DNA of 64,000 nt from Carcharhinus amblyrhynchos (taxonomy: Eukaryota). Under the pieces are notes generated by a model. It saw only the letters and a program-made list of their open reading frames with translations, searched no databases and was not told the origin of the DNA. The stretch covers positions 15,190,001 through 15,254,000 of the forward strand of contig OZ336870.1 of the NCBI GenBank assembly GCA_965287045.1, in the 5' to 3' direction. Within the stretch, counting starts at the first letter, position 1, and each line of letters starts with the position of its first letter. Below, one piece after another: positions 1-64,000 of this stretch. The translations under genes were made by a program, and so were the position numbers.

Positions 1-436
1 TCCCTGAGTCGCTTTGCAGCAGACCGTGCGAGAGTAAAGAGATACAGACGGCAATAAGTTTCAAATTCAGTGTCATTATAATGAGGACCCTATTTAAAGA
101 AAGAACAACTTTTGACTAGAGTAATTGTAGCTCTCTGGATACTAGAAACTGACCTAAGAATGGAATTTATAGTCTCACTATTTATTAACTTTCTCTGTGA
201 GGTTAATGGATTAAGTCTTGCTTTGGCATACTTCGTGTCAAACTGATGTTATGGATCTTAAATGCCAAAGCAATTGTTTCATAGCTCCCCGCTGCCCAAC
301 ACACACACAACAACCACCGCCCTCCAACCTCCCTCCATTGGTCAAGAACTATAAACGTTTGGAAACTGCTACTTTAAAAAAGTGCTAACTTGTTAAAGGC
401 TTAAGGAATGATATCCGTTTTTTCCCATTTCAAAAG

Positions 437-591
437 GACAATCTTGAAAGACCGAGGCTTCTTCCGTTACTTGCACACGGCCATTATTGAAAGTGGCACC
501 ATGTTGATATTTGGTGGAAACACTCACAATGACACTTCAATGAGCCATGGAGCTAAATGCTTCTCTTCGGACTTCATAGCTTATGACTTGG
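437..591 (+). CDS. ATRN: Attractin internal exon A (Kelch repeats)
   Basis: caaaag|G ACA ATC ... TTG G|gtaagc; encodes TILKDRGFFRYLHTAIIESGTMLIFGGNTHNDTSMSHGAKCFSSDFIAYDL, matching recalled vertebrate ATRN (SMSHGAKCFSSDF) rather than ATRNL1; 155 nt. Confidence 0.95.
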
Positions 592-1369
592 GTAAGCTGT
601 TGGATAAGTTATGTTTGGTTCAACAGTAGTGCTATGAAACTTGCGTATTAACTGACTGGGGTACTTTGTGCTGTGATGTTCCACTGTTGTATCGGTCTTT
701 TCTCACAGAGAAAATTATTCCATTCTTAAATCTACAAAGCCAATTCTCAGAATGGAGCTGGCAAATCCATTCCTTGAATGCTCCAAAAACCAAATTCATA
801 TTAAATCCAATTCAAGGTCCCCACAAGAATCGCAAATAAGATCCAAGCTGAGAATCTGGGACTTGATCTTAGCCAAAAGGCATGTTGTGTTGGTCTTCAG
901 ATTACCATCCCCACTCCCACTTGCTTTTGATTTACTCCCAGCAGCTCACATTACTTATGACTGTATTGACCTTTTACTTATTACTCAAGCTCAGGGTTGA
1001 AATCCAAAGCAGTTCTTTATCATGTAGCCTTCAGTAATTTTGTTTCCTTCTCCCTCTTTCCTGGAACGATTGATATATTTGGCTGCTGACCTACTTGGTT
1101 TGGCCAAATGTTTGATTCTTCGTATGTAAAACTGGATAGTGAGGCCTTTTGAGTGTGGGAAGCTTCACAGCCAAACCCAGCCTTTCTCCCAACTGATACC
1201 TTTACTTTTTCCTGCAAGGGTTAAAGAAAATGTTTACTGCTGTCTGCCCAAATGAAAATTACTTTCCTACCTTGTCTGCCAGCAGTTGGCCGAGTGTAGA
1301 TTGGATAAGAGCCTTGGATCGTTCTGGTTTGTACAATTAAGCCACCAAGTGAGCCATGGTGGCTACCTT

Positions 1370-3260
1370 ATTTAGGGAACAAATCAGCAGAGTGTAGAGG
1401 GGAACATAAAGCAATTAGGAGAGAAAAGTGTGGCATGATAAAACACTGGCAGCTAAAATTAGGGAGAATCCTAAAATATAATTGTACAGTAACTTCATTG
1501 CAGTGTTAATTACTTGTGATGAATAAATAAACTTTTACTTTAACTTTGTATGCTATGGGGAAGAGGAGAACCAGGGAAAGAGTAAGGCCCAGAGAGGCAA
1601 TCTATGCAAGGAGCTAAAGGACATTGATAGGGTATTAAATGAGTAATTCAATTCTGTCTTCACTCGGAAGGAGGAGGATGTAGGTATAGAATTCAGGAGA
1701 AAGACTGAGAATTTTGAACAATTTGACAAAAGGAGTGAGGTGGTATTGGAAGTTTTGCCAGACTTAAAATTGGACAAATCCCAGGTCTGGTTGTGTTGTA
1801 AGTGGGCTGATGTGGGAGGCAAGGGAGGAAATTTGCAGGGGCTCTGACCGAAACTTTTAATCCCTCTCTGGCCACAGGAGAGGTGCCAGAGGACTGGAAG
1901 GTAGGTAATGTGGTTCCACTTTTCCAAAAGGATGGTAGAGATAAACCAGGGAATCACAGACCAGTGAGTTTTATGTCAGTGATATGGAAACTATTGGAGA
2001 AAATTCTGAAGGAGAGAATTAACCTCCATTTGAGATGCAAGATACAATTGTTGGTGGAAGGTCATGCGTAATGAATTTGAATTTTTCAAGGAGGTGACTG
2101 GATGTGTATGTGAGGGTATTGCAGTTGATGTGGTTTATATGGATTTCAGCAAAGCCTTTGACATGCTCCCACATGGGAAACTGATCAAGAAGTTCAAACC
2201 TGGGATGAGGTTAACTTCCAAAACTGGCTTAGTGGTAGGAAACAGAGGGTGGTGATAGGGGGCAGTATATGTGACTGGAGGCCCCATCTTCAGTGGCATA
2301 TCACAGAGATAATTGCTGCTTTCTTTATTGTTTGTGATGTACATAAATGATACAGATGAGAATGTTGGGAGGAGGGGAATGATAAGTTTGCAGATGATGT
2401 GAAGATTGGTGGGTTGGTTCATAGTGAGAAAGAAGGTCTTAGGTTGCCGGAAGATATTGACAGGTTGGCCAGATGGGCAGATCAGTGGCAGATGGAATTT
2501 AACCCTGAAAAGTGTGAGGTGTTGCACTTTGGTAGGAGTAACAAGACAGTGGATAGGAGGACGCTTGGAACCTCAGAAGAATAGAGGAATCTTGGGATGC
2601 TTGTCCACAGATCCTTGAAGGTAGTGGGACAGATGAATAAGGCAGTTAAGGCGGCATATGGGATTCTTGCCTTTGTCAGTTTAGATTGTGAGAACCTGGA
2701 TGTTATGATGGAGCTGTACAGAATTGGGTTATGCCACAGCTAGAGTGCTCTGGTCACCTCATTATAGGAAGGTTGTGATTGCACTGGAGAGAATGCAGAG
2801 GGATGTTGCCTGGGATGGAGCATTTAAGCTATGAAGTGTGGTTGGATAGTCTTGGGCTGTTTTCTTTAGAACAGAGAAGTCTGAGGGGGGACCTGATTGA
2901 AGTGTATAAGATTATGAGGGGTAGGGGTAGGGTGGAAAGGAAACATCTGTTCCCCCTAGTTCAAGGGTCAATAACAAGGGCATAATTTTAAGGCAAGCGG
3001 CAGGAGGTTTAGAGGGGATTTGAGGTAAATTCTTTTCATCCAGAGGGTGATGGGAGCCTGGAATGCATTGCCCAGGTGGGTAGTGGAGGTGGGAAACCTC
3101 ATAACCTTTAAAAATTATGTGAGTGAGCAGTTAAAATATCATAACATTCAAGGTTATGAGCCAAATGCTGGACAGTGGGATTAGTATAGATATAGTGTAG
3201 TTTTGTCAGTCTAGGCTCGATGGACCGAAAGGCCTCTTCAATCTTATGTGAATCTATAAC
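1370..3260 (+). mobile_element. Degenerate 5'-truncated CR1 LINE (ORF2 RT and 3' end)
   Basis: Broken ORFs PEDWKVGNVVPLFQK...RPVS, VDVVYMDFSKAFD, WADQWQMEFNPEKCEVLHFG, LRGDLIEVYKIM; CR1-type tail near 3215-3260; short SINE-tail insert at about 1480-1550. Confidence 0.88.
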
Positions 3261-4152
3261 TGTATAACTCATTTTTTTGAAACCTGTTGCTCATTGTGAA
3301 GTTTTGCTTTTCTAAACAAAGCAAAATTTTGCTTTTTTAGTAACAAATGTGAATGTTCAGATGATTTTCAATGCAGGTAAGAATGTTAAAGCTCAAAAGC
3401 ACATTTTTAACTGCACACGTGGATAATGTTGGGTAATTTGCAGAATTTACAGTTTGCCAGCGCTGTGTGTTGTCAAAAACTGCAAGTAATAAATACCAGG
3501 GTCTCTGTGTTGCAGCCATTCTGGAAATTGGATAATGGCCAATGTATTGAAGGATGGGAGACATTTATGCTCGTGTTTCATATTATAATGGACAGCAGAG
3601 CCAGACATCAGCTGATACTATCCGCTAATTTGCTTGATCACTAAAGTTGTGATTGGGTGCACTGCACCAGGGAGGAAGCAGATATTTTCCCATTCTGGAC
3701 TGAAAGAAGCTCTTTATATTAGCCACCTTAATGTGCAGAAGAAGCAACAGAAGGAGAACAGCTGTAGATGCTAATGATTTCAACGTTACCGATGCCTTCT
3801 TTCAAAGCTGTATGTAATAGCTGAGGCATAGTTAAAGATCTTGTCTTCATTCAGAATTGCTAAAGCAGGGCTTTTCAAACTGTGGGTCTCCTAATGAAGC
3901 CACAAAATAAAATTGGTGTTGCGAGCTCTGAAGTAGCAGTTGTTGCCGTGGAGCCCCACCCAAGTGTTAATAGCTTTGGGACTCCTTTAAATATTTGTGC
4001 TTTTTCAGTGGTGGACATGGCCAGATGGACCAATCATGGCCCCTGCTCTAGAAAAGTCAGTGAAATTGTTGGTGTTTTGCAATTGTTTGGCATCCACTTG
4101 CTCTTGACAGCTCTCCACTTCCGCTTCTGCCTCCTCGCTTGCACAGCTCTGC

Positions 4153-4216
4153 ACCCCCCCCCCCCCCCCATCTTCCAGCCCCCTCCCCCCCCATCTTCCA
4201 GCCCCCTCCCCCCACC
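4153..4216 (+). repeat. Poly-C tract with tandem duplication of catcttccagccccctcccccc
   Basis: Directly visible; G-runs on the minus strand are G-quadruplex-compatible. Confidence 0.85.
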
Positions 4217-4773
4217 GGCATCAGGATCTCTCATCAACATCTGAAACAGGGAATATAATTTAAATTGGTTTTCTCCTTCAGTGACTAAAATAACAAGGAG
4301 GAGCTGTGAAAGTCACAAATCTGTACCGAAACGGTAATAGGTAGAAGTGTACAGCAATCCAGTCAAAATCAGCGCTAAAGCAAATTGTTGAGTTAGGGTT
4401 ACAGCCCCAAATTGTCCAAACTTGCCTGTTTTTCTAAACAGCAGTTCTTGCATTTCTTTCGGGTGCTGAATAGTTATCTTTCTGTTACTTTGTTGTGTTA
4501 AATAGATTGCTCCCTCCCACCCATGAAAATCTTGGAAGTTTTCTACCAGAGGAAATATATGAGCAATTCACTGTTGGCTTTCGTCACTTTTCTGAACTGA
4601 TTTTTTTTTGTGTGTGCAGCCTGCACTCTTAATATCTGTTTGAGTGCTAGCGGGCTAATAGTCAATCAGGAGCGGTTTCTGCTCTATTAAGCAGAAAGGT
4701 GTAGTTTAATTAATACCCTGACTTTGCTGTGACCTAAAATAGACATTTTATGTACAGTACATAGTGTAGAAAT

Positions 4774-4792
4774 ATGCAGCAGAGGGCAGCAT
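4774..4792 (+). promoter_or_regulatory. Candidate CTCF-binding motif
   Basis: atGCAGCAGAGGGCAGCAt resembles the CTCF core CCASYAGRKGGCRS with one deviation; in non-repetitive intronic DNA; motif match only. Confidence 0.35.
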
Positions 4793-5719
4793 TGCCATTT
4801 ATATGTGCTTTATGTGTACTTTATCAAGGCAGGATGATCCTGCTTTTGCTTTGGCTATTTGTACAGTGAATTTCAAATGTTTCTTCATTTTTGTTTCCTT
4901 TCTCTATCTGCATTCGCGCGCACACCTTTAAAATCACCTTGATCCATGAAGTGCTAAAGATGCTATGTAAATGAATAACTTAAATTTATGCTGCCTGATA
5001 GACCTTCAGGTTATCCCAAAGCAGAGTGAATTATTTTAAAGTGCTTTTACTGTTGCAAACCAAGGTTAATAATGGTAAATTTAATACTGCATCTTGTGGT
5101 TTCACCGGCAACTGCTTGTATTTATGTAGAACCCATAACACTGTCCAAAGGCACTTCATAGAGAAACATAAGGGTGGGGAGAAAGAACATTCAACCTAAA
5201 AGCAAGATATATGGAGGGGTGTGGAAAACCATTGTCAACAAGTGTGATTGTGAATGGAGCAAAGTGAAGGGTTTAAGTTGTTAGTTGCAAAGCATCAGGC
5301 TTGGACAGCTGAAGGCATAGTTGTCAATGTGAAGGACAAGGTTATTGTCGAAAAAGTCACAGCTGGAGGAGATTGCACTGATGGAAATTGTAGCAAAGCT
5401 GTGGAAGGATTTAAACACAAGGAAATTTGAAGTTTTGATGCAACAAGAACAAATTTGGGTCAGAGAGGATAAAGGATATTATTTTTCCTTGGATTAATAT
5501 GATTAAGGACAGTTCTAATTGAAAATATAACCAGACTGTTTTATGTCCTGAGTTCACTATATGTAGGAGAAGTCTGGTCCATACCTGGAAAACCTAAGGA
5601 GCAATTCAGAATTCAACTCTTGGCATTTGGGAAGGTGTTTGTTACTTACTTCTACAATATAGAAATTTCATTTTTATCCTCCATGTCTTTATTATATGTA
5701 AAATTGCTGGCACTAATAC

Positions 5720-7050
5720 ACCCCTCCCTGATGAGCTCAACACATTCTATGCCCGTTTTGAGAAAGAGGTCAGCAAGGTCACATCCTCCACCCCAGAAGC
5801 TTCGGACGAACCTGTATCCGAGACTGCAGACGTCACGAGCACTCAGATCCCGCGCACTGGATCTCTCTTTACACCAATCTGAGGTCCTTATCTGCTTCAA
5901 GAAGACAACCATCATCCCAGTACCAAAGGAAAGCCAGGTAGTGTGCTTTAATGACTTTCTTTCGGTGACTCTGGCATCTGTCATTATGAAGTGCTTTGAA
6001 AGATTAGTCATGGCACAAATCAGTTCCACCCTCCCAGGTTGCCTGGATCCACCACAGCAACAGGTCCGCAGCAGATGCCATCTCCCTGGCCCTACAGTCA
6101 ACCCTGCAACACCGAGACAACAAAGACACCTATATCAGGCTGCTATTTATTGACTACATCTCAACCTTCAACAACGTTATTCCAACAAAACTCATCTTCA
6201 AGCTCTGTATCCTGGGGCTTGGCTCCTCCTTCTGCCGCTGGATCCTAGACTGCCTAACTGATAGACCGTAATCAGTAAGGATAAGCAACAACACCTCTTC
6301 CACAGTCACCTTCAAGACTGGTGCCCCACAAGGCTGTATCCTCAGCCCCTTACAATACTCCTCATACACCTATGACTGTGTGGCTAAATTCCCCTCCAAT
6401 CCATTTTCAAGTTTGCTGATGACACCACCGTAGAGGTGGTGAAACAATTATGAGACAGAGAGGAATGAGATAGAGAATCTGGTGAACTGGTGCAACAAAC
6501 CGCTCCCTCATCAAAACAAAGGAAATAGTCATCAACTTCAGGAAGTGGAGGATATGCCCCTGTCTACATCAATGGGAACCAAGTGGAAATGGTCGAGAGC
6601 TTCACTTTTCCAGGTGTCTGCATCACCAACACCCTGTCCTGGTTCCTCCGTGCCGACACTATAGTTAAGAAAGTCCACCAATGCCTCTACTTTCTCAGAG
6701 GGCTAAGGAAATGTGGTATGTCCGCTGTGACTCTCACCAACTCTTACAGATGCACCATAGAAAGCATTCCTCCTGGTTGTATCGCGCTTGGTATGAATCC
6801 TGCTTTGTCCAAGAAACAAAAAACTACAAGAGATTGTGAGCAAAGCACAGTCCATCGCTGAAATCAGCCTCCCGGACGTTAACACTGCCTAAACCTCCCG
6901 CTGCCTCGGAAAAGCAGCCAACGTAATCAAGGACTCCGTGTACTCTGGAGATACTGCCTTCCATCTTCTTCCAACGGGAAAAGGATTCAAAATTCTGAGG
7001 ACACATACCAACAGATTCAAGAACAGCTTCTTCTCTGCTGCCATCAGAAT
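5720..7050 (+). mobile_element. Rex1/Babar-type non-LTR retrotransposon fragment
   Basis: CFKKTTIIPVPK...VTLASVIMKCFERLV, GAPQGC, FADDTT, VESFTFPGVCITNTLSW...VKKVHQCLYFLRGLRK, RTHTNRFKNSFF; frameshifted. Confidence 0.85.
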
Positions 7051-7340
7051 CATAGAATCCCTTCGGTGCAGGACGTGGCCATTCAGCACATGGAGCCTCC
7101 TCCGACCACAATCCCCCATCGGCTCTGTCCCTGTAACCGCCCATGTCTACCTAGTTACTCCCCCAGCAATCAAGGTCATGGCCAATACATCTTTGCACTG
7201 TGGGAGGAAAACTGAGCACCTGGAGGAAACCCACACAGACATAGGGTGAATGTACGAACTCCACACAGGCAGTCGCCTGAGGTAGGAATTGAACTTGGGT
7301 CCCTGGCACTGAGGCAGATATGCTAACCACTGTGCTTCCG
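7050..7340 (-). mobile_element. HE1/V-SINE
   Basis: Reverse complement of the 24600-24915 element (tRNA-like head near 7340, V-core, CR1-type tail at 7050). Confidence 0.8.
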
Positions 7341-7639
7341 TTTGGCTATGAAATTTAACTTTTCTGTATTTATCTTTATACTTGCAGCCAGTTTAACTTA
7401 GCTGCAAATTGTTGTACTTGAAAAGTATTAAAATGATGAAATTAAGTAATTTGTATTTGTCTTCGTTTTGTAAGTTTTTTTTGTCTGGCTAAAATACTAG
7501 TTATTGTAGTTCAAATATTTGGCCAGTTGTGATGCAGCTCATGTGACATGGGGAATATCAACTGCAAACCTACTAAAGCATTGAATTTAATTAATGTCAC
7601 CCTGGTTTAATTAATAAAATGCCAGTGAACAAAATTGAA

Positions 7640-8815
7640 TTTTTTATTTGATCGTGGCATGTGGGCATTGCTTAGCCATGTCAACATTTATTATTATCCC
7701 TAATTACCCTTGGGCTGCCATCTTTAATCAATACAGTCCATGTGATGTCGGTACACCAACAGCACCGTTAGGCAACAAGAACCAGGATTTTGACCAAGGG
7801 ACAATGAAAGAGTGGTGATATACTTTCAAATCAGGTGGTGTTTGCTGTTTGCAGTCATTTTTTCTAAGTGGTAGAACATGCGGATGTGGAAGGTTGAAGA
7901 AGAATTGGTGAGTTACTTCTAGGTGGCACAAATTACAACCATGGTGTGTTGGTGGGAGAAAGTGAAGGTTTAAGGAGGCCAATGGGATACCAGTCAAATG
8001 GGCTGTTACTGCTGTATGGTGTGAAACTTCTTGAATTTTTGGAGCTGGATTCATCCAGGCAAATGGGGAGCATTCCAGTGCACACCTGACTTATGCTTTG
8101 TAGATGGTGGACAAGTTTGGGGGAATGCTAAGGTGAGTTACTTGTCATAGGATTCTGACCTGTTCTATTAACCACTTCAGTGTGGCTGCTCTGGTTAAAT
8201 TTCTGGTCAATGGTTTTCTGCAGGACATTGATGATGGGGGAGTTCAGCAATAGCTATGCCATTAAGTGCCAGGAGGAGATAGCTAGATTCCCTGTTGCTG
8301 GCAGTCACCGTTGTTACTTGCCCCTTGATAGCCCAAGCTTGAATGTTGTCCAGGGTTTCCTGCATCTGGGCATTGTCTTCAATCTTCATTATCTGAGATG
8401 TTGCAAATGGTACTCAGTACTGCAATCAGCAATGGACATCCCATTTCAGATCTTTAGGGAGAGTCATTGAAGCAACTGGTGATAATTAAACCATGGATGT
8501 TGCACTGACGAGCCTCTGCAACAATATGCTGGGGCTGAGATGATTGGCCTTCTGCAACCACAGCCATCATCCCTTACGTTAGTCTGACTTCAGTCATTGA
8601 AGAACTTACTCCCTGATTCCGATTGACTTCTGTTTTACTCTGGTTACTTGATAAAGCATTTGGTCAAGGACCAACTTGGTACTCATACCTCATCTCTGGA
8701 ATTCAACTCTTGTTCATATTTGGACCAAGGCTGTAACAAAGTTGGGAACAGAATTGTTTTGGCAGAACTGAAACATCGGCAAGTAAGTGCTGTTTGATAA
8801 CACTGCCAATGACAC
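7640..8815 (-). mobile_element. Second CR1/L2-group LINE family, degenerate 3' portion
   Basis: Minus-strand QETLDNIQAWAIKGQVT and SFIVPWSKSWFLLPN; same family at 31120-31505, 49290-49540 and 50460-51000; clade uncertain. Confidence 0.7.
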
Positions 8816-9052
8816 TGTTATGGTCAGGTGAAAAGTGGTAGAATGACTTCCCTCTTTAGAATGCCTCTTAGTTGGTTGCAACAGTTGTATTTAAGAGTTT
8901 GCTCATAGGTTTTGAGAGTATTTAACTGTTTAAGTGCCATGATTTTAAAAGTTACAGACGGACAGAGGTGTAAGATTTAAAAGAAGAGGAAATTAACGCC
9001 TTAGAGATAAAAAAGTTAAAAACTCACACACATACATCCTACTCCCACCCAG

Positions 9053-9490
9053 AGCTCTGATGAAGGAACATACCGACTTGAATCTATTCTCCACAGATGC
9101 TGTTAGACATGCTGAGATTTACCAGCATTTTCTGTTTTTGCTGTTTAAGATCTTGATGGACGAGCAATCTCTGTGTTTTCCTCTGAAGTCAGTAGCTGTT
9201 TCATTTGTATTGAAGATGCTGCTTTCACTGTTGGTTGGTCAGATACACACTTGTAGAATGGCTGTAGAGTGAGAGTGGGACCATAAGTTATCTTCTCGCT
9301 GTTATCCATTTGTAGTCTGTCTGATCTTAAGGTAAAAGCAAAATATTGTGGACGCTGGAATCTGAAACATCAACATAAAATGCTGGAGAGCAGACAAAGG
9401 TCATCTAGACTTAGAATGTTGGCTGTATTCTCTCTCCACAGATGCTGTCAGACCTGCTGGGATTTTCCAGCATTTTCTTTTTTTTGTTTC
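9053..9490. mobile_element. Two Penelope-like terminal-repeat remnants (9053-9145 and 9335-9490)
   Basis: Shared block ctccacagatgctg..agacctgctgag..ttccagcattttct preceded by a decayed CTGATGA/aggtcat..gact motif; same block follows the Penelope-type RT at 46475-46545. Confidence 0.6.
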
Positions 9491-9539
9491 TATTTGACCT
9501 CAACTCTGGAAGGTCAGTGTCTTTTTTTAACACACAGGA

Positions 9540-10070
9540 TTAGTTTGCTATTATCCTGTTACAGAAAAGATATTAGTAAACTAGAAAGTGCAGAAAAGAT
9601 TTACGAGGATGCTACTGGGACTTTGATGGTTTGAGTTATAATGAGAGGCTGGATAGACTGGGACTTTTTCCCTCGAGTGTAGAAGGCTGAGGGGTGCTCT
9701 TATAGAGGTCAATAAAATAATGAGAGGCATAGGTCAGCTAGATAGTCAATATCTTTTCCCAAAGGTAGAGAGCCTAAAGCTAGAGGGCAGAGGTTTCAGG
9801 TGAGATGGGAAAGATACAAAAGAGTCCAGTGGGCCAATTTTTTCATAGAGAGTGGTGAGTGTCTGGAACAAGCTGCCATAGGTACTGGTAGAGGCGGGTA
9901 CAATTTTGTCTTTGAAAAGATATTTAGATAGTTACATGAGTAAGACGGGTATAGAGGGATATGGGCCAAACGTGGACAATTGGGACGAGCATAGTGGTCT
10001 AAAAAAAGGGCGGCATGGATAAGTTGGGCCGAAGGGTTTATTTCCATGTAGTGAACCTCTATGACTCTAT
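9540..10070 (+). mobile_element. CR1 LINE 3' fragment
   Basis: Similar to 58600-59115; ends gggccgaaggg...ctctatgactctat. Confidence 0.85.
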
Positions 10071-10094
10071 CACATAACTACACTCTCAAACTTT

Positions 10095-10640
10095 TTTCCT
10101 TATTTGCATAAGGATATATTGGCCTTGGACGGAGTACAGAGAAGATTCACCAGGCTGATACCAGAGATGAGGGAGTTAGCTTATGAGGAAAGATTGAGTA
10201 GATTGGGCCTGTACTGGTTGGAGTTTAGAAGGCTGAGGGGGGGATCTTACAGAGACTTAGATGATAATGAAGGGGCTAGATAGGGTAGAGGTAGAGAGAT
10301 TCTTTCTGCTTAGAAAGGAAAACAGAACAAGAGGGCACAGCCTCAAAATAAGTGGGGGGGGAGCAGTTTAGAACGGAGTTGAGGAGGAACTTCTTCACTC
10401 AAAGGGTGGTGAATCTCTGGAATTCTCTGCCATTGAAGTGGTGGAGGCTACCTCGTTGAATATATTTAAGTCACGGGTAGATAGATTTCTGATAGACAAG
10501 GGAATTAAGGGTTATGGGGAGAAAGCGGGAAAATGGAACTGAGCCACTTCAGATCAGCCATGATCTTATTGAATGGTGGGGCAGGCTCGAAGGGCTAGAT
10601 GGCCTACTCCTGCTCCTATTTCTTACATTGTTATGTTCTG
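10095..10640 (+). mobile_element. CR1 LINE 3' fragment, different subfamily
   Basis: VQRRFTRLIPEMRELAYEERL-type coding remnant and 3' UTR gatcagccatgatc...ggcctactcctgctcctatttctt. Confidence 0.85.
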
Positions 10641-11125
10641 ATAATTTCAACTTGCAGTTTACAAAGCAATGTAAATGTTGAGCCATTTTGAAAACTGCAG
10701 TTTAGGTCATCAGCTGTCAGTCTTTTTGAAACTTACCCTGTGGTTTGACCCACTCAGTAAATACATTTTTTGATATGAAAAAGGTATAGCAACACCCTTC
10801 ATTACTTCACTGATGCTTGAGAGAAGATTAACATAACTGATGCAGTCTATGAATTGTTAGTACCTTTTGCTTTTGTCCTGAGGATTGACTCAGCCTGTGG
10901 TGTGCTTCCATGGATACTACCTTGAGTATTGAGAGTCTCTGTGGACGACGGTAGTGTCTTGGAACGCAGCTGAGCATGATTCTGATCTTAACTGGTGTCC
11001 AAGTCCCAAGAGGTGTATTTACTCATTATCCCATTAGAGGAGATTAGTGACTATGAATTTTTTTATTCAGAATTTTTAATGAGCTGGTTTTAGATGCAAA
11101 TAACAAACTGTGGAGGAAAAGAAAG

Positions 11126-11315
11126 GCAAATTACTGCGGATGCTGGAATCTGAAACTAAAAGAGAAAATGCTGGAAAATCTCAGCAAGGAGAGGAAAGCG
11201 ACATTTCGAGTTCAGATGTCAAAGGGTCATCTGGATTCGAAACATCAACTCTTTTCTCTCCTCACAGATGCTGTCAGACCTGCTGAGATTTCCCAGCATT
11301 TTCTCTTTTGGTTAC
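11126..11315. mobile_element. Palindromic Penelope-like terminal repeat remnant
   Basis: Arms aaagagaaaatgctggaaaatctcagca / tgctgagatttcccagcattttctcttt; centre tttcgagttcagatg..aagggtcatctggattcgaaac. Confidence 0.65.
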
Positions 11316-11384
11316 AGGCTGTAAAAGCTGAGGTTCCAGTCTAATGTGTGCTACTGTAAAAGATGCAGAATAAATGTTGTCTAA

Positions 11385-12280
11385 AGAATCATAAGAACTA
11401 GGAGCAGGAGTAGGCAATTCAGTCCCGTGAGTCTGTTCCGCCATTTAATCCGATCATGGCTGATCTCATCTTGGTCTCAACTCACTTACCTGCCTGTTTG
11501 CCATATCCTTAAGAACAAAGCACAGGGACAGGCACTTCAGCTTAACAAGACTGTGCCGACACAGATGCTTCTCTAATCTAATACGTTCTTGCCTCTAAGT
11601 GGTCCATATTCCTCTATTACCTACCGTAACATGTATCTGTCCAGATGTCTCTTGAACGTTGCTATAGAATCTACTTCCACCACCACCTCAGGCAGCAGGT
11701 TCCAGGCATTCACGACCCTCAGTGGACAAACTTGCCCCATACATCTCTCTCAAACTTCCCCCTCTCACTTTAAATCTATGCCCGTCGACCCTGGGAAAAA
11801 GACTCTGACTATCCACTCTATCTAAGCCTGTCACAATCTTGTAAACCTCTATCAGGTCCCCCCTCATCCTCCGACACTCCAGTAAAAGGATTCCATGTTT
11901 GTTCAATCTTTCTTCATAGCCCATATCCTCCAAATCAGGCAACGCCTTGGTAAATCTCTTCTGTACATTTATCAATGCATCAACATCCTTCCTTATTTAT
12001 TAAAAATCTGCTTCTCTCCTCAAACTTACTCAATGCCCAGGCATCCACCAGGCTGTGCAGTAATGATTTCTGTAGACTCATGGCCCTTTGAGAGGAATAA
12101 TTTCTCATCTCTTTTAAATTTGCCACTACATATCCTAAGACTATTACCTCTTGCAGTAGGTTGCCCTACAGAGGAAATGTCTCCTCCACATTTAATCTTG
12201 TCAATCCTGCTAATCATCTTGTATATCTCAATTAGATCCCCTCTCATTCTTCTAAACTTGAGGGAGTATAGACCTTAAAC
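11385..12280 (-). mobile_element. Nested CR1 3' fragments (copy at about 11510-11985 inserted in another)
   Basis: Two minus-strand RRMRGDLIEVYK / MRGDLIEIYKM ORFs; two distinct tails at 11385 and 11510. Confidence 0.8.
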
Positions 12281-12830
12281 TGCCAAATCTGTGATAAGTT
12301 TAAGATGTGTTCACTTTCAGGAATTGTGGAGCATTTGTACAGACAATTGAATGGGTTTGGTGCCAACTGCTCTTTTGTCTGTCAGTGCTTTGTTTTTAAA
12401 TGTTGGGATAAAACACATTGATAACTTCAGTCTGAAGCTGGAGAACTAGGACGTGCAGCTAGATTCCTGAAACTAAGTCAGAGTTGGATATGCATTCTAG
12501 TTGTGATGGTACAAAATCAGTAACCCAGAGGTCATGAGATTGCATGTCAAACAACTGTTCTGGTTTGCATGTAACTCTGCACCTACACTATGTCGTTGAT
12601 AGCCTCATGTCAACTATGACAAAACAAATGGCAGATAATTGAGCCTGCAGTGGAAAAAATAGTGAAACTTTAAATTTCCAAAGTAAACTTTATCATAATG
12701 AACAAAATCAGTGTAATTGTGCCAGTAATTAGAGTAAATTTTATGTAAGTTACGTGGTTTAGTTTGGGTTCATTTAATTCACAACCAAGCTTGATGGTCT
12801 TTTGGATAACTTACATCTGTGTGTCCACAG

Positions 12831-12915
12831 CTTGCGATGAGTGGTCTGTACTGCCGACCCCTGACCTTTCTCACGATGTCAACCGATTTGGCCATTCAGC
12901 AGTATTCAACAATGG
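12831..12915 (+). CDS. ATRN: Attractin exon B (Kelch)
   Basis: ccacag|CT TGC GAT GAG TGG ... AAT GG|gtaagg; (A)CDEWSVLPTPDLSHDVNRFGHSAVFNN(G); 85 nt; phase fits exons A and C; not in ORF track. Confidence 0.95.
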
Positions 12916-13669
12916 GTAAGGAGCAGAGATTTCATTATTAATCACCGCTAAAGCTTTGTCTATTTTAATCAGGAGATAAGAGAAATTTTCAGTATTTACA
13001 TGTGTCAACAGTTAAATGTTTAGATACAGTTGAGAAAAAAAGTTCGATATCAGTTTTTCCTTCAAAACCATCACATGTCGGCTCTTTGTGACGTTACCGT
13101 TTTTAGTCACTGACTGTCTTTCTATTTGAGATAACCCGACCACAAAAAGGTAGTTGAATGCTTTGTGATATTCAATCTTATGAAAATATTGAAACGGAGT
13201 ACTGCATGGATTCAGAACTGGGGGCAGCTAGTTATACAGGTCCCTTATGGTTAAGACGAGACCTGTGAAAAGCTGCACTGCTGATGACATCCCTCATGCA
13301 TGCTCATATCATCTAAAGACATCAGTATATGCATTTGAATTGGAAGATGCTTACTGCAGCACTCTGAAAATCACCCCTGTGGGCTGTTCTGCCTTGATGC
13401 ATTCCTCCTCAGCAATACTTCTAATCTCTCCTTAGCACTGCCCCTCATTATTAAAGTCTGAGTCATTGGAGGTAGATGAACGTGTGATGATGACAGCCAT
13501 AAGCCTCCCTCGCTTTGTTTGTATTACTTATATCTGACAACATTTGCACCACCTGAATTTGATAGTAGTCTGATAATAACTTTGGGGATTAGCATTTCTG
13601 AGGGATGTGGGTGCACACCCAGGCATTCTGGGGCCCTCACAACTCATTGTAGCTTGTAGGTAGTGTATA

Positions 13670-13765
13670 CAATAAAAATGCTGAAAAAACTGAGCCAGCC
13701 TGCTTACATTTGTGGAGAGAGAGTAAGAGTTGATGTTTCGAATCTATACGGATCTACTTCAGAGC
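13670..13765 (-). mobile_element. Penelope-like terminal repeat remnant with decayed hammerhead core
   Basis: Minus strand gctCTGAAGTagatccgtatagattcGAAACATCaactcttactctctctccaca. Confidence 0.55.
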
Positions 13766-13789
13766 TGTGAATACATGCAGAAAAATGAT

Positions 13790-14700
13790 ATGATGCAGAA
13801 GGAGGCCATTTGACCTACTGTGTCTGTGGCAGCTCTCCAGATGAGCATTACGACTCAGTGCCATTCCCTTGCCTTTTCCCTGTATCCTTGATTCTATTCA
13901 AGTGATCGTGTAACGTCCTCTTGAATGCCTTGATTGAACCTCCATTCACCATAGGTACAGGCAGTGCATTCCAGATTCTAACTACTCGTTGTGGAAAAGC
14001 TTTTTCTCATGTCAGATCTGCTTCTTTTACAAATCACTTTAAACCTGTTCGCTGTCATTCTCAATGCTTTTACAAATAGGACCAATTTCTCTCTCTCTAC
14101 TGTCCAGCTCCCTCATGATTTTGAACATCTTTATCGAATTTCCTCTCGGCCACTTCCTCTCCAGTGAGAACAGTTTCAACTTCTCAAATCTATCTTCATA
14201 ACTGAAGTTTCTTATCCCTGCAATTAGACTGCTCTGCATTCTCTTCAATGCATTCATATCTGTCCTATACTGTGATGTCCAGAACTGTACACAGTATCCC
14301 AGCTGAGGCCTAACAAGTGTCTTTCTTGAGTTCATTTCTCCTGTCATCTATTCCCCTATCAATAAAGCCTAATAAAGTACTTTATTAACTACTCTGTCCA
14401 CCTGTCCTGATCTGTGTACATATACAGCCAGACTCCCCTGCTCTTGTGTTCTCTTCAGAGATGTCCCCCTTATTTTATGTTGTCTATCCGTGTTCTTCCT
14501 ACCAAAATACATTAACTCACATTTCTGCATTGAATGTTATCTGCCCACATCTCCAACTTGTTTGTTCTTTTGAAATTCCACACTGCTCCTGTCAGTTTAC
14601 AATGCTTCCAAGTTTTGTACCATCTGCAAACTTTGAAATAGACCCCTGCTGATATATCAGGGAAAGCAAGGGTCTTAATACCAACCCCTGGGGAAACTCC
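13790..14700 (-). mobile_element. Old CR1 LINE fragment
   Basis: ORF KTLVRPQLGYCVQFWTSQYR...FSYEDRFEKLKLFSLERK. Confidence 0.82.
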
Positions 14701-14861
14701 ACTATAAACTTCTAATCTCCAATAATTTCTTGCTCTGCATGGAATGGACTAGGAATGAGTAATGAGATAAGATGTTATCTTTATCTTCAAGGGCTTTTGA
14801 AAGAGTTTTGTGAAGTATTCTGGACAAAGACGATCTGATGTGTGCTTTTCTTCGTTTTCAG

Positions 14862-15082
14862 CACAATGTACGTCTTTGGTGGGTTCAACAGTCTTCTGCT
14901 AAGCGACGTCCTGATGTTTACCCCGGCCAGCTGTGAAGCTTTCTCTGATGAAATGGCGTGTGTTGGTGCCAGCCCTGGAATCCGCTGTGTGTGGAACACC
15001 AACATGATGCATTGTGTGCCCTGGGAAATGGCAACAGCAAAAGAAAAGCAACAGATTATTAACGTGTGCCCCAACAAGACAT
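14862..15082 (+). CDS. ATRN: Attractin exon C (Kelch end, PSI)
   Basis: ttttcag|C ACA ATG ... AAG ACA T|gtatgt; TMYVFGGFNSLLLSDVLMFTPASCEAF...GIRCVWNT...CPNKT; 221 nt. Confidence 0.95.
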
Positions 15083-15569
15083 GTATGTCCATAATATTCC
15101 TTTCTCCCTTTCTGACATTGCTAGTTATTTTTTAAATTTCTGTATCTGAATGTTTTAAAAATGTCTTGCGCTTCCCTGCTTACATTTTTCAATTGATTCT
15201 TCAATTTGTTGCTGTTCGTTAGCTCAAAGAACAAAATCCACCATTAACTTTTCCTCAGGGCCCAGTAGAACCTACATGAGCGTTGGCTTGAATGATTTTC
15301 CTCCCTTGTTTCTTGTAAGTCTTAGTCATTGGCATGATTTATTTATAAAGCAAATTTGGTTTCTTCTGTCTGTGGAGTGAAATTACAAGTGGCCTTCATG
15401 GTGCTGTAGAGTCCTCTGTTCCTAGGGATGTGAGAGCATTTCTGGGTCGTTTGGCATTGTACTTTCTTGTACCTTTCGAATAACTGTATTATCCTGGTGT
15501 TTGAATGCTATGCAGTCAGGGAAAGATTTACCATTGTTCTTCCCGAAAAACGCCACACGATTTTCGACA

Positions 15570-16585
15570 TAAGCAAGAGTTGGCATAAATGGATTGTTTT
15601 TCTGATTGGCAGGCAGTGACCAATGGGGTTCCGCAGGGATCTGTGTTAGGTCTCTAACTGTTCACACTATATATTAATGACTTGAAATAGGGAGCTGAAT
15701 GTGCAGAAAATTTGCAGATGAAACAAAGGTGGGTGAGAGGGTGAGCTGTGAGGAGGATGCAGAGATGCTTCAACATGATTTGAACAGGCTGAGTATGTGA
15801 GCATCTGCATGACAGATGTAGTATAATGTGGATAAATGTGAGGTTATCCAGTTGGGTAGCAATAACAAGGAGGCAGACCATTCCTTGAATGGGTGTAAAT
15901 TGAGAGTTGGATACTCAGCAAGACCCTGGTGTCCTTGTACATTAGTCACTGAAAGTAAGCGCGCAGGTACAGCAGGCAGTTAAGAAGGCAAATGGTATGT
16001 TGGCCTTCATAGCGAGAGGATTTGAATACTGAGATGTTTTGTTGCAATTGTATAGGGCATCACTAAGGCTGCCCCTGGAGTATTGTGTGCAGTTTTGGTG
16101 TCCTTATCTGAGGAAGAATGTCCTTGCTATTGAGGCAGTACAGCAAAGGGTTACTGGGCTGATTCCTGGGATGGCAGGTCTGTCCTAAGAGGAGCAGCTA
16201 AGTTGGTAAAGATTATATTGACTAGAACTTAGAAGAGTAGAGGGGATCTCAGACAGGGTAGATTCAGAAAGAATGTTCCCAATGGTGGGGGAGTCCAGAA
16301 CTAGGATAGTTTGAGGATAAGGGGTAAACCTTCTAAAACTGAGTTGAGGAGAAATTTCTTCATCCAGAGGGTGGTGATTGTGTGGAATTCGCTACCACAG
16401 AATGTAGCTGAGTCCGAAATGTTATCTGATACCAGGAAGAAACTAGATATTGCTCTAGGGATGACGGGGATCAAGGGGGATCAGAATATTGAATTTGATG
16501 ATCAACCATGATCAAAATTAATGGTGAAGCAGGCTCAAAGGGCCAAATGGCCACCTCCTGCTTCTAGTTTGTATGTTTGTATGAC
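15570..16585 (+). mobile_element. CR1 LINE 3' portion
   Basis: GVPQGSVLG remnant, ELRRNFFIQRVVIVWNSLPQ; same subfamily as 52440-53535. Confidence 0.85.
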
Positions 16586-17407
16586 AACCCACTCCACCCC
16601 TGTTAGCTCCAAACTTGGAAATAAACATTAGTCACGACTGGATAGTGTGAAGCTCAGTGAAATAGCAAATTTTGTTTTCAGTTTTCATTTGTTTCTTCTA
16701 AATTCAGATAATTGGCAGCTTGTTTGAAGTTTGCTGTCTCCATTGGGAAATGGACAAGTTGGCTCTTTGCTCTGTCGGTTATTATGTGGAGCCTGATTTC
16801 TTGTTTGCTTCTGTTGATGTACAACAGAATGCAAGGCTTCACTGTAACTATGGTGTTGCATAACACTTGAATTTTACAGGTTTTGATCATGTTCAGTGGA
16901 ATTGGTAAGGCGGGCTGAGTAACAGTAAAATGGCAATAATACTGCTAGTATAATTAATTGTGGCAAAAATTACAAAGTACTTTGTTAGAATAGATCAGGG
17001 TGAACAGTAAGAAAGCAGTTTGTTTCATTCTGAATTGGTCTCTTCCTGGTGACAGGATTGATTTGCACATAGTTTATATAATGCACTTACCGTGATTTGT
17101 CACTTCAGAATATGTATTAAGTGGTCTGCAGTACAAAAAACAATTTATATGGAAATCTTTTGATGTTTACAATAGTACTTTAGATCAAGTTCAGTTTGGA
17201 AATTCCCTGGAGTTCTAACAACAGAACAATCACCAAGTCCGACTGGTGGTAGGACTGCAGGGAGTGTTCAGTTAAGATGAAATTACCTTTATCAGATGGT
17301 TGTTGGGCATCTTTCCATAGAAATCAATGAGAGTAGATGCCAGTGCTTGAACATGTCTTATTTGTATACTAATTAAAAATGTTTCTTTGCTCCCCACTGT
17401 ACTACAG

Positions 17408-17529
17408 ATGCAGATAATGAAAAGTGTGATCAGTATACTGATTGCTACAGCTGTACAGTAAACACAAATGGCTGTCAGTGGTGTCATGATAAGTGCTTGT
17501 CTAAGAATAGTAACTGCACGGAAGCCACT
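17408..17529 (+). CDS. ATRN: Attractin exon D (PSI)
   Basis: ctacag|AT GCA GAT ... GCC ACT|gtgagt; (Y)[40 protein letters not shown]; 122 nt; a second in-frame AG lies 6 nt downstream. Confidence 0.92.
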
Positions 17530-17970
17530 GTGAGTATTACAACCAATCCTTCAGAATGGGTTCTAATTAATTGCCCTTCTAACTATCATTCTTCTGGAAG
17601 TCCAGTCTTGAACTGTTTTAAAAAAGAGCTATTTTTGTTGTGTTTGAACAAAATTATAGTAATAAACTTGATTCAGTTCAGAATACTGTGGACATTAATG
17701 CCCTGCTGTTCATCATGGTATGAAACAAGGAAGCAGGTGGTTTGCATTTATACAGATCTCTTAATCTCTTAAATTCCTCAGATGTCTGCAGACACTTCAA
17801 CTGCAATTCATTACTTGAAACAATTAGGATTATTACTTAAACAAGCCTCTAAACCATTTTCACATAGCTGGATTTGAGATGAGCATTTGCACTTTGGTGA
17901 TGGAGGTGATGTTTGAGAGCTTGAGTGGAGGTTAGCTCAGGCAGCAAAGGAAACTTGCCGACTTGTTGAA

Positions 17971-19070
17971 TTGATTTGATTTATTATTGTCGCATGTATT
18001 AGTATACATTGAAAAGTATTGTTTTTTGCATGTTATACAGAGAAAACATACTCCATGCGCCTCAGTTCCTCCCTCTGCTACTGGATCCTGAACTTCCTAA
18101 CCCACAGACCACAATCAGTAAGGATAGGCAGCATCATCACTTTCATGATCATCCTCAATGCTAAAAACCCGTGTTCTCAGCCCCCTACTATACACCTTAT
18201 ACATTTATGACTATGTGGCCAAATTTCCCTCCAACTCTATTTTTAAGTTTTCTGACGACCCCACCATATTGAGTTAGATCTCAGACAATGACGAGACAGA
18301 GTACAGGAATGAGATAGAGAATCTGGTGAACTGGTGCGTCGACAATAATTTCTTCCTCATTGTCAGCAAAACAAAGGAGATTGTCGTCAGCTTAAGGAAG
18401 CATAGTGGAGAACATTCCCCTGTCCACATCAATGGGGGCGAAGTAGAAATGGTTGAAAGCTTCAAGTTTTTAGGTGTTCAAATCACCTACAATCTGTTCT
18501 GGTCCTCCCATGCCGACACTATAGTTAAGAAAGCCCACCAATGTCTCTATTCTCTCAGAAGACTAAGGAAATTTGGCATGTCAGCTACGACTCTCACCAA
18601 CTTTTATAGGTGTACCATAGAAAACATTCTTCCTGGTTGTATGGCTCCTGCTCTGCCCAGGACTGCAAGAAACTACAAAAGGTCATAAATGTAGCCCAAT
18701 CCACCTCCATCACCAAAGTGTAAAAGCTTGATCAAAGAGGTACACTTCCTGTTGTCTTGGCAACCAGCGTAATCAAGGACCCCACGCACCTTGGACATAC
18801 TCTCTTCCACTACCTCCTGTTGGGAAAAAGATACAAAAGTCTTAGGTCACGTACCAACTGACTTGAGAACAGCTTCTTCCCTGCTGCCATCAGACTTTTG
18901 AATGGGCTTACCATGCATTAAGTTGATCTTTCTCTACACCCTAGCTATGACTGTAACACTACATTCTACACTCTCTCGTTTCCTTCTTTATGAACGGTAT
19001 GCTTTGTCTGTATAGAGTGCAAGAAACAATACTTTTCACTGTATGCTAATACATGTCATAATAATAATCA
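17971..19070 (+). mobile_element. Rex1/Babar fragment (18052-19070) preceded by an inverted copy of its own 3' tail (17971-18051)
   Basis: VESFKFLGVQITYNLFWSSHADTIVKKAHQCLYSLRRLRKFGMS; 17971-18051 is the reverse complement of about 18997-19070. Confidence 0.85.
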
Positions 19071-20749
19071 TCTTCACATAATGGCTTGTGATCCCTAATA
19101 TAATATGCAAACCACCGAAAACTGCAGTTCGAGTCTTGGTGTAATGTCTGATCTGAAGAATGACATCTCTTGAAAGCAGCGCTCCTACATTACCGCTCTA
19201 ATGTCAGCCCAGATTATGCACTGATGTCTTGGAACACACCTTTGAGTCCACAGCCTTGCCAAACTCAAGTCCAAGAGTTTATGAAGGGCAGATAGATACA
19301 AACTGTAAATTAAAAGAATTGGGATGAAGAATGCAAAGTATTTAATTTATATGTTTTGTTTATAGACATGATAGTATCCATTTTACTTTCTGTTTGCAAA
19401 GATGCTCCCTTCAATTCAGACAGTAAAAGCATTAATCCTACAATATTATGATCTTTGTACAAATGATTAAAGAAATTATCAAAATTTTTTCTGCTAATAA
19501 CCAAACAGCCTCATTACTTGGAATCTAATTGTTATGGTAGTGAGTACCAAATGTTGTGTTTCCGTTGTACTGGTGAAAAGGTGGCAACAAAGAAGGGCTG
19601 AAATAAATAGATGATGTAAAGTGACATTGCTTAAATCTTCACTGATATTTATGTGTGGCTTATTCTTGGAGTGGCTATATTGTAGTGAATATTTATTGGC
19701 AAGATTAGATGAAGGGTTCAGCAATTTTAGGCTGATTGATTGGGTACTAAAATTGTCCCTAAATTGGACCTCCCTGATCCTCGCACGTTAGGCGTAGACT
19801 AAAATCATGAATAGGTCACTGAGATAGTAGGACGGCGGCGTGGGCTCGTTGGGCCGAAGGGCCTGTTTCCCGTGCTGTGTTGTTCTTTGTTCTTTGTTCA
19901 ATCTACTTTGCCAGACAGCATGCAACCGAGCAAAGTACAAGAGAATGAAGTGGATCAATAGGTAAATGGTTAGGTAACACCAACCTTGAATATTGCAAGA
20001 CGATGGAAAGACTGAAGAGAAGGATTTTCAAAGATTGGATTTTCTGGGAGATGATGAAATCACGATTGAAGCTTAATTTTAGTGCAGATGTTTTATGCAG
20101 CATGAAGAGTCTCTCATGGCACATTTGGAGTGTTGGTGGACCAGTAGAGCCAAATTTGAAAGACTGTCACCATTTTAGCAGCACTGATACAAGTAGTGTA
20201 ACATGTTAAAATGAGAGTTCAGCTGAGAGATGGAACATGCCTTGACTTTCTTGTTACTGAAACAGCAAAGCTTGCATTTGTGTTGCATCTTTAATTTAGT
20301 TAAAATGTCCCAATGAGCTTCACATGTTACTGAACAAAATAATAGATGAGTAAAAGCTTGTTCAAAAAGGTAGGTTTTAGAGAACATGTTAATGGAGGAC
20401 AGATGACAGAAGAATGGGAAGGTTTAATGAAATAATTCCAGAACTCCGCCACTGAATGTATGGCCACCAATGATGGAGCAATGAAAATCAAGAATGCATA
20501 CGGGACAGGAATTGGAGGTCATAACTACCTGCCTCCCCATTCCAGCGATGCACTGGGATTCTTCCCAGGTGAGGGTTTACACGGCAGTTGTCCAGAAGGG
20601 TGAACTTCACTTTGACAAGTGCGCTGGGAATCATCCAGCAAAGCATTTTAAATTGCTAATTTTGAATGGTTCTGCCAGTTTTACTGTCATAGTTACTCCC
20701 AAAGAGTTAGAAGGGAAAATAAACACATCTAACTTCAGAGTAACTATTT

Positions 20750-20836
20750 TAAAGCAAAAACAGAAACTCAGCAGGTCTAACAGCATCTGTGGAGAGAGAA
20801 TAGAATTTTGAGTCTTGATGACCTTTCGTTAGAGCT
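20750..20836 (-). mobile_element. Penelope-like terminal repeat remnant
   Basis: Minus strand agctctaacgaaaggtcatcaagactc...ctctctccacagatgctgttagacctgctgag. Confidence 0.55.
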
Positions 20837-21002
20837 AAAGACAAAGAAAATAGGACAACCTCTCCTTCCTGCTGTGCTGGGACACCCCCACCCTCCCTCC
20901 CTGCTATACCAGAACATCGCCTCTTTCCTGCCATGCCGATACAATCCCCCCTCCCTCACCAGCCATGCTGAGACACACCTCCTACTCCCAGCCATGCCAG
21001 GA

Positions 21003-21018
21003 TATCTCTCTCTCTCTC

Positions 21019-21051
<33 letters not shown>

Positions 21052-21103
21052 GTCTCTCTCTCTCTCTCTCCCCCCCCCCCCGCCTCCCCCCCCCACCCCG
21101 CCC
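21003..21103 (+). repeat. Compound (CT)n/(CTCTGT)n microsatellite followed by C-runs
   Basis: Directly visible; about 100 nt almost purely pyrimidine on the + strand. Confidence 0.9.
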
Positions 21104-21587
21104 TTTCTGTCATGCCGGGACCACCGCCACCCACCATGTCTGGTGCTTTGTACTTGAAAGCACAGGTAATTCGCCAAGGAGCGGTAATCTGCCATTCATT
21201 GCTAATCCGAGGAGGGCAAGATCCAAGGTCTCAGACTGTTGTGATATTGGAAGAGATGACAGACATAAGGATTTTGTGGAATTTGAGGCCAAGAATGACA
21301 ATATTTGGATAGATGATGTTGCTAGACTTGAAGCTGAGATGGGCTAGCTGTTGAACAAGACTACTGAAATTAAGGCACAAGCAGCAGAGTTTAGAATGAG
21401 CTCCGTTACGTTCAGTGAAAGGTAAAAGGCTGGCCAAGCAAGCATTCGAATGGTCGAGATTTGAGATAGCAGATTGGTAATGATGTAATGCCATGTACTT
21501 TTAAGCTTCCTGATTTTGAGTCTTCATCCATATCATAAAGTAACATCATGAGATGTGACTAAACAAACATCTTAATATTTCTTTCAG

Positions 21588-21726
21588 GTATCAATCTGGG
21601 ATTATGAAGCCTGTCCAAAAGATAAACCTGAGTATGTTTGTAATAAACTAACTAGTTGTAAAAGCTGTGCCATGGACCAAAACTGTCAATGGGAATCCAG
21701 GAACCAGGAATGCATCCCGTTACCAG
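21588..21726 (+). CDS. ATRN: Attractin exon E (PSI)
   Basis: ctttcag|GTA TCA ATC ... TTA CCA G|gtagct; [46 protein letters not shown]; 139 nt. Confidence 0.95.
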
Positions 21727-22605
21727 GTAGCTTTTTAGTTTGTGTTTGCTTGTACATGAGATAATTTGCAATGCTCCAATCTGTTTAAAACAACCATGGT
21801 GATTTTCACCAGTCCCAAGTCTTGATGTTGCAGATGCTGTTCTGCAGGAATATAAATAACAGTTGTTGAACAAATCTTAAATCACTGGGAGGATAACATG
21901 CAAATTTAGTTTTCTTGACACCAGGATAGTTCGAATCCTGGTTGTTTAATTTGAGCAGCCTCATCACCCCAACACCTCACCCTTGCTTCACAGACAATTT
22001 TTGCCACATTGTAGTTATCATGTATGGAATCTTTCACATTTCACGCAGGTTACATTATTGACACTAAACAGTGTAGAATTAAAAAGGTTTCCTGGACTAG
22101 TCCCTCACCATCACTAGCAGAAGTGGTAGATTTTACATTTGAAATTACTTGTCTGTGATTGTAAATTACGTGATATCTAAACAGTATTTGTGGTAATGAG
22201 CCATGAGACACAATTTTATATCCTACTTGTGATGATGGTGCAGTTTTGTTGCATGTGAATTATTATTCGTTCTGTTATCAAGTCAGCCCATCTGTGAAAT
22301 ATGAAGTATATCCCTTAACTACCACTCTGGAGCACAAATCTCTACTTGCTAAATTGTGCTTTAAAACTGATATAAACTGTGTCTTAATTTTGAAGACATG
22401 AATACATAATTTTGTTGAAAAGGGAGAAGGAATTTGTTGGCATGTGGCCTCAAATAATTCCAGTTCAGCTTGCTACAGAGATGCTGTTTACTTGTTTTAC
22501 TGGCACTCCATAATTGATGGGATGTGAAGTGGACATGTGAAAGGGGAATAATGGTGATGGAGGGCAATGGAGAAGCTTACTGTTACACTAACATGTCAAC
22601 AGCCA

Positions 22606-22615
<10 letters not shown>

Positions 22616-22638
<23 letters not shown>
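22616..22638. repeat. (TA)n microsatellite
   Basis: Directly visible; another at about 40752-40768. Confidence 0.85.
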
Positions 22639-22808
22639 GGTCTACTTGGAGGAACAAGATATATTTCTGTGCAAACTTGAAACATCCTCCTATGTGGTCT
22701 TTAAAATGTGGTTGCTGTTATATATCTTTGATTTTCAATTTGAAATGGAAAGAAAGCCGTATTGTGTTTCATCTTGAAGTATTTGTTTTTCCAAATTGGC
22801 AACTACAG

Positions 22809-22990
22809 AAACCATCTGTGGAGAGAGTTGGCACTTGGTGGGAAACTCATGTCTGACAATCACCATCGCAAAAGATAGCTATGATAACGCGAAGCTGTTC
22901 TGTCGGGGTCAGAATGCAGCACTTGCCTCACTTACATCGCAGAAGAAAGTCGAATTTGTCCTCAAGGAATTGCAGATTATGCATGTGTTG
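22809..22990 (+). CDS. ATRN: Attractin exon F (C-type lectin, N-terminal half)
   Basis: ctacag|AA ACC ATC ... GTG TTG|gtgagt; (E)TICGESWHLVGNSCLTITIAKDSYDNAKLFCRGQNAALASLTSQKKVEFVLKELQIMHVL; 182 nt. Confidence 0.95.
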
Positions 22991-23232
22991 GTGAGTTTGA
23001 ATTGGTTTCCAGGAGACTTGCTTGGGAGTTTTGGGCTCAACTGAACTTCTCACCATTCAGAATCAAATGTCTGCATGAGTGAAAGTAGCATTTCTGTGTG
23101 TTTTATGATTGGTGAGTACAGCGATTGTTTGGTTTGTGATTGAGCAAAAACATTTCCTGCAAAAAAAACACAAGACAAGCGTAAGCCCCAATCAAAAATT
23201 TAAGCAATTGTTAAAGTAACCATAATTGATAA

Positions 23233-24077
23233 TAGAACATAGAACACTACAGCACAAACAGGCCCTTCGGCCCACGAGTTGCGCCGATCACATCAACACC
23301 TACCAATCTATAGACCTATCTATAACCCCCAATCCCATTAAACCCCATATACTCATCTAGAAGTCTTTTAAAAGACCCCAGCGAGTTCGCCTCCACCACC
23401 ACTGACGGCAGCCGATTCCATTCACTCACCACCCTCTGAGTGAAAAACTTACCCCTAACATCACTTCTGTACTTTCCTCCCCGCACCTTAAACCTGAGTC
23501 CTCTCGTAGCGACCATTTCAACCCGGGGAAATAGCCTCTGAGAATCCACCCTATCTATTCCTCTCAACATTTTATAAACCTCTATCAGGTCGCCTCTCAA
23601 CCTTCGTCTCTCCAGGGAAAAGAGTCCCAGCTCCCTCAACCTAACTTCATAAGGCATGCCTCCCAGTCCAGGCAACATCCTTGTAAATCTCCTCTGTACC
23701 CTTTCAGTAGCCTCTACGTCGTTCCTATAGTGAGGCGACCAGAACTGCGCACAGTACTCCAAATGAGGCCTGACAAGGGTCTTATAAAGTTGCAGCATTA
23801 CCTCCCGACTCCTAAACTCAATCCCTCGATTAATGAAGGCCAGTACACCATACGCCTTCTTGACCACCTCTTCCACCTGCGAGGCCGATTTAAGAGTCCT
23901 GTGGACCCGGACCCCAAGATCCTTCTGCTCTTCAACATTACTAAGACTCCTGCCCTTGATAGTGTACTCGTTCATCCCGTTGGTTCTGCCAAAATGGACG
24001 ACTACACATTTATCCGCGTTGAAGTCCATCTGCCACTTCTCCGCCCAGTCCTGCATCCTATTTATGTCCTGCTGCAA
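23233..24077 (-). mobile_element. Young 5'-truncated CR1 LINE with an uninterrupted 253-codon ORF2 C-terminus
   Basis: WAEKWQMDFNADKC...LYKTLVRPHLEYCAQFWSPHY...FFTQRVVSEWNRLP with no stops; (TTCTATG)n-type tail at 23233-23247. Confidence 0.93.
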
Positions 24078-24439
24078 TGTTTGAATTGAAAGCTTAAATA
24101 AAATTTAATTTTTTAGCTTTATTTTTTATTCAAAGTCCTGAATTTGGATAAGGCTCAATTCACTGAACAAGCCTGAACTAATTGATTTCCAACTAACAAC
24201 CAAATTGCCACAATTTAAAGCAAACTTGTTCATGAGCAAAGCTGGGCATAATAGCATCTAAATATTCAAGGCTGCAGGATCTTTAGAACAAGTGTAAGTT
24301 GAGTGGTTATAATGGAAAGTTTTAATTTTTGCATGGAACAACAATTTGAGTCGTAAAGATAGTGAGTTTTTAATATGGATTCCGGATCATTTAATAAAAC
24401 AAATCAATTAGTGGAATTGTCGAGAAATAGATGACATGA

Positions 24440-25045
24440 TTCAAGGTCACTGACAAAAGAACTAAAAACAACATGAGGGAAAACTCTATTTTAGAGTGGG
24501 TGGTGAGGAACTGGAATGCAATGCCAGAGAGTGGTGGAATTAGATTCAGTAGTGGCTTTCGAAACAGAATTGGGCAATTATCTAAGGGAAAATCGTAGGA
24601 GTGGCGCAGTGGTTAGCATTGCTGCCTGACAGCGCCAGGGACTCGGGTTCGATTCCCGGCTTGAGTCACTGTCCGCGTGGAGTTTGCATGTTCTCCCTGT
24701 GTCTGTGTGGGTTTCCTCTGGGTGCTCTGGTTTCCTCCCACATTGCAAAGATGTGTGGGTTAGGTGGATTGGCCATGCTAAATATCCCCTTAGTGTCAGG
24801 GGAGACTAGCTAGGTAAATGCATGGAGTTACAGGTTTAGGGCCTGGGTGGGATTGTTGTCGGTGCAGACTCGATGGGCTGAAAGGCCTCATTCTGCACTG
24901 TAGGGATTCTATTCTGTGAAAAAAAAGTAGAGCTAAGGAAAAAAGGCAGAGAGTGCAACTGGCTGAATTGATCTCTCAGAGATCTAGCAGTAACATCACG
25001 GCTGGATGGTCCCCTTCTGTGGTATAACCATTCGCTGATTGTATG
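24440..25045 (+). mobile_element. Old CR1 3' end interrupted by an HE1 SINE
   Basis: ggaactggaatgcaatgccaga before the SINE and CR1-type tail gatggtccccttctgtggtataaccattc after it. Confidence 0.6.
24600..24915 (+). mobile_element. Full-length HE1-type V-SINE
   Basis: Pol III A box tggcgcagtgg, B box ggttcgattcc, V-domain gtggagtttgcatgttctccctgtgtctgtgtgggtttcctctgggtgctctggtttcctcccac, CR1-like tail gactcgatgggctgaaaggcctc...gattctat. Confidence 0.9.
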
Positions 25046-25875
25046 AAAATATTTCAGATATGACAAACAAATAGGCCATTCTGGCTTTAGCGATGACTGA
25101 AAACCATGATTTATTAGCAATCTGATGACAAGGAAATATCTGGAGAATAGTGACTGTAACCAAGGTTTTAAATTAATGCCTGGGACTAAACGCAAACTAC
25201 CAACCTCCCATACGTGACCCATGCAGAGGGAAACAGCCTGCAGACACGCAAGAAATCTGTGACAAATCTGGGAAGGCCGGAGGCAGGATAAAAAGCTGAA
25301 TTATGGGACAGTTGGTTACAGTGGCTGACCTTGCAGTTGATGTCCTCATTCTATGAATGAATAAAGCAAATAAAGAAATTTTCAAGGGATGATAAACAAA
25401 TTGATTGCAGTAAACTGGGTTGAAATATTGATGTGCAAACCTTACACACCATCTGTGTGGGACGTATTTGTGATGATTCAGAATTCACATGTACATTGCA
25501 AATGGGTAAACCTCCATCTTCGCTTTAAAGCAATCATGGTCAACAAACAAAATAAAAGACAGTATTAAACTAAAATGATTATACAAAAGCAATTAAAAGC
25601 ATTAATCCAGAAGACTGGGAAAATTATATTTTAAAGACAAGAGCTACTAAAACAGGAAGTGCTTACATAGCCTTCCAGAAGGCGTTGGATGTGATCCCAT
25701 GTCGACAATTATCAAAAATTAAAGCACATTGAATTGACATAACCATTTGATATAGCTTGGTATTTAGTCATATGTTCTGACTCCAAGTAGGAATAAAGAG
25801 AATATTCTCTGTACGAAACGGCTTTCTGCATGCATTTGTACTGAGGCCTCAGATTTACACCTGAAATATCAATTA

Positions 25876-26055
25876 TTTATTTGGAATCACAAGCTTTCGG
25901 ATTGCTTCTCCTTCATCAGGTGAGTGCCAGCGCTCACCTGATTAAGGAGCAGTGCTCTGAAAGCTCATGATTCCAAATAAACATGTTGGACTTTAAGCTG
26001 GTGTTGTCAGACTTCTTACTGTGCCCATCCCAGTCCAATGCTGGATTCTCCACGT
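25876..26055. mobile_element. Penelope-like pseudo-LTR with inverted partial copy
   Basis: About 52-nt arm inverted repeat 25876-25981, each arm carrying a hammerhead motif, followed by aataaa..gttggacttt..ctggtgttgt..gacttcttactgtg. Confidence 0.7.
25887..25923 (-). ncRNA. Minimal type I hammerhead ribozyme motif
   Basis: Minus strand UCAC-CUGAUGA-A-GGA-gaagcaa-UCC-GAAAGCUU-GUGA: stem I UCAC/GUGA, intact CUGAUGA and GAAA boxes, 3-bp stem II, palindromic AGCU in place of stem III; activity untested. Confidence 0.6.
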
Positions 26056-26437
26056 TATCAGTTATTTGGATTAAAGACCAGGGAGTTTGTAGATCCAAGT
26101 TTACAATGCAAGGAGACACAGTGAGTTGTGTAGTTGGAAGCTGGAATTTAAAGGTTTACAATAGACAAAGTGAATGGACAAAACAACAAGAATCAAGGAT
26201 GCTGGAAATGCTTTGCCAGTGTCTTCCATTCTTGTTTCAGATTCCAGCATCGGTAGTATTTTGATTAATTGAGTTGGTCATCAGTGTGGGTAATTGCATG
26301 ATCATTTAATCTGGACATAAGAAAGAATAATTAGAATATTTTTTCAAGATGTGAAATTCTGGAATGCATGTCTTTTTCTGTTCCTATTGTAACAAATGTC
26401 ATCCATATTAACGTTGACATAATTGTTAAAATTACAG

Positions 26438-26657
26438 TACAAAACTAGCATAACCCCATGGGTTGGATTACGGAAAATCAATGTTTCATATTGGTGCTGG
26501 GAAGACATGTCACCCTTCACAAACACATCACTACAGTGGATGATGGAAGAGCCAAGTGATGCAGGATTCTGTGGTTATTTGGCAGAACCTAATTATGCTA
26601 GTTTGAAAGCAGCTACCTGTGTCAATCCAGTGAATGGAAGCGTGTGTGAAAGACCGG
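26438..26657 (+). CDS. ATRN: Attractin exon G (C-type lectin, C-terminal half)
   Basis: ttacag|TAC AAA ... AGA CCG G|gtaagt; YKTSITPWVGLRKINVSYWCWEDMSPFTN...EPSDAGFCG...NGSVCERP; 220 nt. Confidence 0.95.
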
Positions 26658-27089
26658 GTAAGTGTTCCAACAAGTTTTATTTACTCAATTTCGTTGGAGT
26701 GTTGTAATTTGTTATGTTGCATCACAAAGAACGAGAATAAATTTGATTAAAATGTGCAAGTGTAATAGGTTAGACATCACGACATGTCTATAGACTGGCC
26801 ACTGAGCAATAAAATTGTGCTTAAACTGCTGCATACTCCTTTTTGTCCTCTTGAATACTTAGCCCAGTTTTGGTTAGGGACCCAAGAGGATATTCTTGTC
26901 TTGACATCAGCACATTGAGGAGCCTAAAGGCTGACATTCTGTAAAGTAGTAAGTTCTGAAGAATCTTTGGAGAAATTGGGGTATTTCAATGTTGGGAAGA
27001 GGCAAGAGGGACATTGCAGAAATGTAGAGAAAAGGGGTAATAGAACAAGTGATGTAATTCTGCAACATTAGCTTTAAACCACTAAGCTC

Positions 27090-27965
27090 CCCCAACCTCC
27101 CACTGACTGAATGAATGTAACATTTCCAAGTTTGTGACACAAAACTGGGCTGAGTTGTGAGGAGGATTAATGGAGGCTTCTCAAGGTGATTTAGACAAGT
27201 TGAACGAGTGGGTAAGCACATGGCAAATGCAGTAGGAAGTGTCTAAATGTGAAGTTATACACTTCGCTGTGAAAAACAGAAAGGAAGAGTATTAGTTAAA
27301 TGGTGATATATTGGGAAGTATGGATATATGAAGAGGTCTGGATGTCCTTGTACACCAGTCAATGAAAGTGGAGAGGCAGATGCAGCAAGCAGTCAGGCAA
27401 ACCAAATGGTATGTTGGCAGTCATTACAAGAGGATTTAAGTTCAGAAGTAGAGGTGTCTTACTGCAATTATATAGGGCCTTGGTGAGACCACACCTTGAG
27501 TCTCCCTATCTAACATCAGATGCCATGGATTGAGTGCAGCAGAAGTTCGTTATGCTGATACCAGAGTTGGCGGTGCAGCCCTATGAACAGAGATGAGTTC
27601 AAATGGGCCTGTATTCACGAGTGTAGAAGGATGAGAGGAGATCTGATTGAAACATACAAAATTCTAACAGGGCTGGGTAGACTAGATGCAGGGAGGATCT
27701 TTTTACTGATTGGGGAATCTAGAACCAGGGGACACAGGATATTGGTGCAATCATTTAGGACTGAGATGTGGAACAATGTTTTCACTCAAAGGTAGTGAGC
27801 CTGTGGAATTCTGGACTCCAGAAGGCTGTGGAGGCCAAGGTAGCATCAATGGGCATGTGGAGAAATTGGAATATAGCATTGAGATGGTGGCCATGGTCAT
27901 TGAACAGCAGAGCAGGCTTGAAGGGCTGAATGGACTATTCCTGCACCTAGTTTCTGTGTTTCTAC
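27090..27965 (+). mobile_element. CR1 LINE 3' portion
   Basis: CRRMRGDLIETYKILTGLGRLDAGRIF...FRTEMWNNVFTQR and tail. Confidence 0.83.
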
Positions 27966-27974
27966 GTGGACTGT

Positions 27975-28880
27975 CGAGCCTGCCCTAACAATTATTCCAC
28001 TTCCCTGCCCATTCCCCATGTGCCTTGATTGACTGAAAAACCAAAAATCTTCCTCATCCTTAAATGTATTCAAGGATGGAATATCCAGAACCATTTGGAG
28101 CTAAGAATTCCAAACTCTTTGAGTGAAGAAATTTCTCCCCCTTCCCTCACTCTTAAATGATCGCCCACGTATCCTGAGACTGTGCTTCTGTGTTTTAGAT
28201 TCCCCTACAATTGGAAGCACTCTTTCCATCTGTCCTGGCGCCAAGCCACTTCAGAATCTTGTATGTTTCAACAGGATCACCTCTCATCTCAGGGACCAAT
28301 CCAGTGAACTCCCACTGCACTCCCTCCAGTGCAAGAAGATCCTTGCTTAAATATGGAGACCAAAACTGCAAATGGGTCACTCCTTTTGTGGCCTCACCAA
28401 ATCCCTGTACAGTTCCCTCTGATTATCAGCATTCCCCAGGGTTTCATTATTTAAAAAAAATCTGCTTTTTTATTTTTTACTTTTCAAAAACATAACTTCA
28501 CATTTCTTCACCTTGAATCCCATCTGCCAAGTTGTCCACTCATTAAATCTGTTTTCCTTTTCCTTCTTGCAGCGTTTGTACATCCTCCTCAGAGCTTACC
28601 ACCTGGCTTTGTCTTATCAATAAACTTGAATTCATTGCACGCAGCCATCTCATCTAAGTCACTATAAATAGCTGAGACACAAGCAGTGACTGTTACAGTC
28701 CCCCATTATAAGGGCTTGTTAAGTGGAACATGTCCCTTTTATTCCTTCTCTGTTTATTAACCAGTGCTGAATCCTTCCTAGTATATCCCCTAATCCCGTG
28801 GGCCCTGATTGTGTATAATAATGTCTTGTATGGTAACATATCAAATGCTTTTTGAAAATTTGAATGCACCTACAATATTA
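27975..28880 (-). mobile_element. Old CR1 LINE fragment, tail-to-tail with the previous one
   Basis: LQFWSPYLSKDLLALEGVQWEFTGL...RGDPVETYKIL. Confidence 0.78.
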
Positions 28881-29139
28881 TAAACCTGTATTGAAATAGC
28901 ACCTTTAACGTAACAACATACCCCAAAGCAGCTCACAGAGGCATTACAAAACAATGTCTCAGTTGTAGAAATGTTTACGTTACAATCCATTTCTTGCACT
29001 GTATCCAAGGTCTGGTCTGTACTGAGATGTAAAGCACTAACCATGGCCAGAGTCGCATTGTGTGTATTTTGTGTGTGCCAAACTTGTTTTTGTCCCTCAT
29101 CCGTGTTTTCATGATGCTTCAGCATACTGTAGAACATGA

Positions 29140-29400
29140 GGCAGCCTGGTGAAACAGTGGTTAGCATTGCTGCCTCTCAGCGCCAGGGACTCGGGTTTAG
29201 TTCCAAGCCTGGTTCAATTTTTCCTCTGTGTGCTCTGGTTTCCTCCCACAGCCTGAAAGACATGCTGGTTAGGTCTGTTGGCCATGATGAATTCTCCCTA
29301 AGTGTACCCAAACAGGTGCTGGAGTGTGGCAACTAGAGGATTTTCGCAGTTAGTCATTTGCATTGTTAATGTAACTTGTGACAGTAATGAAGAAACTTAA
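29140..29400 (+). mobile_element. V-SINE with alternative (non-CR1) tail
   Basis: HE1-like head/core followed by gtggcaactagaggattttcgcagt...gttaatgtaacttgtgacagtaat. Confidence 0.78.
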
Positions 29401-29437
29401 CCACATAAAGGAAATATTTGAGCAGATAGCTAAAAAT

Positions 29438-29695
29438 GTATTTATTAGTCACAAGTAAGGCTTACATTAACACTGCAATGAAGCTACTGTGAAAATCCCT
29501 TAGTCACCACACTTGGGCACCTGTTCGGGTCAGTGCACCTAACCAGACTGTCTTTCAGACTGTGGAAGGAAACCGGGGCGCCCGGAGGAAACACGCAGAC
29601 ATGGGAAGAAGGTGCAGAGTCCACACAGACAGTGACCAAGCCGGGAACCTGTGTCCCTGGTGCTATGAGGCAGCAGTGCTAACCACTGCTACCAT
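29438..29695 (-). mobile_element. V-SINE with alternative tail
   Basis: tttattagtcacaagtaaggcttacattaacactgcaatgaagctactgtgaaaatcc...gcagcagtgctaaccactg. Confidence 0.8.
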
Positions 29696-29699
29696 GAGA

Positions 29700-30010
29700 G
29701 ACATAGACTTGACAGAGTATCTTAAAGGAGAAAAGTAGGATGGAGAGACCAAGATTTAAAAAGGGAATTCTAGAACTTAGGGTCCTGGCAACTGAGGGCA
29801 TGGCCACTAATAGTGGATTAATTTAAAATTGTGGATGCTTAAGAGCAGAATTAGGAGACGTGCAGCTATCTGAGGATGGTAATGCTGCAAGAAATTGGGA
29901 GAGGTGAGGCCACTTTCGCTATGAAAGGGAGGCTGAGAATTTTAAAATGGAGGTATTGTTTAACTGACTGCCAGTGCAGGTCATTGAGCATGGGTGTAAT
30001 GAATGAATAG
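29700..30010 (-). mobile_element. L2-like LINE fragment
   Basis: Reverse complement resembles the L2-like 3' region at 42230-42600. Confidence 0.55.
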
Positions 30011-31119
30011 GACTCCTATTTATTTGGGATAAGGAATTTTCTCCTTGCTTATTAATGGATGTCAGATAAACTGTTTGATGTGTTGGAGAGGGATTGAGAA
30101 GTGTTGGTGAGATAAAGCTGGATGTTGTCGAGATACAAATGGAAATCAACATTCCTTTGGATGATGTCTCCATCCAAACGGGTCTATAGGTTCCCCCTCA
30201 TCTACTTGGTAGTTACAACCTGAACATGCCCATGAGATTTCACAACCATTGGTTTTAGTTTTATCTGTTGCGGTGCTGTGCTTTTTTTTTAAAGTTACAA
30301 TACCAACTGACTTCTTGCAAAAAAAAATTCAGAAATTCCAGTCAACTGACATTTCAGGTATGCTGCATTTTTTTTATAGAACTATAGCTACTAAATGTCA
30401 ATATACCTCAGCACGTATTTGCTGAAAATGTCACAAAGCAATTTTAATGGCTGAAAGACAGTGAAATTGCAGGGCTGTACTCGGGTAGCTTTATGCACAG
30501 AATTTGATGAGAATGGCTTTCAAAGTTTTGGCACGTGAACACTTTCTTGAGAGATGTGGGAACTTGGCAAAGAAGCAGGAAATTATAGGCTGGTCAGAAG
30601 AAAGACTTGTTTGAGCTATGAATTCATACATGCAAGCTTTAAGTTTTCAATACAAAGTGCAGGTGTGCAGTAGAAATTGTCACTGTCAGTGCAGTTTTTA
30701 GCTTGATGTGTGCAGGCTGTATTATAGGCATTCCATTGGACGTAGGGAGAAATGGCAATGAAATTGAAGGCTGATGAAGGCTTAATATGCAAGACACCCT
30801 CTGTATGATGTATTGTTGCTATTATTAACATCAATCAAAAGGTATTATTTTAAAATCAGAACTGTAAAATGCATTTTCCTTTCCTTCAAAAAAATGCAAA
30901 AATGACAAAATCAAAACCTGAGAACAACCAGAATAATGGAAATAATAGCACTGAGGATGAGGATGACGCTGACATCTGTGCATGGCTTTTCAAAATACAG
31001 GGCTTTGATTAAAAACAAATTTGCCTCATTATGGAAGAGATTAATGACAGAAGCTGTTGGACAATTTATAAATTTTAAAACCCCTTTGGACCTGGTCATT
31101 GTGATCCAAGAAAAAAGCT

Positions 31120-31505
31120 TTCTTTATTTACTTTGGGGGTGTGGACATCGCTGAACAGAACAGCATATATTGCGCAAGCCTGGTTGCCCTTGAGAAGATG
31201 GTGGTGAGCTGGCTTCCTGACCACTGCAGTCCCTGTGATGTAGGTGCACAGCCAGTGCTGTTAGGGAGGGAGTTCCAGGAATTTGATACAGTGACAGTGA
31301 AAAAAACAATGATATATTTCCAAGCCAGGATGGTGAGTGGCTTAGAGGAGAACTTCCCAGTGGTGGTGTTCCACTGCATCTGTTGTTCTTGATCTAGATA
31401 GTGGTTCTGGATTTGGAAGGCATTGCCTAAGAAACTTTGAGTTCCTGCAGTGCATCTTATAGATGGTGCACAGAACTGCCCGTGTTTATTGGTGGTGGAG
31501 GGATT
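31120..31505 (-). mobile_element. Second CR1/L2-group LINE 3' end
   Basis: LTILAWKYIIVFFTVTVSNSWNSLPNST; same family as 7640-8815. Confidence 0.7.
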
Positions 31506-31507
31506 AA

Positions 31508-31810
31508 TCATGGAACCCCTACAGTGCAGAAGGAATCCAACCAACCCATTGAGTCTGCACCGACTCTCCAGATCATCTTACCCAGGCCCTATCCTCATAA
31601 CCCCACATGTTTACTCACTAATCCCCTCAGCTACACATCTTGTGATACTAAGGGGCAATTTAGCATGGCCAATCCACCTAACCTGCACATCTTTAGACTG
31701 TGGGAGGAAACTAGAGCACCTGGAGGAAACTCAGGCAGGCGCAAGGAGAGTGTGCAAACTCCACAAAAACAGTCACCCGAGGCTGGAATAGAAGAATCCT
31801 GGTCACTGGT
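31508..31810 (-). mobile_element. HE1/V-SINE
   Basis: Reverse complement of the 24600 element. Confidence 0.82.
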
Positions 31811-32776
31811 GTGGTGGCTTCTTTTTATGACAATTGACAATGATTTTGTTGTCATTAGAGTTTAAATTCCACATTGTTTTTCAGTTGCGTATAAATTCCA
31901 CCATCTGCTGGGATGGGATTTGAACCCAAGTCCCCAGAGCATTACCCAGGGTGTCTTTTGTTATGATTACTGTTCAATTGACAATACCACTGCACCACCC
32001 GCCTCCAATTTTTATTTTCTTGTCACCTCTCCTAGTCTTTCCACATTAAAGCAAGCCAGTCTGAGCTGTATGGTATTTCTCAGAGATATCGAATTTACTT
32101 GAGGCTCCTTTCCAGTTGAAGTTGGCCCTAGATCTTTTGCTTTGGGCATCAAATAGAAGAAGTGGATGTTTGTTCTGCAAATCTGGTAGTGAATTATTCT
32201 CACCATGAAATCATTTCAGTTGTGTTTTGGGCTCCTGACTACTCAAAGGGTCTTAGCGATCTTGGAATTTTGATCTGGAGAATAACGGACATTTGAGAGT
32301 AATAAAGGAATGGTCTGGCGGCTCGGTGACTTTCTAAATTGGAACAGTAAATCTCTTTTATAATTGGCAAATGAACAAAGTGGTGAATTTGCCCTCTTAC
32401 GAATAGCATCTAACTCAAGTGTTAAGCCAACTAACCTCCCAAGGCATGGTTTACAGATTGTGAATTGACCTTAGCTTATGATTCTAAACAAGTTGCATTT
32501 TAAACACGTTTGTTCATGTCTGCTACCCAGTGAAATGACAATATAGTCGATTTGCCAGGCACTGTCTTTGTCTTTGAGGGTTTGGGAGGAAAAGGAGAAT
32601 TTTGGACAAGTTTGAAACAACATTGCTTTTTGGTTTATGTTGCTGTCAAGCTTTTGAAAAATGGCATTGAGGTTTGTTCTGACCATCCTCCAGCTGGAGG
32701 GAGGTGCATCAAAGTGAAAAGAGGTCCAAAAATTAAAATGTCGCTAAAATCTGTGTTATCTCTTTTTATTTCATAG

Positions 32777-32962
32777 CGAACCACAGTGCAAAGCAGTGTC
32801 GCACACCTTGTGCACTGAGGATAACGTGCGGCGAGTGTACCAGTGGCAATTCTGAGTGCATGTGGTGCAGCAACATGAAGCAGTGCGTGGATGCAAATGC
32901 TTATGTGCCTTCCTTTCCATTTGGCCAGTGTATGGAGTGGTACACCAAGACTGGCTGTCAGC
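32777..32962 (+). CDS. ATRN: Attractin exon H (PSI)
   Basis: tcatag|CG AAC CAC ... TGT CAG C|gtgagt; (A)NHSAKQCRTPCALRITCGECTSGNSECMWCSNMKQCVDANAYVPSFPFGQCMEWYTKTGCQ; 186 nt. Confidence 0.96.
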
Positions 32963-33024
32963 GTGAGTATAAATTAATTTCTTTTTGTCTTGCAATTGTC
33001 TATGGTCCATGCCACATATTAATA

Positions 33025-33367
33025 GACTTTTTTTTAATTCATTCGTGGGACATGGGCTTTGCTGGCTGTGGCCAGTATTTATTGCCCATCCCTACTTGCC
33101 CAAGGGCAGTTGAGAGTCAACCACATTGCCGTGTCTCTGGAGTCACATGTAGGCCAGACCAGGTAAGGACAGCAGATTTCCTTCCTAAAGGATATAAGTG
33201 AACCAGATGGGTTTTTCTGACAATTGATAATGGTTTCATGGTCATCAGTAGATTCTTAATTCCAGATTTTTTTCTATTGAATTCAAAATCCACCATCTGC
33301 CACGGCGGGATTTGAACCCAGGTCTTCAGAGCATTAGCTGAGTCTCTAGATTAATAGTTGACTCCCC
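33025..33367 (-). mobile_element. tRNA-derived SINE of a second family (possibly DeuSINE/SacSINE-like), sharing its tail with the second LINE family
   Basis: B box gggttcaaatccc on the minus strand; core gtccttacctggtctggcctacatgtgactccag; tail gggatgggcaataaatactggcc; other copies at about 31810-32005, 48725-49260, 59250-59765. Confidence 0.7.
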
Positions 33368-35543
33368 TGATTTGGATTTTCAATTGTAGTTAATTATTTT
33401 TCCAGGTGGCATTTTAAAAAATGTAATTGAAGCGCTCAAGCAATTTACTTTTCATCCCTGTATTAAGGAATCTTATTTTGGTGAATCTCTGGATATTCCA
33501 AGGCTTGTATTTATACCAGTGGTGAAATTTTATTTTTTGTCTAAACTCTCCATTTTACAAAACAACATTTCATTCTCATTCTTTGTATTTGCTGCCCCAA
33601 AAACTGGTTCCCTAGCATCATAGTTTTTAACTTTTTATGTCATGATGAACCTACAGGTGGACCTTGCTTCCCCCTTTGGTCCAAAAACCCCCTTCCAAAG
33701 TAAGTTATACCATAACCCAAAAATCATAAGGAGAGCCATTGCTGTATACACCGGTCATTGGATTGTGTTATATCCCACCATATACTTTGAACAGTAAACT
33801 GAGTAGCCCTCCCAGCTAGCCAAAACGCAAGCATCCGAAGAACAGTTGATTGTCTTTACATGAATTAGCTGAGCAGAGTTTTCAGAGGAATTTTTCTCAC
33901 ATCTTGCTTTTCTCTAACTATCTTAGGTGTTAAACTCTGTTTCGGTCTAGAATTGAATTCTAAACCATTCAGCATTGCAGCTTGTTACTGTAGGTTACAA
34001 GCATGCTTGCTGACTTTTGCCTCCATCTCTGATGCTCGTTGAATGCCTTCCATGCATATACTGGTGATCTAGTAGAAAATCAATAATCATTTAACATAGG
34101 CCACAATCTGTTTACAGATTGTCAGGCGGGAGGTGCCTTTCCTTTGTCCTATTTTATGACAATTGTACAAGTTTTCCTTCCATCATTCCTGGTCGAGCTT
34201 TTGTATACCCTTTCTATACCTTGATTATCATGCTTAAAAGCTTTCCTTCCGTATATAATCAAAAATGTCCCATATTGTGAAGGTAATTTGCATAGCGACA
34301 ATGAAGATGATTATCTTGTACTCCTGGTGGCTGCCATCGCTGTTGTTCCATGAAAAATAAAGTTGCATGAATGTTGCATTGCTGCTGAGGAATGTTAGGT
34401 GGTGCCCTGATAATATCCATTTGTATGCCTTGGATTCGAGCTGTTTTATCCCAGATTCAGGCTTCATTTCATTGCAATTGACCTTATCGAGGCACCATTG
34501 TCTGAGCAGAGAGTTTCAATTAGAGTATCTAATTGTGTAATTTTATAATGGCAGCAATCATGTTGTTGACAGATTAAACATTTAAGTGATGAAATTATGT
34601 TTCTGCATGTTGCACAACACCAAAGTTAACAATGTTCAATTATCACAATTATACATGGAATCAAAGATGCAATAAGGGAGTCCTGGCATCCTTAGAAGTG
34701 ACTTTGTTTACCACAGCATCAATTTTATTTGAAGTTTGATGCATTGGGAGATTATTTTGATTTTTAAAGACTTTGGCAATGACTGTGAACCTGGTGCTCA
34801 AGGTGAATGATGTCATTGCTGAAATATGGCTCTAGTGCAGAATCCAGTGTCATCACCAGGCAATGGTTGGATTAAATTTATACAGAACCAAAGAATTCAG
34901 CTCCAAGTGCTAAGCTATCCCTTGCATCATCTCCATTATCTCTCGCAGAAATTGTGGCCATTCCTAGTTAGACTGTCAGTTTAATGTCAAACCCTGACAA
35001 TTTTATTTAGTGTTTATATACCCACATATTCAATCCCATTTTGTTCCATGGAAGTCTTGTGCAGTAAGTTTCAAATAGTTCGCAAATTGAAAATCCCCTC
35101 TGTTAAAGGTGAAAAACCAGTATCCAATGACTGAACTACCTGTATGCCCCATGAAATTCAAAAGTTGACTTTCATGTTAAATGAAACCAGATGAATAAAC
35201 TCATACTGTTTGACTTGGGTTCGCAATCGTTCTTGTTAGCAGCAGTTCAAATCTTTTTCTTAAGAAGAATCATTAATCTCTACTTGGAGATGCAAGATTT
35301 GATCACGGATAGTCAGCATGGCTTTGTCAGAGCGAGGTCATGCCTAACAAATTTGATTGAATTTACCGAGGAAGTGAGGGTGTGTGGAGCAGAATAGTGC
35401 AGCTGATGTACAAAGAAAGAACAGAAAATAATACAGCACAGGAGTATAAAAGTTAGGGAGGTTATGTTAGTGCTGCAGGCCACAGCTGGAATTCTTCTCA
35501 CCTCACTATAGGAAGGATATGATTGCACCTCCCCACACCCAAT

Positions 35544-36925
35544 CATAGAACATAGAACATTACAGCGCAGAACAGGCCCTTCGGCCCACGATGTTGCGCC
35601 GACCAGTTTAAAAAAAAACAACAATGACCCACTAACCTAAACCAATCCCTTTTCGTCCATAAACCTATCTACAGACCTCTTAAACGCCCCCAGACTAGGC
35701 GCATTTACAACTGCAGCAGGCAGGGCATTCCAATCCCTCACCACCCTCTGGGTAAAGAACCTACCCCTGACATCTGTCCTATAACTACCCCCCCTTAGTT
35801 TAAAGCCATGCCCCCTCGTGCTAGATTTTTCCATTAGAGGAAAAAGGCTATCACTATCCACCCTATCTAAACCTCTAATCATCTTATATGTTTCAATCAG
35901 ATCCCCTCTTAGCCGCCTTCTTTCCAGCGAAAACAACCCCAAATCCCTCAGCCTCTCCTCATAGGATCTCCCCTCCATACCAGGCAACATCCTGGTAAAC
36001 CTCCTCTGCACCCTCTCCAAAGCCTCCACATCCTTCCTGTAATGTGGGGACCAGAACTGCACACAATACTCCAAGTGCGGCCGCACCAGAGTTGTGTACA
36101 GTTGCAACATAACGCTACGACTCCTAAATTCAATCCCCCTACCAATAAACGCCAAGACACTGTGTATGCCTTCTTAACAACCTTATCTACTTGATTCCCA
36201 ACTTTCAGGGATCTATGTACACATACACCTAGATCCCTCTGCTCCTCCACACGATTCAAAGTCTTCCTGTGAGCCCTATACTCAACACATCTGTTATTCC
36301 TACCAAAGTGAATTACCTCACATTTCTCTGCATTAAACTCCATCCGCCACCTCTCGGCCCAGCTCTGCAACCTGTCTAAGTCTTCCTGCAAACTATGACA
36401 CCCTTCCTCACTATCTACCACACCTCCGACTTTGATGTCATCAGCAAATTTACTGATCCACCCAAATATACCCTCATCCAGATCATTAATAAAAATCACA
36501 AACAGCAGTGGCCCCAACACAGATCCCTGAGGCACACCACTTGTAACCGAACTCCATGATGAATATTTACCGTCAACCACTACCCTCTGTCTCCTATCCG
36601 CTAGCCAATTCCTAATCCAGTTCCCTAGATCACCCCCAATCCCATACATCTGCATTTTGTGCAGAAGCCTACCATGGTGAACCTTATCAAACGCCTTACT
36701 AAAATCCATATACACCACGTCCACTGCCTTACCCCCATCCACCTCTTTGGTCACTTTCTCAAAAAACTCAATAAGGTTAGTAAGGCACGACCTACCCGCC
36801 ACAAAACCATGCTGACTATCTCCAATCAACTCATTACTCTCCAAATAACTATAAATCCTATCCCTAATAATTTTTTCCAAAACCTTGCCCACAACAGAAG
36901 TGAGACTCACCGGTCTATAATTCCC
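35544..36925 (-). mobile_element. Young 5'-truncated CR1 LINE, RT domain with a single frameshift
   Basis: 320-aa and 172-aa ORFs (SQHGF, YMDFSKAFDKV, GVPQGSVLGP, FADD) offset by a 2-nt duplication near 36160; (TTCTATG)n tail. Confidence 0.95.
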
Positions 36926-37544
36926 GGTCTATAATTTCCTCTGCCTATAATCCTCTGATCCCTTACCCCTGTTATGCAGCTCAGCAGTGCCAGGGATCAG
37001 CTATTTTGCTTGCTCCTACACTTGGCAGCTATGATAAAATTTGAGTCCCAGCCAGGTATTTATTCTTGGAGTGGGCCCTCTTGTCAATGTTGAAGCAATT
37101 CTCCAGGCTTTACATCTGCATTTCTTCTATTCCTGTAATATTTGTGGCCCCAGCTTGTTTTGTACTGCCAGTTATTGAGTAAATTCCCCGTAATGTTCCT
37201 CTTTATTTTTGTTTATATTTAGATTTTAGCTTCTCCCCTCTTCTGATAATATTGGTAGGAATTCTGTTGTGCAAGTGGTGCTAATGTAAAATGAATCATA
37301 TCATATAAGGTGTGTTTAAACCTCTTTTACAGTCTGCTAATACCACCAGTGATGGAGGATCTCTGTGTTAGTACTTGGAAGCATTAGTACAATATAATCA
37401 ATATCAAAATCTGAATCTACAAGCATGCTCTGCCTTGTTTCAAGTGAAGTTTAATAACTTGTTTCAGCATTCACTGTGTGCTCTCCATTGCATTCTTGGC
37501 TTAATTGTCCCTCAGTCCTCCTCTTTATTGTGTGGGTCTGTTTC

Positions 37545-39030
37545 AGAAAAACATAGGAGCAGGATTAGGCCATTTGCCCCTTTGCGCCTGCTCTGCCTTT
37601 CAGAAAGATTATAATTGATCTGGTCATGGTCTGAATTCTGCTTTACCATTTGCCCCTTGATTCCCTTGTCTATCAAGCACCTATGGTACTCTGACTTGAA
37701 TAAGTTCAGTGAACAGTGTTCACTGTTTTCTGGAGAAGAGAATTCCAGATACGAACAATCCTCGTCTCCGGAAATCTCCTAATTAGGCCTTAAATGGTAG
37801 ACTTCATATTCTTAAACTGTGTTCCATAGTTCTGGTCACTCCCAGAAGTGAAATTACCCTCCTGGTATCTATTAGGTTACCTCAGGGTATTTTATGTTTC
37901 AAAAAGATGGTTTTTGGTGCCTCTGAACCCCAATGGTTATTGGTCCTTTTCATCTTTCTTCACAAGATGAGTCTGTCATGACAGGAATGACTCTAGTGAA
38001 TCTTTGCTGAATCGCTTGTAATGCAGCTATAGCCAATTAGGAGACCAAAACTGAACACAGTATTCCAGATGAGGTCTCAAAGCTCTGTTCAGCTGCAGTA
38101 AAAACTCTCCACTTTTATATTCCATTATCTTCGCAATAAATTGCCAAAATTCAATTCCAGTCAGTTCCTGTACTGCGCACTAACTTGTGATTTGTGTAGC
38201 TGGACACTCAGATCCCTCTGTATCATCAGGTTCTGCAATCTATCTTCACTTAATACGCTGCTTTTCTATTCTTCCAGTCAAAGTGGACAAATTCACGTTC
38301 TCCCTCATTCTCTACCAATTTTTTGCCCACTCAATTAACCTGCCTATACTCCTTTGCAGGCACTCTACCTGCTCTTGACAACTTACTTTCCTAACTGTCT
38401 TGGTGCCATCAGTAAATTTAGATGCCATACATTTGATTCCTTCATCCAAATAATTTCTGTAACCTGTAAGTAGTTGAGGTCCAGCATGGCACTTCTCTAA
38501 CTGCAGCTTGTTGACCCATTTATCTTATTCTCTACATCCTGTGACATAACCAATCCTTCATCTGTGCTAATATGCTATTCTCGACACCACGTACTCTTAC
38601 CTTGTGTCATAACCCTTGATGTAATTTATTCAGTGCCTTCTAGTAATCTGAATACACATCTACATGTTTCCCATTATCTACCTTGCTTATTACTTCCTCA
38701 GAAACCTCCAGTAAAGTAGTTAAGCAAGATTGCCTTTCACAAACCCATGTTAACACTCTGATCATTTTATGATTTTCTAAATATCTTTCTGTAACCTCCA
38801 TAATAATGCATTGCTGTATTTTCTCTATGGCAGATGTTAGATGAACTGGCTTCTTTTTGTTTGTCCCCTTTCTTGAATCAGATAATGCAACAACATTAAC
38901 TATTTTCTAATCCATTGGGACTCTTCCAGAATCTATGGAATTTTGGGAGCTTACAACCAATAAATCTACTGTCTTTGCAGCCGCTTATTTTGAGACTTTA
39001 AGATGGAGGCAATCTGGCCTGGGGACATGG
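37545..39030 (-). mobile_element. Old, highly decayed CR1 LINE
   Basis: Tail at 37545-37630 and reverse-strand RT remnants (accaaaactgaacacagtattccagatgaggtc; gtgccatcagtaaattt). Confidence 0.7.
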
Positions 39031-39799
39031 CAGCCTTCAGGTCTAATTTCTGTGATTCTGTCAACTCACTTAAAAGGTGCCTGAATATGCCTGTCAAGCA
39101 TTGCAACCTGCAGGGCTTGGAACAAGGTGCTGGAACTTGGAATCAGGCCTAGTGGCTCATTTTCAACCAGTAAAGATGTGGTGGCCAAGTGCCTTTTTCT
39201 GTTCTGTAAACTTTTCATGATTTTGATAATTTTCTCAGCACCTTTTCCCGAGTGATGGTGATTATTTTAAGTTCCTCCCTTCTGTTCACCTTCTGACTTT
39301 TAAGTAACTTTGGGAAGTTTTCTAAATCTTTTATAATGAAGACAGACACAAAATACACATTCAATGTCCATGCCATGACATTGTTTTGCATTTTCATGTC
39401 TTCCTTGTCCGTCTATCTTTTTTAGTCATTCTTTGCTGGTTCTTAAAATTTGAACTATCTATTGACCTACTACTAATCTTTGCAGATCTGTACAGTGTTT
39501 CATTCAACTTAGCACCATCCTTAACTTTCTTCGAATCGTTCTGGTGGAACTTGCAGCCCTTAAGTGCCAATGCAGTATGCTCTGCCTTTTTATTATGAAA
39601 AGAACATCATATTTCACCATGTGTGTGTTTGTGCATGTATATGCTTGGTTATTAATGCAATGTTGTTAACTTCTATTTGTACAGCTCTTTCTCGTAAATC
39701 TTCATGAGGGGGAGGATATAATTTGCTCAACAAAATGTTTTTAGATGAGGAGAACCTTGTTAAAATCTCCTTCGCTTACGATTATTGTTAAGTCAGCCT

Positions 39800-40000
39800 C
39801 CCCCTGTTCTCCCTGTATCTGCATGGATTTCTGCCGGGTGCTTTGATTCCCTCCCATAGTCTGAAAGACATGCTGGTTAGGTGCATGGGCCATGCTAAAT
39901 TCTCCCTCAGTGTACCCAAACAAGTGCCAGAGTGTGACGTCCGGGGGATTTTCCTGTAACTTCATTGCCTACAGGTGACACTAATAAATAAACTTTAAAC
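39800..40000 (+). mobile_element. 5'-truncated V-SINE with alternative tail
   Basis: V-core followed by ggggattttcctgtaacttcattg...gtgacactaataaataaacttt. Confidence 0.75.
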
Positions 40001-40843
40001 AAACCAAAGTATCCTTTTTGACAGGCCCACCTATATTCCTAAAAAAAATCTGAATTCATTAAGGATATTGCTTTAAACTTAAACCCCCCCACCCCCTTTC
40101 AAATCAAGGAGTTGTAACTGCATGTAGCAGGGGTACCCTGTGTGACTACATAGTACCTTCACAGTAGTTGTCTGTCTTTGTCTGTCCGTCACACCTCCTT
40201 CCACACACTTCCACAATTTCTAAATGTGGATTCAAGTATTTTTCAGTAAATTAGATAATGCTTGAATACAACATTTCGTGGCTTTAATCCCAGTGCAAGT
40301 ATCAATACCTAACCTTCTCATCATTTTAAATTTCTTAGGACCAAAAGTAAATAGATCATTTGCAAGATGATAGTAATTGTTCATGTCGTGGTACTTTTAT
40401 AATTCCACCCATTTGAAGCAACTGAGAAACATTTGCATTGCGCCACAGATGATAAGTGCAATAATTTCCCAGCTCATCACTTGAGTGACTTTGCCATTTT
40501 GTGCCATAATTTGTACACATTGATTCTGTGATTCCTAGAATCCCTACAGTGCAGAAGTGAATTTTTGTAACTTGTGTAATTTTTTGTGGAGGTAAAAAAA
40601 AGATTTGGACCATTTTGTCTCTGGCTAATCATTTTCTGAGCTCTGTCTTTGGTCATCCTGTACTTCACTGCATGATCTGTTTGGACAACTTTTTTCTGAT
40701 TACCTTCTATCTTCACTGTCTAGACCTGTCCTATTATATATGAATAATGTGTATATATATATATATATTTTTTTTTGCATGGAATCACAGATGAAGTTGA
40801 AAACAGAATGTGCTTATGATGTATGTCTTTCCTGTCATTGTAG

Positions 40844-41065
40844 CTGAAACCTGTTCTGGTTATCGAACTTGCAGTCAGTGCTTGGAGCAGCCAGGGTGTG
40901 GGTGGTGTACCGATCCCAGCAATACCGGAAAGGGGCAGTGTATAGAAGGATCTTCTCGAGGGCCAGTGAAAATCTCCACAGTAAATGCCCCCTATTTACC
41001 CATTCTGAATGTCAGTATGTGCCCAGCAGAAACAAAATACAACTGGTCCTTTATCCAGTGCCCAG
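40844..41065 (+). CDS. ATRN: Attractin exon I (PSI)
   Basis: ttgtag|CT GAA ACC ... TGC CCA G|gttagt; (P)ETCSGYRTCSQCLEQPGCGWCTDPSNTGKGQCIEGS...YNWSFIQCP; 222 nt. Confidence 0.96.
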
Positions 41066-41218
41066 GTTAGTAAAAGACCTATCGCAGCCAAACAGAAACT
41101 ATCTATTCTCGTATATTTAGTCAAAGTGCAATGTTTGGAGAAAATTGTGTATTACTTGCTACTTCTCACTTTATATCTCACACTGAATGAAAACATGTTT
41201 GTTTTTGGTTTCTCTTAG

Positions 41219-41356
41219 CTTGCCAGTGTAATGGCCATAGCAAATGTGTTAATGAAAGCATCTGTGAGAAATGTGAAGATCTAACAACTGGAAACCACTG
41301 TGGAACTTGCATCTCCAGCTACTATGGAGATCCTAAAAATGGAGGGAGTTGCCAAT
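41219..41356 (+). CDS. ATRN: Attractin exon J (laminin-type EGF)
   Basis: tcttag|CT TGC CAG ... TGC CAA T|gtaagt; (A)CQCNGHSKCVNESICEKCEDLTTGNHCGTCISSYYGDPKNGGSCQ; 138 nt. Confidence 0.96.
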
Positions 41357-41419
41357 GTAAGTGTCAATTTATTGATAAGCTTCTAGTTTCGCACAATTTC
41401 CTCCCTCCCAAAATCTTGA

Positions 41420-41570
41420 CAGTTATGTGGGTAAGATGGGTATAGAGGTATATGGGCCAAACATGGGCAATTGGAATTAGCTTAGTGGTTTCAAATTTAA
41501 AGGGCAGCATGGACAAATTGGGCCTGTTTCCATATTGTAAGACTCTGACTCTATAACTCTATGACACTAT
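41420..41570 (+). mobile_element. Short CR1 3' UTR fragment
   Basis: Matches the tails at 9930-10070 and 58970-59115; ends in decayed (ACTCTATG)n. Confidence 0.72.
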
Positions 41571-41769
41571 GGTCAAGAATCTCCTCTTTGCTTCAAAGGA
41601 GTGTCGATGAGATGAAGTGTAGCAGCTTTAATCCAAACAACAGTTTGAAATGGCCCACATTTCTCTATGCATTTGCTGTCTAATTAAACAGATGTGGGAA
41701 ATAGAACTACCAAGCTGGTACACTCGTGGGTCCTTTTCCAAAGTTGGGGGTGAGGCTTATCTCAAAGTC

Positions 41770-42690
41770 AATCTATTTTCACCTCCATCACGTTGCTCAA
41801 CTTCGCCCCTGCCTCAGCTCAGCTACTCTTCAAACCTTCACCTGTGCTTTTATTAGCTCCAGCCTCAACAATTCCAACGCAGTCCTGGCTTGTTTCCAAC
41901 ATTCTGCTCCCCATATACTTTATTTATTGTCACAAGTAGGCTCTCATTAACACCGCAGTGAAGTTACTGTGAAAACCCCCTAGTCGCCACATCTAACGCC
42001 TGTTCGGATACACTGAGGGTGAATTTATCATGGCCAGTGCACCTAACCAGCATGTCTTTCGAATTGAGAGGAAACTGGTGCACCCGGAGTAAACCCACGC
42101 AGACATGAGGAGAACGTGCAAACTCCATACAAACTGTGATCCAAGCCGGGAATCAAACCTGGGTCCTAGCGCTGTGAGGCATCAGTGTTAACCACTGTGC
42201 CACCGTGCCGCCCCATATACTTGAGGTTATCTAAAACTCTGCTGCTTGTAGCTTCACTCACAACAAGTCCCATTCTCCTACCATCACTGTGCTTGTTGAC
42301 CTACCTTGGTTCTTTGTGTAACACCTTGTCTTGATTTTAAAATATTCATCCTTGTTTTCGAATCTCTCAATGGCATCGCAACTCTATCTCTGTAATCGTC
42401 TCTAGCCCCACAACCCCTGAGGTATTTGCACTTCTCTAATTCTAGCTTCATCAGCATTTCAGAATTTAATTAGTCCACTATTGGCGGCTGTGCCTTCACT
42501 TGCGTTGGTGCTAAGCTGTGCAATTCACTCTCTATACTCTCTGTCTCTACCTTTCTTGCCTTATTTCAGACACTTCTTTAAACTTACCTTGTTGAGCAAG
42601 CTTTTGGTCATCTGGTCTAATAGCTCCTTCTGTGGTTTGGTGTCGTACTCTTGCGAAGAACCTTGGGATGTTTCATTACATTAAGGGTGC
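41770..42690 (+). mobile_element. L2-like LINE 3' fragment hosting a SINE
   Basis: IYFHLHHVAQLRPCLSSATLQTFTCAFISSSLNNSNAVLA resembles L2-clade RT C-terminus; continues after the SINE; related pieces at 44530-44870 and 54300-54570. Confidence 0.7.
41921..42212 (-). mobile_element. Full-length V-SINE with alternative tail and target-site duplication
   Basis: Flanked by ccccatatactt at 41909-41920 and 42211-42222. Confidence 0.88.
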
Positions 42691-42838
42691 TAAATTATTG
42701 TACCTAGGGGCAGATAGCATGGTAATAAACAAGCCCATGTAAATTCGCCTGTTCTCCATGTACAGTGAGCAAAGATAAATGCTTGTTTTTGTAATTTTTC
42801 ACTTGCATTTTTTTGATTCTGTTTACTACTTCCTTAAG

Positions 42839-42932
42839 CCTGCAAGTGCAATGGACACGCAACCATCTGCAATACCGAGACAGGAAAATGTTTCTGTACA
42901 ACAAAAGGAATCAAAGGCGACAAATGTCAGCT
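42839..42932 (+). CDS. ATRN: Attractin exon K (laminin-type EGF)
   Basis: ccttaag|CC TGC AAG ... CAG CT|gtaagt; (S)CKCNGHATICNTETGKCFCTTKGIKGDKCQ(L); 94 nt. Confidence 0.95.
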
Positions 42933-43474
42933 GTAAGTTACATCCAGCGCATTTTATGTGCACACTGCTTTTGGTGGAGCTTTATAACTGCTATAAAATT
43001 TCCATATATTTCAGTTCCACTTTGTGACCATGACATTTCCAATTAATGAGCAAGCTAACGTAATCAAATGGAGTGTTTGGAGAGTAATTTAAAAAGAACC
43101 CCTCATAAACCACAGGCATCTGTTGTTGTGAGATACACAAAGTGCAGAAGGATATTACTCAATTCATTTCTTGCCACAATTTAAGATTCTTTATGACTTT
43201 ATTCAGTTTTCACATCAAATATTGTTTTTGACATCTATTACACGCTATTTCATATTAATGACTTACTCTGATATCAAGCATTGAACCCTGAGTTTATATT
43301 GATGCAATCAATGAAGTTACTAAGTTTTGAACAAAAAGAATTCTATTCTGTGCAATGCCGAGCTAGTTAAATCCTTGATGCTGAACATTGATTATATTGC
43401 GGAATATACACAGTGGAGGCAGAAAATCCTATCAAAATTCTTGACTATCATTAATACTATTGCATGGTAGTAAT

Positions 43475-44533
43475 CTATGTCAGACTCCTATTTATTGACT
43501 ACAGTTCAGCCTTCAACACCGTTACTCCTCCGAAACTTCCTAACTCACAGACCACAATCAGTAAAGATAAGCAACAACACCTCCCACACAATCATCCTCA
43601 ACACCAGTGCTCCACAAGGCTGTGATATCAGTCCCCTGTTATACTCCTTATACGCCTTATATGATTGTGTGGTCCAGTACTCCTCCAATTTGATTTTCAC
43701 ATTTGCTGATGACACCACCGTAGTGGATCAGATCTCAAACAGAGTACAGAAATGAGCTAGAGAATCTGGTGACCTAGTGCGGCAACAATAACCTCTCCCC
43801 CAGTGTCAGTAAAATGAAGGAGATTGTCATCGACTTCAGGAAGCTAAAAGGAGAACAAGCCCCTGTCTACGAGGGCTTGTTCAACGGGGATGAAGAAGAG
43901 AGTTGAAAGCTTAAAGTTTTTGGGTGTCCAGATCACCAGCAACCTGTCCTGGTTCCCTCATGCTGACACTACAGTTAAGAAAGCACCTCAACGCCTCTAC
44001 TTTCTCAGAAGCCTAAGGAAATTTTTCATGTCAGCTACGGCTCTCACCAACGTTTACAGATGCACCATAGAAGGTATTCTTTCTGGTTGTATCACAGCTT
44101 GGTATGGCTCCTGCTCTGCCCATGACTGCAAAATTACAAAAGGTTGCAAATATAGCCCAATCCATCACGCAAACCAGCCTCCCATCCATTGACTCTGTCT
44201 ACACTTCCTGCTGCCTCGGAAAGTAGCCAGCAAATTAAGGATCACACGCACCTGGACATTCCCTCTTCCACCTTCTTCTGTTGGGAAAAAGATACAAAAA
44301 TCTGAGGTCACATACCAACCGACTCAAGAACACTTCTTCCCTGCTGCTGTCAGACTTTTGATTGGACTTTCCTTGCATTAAGTTGATCTTTCTCAACACC
44401 CGAGCTATGACTGTAACACTACATTCTGCATTCTCTTGTTTCCTTCGCTATGAACAGTATGCTTTGTATAGTGTGCAGAAAACAATACTTTTCACTGTAT
44501 GTTAATACATGTGACACAATAAATCAAATCAAA
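43475..44533 (+). mobile_element. Rex1/Babar fragment with 3' tail
   Basis: APQGCDISPLLYSLY...FTFADDTTVV; VESLKFLGVQITSNLSW...KKAPQRLYFLRSLRK; ends aataaatcaaatcaaa. Confidence 0.87.
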
Positions 44534-45904
44534 TTTCCTTCTCCGCAACATCAACTTTGCCTCGGCTTATCTGTTGCTGAAACCTGTGTAACCTCTCGAT
44601 GTGATTATTCCGACCTACTCTTGACTGGCTTCGTGCATTCAATGAACTTGAAGTCATTCAAAGCTCTGCCTATTCCAAAATAGCATCCTCTCTGTTGCTT
44701 GCTGATTTACGTTGGGTCCCAGTCAAACAATGCCTTAATCGTTAAACTGACCATCTTGTTTTCAAATCCCGCCATGAGCATTCTTGATTTAACTCACTCC
44801 CCGGTTTTTCTCCCTCAAGCCGATCCTTAAACCTGCCTCCACTTTGTTCATCTGGTGCAATATTACCTTTGTAATATTTTGTTTCATTATACTTAGTTTG
44901 TTACCCACAAATTACCATCTTTTTCGTGTTAGAGGTAAGCCATCAGCTTGTTCGTCCACTTAAGCTAGTAACTTGAACTAACTGGTCCAGAAAAATCTGG
45001 CAAGATATCAAGATGCCAATTATGGCATCCTGATATCTTCCTTCATTTCTAATTATTTTGTTCATGGATGCAAGTGTCACTAATAAGGCCAGCATTTCAT
45101 TTATTGCCTATTCCTGGAGTGAACTAATATAGCAGAGACTGAAAATTAATCTAACGGAGCCTTTATGGACAAAGTGGCTCAACACTTTCACCAATATGAT
45201 GCAGCACCTCCTTGTGGAAGATGTTCTTGTTTGTGACTTTGTGCTAGAAGTTGCACGTTCTCTTGCCTTCTCGCTCCACATGTGAAGGATGCTGACTTGG
45301 TGAAGGCTCTCCCTCCGGGGATACTCTGCTGCTACACCATTGAACCTTCAGAATAGGAATTTGGGAATCAGAATTAAAAACGTTAAACGTCTTCAGAAAT
45401 TTTAAAAAAATCTATTCAGGGCCCACAGGGATCATTTCTGTCTGCAATATTGTAGGACAACTTGATTTGAAACGATGGTGATTGTGATCTTGAACCTACG
45501 TGAGAGCTAAAGTGAAATCTTCAGACCTTGTGCAAACACAATGGCTGGGTGAAGTGTTTTATTCCGAACTCCTGTTTAAGTAATTCTGTATCACAAAGGG
45601 GCTTTTTATAGAAAGCTATTATTTGAAACCTGCAAGTGACCATTTTTAGCTTTCAGTGTGAAGAATGGGTACTTTTATTGGTGTTGAATGTAGTGCATGC
45701 AAGATCAGAACTCACTGCATAAAATATATCTCATCTTCCCTCGGGTGCTTTTTCTAATTATCTTCCATCTGTGTCTACTGGTTAACTCTCCCACCATTGG
45801 AAACAGTATATTTTTGGGTGCGGGACATCATGTTGGACTATTGGAGGAACAGTTTGCCCAGTATCTTGGCAACGTTGATGCTTGCACCATGACGGAAGCC
45901 TGAA

Positions 45905-46212
45905 AAGTCATGTCCATGACTATCTTCCTCCAACTTGCTGAATTTGTTTTCTCACTGAACAATTTCCCTTTAACTTGTCTCACTTCCTCCAGAATAAAGG
46001 CATGAACCTGAGTTATACCTGTCTTTTTGTGGGGTATGTGCAATATTCCTTGTTCCAGTCCTACTTAGGCCCTCTCTCACAACTCTCTCTGTTCATCAAC
46101 AACTATATATGCTGCTTCCTGTTCTTGTCCTGAACTGGAAAAAGTCATCAATTTTGCTTCCAGTTTCTACCCTTGTCACCTTCAAATGGTCCATCTCCAA
46201 CACTTCCCTCCC
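45905..46212 (+). mobile_element. Penelope-like element reverse transcriptase remnant
   Basis: Across frameshifts reads IFLQLAEFVFSLNNF..SHFLQ..PSYTCLFVGYV..SLFQSY..PELEKVINFAS..FKWSISNTSLP, typical of PLE RT; not in ORF track as such. Confidence 0.65.
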
Positions 46213-46214
46213 TT

Positions 46215-46470
46215 GAAAGGAGGTAGAGAGAAATCAGAATTATAAACTAGTAAGTCTGGTGTCAGTGGTGGGGAAAACTGTAGAATCCATTATCAAAGAT
46301 TTTATAGCAAAACACTTGGAAAACAGTGGCAGGATTGGATAGAGTCAGCATTGATTTATGGGTGGGAAGTCATTCTTGATGGATTTACTGGAATTCTTTT
46401 GAGGATGTAACTAGTAGAGTTGATTAGGGGGAGCTAGTGGATGTAGTTTTTGGACTTTCAGAAGGTTTTT
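46215..46470 (+). mobile_element. CR1 RT internal fragment
   Basis: NYKLVSLVSVVGK, SQH, DFQKV remnants. Confidence 0.7.
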
Positions 46471-46859
46471 TCTGATTGTCTCTATCTCCATAGATGCTGA
46501 CAACACTTTTGAGCTTTTCTAGCACTTTGTTTTTGTTTCAGCGCTTTGAAGCTTTGTCATTGAGATCATGGCTGATCTTTTAGTTTGACTCAATACACCT
46601 CCTTTCAAGACAATTTATTATTTCTAAGGTGTTAGAAGTTTACGGCGTTGTCTCAATGTGATCTCAGCAGGGTTTTTGACAGACAAAACAAAAGTTATCT
46701 ACTTTATATTCTAGGCATCTAGTTATAGGAACTTTTTAGCCTTTGTGTTTCAAAACTAAAATGTTTTCAGGCATAAACTTTAAATAATTCCAATGTCAAA
46801 CCAAATAAATGGGAGAGTTCATGATTGCTTTAATCAATCTGTATTAAATTTGCTTCTAG

Positions 46860-46912
46860 GTGTGATATTGAAACACGATACCAAGGCAACCCACTGAAAG
46901 GAACCTGTTACT
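46860..46912 (+). CDS. ATRN: Attractin exon L
   Basis: ttctag|G TGT GAT ... TAC T|gtaagt; CDIETRYQGNPLKGTCY; 53 nt. Confidence 0.94.
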
Positions 46913-47544
46913 GTAAGTGTATATACGTATTGGTTAAGTGGAAGAAAAATAAACATGAATTAAATTGATTAACATGACAAACCCTTTGAGGAAGAAATTG
47001 TGCACAGCTTAGCATTTTCGATGTACTATCGATAGTGAAATTCTAAAACTTTTATTGGTTTCTGAGCCAAGACCGTGATCAATATCATGATTTAGGAAAT
47101 TGATGAGGCCCAGGGTTGCAAGTTGTTTTAAGAGCACTATTAAGGCCTCAACATAACTGGTAAGTTTATCCTTTTTGTTCACAGACAATTCTTTATAAAT
47201 GAATTATAACATTCTATTGCCTGTCAGCAGCTCGGGCATCTCCCTCAATTTGGTCAGCAAAAGTTAGAGTCAGTGCATTTTTGGAGGGAGAATAAGAGAA
47301 TCCTATACACACAATGCTAAAGCTGTGAGTGAGTAGTGGAAGAGTGTCTTCGGAGTTTGGATAGACATCTATAAAATTGGGTAATAAAACAGTAATATCT
47401 TTTCTTTAATTAGCAAATATAGAGTCCTAGGTTTCATAACTAGTAGGATAGAATGTAATAGCAAAGAAGTAACACTAAACTGAAAGAACATTTTGCATCA
47501 ATTTGACTGCGAGGGCCAGCTACTTTACAGAAGAAACTAAACAA

Positions 47545-48725
47545 AAAACAAAGAAAATTACAGCACAGGAATAGGCCCTTTGGCCCTTCAAGCCTGCACC
47601 AACCTTGCTGTTCATCTGAATTAAAACCCCCTACCCTTTCGGGGACTGTATCTCTCTATTCCCATCATATTCATGTATTTGTCAAGACGCCCCTTAAAAG
47701 TCACTATCGTATCTGCTTCCACTACCTCCCCTGACAGCGAGTTTCAGGCACCCACCACCCTCTGTGTAAAAAAACAACTTGGCTCGTACATCTCCTTTAA
47801 ACCTTGCCCCTTGCACCTTAAACCACCCTAGTAATTGACTCTTCCACCCTGGGAAAAGGCTTCTGACTATCCACTCTGTCCATGCCCTTCATAATCTTGT
47901 AGACTTTTATCAGGCTGCCCCTCAATCTCCATTGTTCCAGTGAGAACAAACCAAGTTTCTCCAACTTCTTTTCATAGCTAAGGCCCTCCATATCAAGCAA
48001 CAATAGGTAGAATAGACCACATGGTCTCTCTGTCTCAAGCCCGCTCACTGTTCAGTAAGATCATGACTGTTTTGGTCTTTGCCTTAACTCCACTTTTCCC
48101 ATAACCCTTGGCTTTCATATAGCTCAAAATCTGTTGATTTCAGCATTGAATGTATCCAATGACTCGGCCCCCATACTACTGAGATAGAAAATTCCAAAGT
48201 TCCTCAACCCTCTGAGAGAAACTCCGTTTTAAATGGCTAAGCCCTTATTCTAAATGATGCCCCTTAGCTCTAGATTCCCTTATTAGAGAAAATATTCATT
48301 AGGCATCACCCTTGGTGCATCCCCTGAGAATCTTTTATATTTCAGTGAGATCATTTAGCATGCTTCTAAACTCCAATGAGTATAGACTCAACATGCTCGG
48401 TATTCTAATGCCCGGTACAGTTATAATAAGATTTCTCTACATTTATACTCCATTTGCCTTGAAATAAAGTCTCACACTTTCCCCGACATTGTACTCCACC
48501 TGCCAAATTTTTGTGCACCCATTTGACCTATCTGGATCCCTTTGCAGACTTTTTCTGTCCTTGTCGCAACTTGCTTTCCCACCTCTTTTCATATCATAAG
48601 GAAATTTGGCTGTGTTACCCTCAGTATGTTCAACCAAGAAAATATAGATCGTAAATAGTTGAGCCACCAATACTGATTCCCGTGGTAGCCCACTAGTAAC
48701 AGTTTGCCAACCTGAAAATGATCCT
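47545..48725 (-). mobile_element. Two adjacent CR1 3' fragments (about 47545-48000 and 48005-48725)
   Basis: GLSYEKKLEKLGLFSLEQWRLRGSLIKVYKIMKG; KSLQRD...KIWQVEYNVG; two tails. Confidence 0.8.
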
Positions 48726-49260
48726 TTTGTTTGCTTTGTTCTTTCATGGGATGTGTTGCCTATCCCTAATTACCCTTGAACTGAGGGGCTTGCTAGGCCA
48801 CTTCAAAAAGCAGTTAAGAGCCATCCTCATTTTTCTGGGTCTGGAGTCACATGTTGGCCAGGTAATTACAGCAGATTTCCTTCCTAGAGGGCATTAGTGA
48901 ACTAGATCAATGATGATTGATGATGGTTTAATTGTCATTGTTCCTGAGACTGGCTTTTTATTCAGTGTTTATTATTTGAACTTAAATTCCTCTGGAGCAG
49001 GTGGTGGCAAAGTGGTACTGTTAGTGGACTAGTAATCAAGGCCTCAGGTCTTGAGGACCCAGGTTCAAATCTCACCTTAACACTTGTTGAAATCTGAATT
49101 TATTAAAAATCTGCAATTAAAAGTGAACAACCCATTTCGTCCACAGATGTCCTTTAGATGAGCTAACCTTCCATTCTTGCCTGGTCTGGCCTACATGAAA
49201 TTCTGGACTCACTACAACGTAGTTGACTCTTAAATGCCCTCTGAAATGGCTGACTCCAGG
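48725..49260. mobile_element. Head-to-head pair of second-family SINEs
   Basis: Minus copy 48725-48990 (ggtctggagtcacatgttggccag) and plus copy 49005-49260 (ccaggttcaaatc...cctggtctggcctacatg). Confidence 0.65.
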
Positions 49261-50459
49261 ATGGTATGTTGCCTCCTTGGTACTAAGGAGCCTTACCTGG
49301 TGTAAGGGATGATGATTATGGTGATTGGAGGTCAATCATCTCAGCTGCAGGTGTCCTATGTGCAACCATCTTCAGCTGCTTCATCAACAACTATTCTTCC
49401 CTTCATAAGGTCAGAAGTGGGGATGTTCGCTGATGATTGCACAATGTTCAATATCATTTATGACTCCTCAGATACAGAAACAAATGCAGGAAGACCTGGA
49501 CAATATGTCGGCTTGGGCTGATAAGTGGCAAGTAACTAGCTGTGCTTTTGGGTAACGGGAGGACACTTAAGACATCCATGTTTGCTATGTTCAAAGATAT
49601 ACTCGTGAGCCGACAAGAACAGTTTCGGTTGCTGGATCTAGCAGAAGCAATTGGTGAATTGCCTTGTTCTTCTTGAAAAGCTCTAGAAGCAACTTACAAT
49701 CTGTGATCATATTAAAATATCTTGTGTAAATGTATTAAGCTTCTTGATGTTGTGGAGAGCAGTCGCCTTTTTTCTATGTGGGAGTAATCTCTTTCTGCAT
49801 CTAACAGGGTTCTTGATGCATAACCAATGTGTCTCTTGGACATGTCATCCATTGTGTGAGATAACGCAATCCCAACCCTACATGTTGATGCATCACATAC
49901 ATATTACCTACTTACAGGGATCAAAATGCACTAATAAGCATGTTAACTGAAGTATCTGCTTAACTTGGTTAAAAGCTTCTTTTTGTGGTGCTTTCCAACA
50001 CCATCTCTAATGCTGTTTTAACAGTGCATGCAATGATGCTAGTAATATGGACAGATTTGAGAGGAACCACCCTTAATTGTTGACCATCCCAAAGAAAGTT
50101 CTGAGGTTTTCCTAGGGGCCGTTGCTTGCTTAATCACTTTCACTTTGTCTTCCATTGGGTGTACACCTTGAACATCAACCCAGTAACCAAAATAAGCCAC
50201 CTCATCTGCTTGGGGGGTGTACTTTCTCTCTTCTTAGGCGCATTCCCACCTTCTGGAATCTCTTCAAAACTTTGTTCAAATATGCCAAATGTTCCTCCTT
50301 GGTGGACGTTTTTGGGACTTCATACAAATGAAAGACCACTCTGGGCAAATCCAGCACAAAACTTTCCACAGTTCACTGTAAGATAGCACCAGCCATCGAA
50401 ACTCCAAACGGTAGACTTGTATATTGATACAGCCCTTTTTATGTATCTGTGGTGACAAA

Positions 50460-51000
50460 GCTTTTCATACGAACATCCTCACTGCTGACCTTCTGATGGA
50501 AGGAAAATCATTGATGAAGCAGCTGAAAATGGTTGGGACTAGGACAAGGTCTGCTTCAATATCTGAAGTGTCACAAATGGTACTTTGTGCAGTCATCAGT
50601 GAACATCCCCAGCCTAATGGAAGGAAGGTCATTGATGAATCAGCTGAATATGGTTGGGTATAGGACAGTACCCTGAAGAACTCCTGCAGCAATGTCCTGG
50701 TGCTGAGATGATCAACCTGCGACCACCCAGCCATTTTCCTTTATTCCAGATATTGACTGCAACCACTGATTCCCATGGACTCGATTTTGCTGGGGCTCCA
50801 TGATGTCACACTCAATCATACGCTACCTTGATGTCAATGGCAGTCACTCTTACCTCAGCTCTGATATTCAGCTCTTTGGTCCATGTTTGAACCAAGGCTG
50901 TAATGAAGTCAGGAGCTGAGTGACCCTGGCGGAACCTAATCTGGGCGTCATTGAGCAGAATATTGCTGAGTAAGTGCCACTGGATAGCACTGTTACTGGT
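50460..51000 (-). mobile_element. Second CR1/L2-group LINE RT fragment with internal duplication
   Basis: VLVPTIFSCFINDFPSIRRSAVRMF; block ggaagg..tcattgatgaa.cagctgaa.atggttggg..taggaca occurs twice. Confidence 0.7.
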
Positions 51001-51880
51001 GGAATGAGAGCACTTCAGAGGAAATTAAGCCCTATCAGCTCAGGAGTAATGACTCAGTTGTGAGGATGGTGTCATCATTTGGGAAGCAAAGTGGGAACCC
51101 GCAAAGCAGGAAGAGAGTTAATGCTTGAGGAATTGCACAGTGCCTGTCCGGCATGTCAAAGATGAAAATGCTAGTGAGAAGCTATATCTGATTGTTACCT
51201 GAACAGGTTAAATTGAGAGGGATGGCTACACAGATTTCTACATTAGTGCTGATATAGAAAGGAATGTCAAACAATGTGGCACTTTCAGCCAAAGCTATCA
51301 GCAATCAGCTCATGAGAATGGCCAGGTTGACCATATTTATGAATTCACATGGATTATGTTGGCCCATTTATGGGTGTGATGTTCCTTTTGTTACTGGATG
51401 CCCCTTTTGAAATGGATGGAGGTATTCAAGATTGGGTCCACAACTTTGCATATCACACTTGAGATGTTGTGTCAACGTTTCACCACCTGCAGTGTACCAG
51501 AAGGACTTGTCAGCGCGGTGGCACAGTGATTCGCACTCCTGCCTCACAGTGCCAGGGACCCGGGTTCGATTCCCGGCTTGGGTCACTGTCTGTGTGGAGT
51601 TTGCACATTCTCCCTGTGTCTGCATGGGTTTCCTCTGCATGCTCTGGTTTCCTCTCAAATTTTTTCACCTAGAGGATGGTGAATGTGTGGAATTCACTGC
51701 CAGAAAGTAGTTGTGGTCAAAATGTATGTGAGTATTAGGTGGATTAGCCAAGCTAAATTGCCTCTTAGTGTCAGGGGACTAGCTAGAGTAAATGTATGGG
51801 GTTATGGGGACATGGCCTCCTTCTACACTGTGAGATTCTATGAAGCCATGATTGTCTCAGACAATGGGACAGCATTCACA
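51000..51880 (+). mobile_element. Gypsy/Ty3-like integrase fossil interrupted by an HE1 SINE
   Basis: Across frameshifts: GRELMLEELHS..GMSKMKMLVRSYI, IHMDYVGPFMGVMFLLLLDA..KWMEVFK, FTTCSVPEGLV [SINE] IVSDNGTAFT. Confidence 0.78.
51513..51842 (+). mobile_element. HE1/V-SINE containing an internal CR1-derived segment
   Basis: A box, B box gggttcgattccc, V-core; 51655-51730 is CR1 3' coding sequence; SINE resumes at ttaggtggattagcc. Confidence 0.82.
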
Positions 51881-51950
51881 AATAACAATGGGACAGCATT
51901 CACAATTAACAATGGGACAGCATTCACAAATAACAATAGGACAGTATTCA
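51861..51950 (+). repeat. 24-bp minisatellite (acaatgggacagcattcacaaata), about 4 copies
   Basis: Directly visible head-to-tail repeats with no spacers. Confidence 0.92.
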
Positions 51951-52439
51951 CAAGGACAGTGGTGTGATTAGGGGAAATTTTTTGAGGAGCTGAAATTCCA
52001 CAAGTCCAATCGAGGCATTCAAGAGAAATTAGATTATCTGGAAATGAGTAATATGCAAGGAGGACAATGCAGAGAACGAGGGAGAGTGGCATTTGTTAAC
52101 CTTTCAGAGAGCCAACACAGACATGACAGGCCAGATGGCCACTAAATGTGCTCTAACCTGTTGTATTATGCCTTTAAGGGATATCATCTTGGCATTGTGA
52201 GAAGGGAAATGTCATGTGATTCAGTCTGTTTCATTTTTGCTTTGATGTCTCCAAACTTTGTGCCATATATAGCTGTTCTCATATGTCTCTTTATAAATGA
52301 ACCCACTACATGTTTGCCCAATCCCTTAGGAGCAATCATTGCCTTGTGTCTTATAGAGTAAATAAGCCCAGTGTATTTTGTCATTATAACACAGCGTGGT
52401 GATCAGTGGTGGTTACAGGTGGCAACAAGATTTAGTACA

Positions 52440-53535
52440 TGACATGAGATGGATAGAAAGCTGGTTCGCAGATAGGAAGCAAAGAGTTGGCATAAATGGA
52501 TCTTTTTTTGATTGGAAGGCAGTGACTAGTGGTACCGCAGGGATCTGTGCTAGGACCCCAACTGTTCACATATATTCATGATTTGGAAGAGGGAACTGAA
52601 TATATTACCTTCAGATTTGCAGTTGATAGAGAATTGGTTGGGAGGGTGAGCTGTGAGGAGGATGCAAAGATGTTTCAGTGCGATTTAAGCAGGCTGAGTG
52701 AGCGGGCATATACGTGGCAGATGCAGTATAATGTGGATAAATGTGAGGTTATCCATTTTGGTAGTAATAATAGAAAGATGGATTGTTACTTGGACAGGTG
52801 TAAATTGAGAGGGATGGCTCCTCAGTGAGACCTTGATGACCTTGTGCATCTGTCACTGAAGGTAAGCACGCAGGTACAGCGGGCAGTAAAGAAGGCAAAT
52901 GGTATGTTGGCCTTCATAGCAAGAGGATTTGAATACAGGGATAGGGATGTTTTGCTGCAATTGTATAGGGCACTGGTGAGACCACATCTGGATATAATGT
53001 GCAGCTTTGGTGTCTTTGTCTGAGGAAAGGTGTCCTTACTATAGACGGAGTATAGTGAAGGGTTGTCAGGCTGATTTCTGTTATATGAGGAGAGACTAAA
53101 TTGGTTAGGACTATATTCACTGAGGTTTAGAAGAATGAGAGAGATCTCATAAAAACTTAATCTCATAAAATTCCAACAGGGTTAGACAGGGTAGATTCAG
53201 AAAGAATGTTCCTGATGGTGGGGGAGTCCAGAACTCGGGATCATAGTTTGAGGATAAGGGATAAACCTTTTAGAACTGAGGTGAGAAGAAATTTCTTCAC
53301 CTATAGAGTGGTGAATGTGTGGAATTCACTACCACAAAGTAATTGAAGTCAAAACGTATGTGATTTTGAGAAGAAATTAGATAAAACTCTTGAGGCTAAA
53401 GGGATCAAAGGATATCGGGAGGATGGTTGGAGGTGGTGTCAGGATATTAAATTTGATGATCAGCCGTGATCAAAATAGCAGAGCAGGCTCAAAGGGCCAA
53501 ATGGCCTACTCCTGCTTGTAGTTTCTAGGTTTCCA
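52440..53535 (+). mobile_element. CR1 LINE 3' portion
   Basis: VPQGSVLGPQLFTYIHDLEEG...WQMQYNVDKCEVIHFG; 3' UTR as in 15570-16585. Confidence 0.87.
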
Positions 53536-54617
53536 TGGCATGAGAAAATCCTCGGCATTTTGGTGCGACTTCACTGTGGTCTGAATGTCAGAAAGTGCGG
53601 AGAATGCAGTATCGTGACAGCGAAGAAAAGCTTTGGAAGCAAAGCATTGACCTAGTGCTTAAGTAACAGCGTTAGCCTTATCTTTTGCTCTCACTTTGGG
53701 CTCCACTCTCATTGAGAATGAGCTTATTCGTGGAGCTTTCCTCTCCTTTGAGTTGCTTAATTGTATACTGTTGTTCATGACTGACTGTGGCTGGACTGCA
53801 GAGCTTTGAGCTGATCCATTGATTGTAGGATTGCATTGCATGTTGCTTTTGCTGTTAAGAACACATCTAGGTTTATATGTTAAAGCTTCATCAACTTGGC
53901 AGCATCTTGATACTGATGTTGCTCTCAGCTTACTCTTTTCTACATGTTTTATTTAAATGGGATTAGTCACGTGGAACAAGTTCTATGCAGGGCCATGAGG
54001 TTATAGATTGTGATATGAAGTTCTGCCACTAATCCCTAACTGTGCCTCTTGGATACCCAATTTTGAGCTGTTAGATCTGTTCCTCATCCATTCCATTTCG
54101 GACGGGGATGTGACAAATGGGGGGGCCACAACTTCCTTGTGAAGATGAGACCTAATCTCCAGAAGAATGAGAAGGTAGCCACTCCTACTAATGCTACCAT
54201 GCACAGGCACATAGAATTGCAAGTTTTAATTTTATTTTTGTTTTTTTTTATTAAACCGAGATTCTAACCATAAGAGTATTGTTCCACATATGTGCCATCA
54301 CTAAAACCACTAGCTTCCACCTCTGCAACTTTGTTTGACACTGTCCCTGCCTTGGCACATCTGCTGAAGCCCTTGCCAGCTGTGGACTTGACTATTCCAA
54401 TACACTGGCCTCGCTCATTTTACTGTCTGTAAACTTGACGTCATCCAAAATTCTGCCGCCCATGACCTAACTGGCACAAACTCTTGGTTCCCCTGTGTTC
54501 GCTGACCTACACTGGCTCCCGGTTAAGCACTACCTACATTTTAAAATTCTTGGCCTTGTTTTCAGAAAGGAAGTTCAACTTTAAGTTATCTGAACAGCAC
54601 TGGAATATTTTTGAGAG

Positions 54618-54828
54618 TGATTTTGTTCATTCGAGGGCTGAGAGCTTCACTGGCAGGGTAGCATTTATTGCTTATCCCTTGTTGCCTTTGAGGAGATGGT
54701 GGTGAGCTGTCTTCTTGAATCACTGCCATCCATGAAAACAGCTGACCACCTTCTCAAGGGCAGTTAGCGGTGGGCAACAAGTGCTGGCCAGCCAGCGATA
54801 CTCACCTCACATGAATAATTTTAAAAAC
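54618..54828. mobile_element. Head-to-head pair of second-family LINE 3' tails
   Basis: Minus tail agcatttattgcttatcccttgttgcctttgaggagatggtggtgagctg and plus tail cagctgaccaccttctcaagggcagttagcggtgggcaacaagtgctggcc. Confidence 0.7.
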
Positions 54829-54914
54829 CCCTATGAGACCCTTTAAAAATCCATAATGTTTTAAATGTTTAAATGGATATGCATTTCAGCTCATCATTTT
54901 CGTTTCTTTTCCAG

Positions 54915-55009
54915 ATACGCTGCTGATTGACTACCAGTTCACCTTTAGCCTCTCTCAAGAGGATGATCGTTACTACACTGCCATCAACTTTGTAGCCACC
55001 CCCGAGGAA
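54915..55009 (+). CDS. ATRN: Attractin exon M
   Basis: ttccag|AT ACG CTG ... GAG GAA|gtaagt; (Y)TLLIDYQFTFSLSQEDDRYYTAINFVATPEE; 95 nt. Confidence 0.96.
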
Positions 55010-55567
55010 GTAAGTATCTCAGGTGACTGACTTTAGGTCTGGCTTTAATCGAGTTCAGTGTCTCTATTAGAAGTGAGTCTGGGTGCCTCAGGCCAGTTTC
55101 TTGCAGACATGTCCACAGGATACAAAATCTCATTAGGCAAAAGCAGCTATTCATTTGATAGAAATCCTGCACGGATGGAGAGAAATGAGGAGTGGGAAGC
55201 ATGTCAAGGTTTCTGATGAAGGCCTGGGCAATGGGGTCGCCCTGCGTGAGGTTTTGTGTTGTTAACTTGGCTGCCTTGTATGTTTTGCAGCCTTCAGTTC
55301 CACTCACTGCTTCATCTTGTGAAGTTGTGAATTCAGAGCTTGAGTGTATAGTGATGCCTGAACCTACTTAAGGTCGTCTTAGCCTGTTTCTTATGCAAAT
55401 CACTTAAAGAAAATCTATAGGTTCTAGGAATACCTCAACATTTTCCAACATGATTCATAGTCATGCAATCCTTGGCACTGCTTATTATTCTCTTCACTCC
55501 AGTAGTGGTTAAGTGTTAATTCTCTGGAAATATTTTTTAAATAAACCTTTTATTCATTCTCTTTCAG

Positions 55568-55646
55568 CAAAACCGAGACTTGGACATGTTTATTAATGCA
55601 TCAAAAAATTTCAATCTCAACATCACGTGGTCCAGTAGCTTTATGG
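55568..55646 (+). CDS. ATRN: Attractin exon N
   Basis: ctttcag|CAA AAC CGA ... ATG G|gtaaga; QNRDLDMFINASKNFNLNITWSSSFM; 79 nt. Confidence 0.96.
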
Positions 55647-56464
55647 GTAAGATTGATGGGTATAGTTATTTAAATATTTTGAGGGGATGTGATTTAACAT
55701 ATTGTGTATTTTTGCATAAGTTAGAAGCAGCAGTTTATGATTTAGCTTGTTTAGTCTTTGGAATGATGTATATCTATCTACCACATTCTTCAGCTCCTGC
55801 CTGATGAGAGCATAAGGGAAAAAAGTAATTTTCCTTCTCTTAGCTATCCAGTGGTTGGACAGATATCAGCAGGCTACTTTACCATTCTGCAAGGAGTACT
55901 TCATAGCTTGGTTTACTTCAACTAAACAATCATTCCAATGTATAAACAGCAGTACAGGGTGTAGTGTGGATTCACCACTTCGTACAAATACTTAAATGAT
56001 TAAAATATGAGATTTAGTTGTTGGAGGATATCGAATAGGAGGGTCTGATCTTAAAGTTAGAGCTAAACCATTTTGGTGTGAAATCGGGGATCACATTTTC
56101 ACACCAACAGTAGTGAAAATCTGGATCTCTATTTCTTTAAAGACTGGGAATGCTGATTCAGTTCAAATCATTTTGATTCATTTATGGGATCTCGGTAACA
56201 ATGGCAAAACCAGCATCTATTACTGACTGCAAGTTGCAAAACTAAATAGCTTGCTAGGCTATGTCATATAGATACAGCCAATAATTATGAAAGTAAATGG
56301 CATTGGACCTATATCGGTGAATGGACTTAAAGTACAAGAGTAAGGAAGTTTGGCTTCAGTTGTATAGGACTTGGTGAGACCACACAGGGAATGCAGGGTA
56401 CACTTTTAGTCTCTGTGTCTAAGGAAGTGGTATCTTTTTGCCTGAGGGGATGCAACAAATGCTA

Positions 56465-59115
56465 GATGAGAGGATTGGTCCATGAAGTGAGTATGACTAT
56501 GTCAGGCTGTTGCTTGGCTAATCTATGGGGAAAGCTTGTGCTATATGGGTAGAACTGAAAAAGAAGACGACTTTGATAGGTTTGAACTGTTGGCCCCCAA
56601 ATAGTCGGCGGGAAATTGAGGAACAAATATGTAAGGAGATTACAGATAGCTCCAAGAAAAATAGGATGGTAATAGTAGGAGATTTTAACTTTCCCAACAT
56701 TGATTGGGACAGCCATAGTATTAGTTGGTTGGATGGAGAGAAGTTTGTTGAGTGTATTCAGGAGGAATTTCTCGTTCAGTATGTGGATGGCCCGAAGAGA
56801 AATAAGATGGCCTCTTGGGAAATAAGAAAGGGCAGATGACAGAAGTGTTAGTGAGGGATCACTTTGGGACTAGTGACCATAATTCTGTTAGTTTTAAGAT
56901 AGCCATGGAGAATGAGATATCTGGCCCAAAAGTTAAAATTCTAAATTGGGGCAAGGCGAATTTCGGTGGTATCAGGCAAGAACTTTCAGAATTTAATTGG
57001 TGGAAGTCTGTGGGCAGGCAGAGGGACATCTCGTAAGTGGGAAGCTTTCAAAAGTGTTAACCAGGGTTCAGGCTAAGCACATTCCTCTTAGAGTGAAGGG
57101 CAAGGCTGGCAGAAGTAGGGAACCCTGGATGACTTGGGATATCGAGGCCCTGGTCAAAAAGAAGAAAGAGGCACATGACATGCATAGGCAGCGGGAATCA
57201 AGTGAATCCCTTGAAGAGTATAAGGGGTGAAGGAGTAAAGTTAAGAGAGAAATCAGGAGGGCAAAAAAGGGGACTCAAGATTGTTTTGGCAGACAAGGCA
57301 AAGAGAATCCAAAGAGCTTCTACAAATACATAAAGGGCAAAAGAGTAACAAGGGAGAAAGTAGGGCCTCTTAAGGATCAACAAGTTATCTGTGCGCAGAT
57401 CCACAAGGGATGGGTCAGATCCTAAATGAATATTTCTCATCAGTATTTACCATTGAGAAAAGCATGGATGTTAGGTTAGGGAACTTGGGGAAATAAGTAG
57501 TGATGTCTTGAGGAGTGTGTATATTACAGAGAAAGAAGTGCTGGAAGTCTTAAAGTGCATCAAGGTAGATAATCCCCACAACCTGACGAAGTGTATCCGA
57601 GGACATTGTGGGAGGCGAGGGGGGAAATTGTGGGTACTCTAGCTGAGATATTTGAATCATCGATAGTCACGGGTGAGGTGCCGGAAGATTGGAGAGTGGC
57701 AAATGTTGTGCCTTTGTTTGAAAAGGGCTGCAGAGAAAAGCCTGAGAACTACAGGCCAGTGAGCCTAACATCTGTGGTGGGTAAGTTATTGGAAGGCATT
57801 TTGAGAGACAAAGTACTTAGAGACGCAAGGACTGATTAGGGATAGTCAGCATGGCTTTGTGAGTGGAAACAAATGTCTCACAAATTTGATTGAGTTTTTT
57901 GAAGGGGTAACGAAGAAAGTAGGTGAGGGCAGTGCAGTTGATGTTGTCAACATGGACTTTAGCAAGGCCTTTTGACAAGGTACCGCATGGTAGGTTGTTG
58001 CATAAGGTTAAATCTCCCGGGGTCAAGGGTGTGGTATCTAAATGGATACAAAATTGGCTTCTTGACAGAAGCCAGAGGTTGGTTGTAGAGGGTTGTTTTT
58101 CAAACTGGAGGTCTGTGACCAGCAGTGTGCCTCGAGTATCGGTGCTGGGCCCACTGTTAGTTGTCATTTATATTAATGATTTAGATGAGAATATAGGGCG
58201 CACGGTTAATACGTTTGCAGTTAACACCAAGATTGGTGGTATAGTGGGTAGTGAAGAAAGTTGTCTCTGATTGCAATGGGATCTTGATCAATTGGGCCAG
58301 TGGGCTGACGAATGGCGAATTTAGACAAATGTGAGGTGATGCATTTTGGTAGATTGAACCAGGGCAGGACTTAGTCAGTTAATGGTAGAGCGTTGGGGAG
58401 AGTTACAGAACGAAGAGATCTAGGTGTACATGTTCATAGCTCCTTGAAAGTGGAATCACAGGTCGATAGAGTGGTGAAGAAGGCATTCAGCATGCTTGGT
58501 TTCACTGGTCAGAACATTGAATACAGGAGTTGGGACGTCTTGTTGAAGTTGTACAAGAGATTGGTAAGACCACACTTGGAATACTGTGTACAGTTCTGGT
58601 TACCCTATTATAGAAAGGATACTATTAAACTAGAGGGAGTGCAGAAGAGATTTACAAGGATGCTACCTGGACTTGCTAGTTTGAGTTATAAGGAGAGGCT
58701 GGATAGACTGGGACTTTTTTTATCTGGACAGTAGAAGGCTGAGGGGTGATCTTATAGAGGTCTGTAAAATAATGAGAGGCACAGATCAGGTAGATGGTCA
58801 ATATCTTTTCCCAAAGATAGGGGAGTCTAAAACTAGAGGGCATAGGTTTAAGGTGAGAGGGGAGAGATACAAAAGTGTCCAGAGGAGCAATGTCTTTCAC
58901 ACAGAGGGTGATGAGTGTCAGAGGTTTTAGTAGAGGGGGGTACAATTTCGTCTTTGAAAAAGCATTTGGACAGTTACATGGGTAAGATGGACATGGATGA
59001 ATATGGGCCAAATGCAAACAATTGCGATTAGCTTGCGGTTTTAAAAACAAAGACAGCATGGACAAATTGGGTCTAAGGGCCTGTTTCCATGCAGGAAACC
59101 TCTGTGACTGTATGA
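56465..59115 (+). mobile_element. Longest CR1 copy: APE endonuclease C-terminus, RT and 3' UTR, degenerate
   Basis: VIVGDFNFPNIDW, DHFGTSDHNSVSF, EVPEDWRVANVVPLFEKG, FDKVPHGRLL, LVRPHLEYCVQFW; many frameshifts. Confidence 0.92.
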
Positions 59116-59504
59116 CTCGACCTTGATATTCGTATACATGTTTTCCAGGATCAGTAGGACTAGGTGTGCCTTTATCATTTCTGATCCCTAGATTGTTATT
59201 GGATGGCCTATCTGGTTTCATTCCTTTCAGACTTTGTAACAGTTTGTAATGGGTTTGCTAGGGCATTTGGAGTCAACCACTTTGATGTAGTTCTGAAGTT
59301 ATATGTAGGCTCAACCAGGTAAGGATATCAAATTCCCTTTTCTAACTGATGGTGAATCAGTTTTTACAACAATCACTGGTAGATTCATGGTCACTGTTAC
59401 TGAAGTTAGATTTTTTAAATTAATTTTTTTGTTAATTTCAATTCCTCCAGCTGCTGTGGTTGGAATCGAACCTATGTCCCCAGATCATTGACCTTGGCCT
59501 CTCT

Positions 59505-59718
59505 AAGTTTATTTATTAGTGTCACAACTAGGCTTACATTCACAGTGCAATGAAGTTACTGAGAAAATCCCCTAGTCGCCACACTCAGGCACCTGTTCGG
59601 GCATACTGAGGGAGAATTTAGCATGGCCAATATACCTAACCAGTCTTTCGGACTGTGGGAGGAAACCCACAGAGACATGAGGAGAATGTGCAGTCTCTGC
59701 ACAGACAGTGACCCAAGT
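59505..59718 (-). mobile_element. V-SINE with alternative tail nested in a second-family SINE
   Basis: aagtttatttattagtgtcacaactaggcttacattcacagtgcaatgaagttactgagaaaatcccctagtcgccacac; host SINE on both sides. Confidence 0.78.
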
Positions 59719-60162
59719 GACCTTGATCACTAAACCAGCCACACAACCACTTTGCCACTACCTCTTTTTCCTTTTTCTTCCTTTAAGATGCTCCTTATAA
59801 TGCCTGTTATTGACCAAACTTTGGGCCACCTTCCCTAATAACTCCTAATTTTGTTTAACAATAAGCTCCAGTGAAATTCCGTGGGATGTTTTTCAATGTT
59901 AAAGACTCTATCTAATTACAAGTTGTTATCTTAGCTGCATATATGACGTGAGTGAACTTGATCAGTGATTTTTATTTTTGGCTATGTTGAGCTATGTGTA
60001 AACATATTCTTTCTCTGCTACGTTGGCTGTATAAAATACATTTAGCTTTATGTTTTTATCTCCATCTCGTGAGTTTTTTTACTAATGCACATTGGACAGT
60101 TTGTGCTTTTGCAAAAGTATACAATTTTTTTGAAAAATGAATTTTGTTTCTGTACTTTATAG

Positions 60163-60320
60163 CGGGCACGCCTCCAGGTGAAGAAATGCCAATTGTTTCA
60201 AAGACTAACATCAAGGAATACAAGGATAGCTTCTCCAACGAAAAGTTTGATTTTCGCAACAATCCCAATATAACCTTCTTTGTCTACGTCAACAACTTCA
60301 CCTGGCCTATTAAGATACAG
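60163..60320 (+). CDS. ATRN: Attractin exon O (last ectodomain exon before the transmembrane exons)
   Basis: ttatag|CG GGC ACG ... ATA CAG|gttagt; (A)GTPPGEEMPIVSKTNIKEYKDSFSNEKFDFRNNPNITFFVYVNNFTWPIKIQ; 158 nt. Confidence 0.96.
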
Positions 60321-60407
60321 GTTAGTTTCTTTGAACTTTCTTCCAGCAAGGATATTTTAAGAAAAATAAAGTTCAGAGGGGTACTTTTTTTAAAAACAAA
60401 ATCACCG

Positions 60408-61725
60408 TTGGCCAATGTTGTCCCTTTGCTTAAGAAGGGAAACAGGGATAATCTGGGAAATTACAGGCCAGTGAGCCTTACGTCAGTGGTAGGGAAATTA
60501 TTGGAGAGGATTCTTATGGGCAGGAGTTATTAGCATTTGGAAGCATCTGGAATTACTGGCAATAGGCAGCATGGCTTTGTGAGGGGGAGGTCGTGTCTCT
60601 CAAACTTTGAATTATAGAATCCCTACGCCAATAACAATCCCACCCAATCCTATCCCCATTACCCCATGTATTTACCCTGCTAATCTCCCTGACACTAAGG
60701 GGCAACTGAGCATGGCCAATCAACTTGCACATCATTGGACGGTGGGAGGAAACTGGAGCGCTCGAGGAAAGCCATGCTGACACAGGCTCCACACAGGCAG
60801 TGACCTAAGGCTGGAAATGAACCTGAGTTACTGGTACTGTGAGGCAGCAGTGCTAACACTGTGCCACCACAGACCATGTTTGAGCTTGTTGAAAAACTTG
60901 GTGAGTTTTTTGAGGAAGTGACAAAGATGTTTGAGGGCAGGGCAGTGGATGTTGTCAACATGGACTTTAGCAAGACCTTTGACAAGGTCCCTCATGGCAG
61001 GTTGATACAAAAGGTGTAGTCACAGGATGTGCAGTGAGCCCATAAGATGGATACAGAACTGACTTGATCATAGAAGACAGAGAGTAGCTGTATAAGGGTG
61101 CTTTTCTGACTGGAGATCTGTGACCAGTAGTGTTCTGTAGGGGTCAGTGCTGGGACCCCTGTTGTTTGTAATATATTTTAATAATTTGGAGGAGAATGAA
61201 GGGTGGTATGATTAGTAGGTTTGTGGATGACACAAAGATTGGGGAAGCTGCAGCTACCAAGGAGGATTGTCAGAGGATACAGCTGGATATAGATAAGCTG
61301 GAGACTTGGATAGAGAAATGGCAGATGGAATTTAATCCAGACAAATGTGAAATGATGCATTTTGGAAGTTGTAATGCAGGTGGGAAGTATATGGCAGAAT
61401 CCTTAGAAGCATTAACATACAGAAAGACATGCAGGTCCACAGTTCCCTGAAACGGCAACTGAAGTGGATAAGGTGGTCAAGAAGGCAGGTGGCATGCTTG
61501 CCTTCATCAGTTGAAGCATAAAGTATAAAAATTGACATGTTATAGCTGTATAGAACTTCAGGCCACATTTGGAATGCTGCATGCAGTTCTGTTTGCCACA
61601 CTACCAGAAGGATGTGGAGGCTTTTGGGGAGGGTACATAAAAGCTTTACCAGTATATTGCCTGTTTGGAGGCTATTAGCTATGAGGTGAGATTGGACAAA
61701 CTTGCCTTGTTTTCACTTGAACATT
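60408..61725 (+). mobile_element. CR1 RT fragment starting about 90 nt after exon O, interrupted by an HE1 SINE (minus, about 60612-60870)
   Basis: ANVVPLLKKGNRDNLGNYRPVSLTSVVGKLLE; DFSKTFDKV; FVDDTKIG...KWQMEFNPDKCE. Confidence 0.87.
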
Positions 61726-62715
61726 CAAACATGATGATTCCCCTCAGAAGAAACACAGAAACTAAAGTCTTCAAAGCAAACTAGGAATCATTGAACGTCA
61801 AGAGGAATCAGCAAAAAGAAGTAAACCTCTAGAGAACATATTAAAAACGAAATGAAATGATGACACTTGGAGAATAAAGAAGTTACAAAAGAAGTTATAA
61901 AACGAAGTTAAGGAGACAATGTAGAATGTACTGAACTCTATGAAAAGCAACAGAAAATGAGAACAAGTCCAGTGAAAAGTTGAATCAGGAAAATAAGAGC
62001 TTGTACAAGGGAAGCTTGGCAATGAAAAATTGCTTGATGAGATAAAATGATTGAAATTGATGGCAGAATCAGTTATTCAGACAGAGAAACTGCGATTATG
62101 CGCCCGAACAGGATTGCTGAAATGGTCACACCAATAGAAAAGCACAAGAATGAATCTGATAAAATGGTCAACAATAAAGGTGCTGAATTGAAATGCTGGA
62201 ATGAGAAGAAACTTTGTCACACCACCTAAGTATAGAGTGCCACGATCATCCCTTTACACATGACAGACGAAGATTGTGAAACAACTGTCAAGACATAAGA
62301 CCTTTGTTATATTGTGATGATATGTCCCTGTACACATTATAATGTCAGCGACTTGGCAGAGCAAGAGCCACTGTGGAACTGGGGAGTCGTGCCATCCACG
62401 TTGATTTATATACAGTACATAGTTAAAGCCTACCAATAAAAGCGTATATGTTTAAAAACACATGCTTCAGGATCTTATCAATGAGCCATCACCACTGCAA
62501 TAATAAAAAATTAAATACATAACATGACATAGTGTCATTGTTTGAAACTTTGATAACAGATCAAATTAGATCCCTGGAATTACTGTCTCTGAGACCGGAA
62601 CCCATCGTGCCAAGTAAATATGGAGGGACAGATTGTTCGTAAACACGTGGACCACTTGAGATGCTCCAGCAGTCAGTGTTGCCATTAGAAATGTTTTTGA
62701 ACCCATAAGCACTGG

Positions 62716-62774
62716 AGTACCTAATTGATCTGTTATAAACATAACTGATGTCTATAACAGATCAATCAGGTACT
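62716..62774. repeat. 59-nt hairpin/inverted repeat (27-bp arms, 2 mismatches, 5-nt loop)
   Basis: agtacctaattgatctgttataaacat-aactg-atgtctataacagatcaatcaggtact. Confidence 0.88.
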
Positions 62775-62776
62775 TT

Positions 62777-63830
62777 ATAGGAGACAGAGGGTGGTGGTGG
62801 ATGGTAAATATTCATCATGGAGTGCAGTTACGAGTGGTGTGCCTCAGGGATCTGTTTTGGGGCCACTGTTGTTTGTAATTTTTATTAATGATCTGGATGA
62901 GGGTATAGTTGGGTGGATTAGTAAATTTGCTGATGACACCAAAGTTGGAGGTGTGGTAGATTGTGAGGAAGGGTGTCATAGTCTGCAGGGAGACTTAGAT
63001 AGGTTGCAGAGCTGGGCCGAGAGGTGGCGGATGGAATTTAATGCGGAGAAGTGTGAGGTAATTCACTTTGGTAGGAGCAACAGATGTGTCGAGTATAGGG
63101 CTAACGGGAGGACTTTGAATAGTGTGGATGAACAGAGGGATCTAGGTGTGTGTGTACATAGATCCCTGAAAGTTGGGAATCAAGTAGATAAGGTTGTCAA
63201 GAAGGCGTACGGTGTCTTGGCGTTTATTGGTAGGGGGATTGAATTTAGGAGTCGCAGTGTAATGTTGCAACTGTACACTACTCTAGTGCGGCCGCACTTG
63301 GAGTACTGTGTGCAGTTCTGGTCCCCGCATTACAAGAAGGATGTGGAGGCGTTGGAGAGGGTGCAGAGGAGGTTTACTAGGATGTTGCCTGGTATGGTGG
63401 GGAGGTCCTATGAGGAGAGACTGAGGGATCTAGGGTTGTTTTCGTTGGAAAGAAGGCGGCTAAGAGGGGATCTTATTGAAACATATAAGATGATTAGAGG
63501 TTTAGATAGGGTGGATAGTGATAGCCTTTTTCCTCGGATGGAGAAAGCTAGCACGAGGGGGCATGGCTTTAAATTAAGGGGGGGTAGCTACAGGACGGAT
63601 GTCAGGGGTAGGTTCTTTACCCAGCGGGTGGTGAGGGATTGGAATGCCCTGCCTGCTGCAGTTGTAAATGCGTCTAGTTTGGGGGCGTTTAAGAGATCTC
63701 TGGATAGGTTTATGGACGAAAAGGGATTGGTATAGGCTAGTGGGTCATTGTTTTTGTAACTGGTCGGCGCAACATCGTGGGCCGAAGGGCCTGTTCTGCG
63801 CTGTAATGTTCTATGTTCTATGTTCTATGT
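62777..63830 (+). mobile_element. Young 5'-truncated CR1 LINE with uninterrupted 314-codon ORF2 C-terminus
   Basis: GVPQGSVLGP, FADDTK, LVRPHLEYCVQFWSPHY to stop; (TTCTATG)n tail; candidate TSD tttata at 62774-62779 and 63830-63835; near-identical to 35544-36600. Confidence 0.95.
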
Positions 63831-64000
63831 TTATACAATGAAGATTGTATAAAGGAGTGAAAGAGGAAGGGATGTGGTGATTGTTTAAGAACAATACAGC
63901 AGAGTAAGGGCCACCTGGCCTAGGTGACTGATTAGGATGCAGAGTGGGTTATCACTCCAGGGGATAAACTCCTCTCAAGCAGAAGACGTATTGGGAACTG

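Follow-up and report, generated by a model that had tools for sequence, protein, structure and literature searches.

The question raised by this locus is why an intron of the attractin gene (ATRN) holds two hammerhead ribozyme motifs back to back, and whether the damage in the copy that is transcribed with the gene was selected. The original prediction read the copy in ATRN sense as a hammerhead that could cut the pre-mRNA and as the one that had been knocked out, noting that a single case cannot tell selection from chance. The most likely reading of our data, to which we give a probability of about 0.88, is one old insertion event that left two 3'-end stubs, arranged head to head, of a high-copy Penelope-like element (PLE) of the endonuclease-bearing kind, the whole now being an inert fossil in neutral decay.

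Two damaged hammerhead motifs in an attractin intron

Within the window (the whole stretch of DNA analysed, 64 kb), an inverted repeat occupies 25876-25927 and 25930-25981. Its 52 nt arms are 83% complementary (they differ at 9/52 positions), it measures 106 nt in total, and its computed fold reaches -64.8 kcal/mol (z -11.5), with 0/200 shuffles equally good. The short hammerhead motif pattern has only two matches in the window, one in each arm, against 0.00 expected by chance; repeat search, fold and the two 37-nt motifs bear out the palindrome as it was first described. The insertion itself is wider than the palindrome. It forms one unit of ~190 bp (25867-26067), in which the plus arm extends beyond the palindrome to about 26055, and it lies between the copies of a 12-bp direct repeat that are mismatched at a single position (26061), where two other organisms have A, as in the left copy. 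The features are as follows:

25867..25878, plus strand: target-site duplication, left copy, 12 bp, overlapping the last 3 nt of the inverted arm
25876..25926, minus strand: short inverted PLE arm, tail-less, ending at an AATAAA box (repeat and profile match)
25887..25923, minus strand: minimal type I hammerhead motif with intact core boxes, a stem II of 3 pairs and a CUU triplet
25927..25930, unstranded: junction between the 5' ends of the arms, 4 nt
25931..26055, plus strand: sense PLE arm with hammerhead, AATAAA (25976-25981) and tail (about 26024-26055)
25934..25970, plus strand: minimal hammerhead motif with G8 to U (25943), C11.1 to U (25958), a loop II change (25953) and G1.1 to A (25967)
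26056..26067, plus strand: target-site duplication, right copy
26438..26657, plus strand: attractin (ATRN) coding exon, downstream of the insertion (exon match)

The exon at 26438-26657 (+) is 93% identical to shark attractin and the match to the preceding ATRN exon ends near 22990, so that the palindrome is intronic and its plus arm is sense. The plus-arm cleavage site lies 471 nt upstream of the exon, which agrees with the predicted placement in an ATRN intron some 470 nt upstream of an exon. By exon matches, the gene spans G000 C1:15078451-15400206. About 90 kb upstream of it on the same strand, a second set of attractin-like exon matches (G000:C1:14929722-14991020 (+), 60-84% identity) may represent a partial tandem duplicate or a paralogue. 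Read in host sense, the antisense arm also resembles a consensus-like 5' splice donor (25917-25925, +), and such a site is kept in 14/40 antisense full arms of the family. Two further repeats lie nearby. The region at about 24600-24910 (+), where Rfam gives only a weak T-loop-like match (24644-24658), is presumably a tRNA-derived, SINE-like repeat, and about 26192-26279 holds a short fragment of another high-copy repeat with very high contig depth in all four runs of other organisms.

Both motifs carry similar damage. Position G8 of the plus arm is T (25943), the sole core change there, which deprives it of the intact core of an active hammerhead, and a C-A mismatch in stem I adjoins the cleavage site (25967); the mutated core G and weakened stem I noted at the outset were therefore read correctly. 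Altogether this motif has four changes, namely G8U and three of CpG type (25958, 25953, 25967). A subfamily origin of G8U was ruled out, as it occurs in 1/77 full arms, the window plus arm itself. The minus arm had been called intact. This holds for its core boxes and fails for stem II, which has 3 changes relative to the commonest family form and 3/5 pairs left, short of the stable stem II and accessible fold of an active hammerhead; the motif also has a CUU triplet. Both arms fail our strict structural filter. Forcing the hammerhead fold in a 206 nt context would cost a computed 35-43 kcal/mol (42.8 for the sense arm, 35.4 for the antisense arm); the earlier suggestion that the long hairpin masks both motifs is supported as a prediction, and both damaged copies are predicted to be locked in it. 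A search with hammerhead models had been proposed as a check. Rfam matched no hammerhead at this locus at E up to 10, and its blank is uninformative because a core-intact family copy was likewise missed; hits to bantam, IRES and tmRNA in the window were far below threshold.

Parent element and formation of the inverted pair

The 131-nt 3' end belongs to a high-copy repeat (875 first-look candidates, 40 of them scored), longer copies of which run upstream through a non-coding stretch into the end of an ORF. The frame of one such copy (L046) matches RVT_1 (E 6e-8), and its homologues carry PF00078 and PF26215. Plain Pfam scans did not call GIY-YIG. GIY-YIG half-motifs with two cysteines between them are visible in the frames of L041 and L046, and residues 740-881 of the homologue P0125 agree with GIY-YIG clusters in both features and structure (TM 0.84-0.88); a PDB sequence search with the parent homologue gave 0 hits. 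Before the endonuclease, L041 and P0125 show a CX4CxxC linker, which fits the CX2-5CxxC criterion given for the Neptune and Nematis clades in PMC8557442 and points to a parent element of putative Neptune/Nematis type. Reverse transcriptase, GIY-YIG domain, an inverted 5'-truncated copy placed head to head, a one-sided tail of 30-40 bp and a short target-site duplication are all found, as in an endonuclease-bearing PLE. Pieces of the same ORF also occur in the annotated shark isoforms P0123 and P0127-P0130 (NOXP20-like, a cytochrome P450, septin 5a, XRCC5 and PPP1R12A-like), where they may be either exonised fragments or annotation artefacts.

Comparison of the motifs across the family confirmed minimal type I hammerheads of PLE origin with a palindromic stem III, the palindrome being present in 59/77 family arms. 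Counted as sequences and not as independent events, the stem II pairs are kept in 75/77 (10.1-11.1), 69/77 (10.2) and 73/77 (10.3) arms, with both G-C and A-U types. Since stem II is kept across subfamilies with both pair types, the source elements kept a hammerhead.

The layout of the locus was compared with that of other copies in introns of genes whose strand was taken from exon matches (ATRN, an ATRNL1-like gene and laminin-G genes). The laminin-G genes were sampled on C12 (+), C14 (-), C11 (+) and C2 (-) with inferred single-gene spans, and in four of the six or more genes the host strand was deduced from same-strand laminin-G exon matches, not annotation. A profile search of the first 1.664 Mb gave 171 hits, of which 168 passed the cut-off of E up to 1e-3, with 120 arms in 60 head-to-head pairs and no tail-to-tail pairs. 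With 200 kb added (1.864 Mb in total), 192 arms were found, 134 of them in 67 head-to-head pairs. Only one arm carries a tail in 61/67 pairs, and 20/67 are joined at the 5' edge of the hammerhead like the window pair. Direct repeats of at least 10 nt flank 35/60 pairs, while shuffled pairings average 0.97. Rough scaling to the genome, for which long introns may be atypical, gives about 200,000 insertions and about 30,000-31,000 back-to-back pairs. The inverted copy, one-sided tail, duplication and TATA/initiator motifs have been described for PLEs (PMC8557442; PMC3846280). The locus is ordinary in a layout already published for these elements, and of little note by itself, as similar stubs probably number in the tens of thousands; supplementary alignments of PMC4209133 or of a 2026 preprint (bioRxiv 10.64898/2026.07.22.740005) may already include motifs from sharks.

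The 5' ends of the arms bear on how such a pair arises. Among arms with the 5' box, 51/100 begin 3-10 nt upstream of C3, and the next three 8-nt bins hold 7, 2 and 1; in a second set, selected for resemblance to the arm in the window, 25/58 begin there and the next bins hold 1, 1 and 2. Both window arms begin 7 nt upstream of C3. A TATA-like box begins 37-38 nt upstream of C3 in 38/45 long copies (picked by that motif), which places the peak 28-34 nt behind the box at fixed spacing. As a rule, transcripts begin about 30 nt downstream of where a TATA box starts. No pile-up of 5' ends was seen at the cleavage site, where the 8-position bin holds 9/192 arms and its neighbours 12, 11, 10, 4 and 14. 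The peak hints at run-off copying from the start of an uncleaved RNA. An internal promoter has been mapped in Drosophila Penelope (PMC2377424), and in vitro the Poseidon element of Anolis (PAc) has both strands cut and extended from sense RNA, with two reverse transcriptase start sites flanking the tail and no need for ribozyme cleavage (PMC11167929).

A tentative scheme, which we would place somewhat below even odds, is that of twin run-off cDNAs: the PLE transcript would start about 6-8 nt upstream of the core, under control of a TATA box, and two reverse transcriptases, each primed at one of the nicked strands, would copy the uncleaved sense RNA. As we infer for the window insertion within the preferred reading, the PLE nuclease would have nicked both strands about 12 bp apart, the reverse transcriptase would have extended both ends from the known pair of internal start sites, one giving a tail and the other none, and the two cDNAs would have been joined at their far ends. 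The ribozymes would stand back to back because copying of each cDNA continued up to the 5' end of an uncleaved transcript starting just upstream of the hammerhead. The best signature of the run-off step, an added cap-derived G at 5' junctions, is lacking, since the unpaired arms have no excess of it (6/17 vs 5.3 expected; 3/9 vs 2.3 expected). A first count of 8/14 (p=0.02) vanished in the unpaired arms under a matched null, and in paired arms the G-rich strand of the partner confounds the excess.

Alternatively, the palindrome could stem from an antisense template that folded back for self-priming, or from a longer palindrome that later shrank, a route that we consider possible and on the doubtful side, and that would alter how the feature formed, not what it is. 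Self-priming from palindromic junctions was argued in PMC3846280 (Arkhipova's proposal), many pair junctions overlap by a few bases of microhomology, and the arms of a pair resemble each other more closely than non-partners do (score 0.74 vs 0.52; the partner is the best match in 8/12). However, 17 arms of the intron set and 9 of the search set begin at the peak without having a close partner, and therefore the peak needs no partner; its fixed distance from the TATA-like box and the in vitro extension of both cut strands from sense RNA also speak against this route. Concerning the outer end of the short arm, it terminates earlier than in most tail-less arms (6/62 tail-less paired arms end as early or at most 12 profile positions off). 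The target sequence right of the insertion (26062-26070) equals the outer end of that arm (25876-25884) over 9 nt. Microhomology over these 9 nt may explain why the arm ends at AATAAA, or the early end could be a later deletion.

The sharp 5' breakpoint peak at a promoter-like site is one of the two useful results of this work. If the peak marks where transcription starts, shark genomes contain an extensive fossil record of how PLEs build inverted arms and of the purpose of their hammerheads. If the twin run-off scheme is true, the stubs map the start site of the element, the template is made without the ribozyme, and a sense template is favoured over antisense self-priming.

Core integrity in sense and antisense arms

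The selective explanation holds that the sense hammerhead cuts ATRN pre-mRNA, that selection fixed G8U and that intronic sense copies are purged or broken. In its favour, the G8 change is the only core change and falls in the sense arm, G8C abolishes cleavage in a PLE hammerhead (PMC11167929), and an efficient engineered hammerhead in a zebrafish intron reduces mRNA up to 20-fold (PMC11856399). The strand comparison was made on arms spanning the whole motif, that is, on 84/190 arms outside the window, the other 106 being truncated or too diverged. The 190 arms divide into 92 sense and 98 antisense.

For the first set, the core was intact in 16/36 sense vs 21/39 antisense arms (p=0.49, odds ratio 0.69 (0.25-1.87)), with 0.72 core changes per arm on each strand. 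The CpG across C11.1-G12 provided an internal control, as its decay yields either the lethal G12-to-A or the mild C11.1-to-U; the ratio of the two is 14:18 in sense and 17:13 in antisense arms. Two non-significant leans in this set favoured selection: a post hoc strict filter left 1/36 sense vs 6/39 antisense arms (p=0.11), and discordant pairs ran 4 to 1 toward a broken sense arm (p=0.375). A new set of 200 kb (plus-strand genes only), for which the tests were fixed beforehand, reversed both, with cores intact in 6/6 sense vs 0/3 antisense arms and 3/6 vs 0/3 passing the strict filter. Pooled, the core is intact in 22/42 sense vs 21/42 antisense arms (p=1.0), 4/42 vs 6/42 arms pass the strict filter, discordant pairs stand at 4 to 2, and core changes per arm are 0.62 in sense and 0.76 in antisense. 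Transcription-linked A-to-G asymmetry, a possible confounder, was not seen in the non-core block of the sampled arms. Strong strand bias is excluded by this sample, and a weak one would be compatible with its size.

The anticipated strand bias in core mutations among intronic copies was not seen in the sampled introns (1.864 Mb, 84 arms). Because about half of the arms are intact, neutral decay is expected to leave a broken sense arm with an intact antisense arm in ~25% of pairs. The ATRN pre-mRNA itself contains 8 arms, 3 of them core-intact sense arms. One of them (L063:2821 (+), at G000:C1:15266821) is a core-intact sense hammerhead in an ATRN intron with a 5-pair stem II (G-U at 10.1-11.1) and a partner that lacks the hammerhead part, and would suit a cleavage assay better than the window locus. 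On these grounds, selective knock-out of the sense copy is not supported. Published behaviour of such ribozymes also speaks against it, as a single minimal hammerhead gave no in vitro cleavage and dimers little (PMC4209133), and the anole PLE hammerhead needed the element's protein (PMC11167929). Additionally, in the ATRN pre-mRNA the antisense arm would be transcribed first and is predicted to pair with the sense arm. By this prediction, the hammerhead would have been unable to fold even before G8 mutated, which would leave little for selection to act on. We consider selection on the sense copy very unlikely. Depletion of retrozyme copies from introns was reported in Xenopus (bioRxiv 10.64898/2026.07.22.740005), in parts of the preprint that contain no strand test. 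By title or abstract opening, in a literature of incomplete coverage, we found no published sense/antisense core test and no breakpoint peak at a PLE start site; the null reported here comes from a first test, on the scale of a sample, of whether introns lose ribozymes with a strand bias.

The insertion is old. In four other organisms (A-D), contigs lead out of unique flanking sequence into the element, which places the insertion at the same site in each. Organism C differs by about 3% in the flanks, but at 1/144 bases over both motifs, and therefore most of the decay is older than that split; its single difference lies within 25927-25978, a span that includes the G8U site, 25943. The low count is within chance. 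Co-option of the hairpin as an editing substrate, small-RNA precursor or splice or polyadenylation modulator of ATRN, to which one might ascribe its fixation in at least 5 organisms, a minus arm that is unchanged in organisms C and D, the near identity of C over both motifs and the donor-like site and AATAAA read in sense, is the least probable reading of all and hardly credible, as the counts observed agree with chance, which predicts about 1.5 and 3-4 differences, the arms have already diverged from each other, about 31,000 similar palindromes are expected genome-wide by the same rough scaling, and the sole Rfam hit, to a miRNA hairpin, stays below threshold (27 of 61 bits).

Comparison with known systems

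The closest published layout is that of Pen2a_Av of Adineta (PMC3846280; Fig. 2 of PMC8557442), which shares the head-to-head inverted ends, the one-sided tail, the short target-site duplication and the TATA/initiator-like pLTR motifs. It differs in that the window arms are ORF-less stubs, 51 and 125 nt long, the shorter of which ends at AATAAA. As for the ribozymes, the metazoan PLE minimal type I hammerheads of PMC4209133 have the same core boxes, extra base between 9 and 10.1, G10.1-C11.1 pair, short stem I and palindromic 15.2-16.2. Dual motifs close together on opposite strands are also noted there, although at a spacing of 100-700 bp versus 10 nt in the window, where both motifs are decayed. 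Non-LTR retrozymes (bioRxiv 10.64898/2026.07.22.740005) likewise place PLE-derived type I hammerheads in short non-coding units, introns included. These are direct tandem repeats, whereas the window holds only two arms on opposite strands, an inverted pair that gives no same-strand dimer. Finally, PAc (PMC11167929) belongs to the Penelope/Poseidon clade, while the parent of the window element has the Neptune/Nematis-type CX4CxxC. PAc resembles it in its two internal reverse transcriptase start sites, which yield tailed and tail-less ends, in the cutting and extension of both strands, and in a main template of uncleaved RNA, as we infer for the window element.
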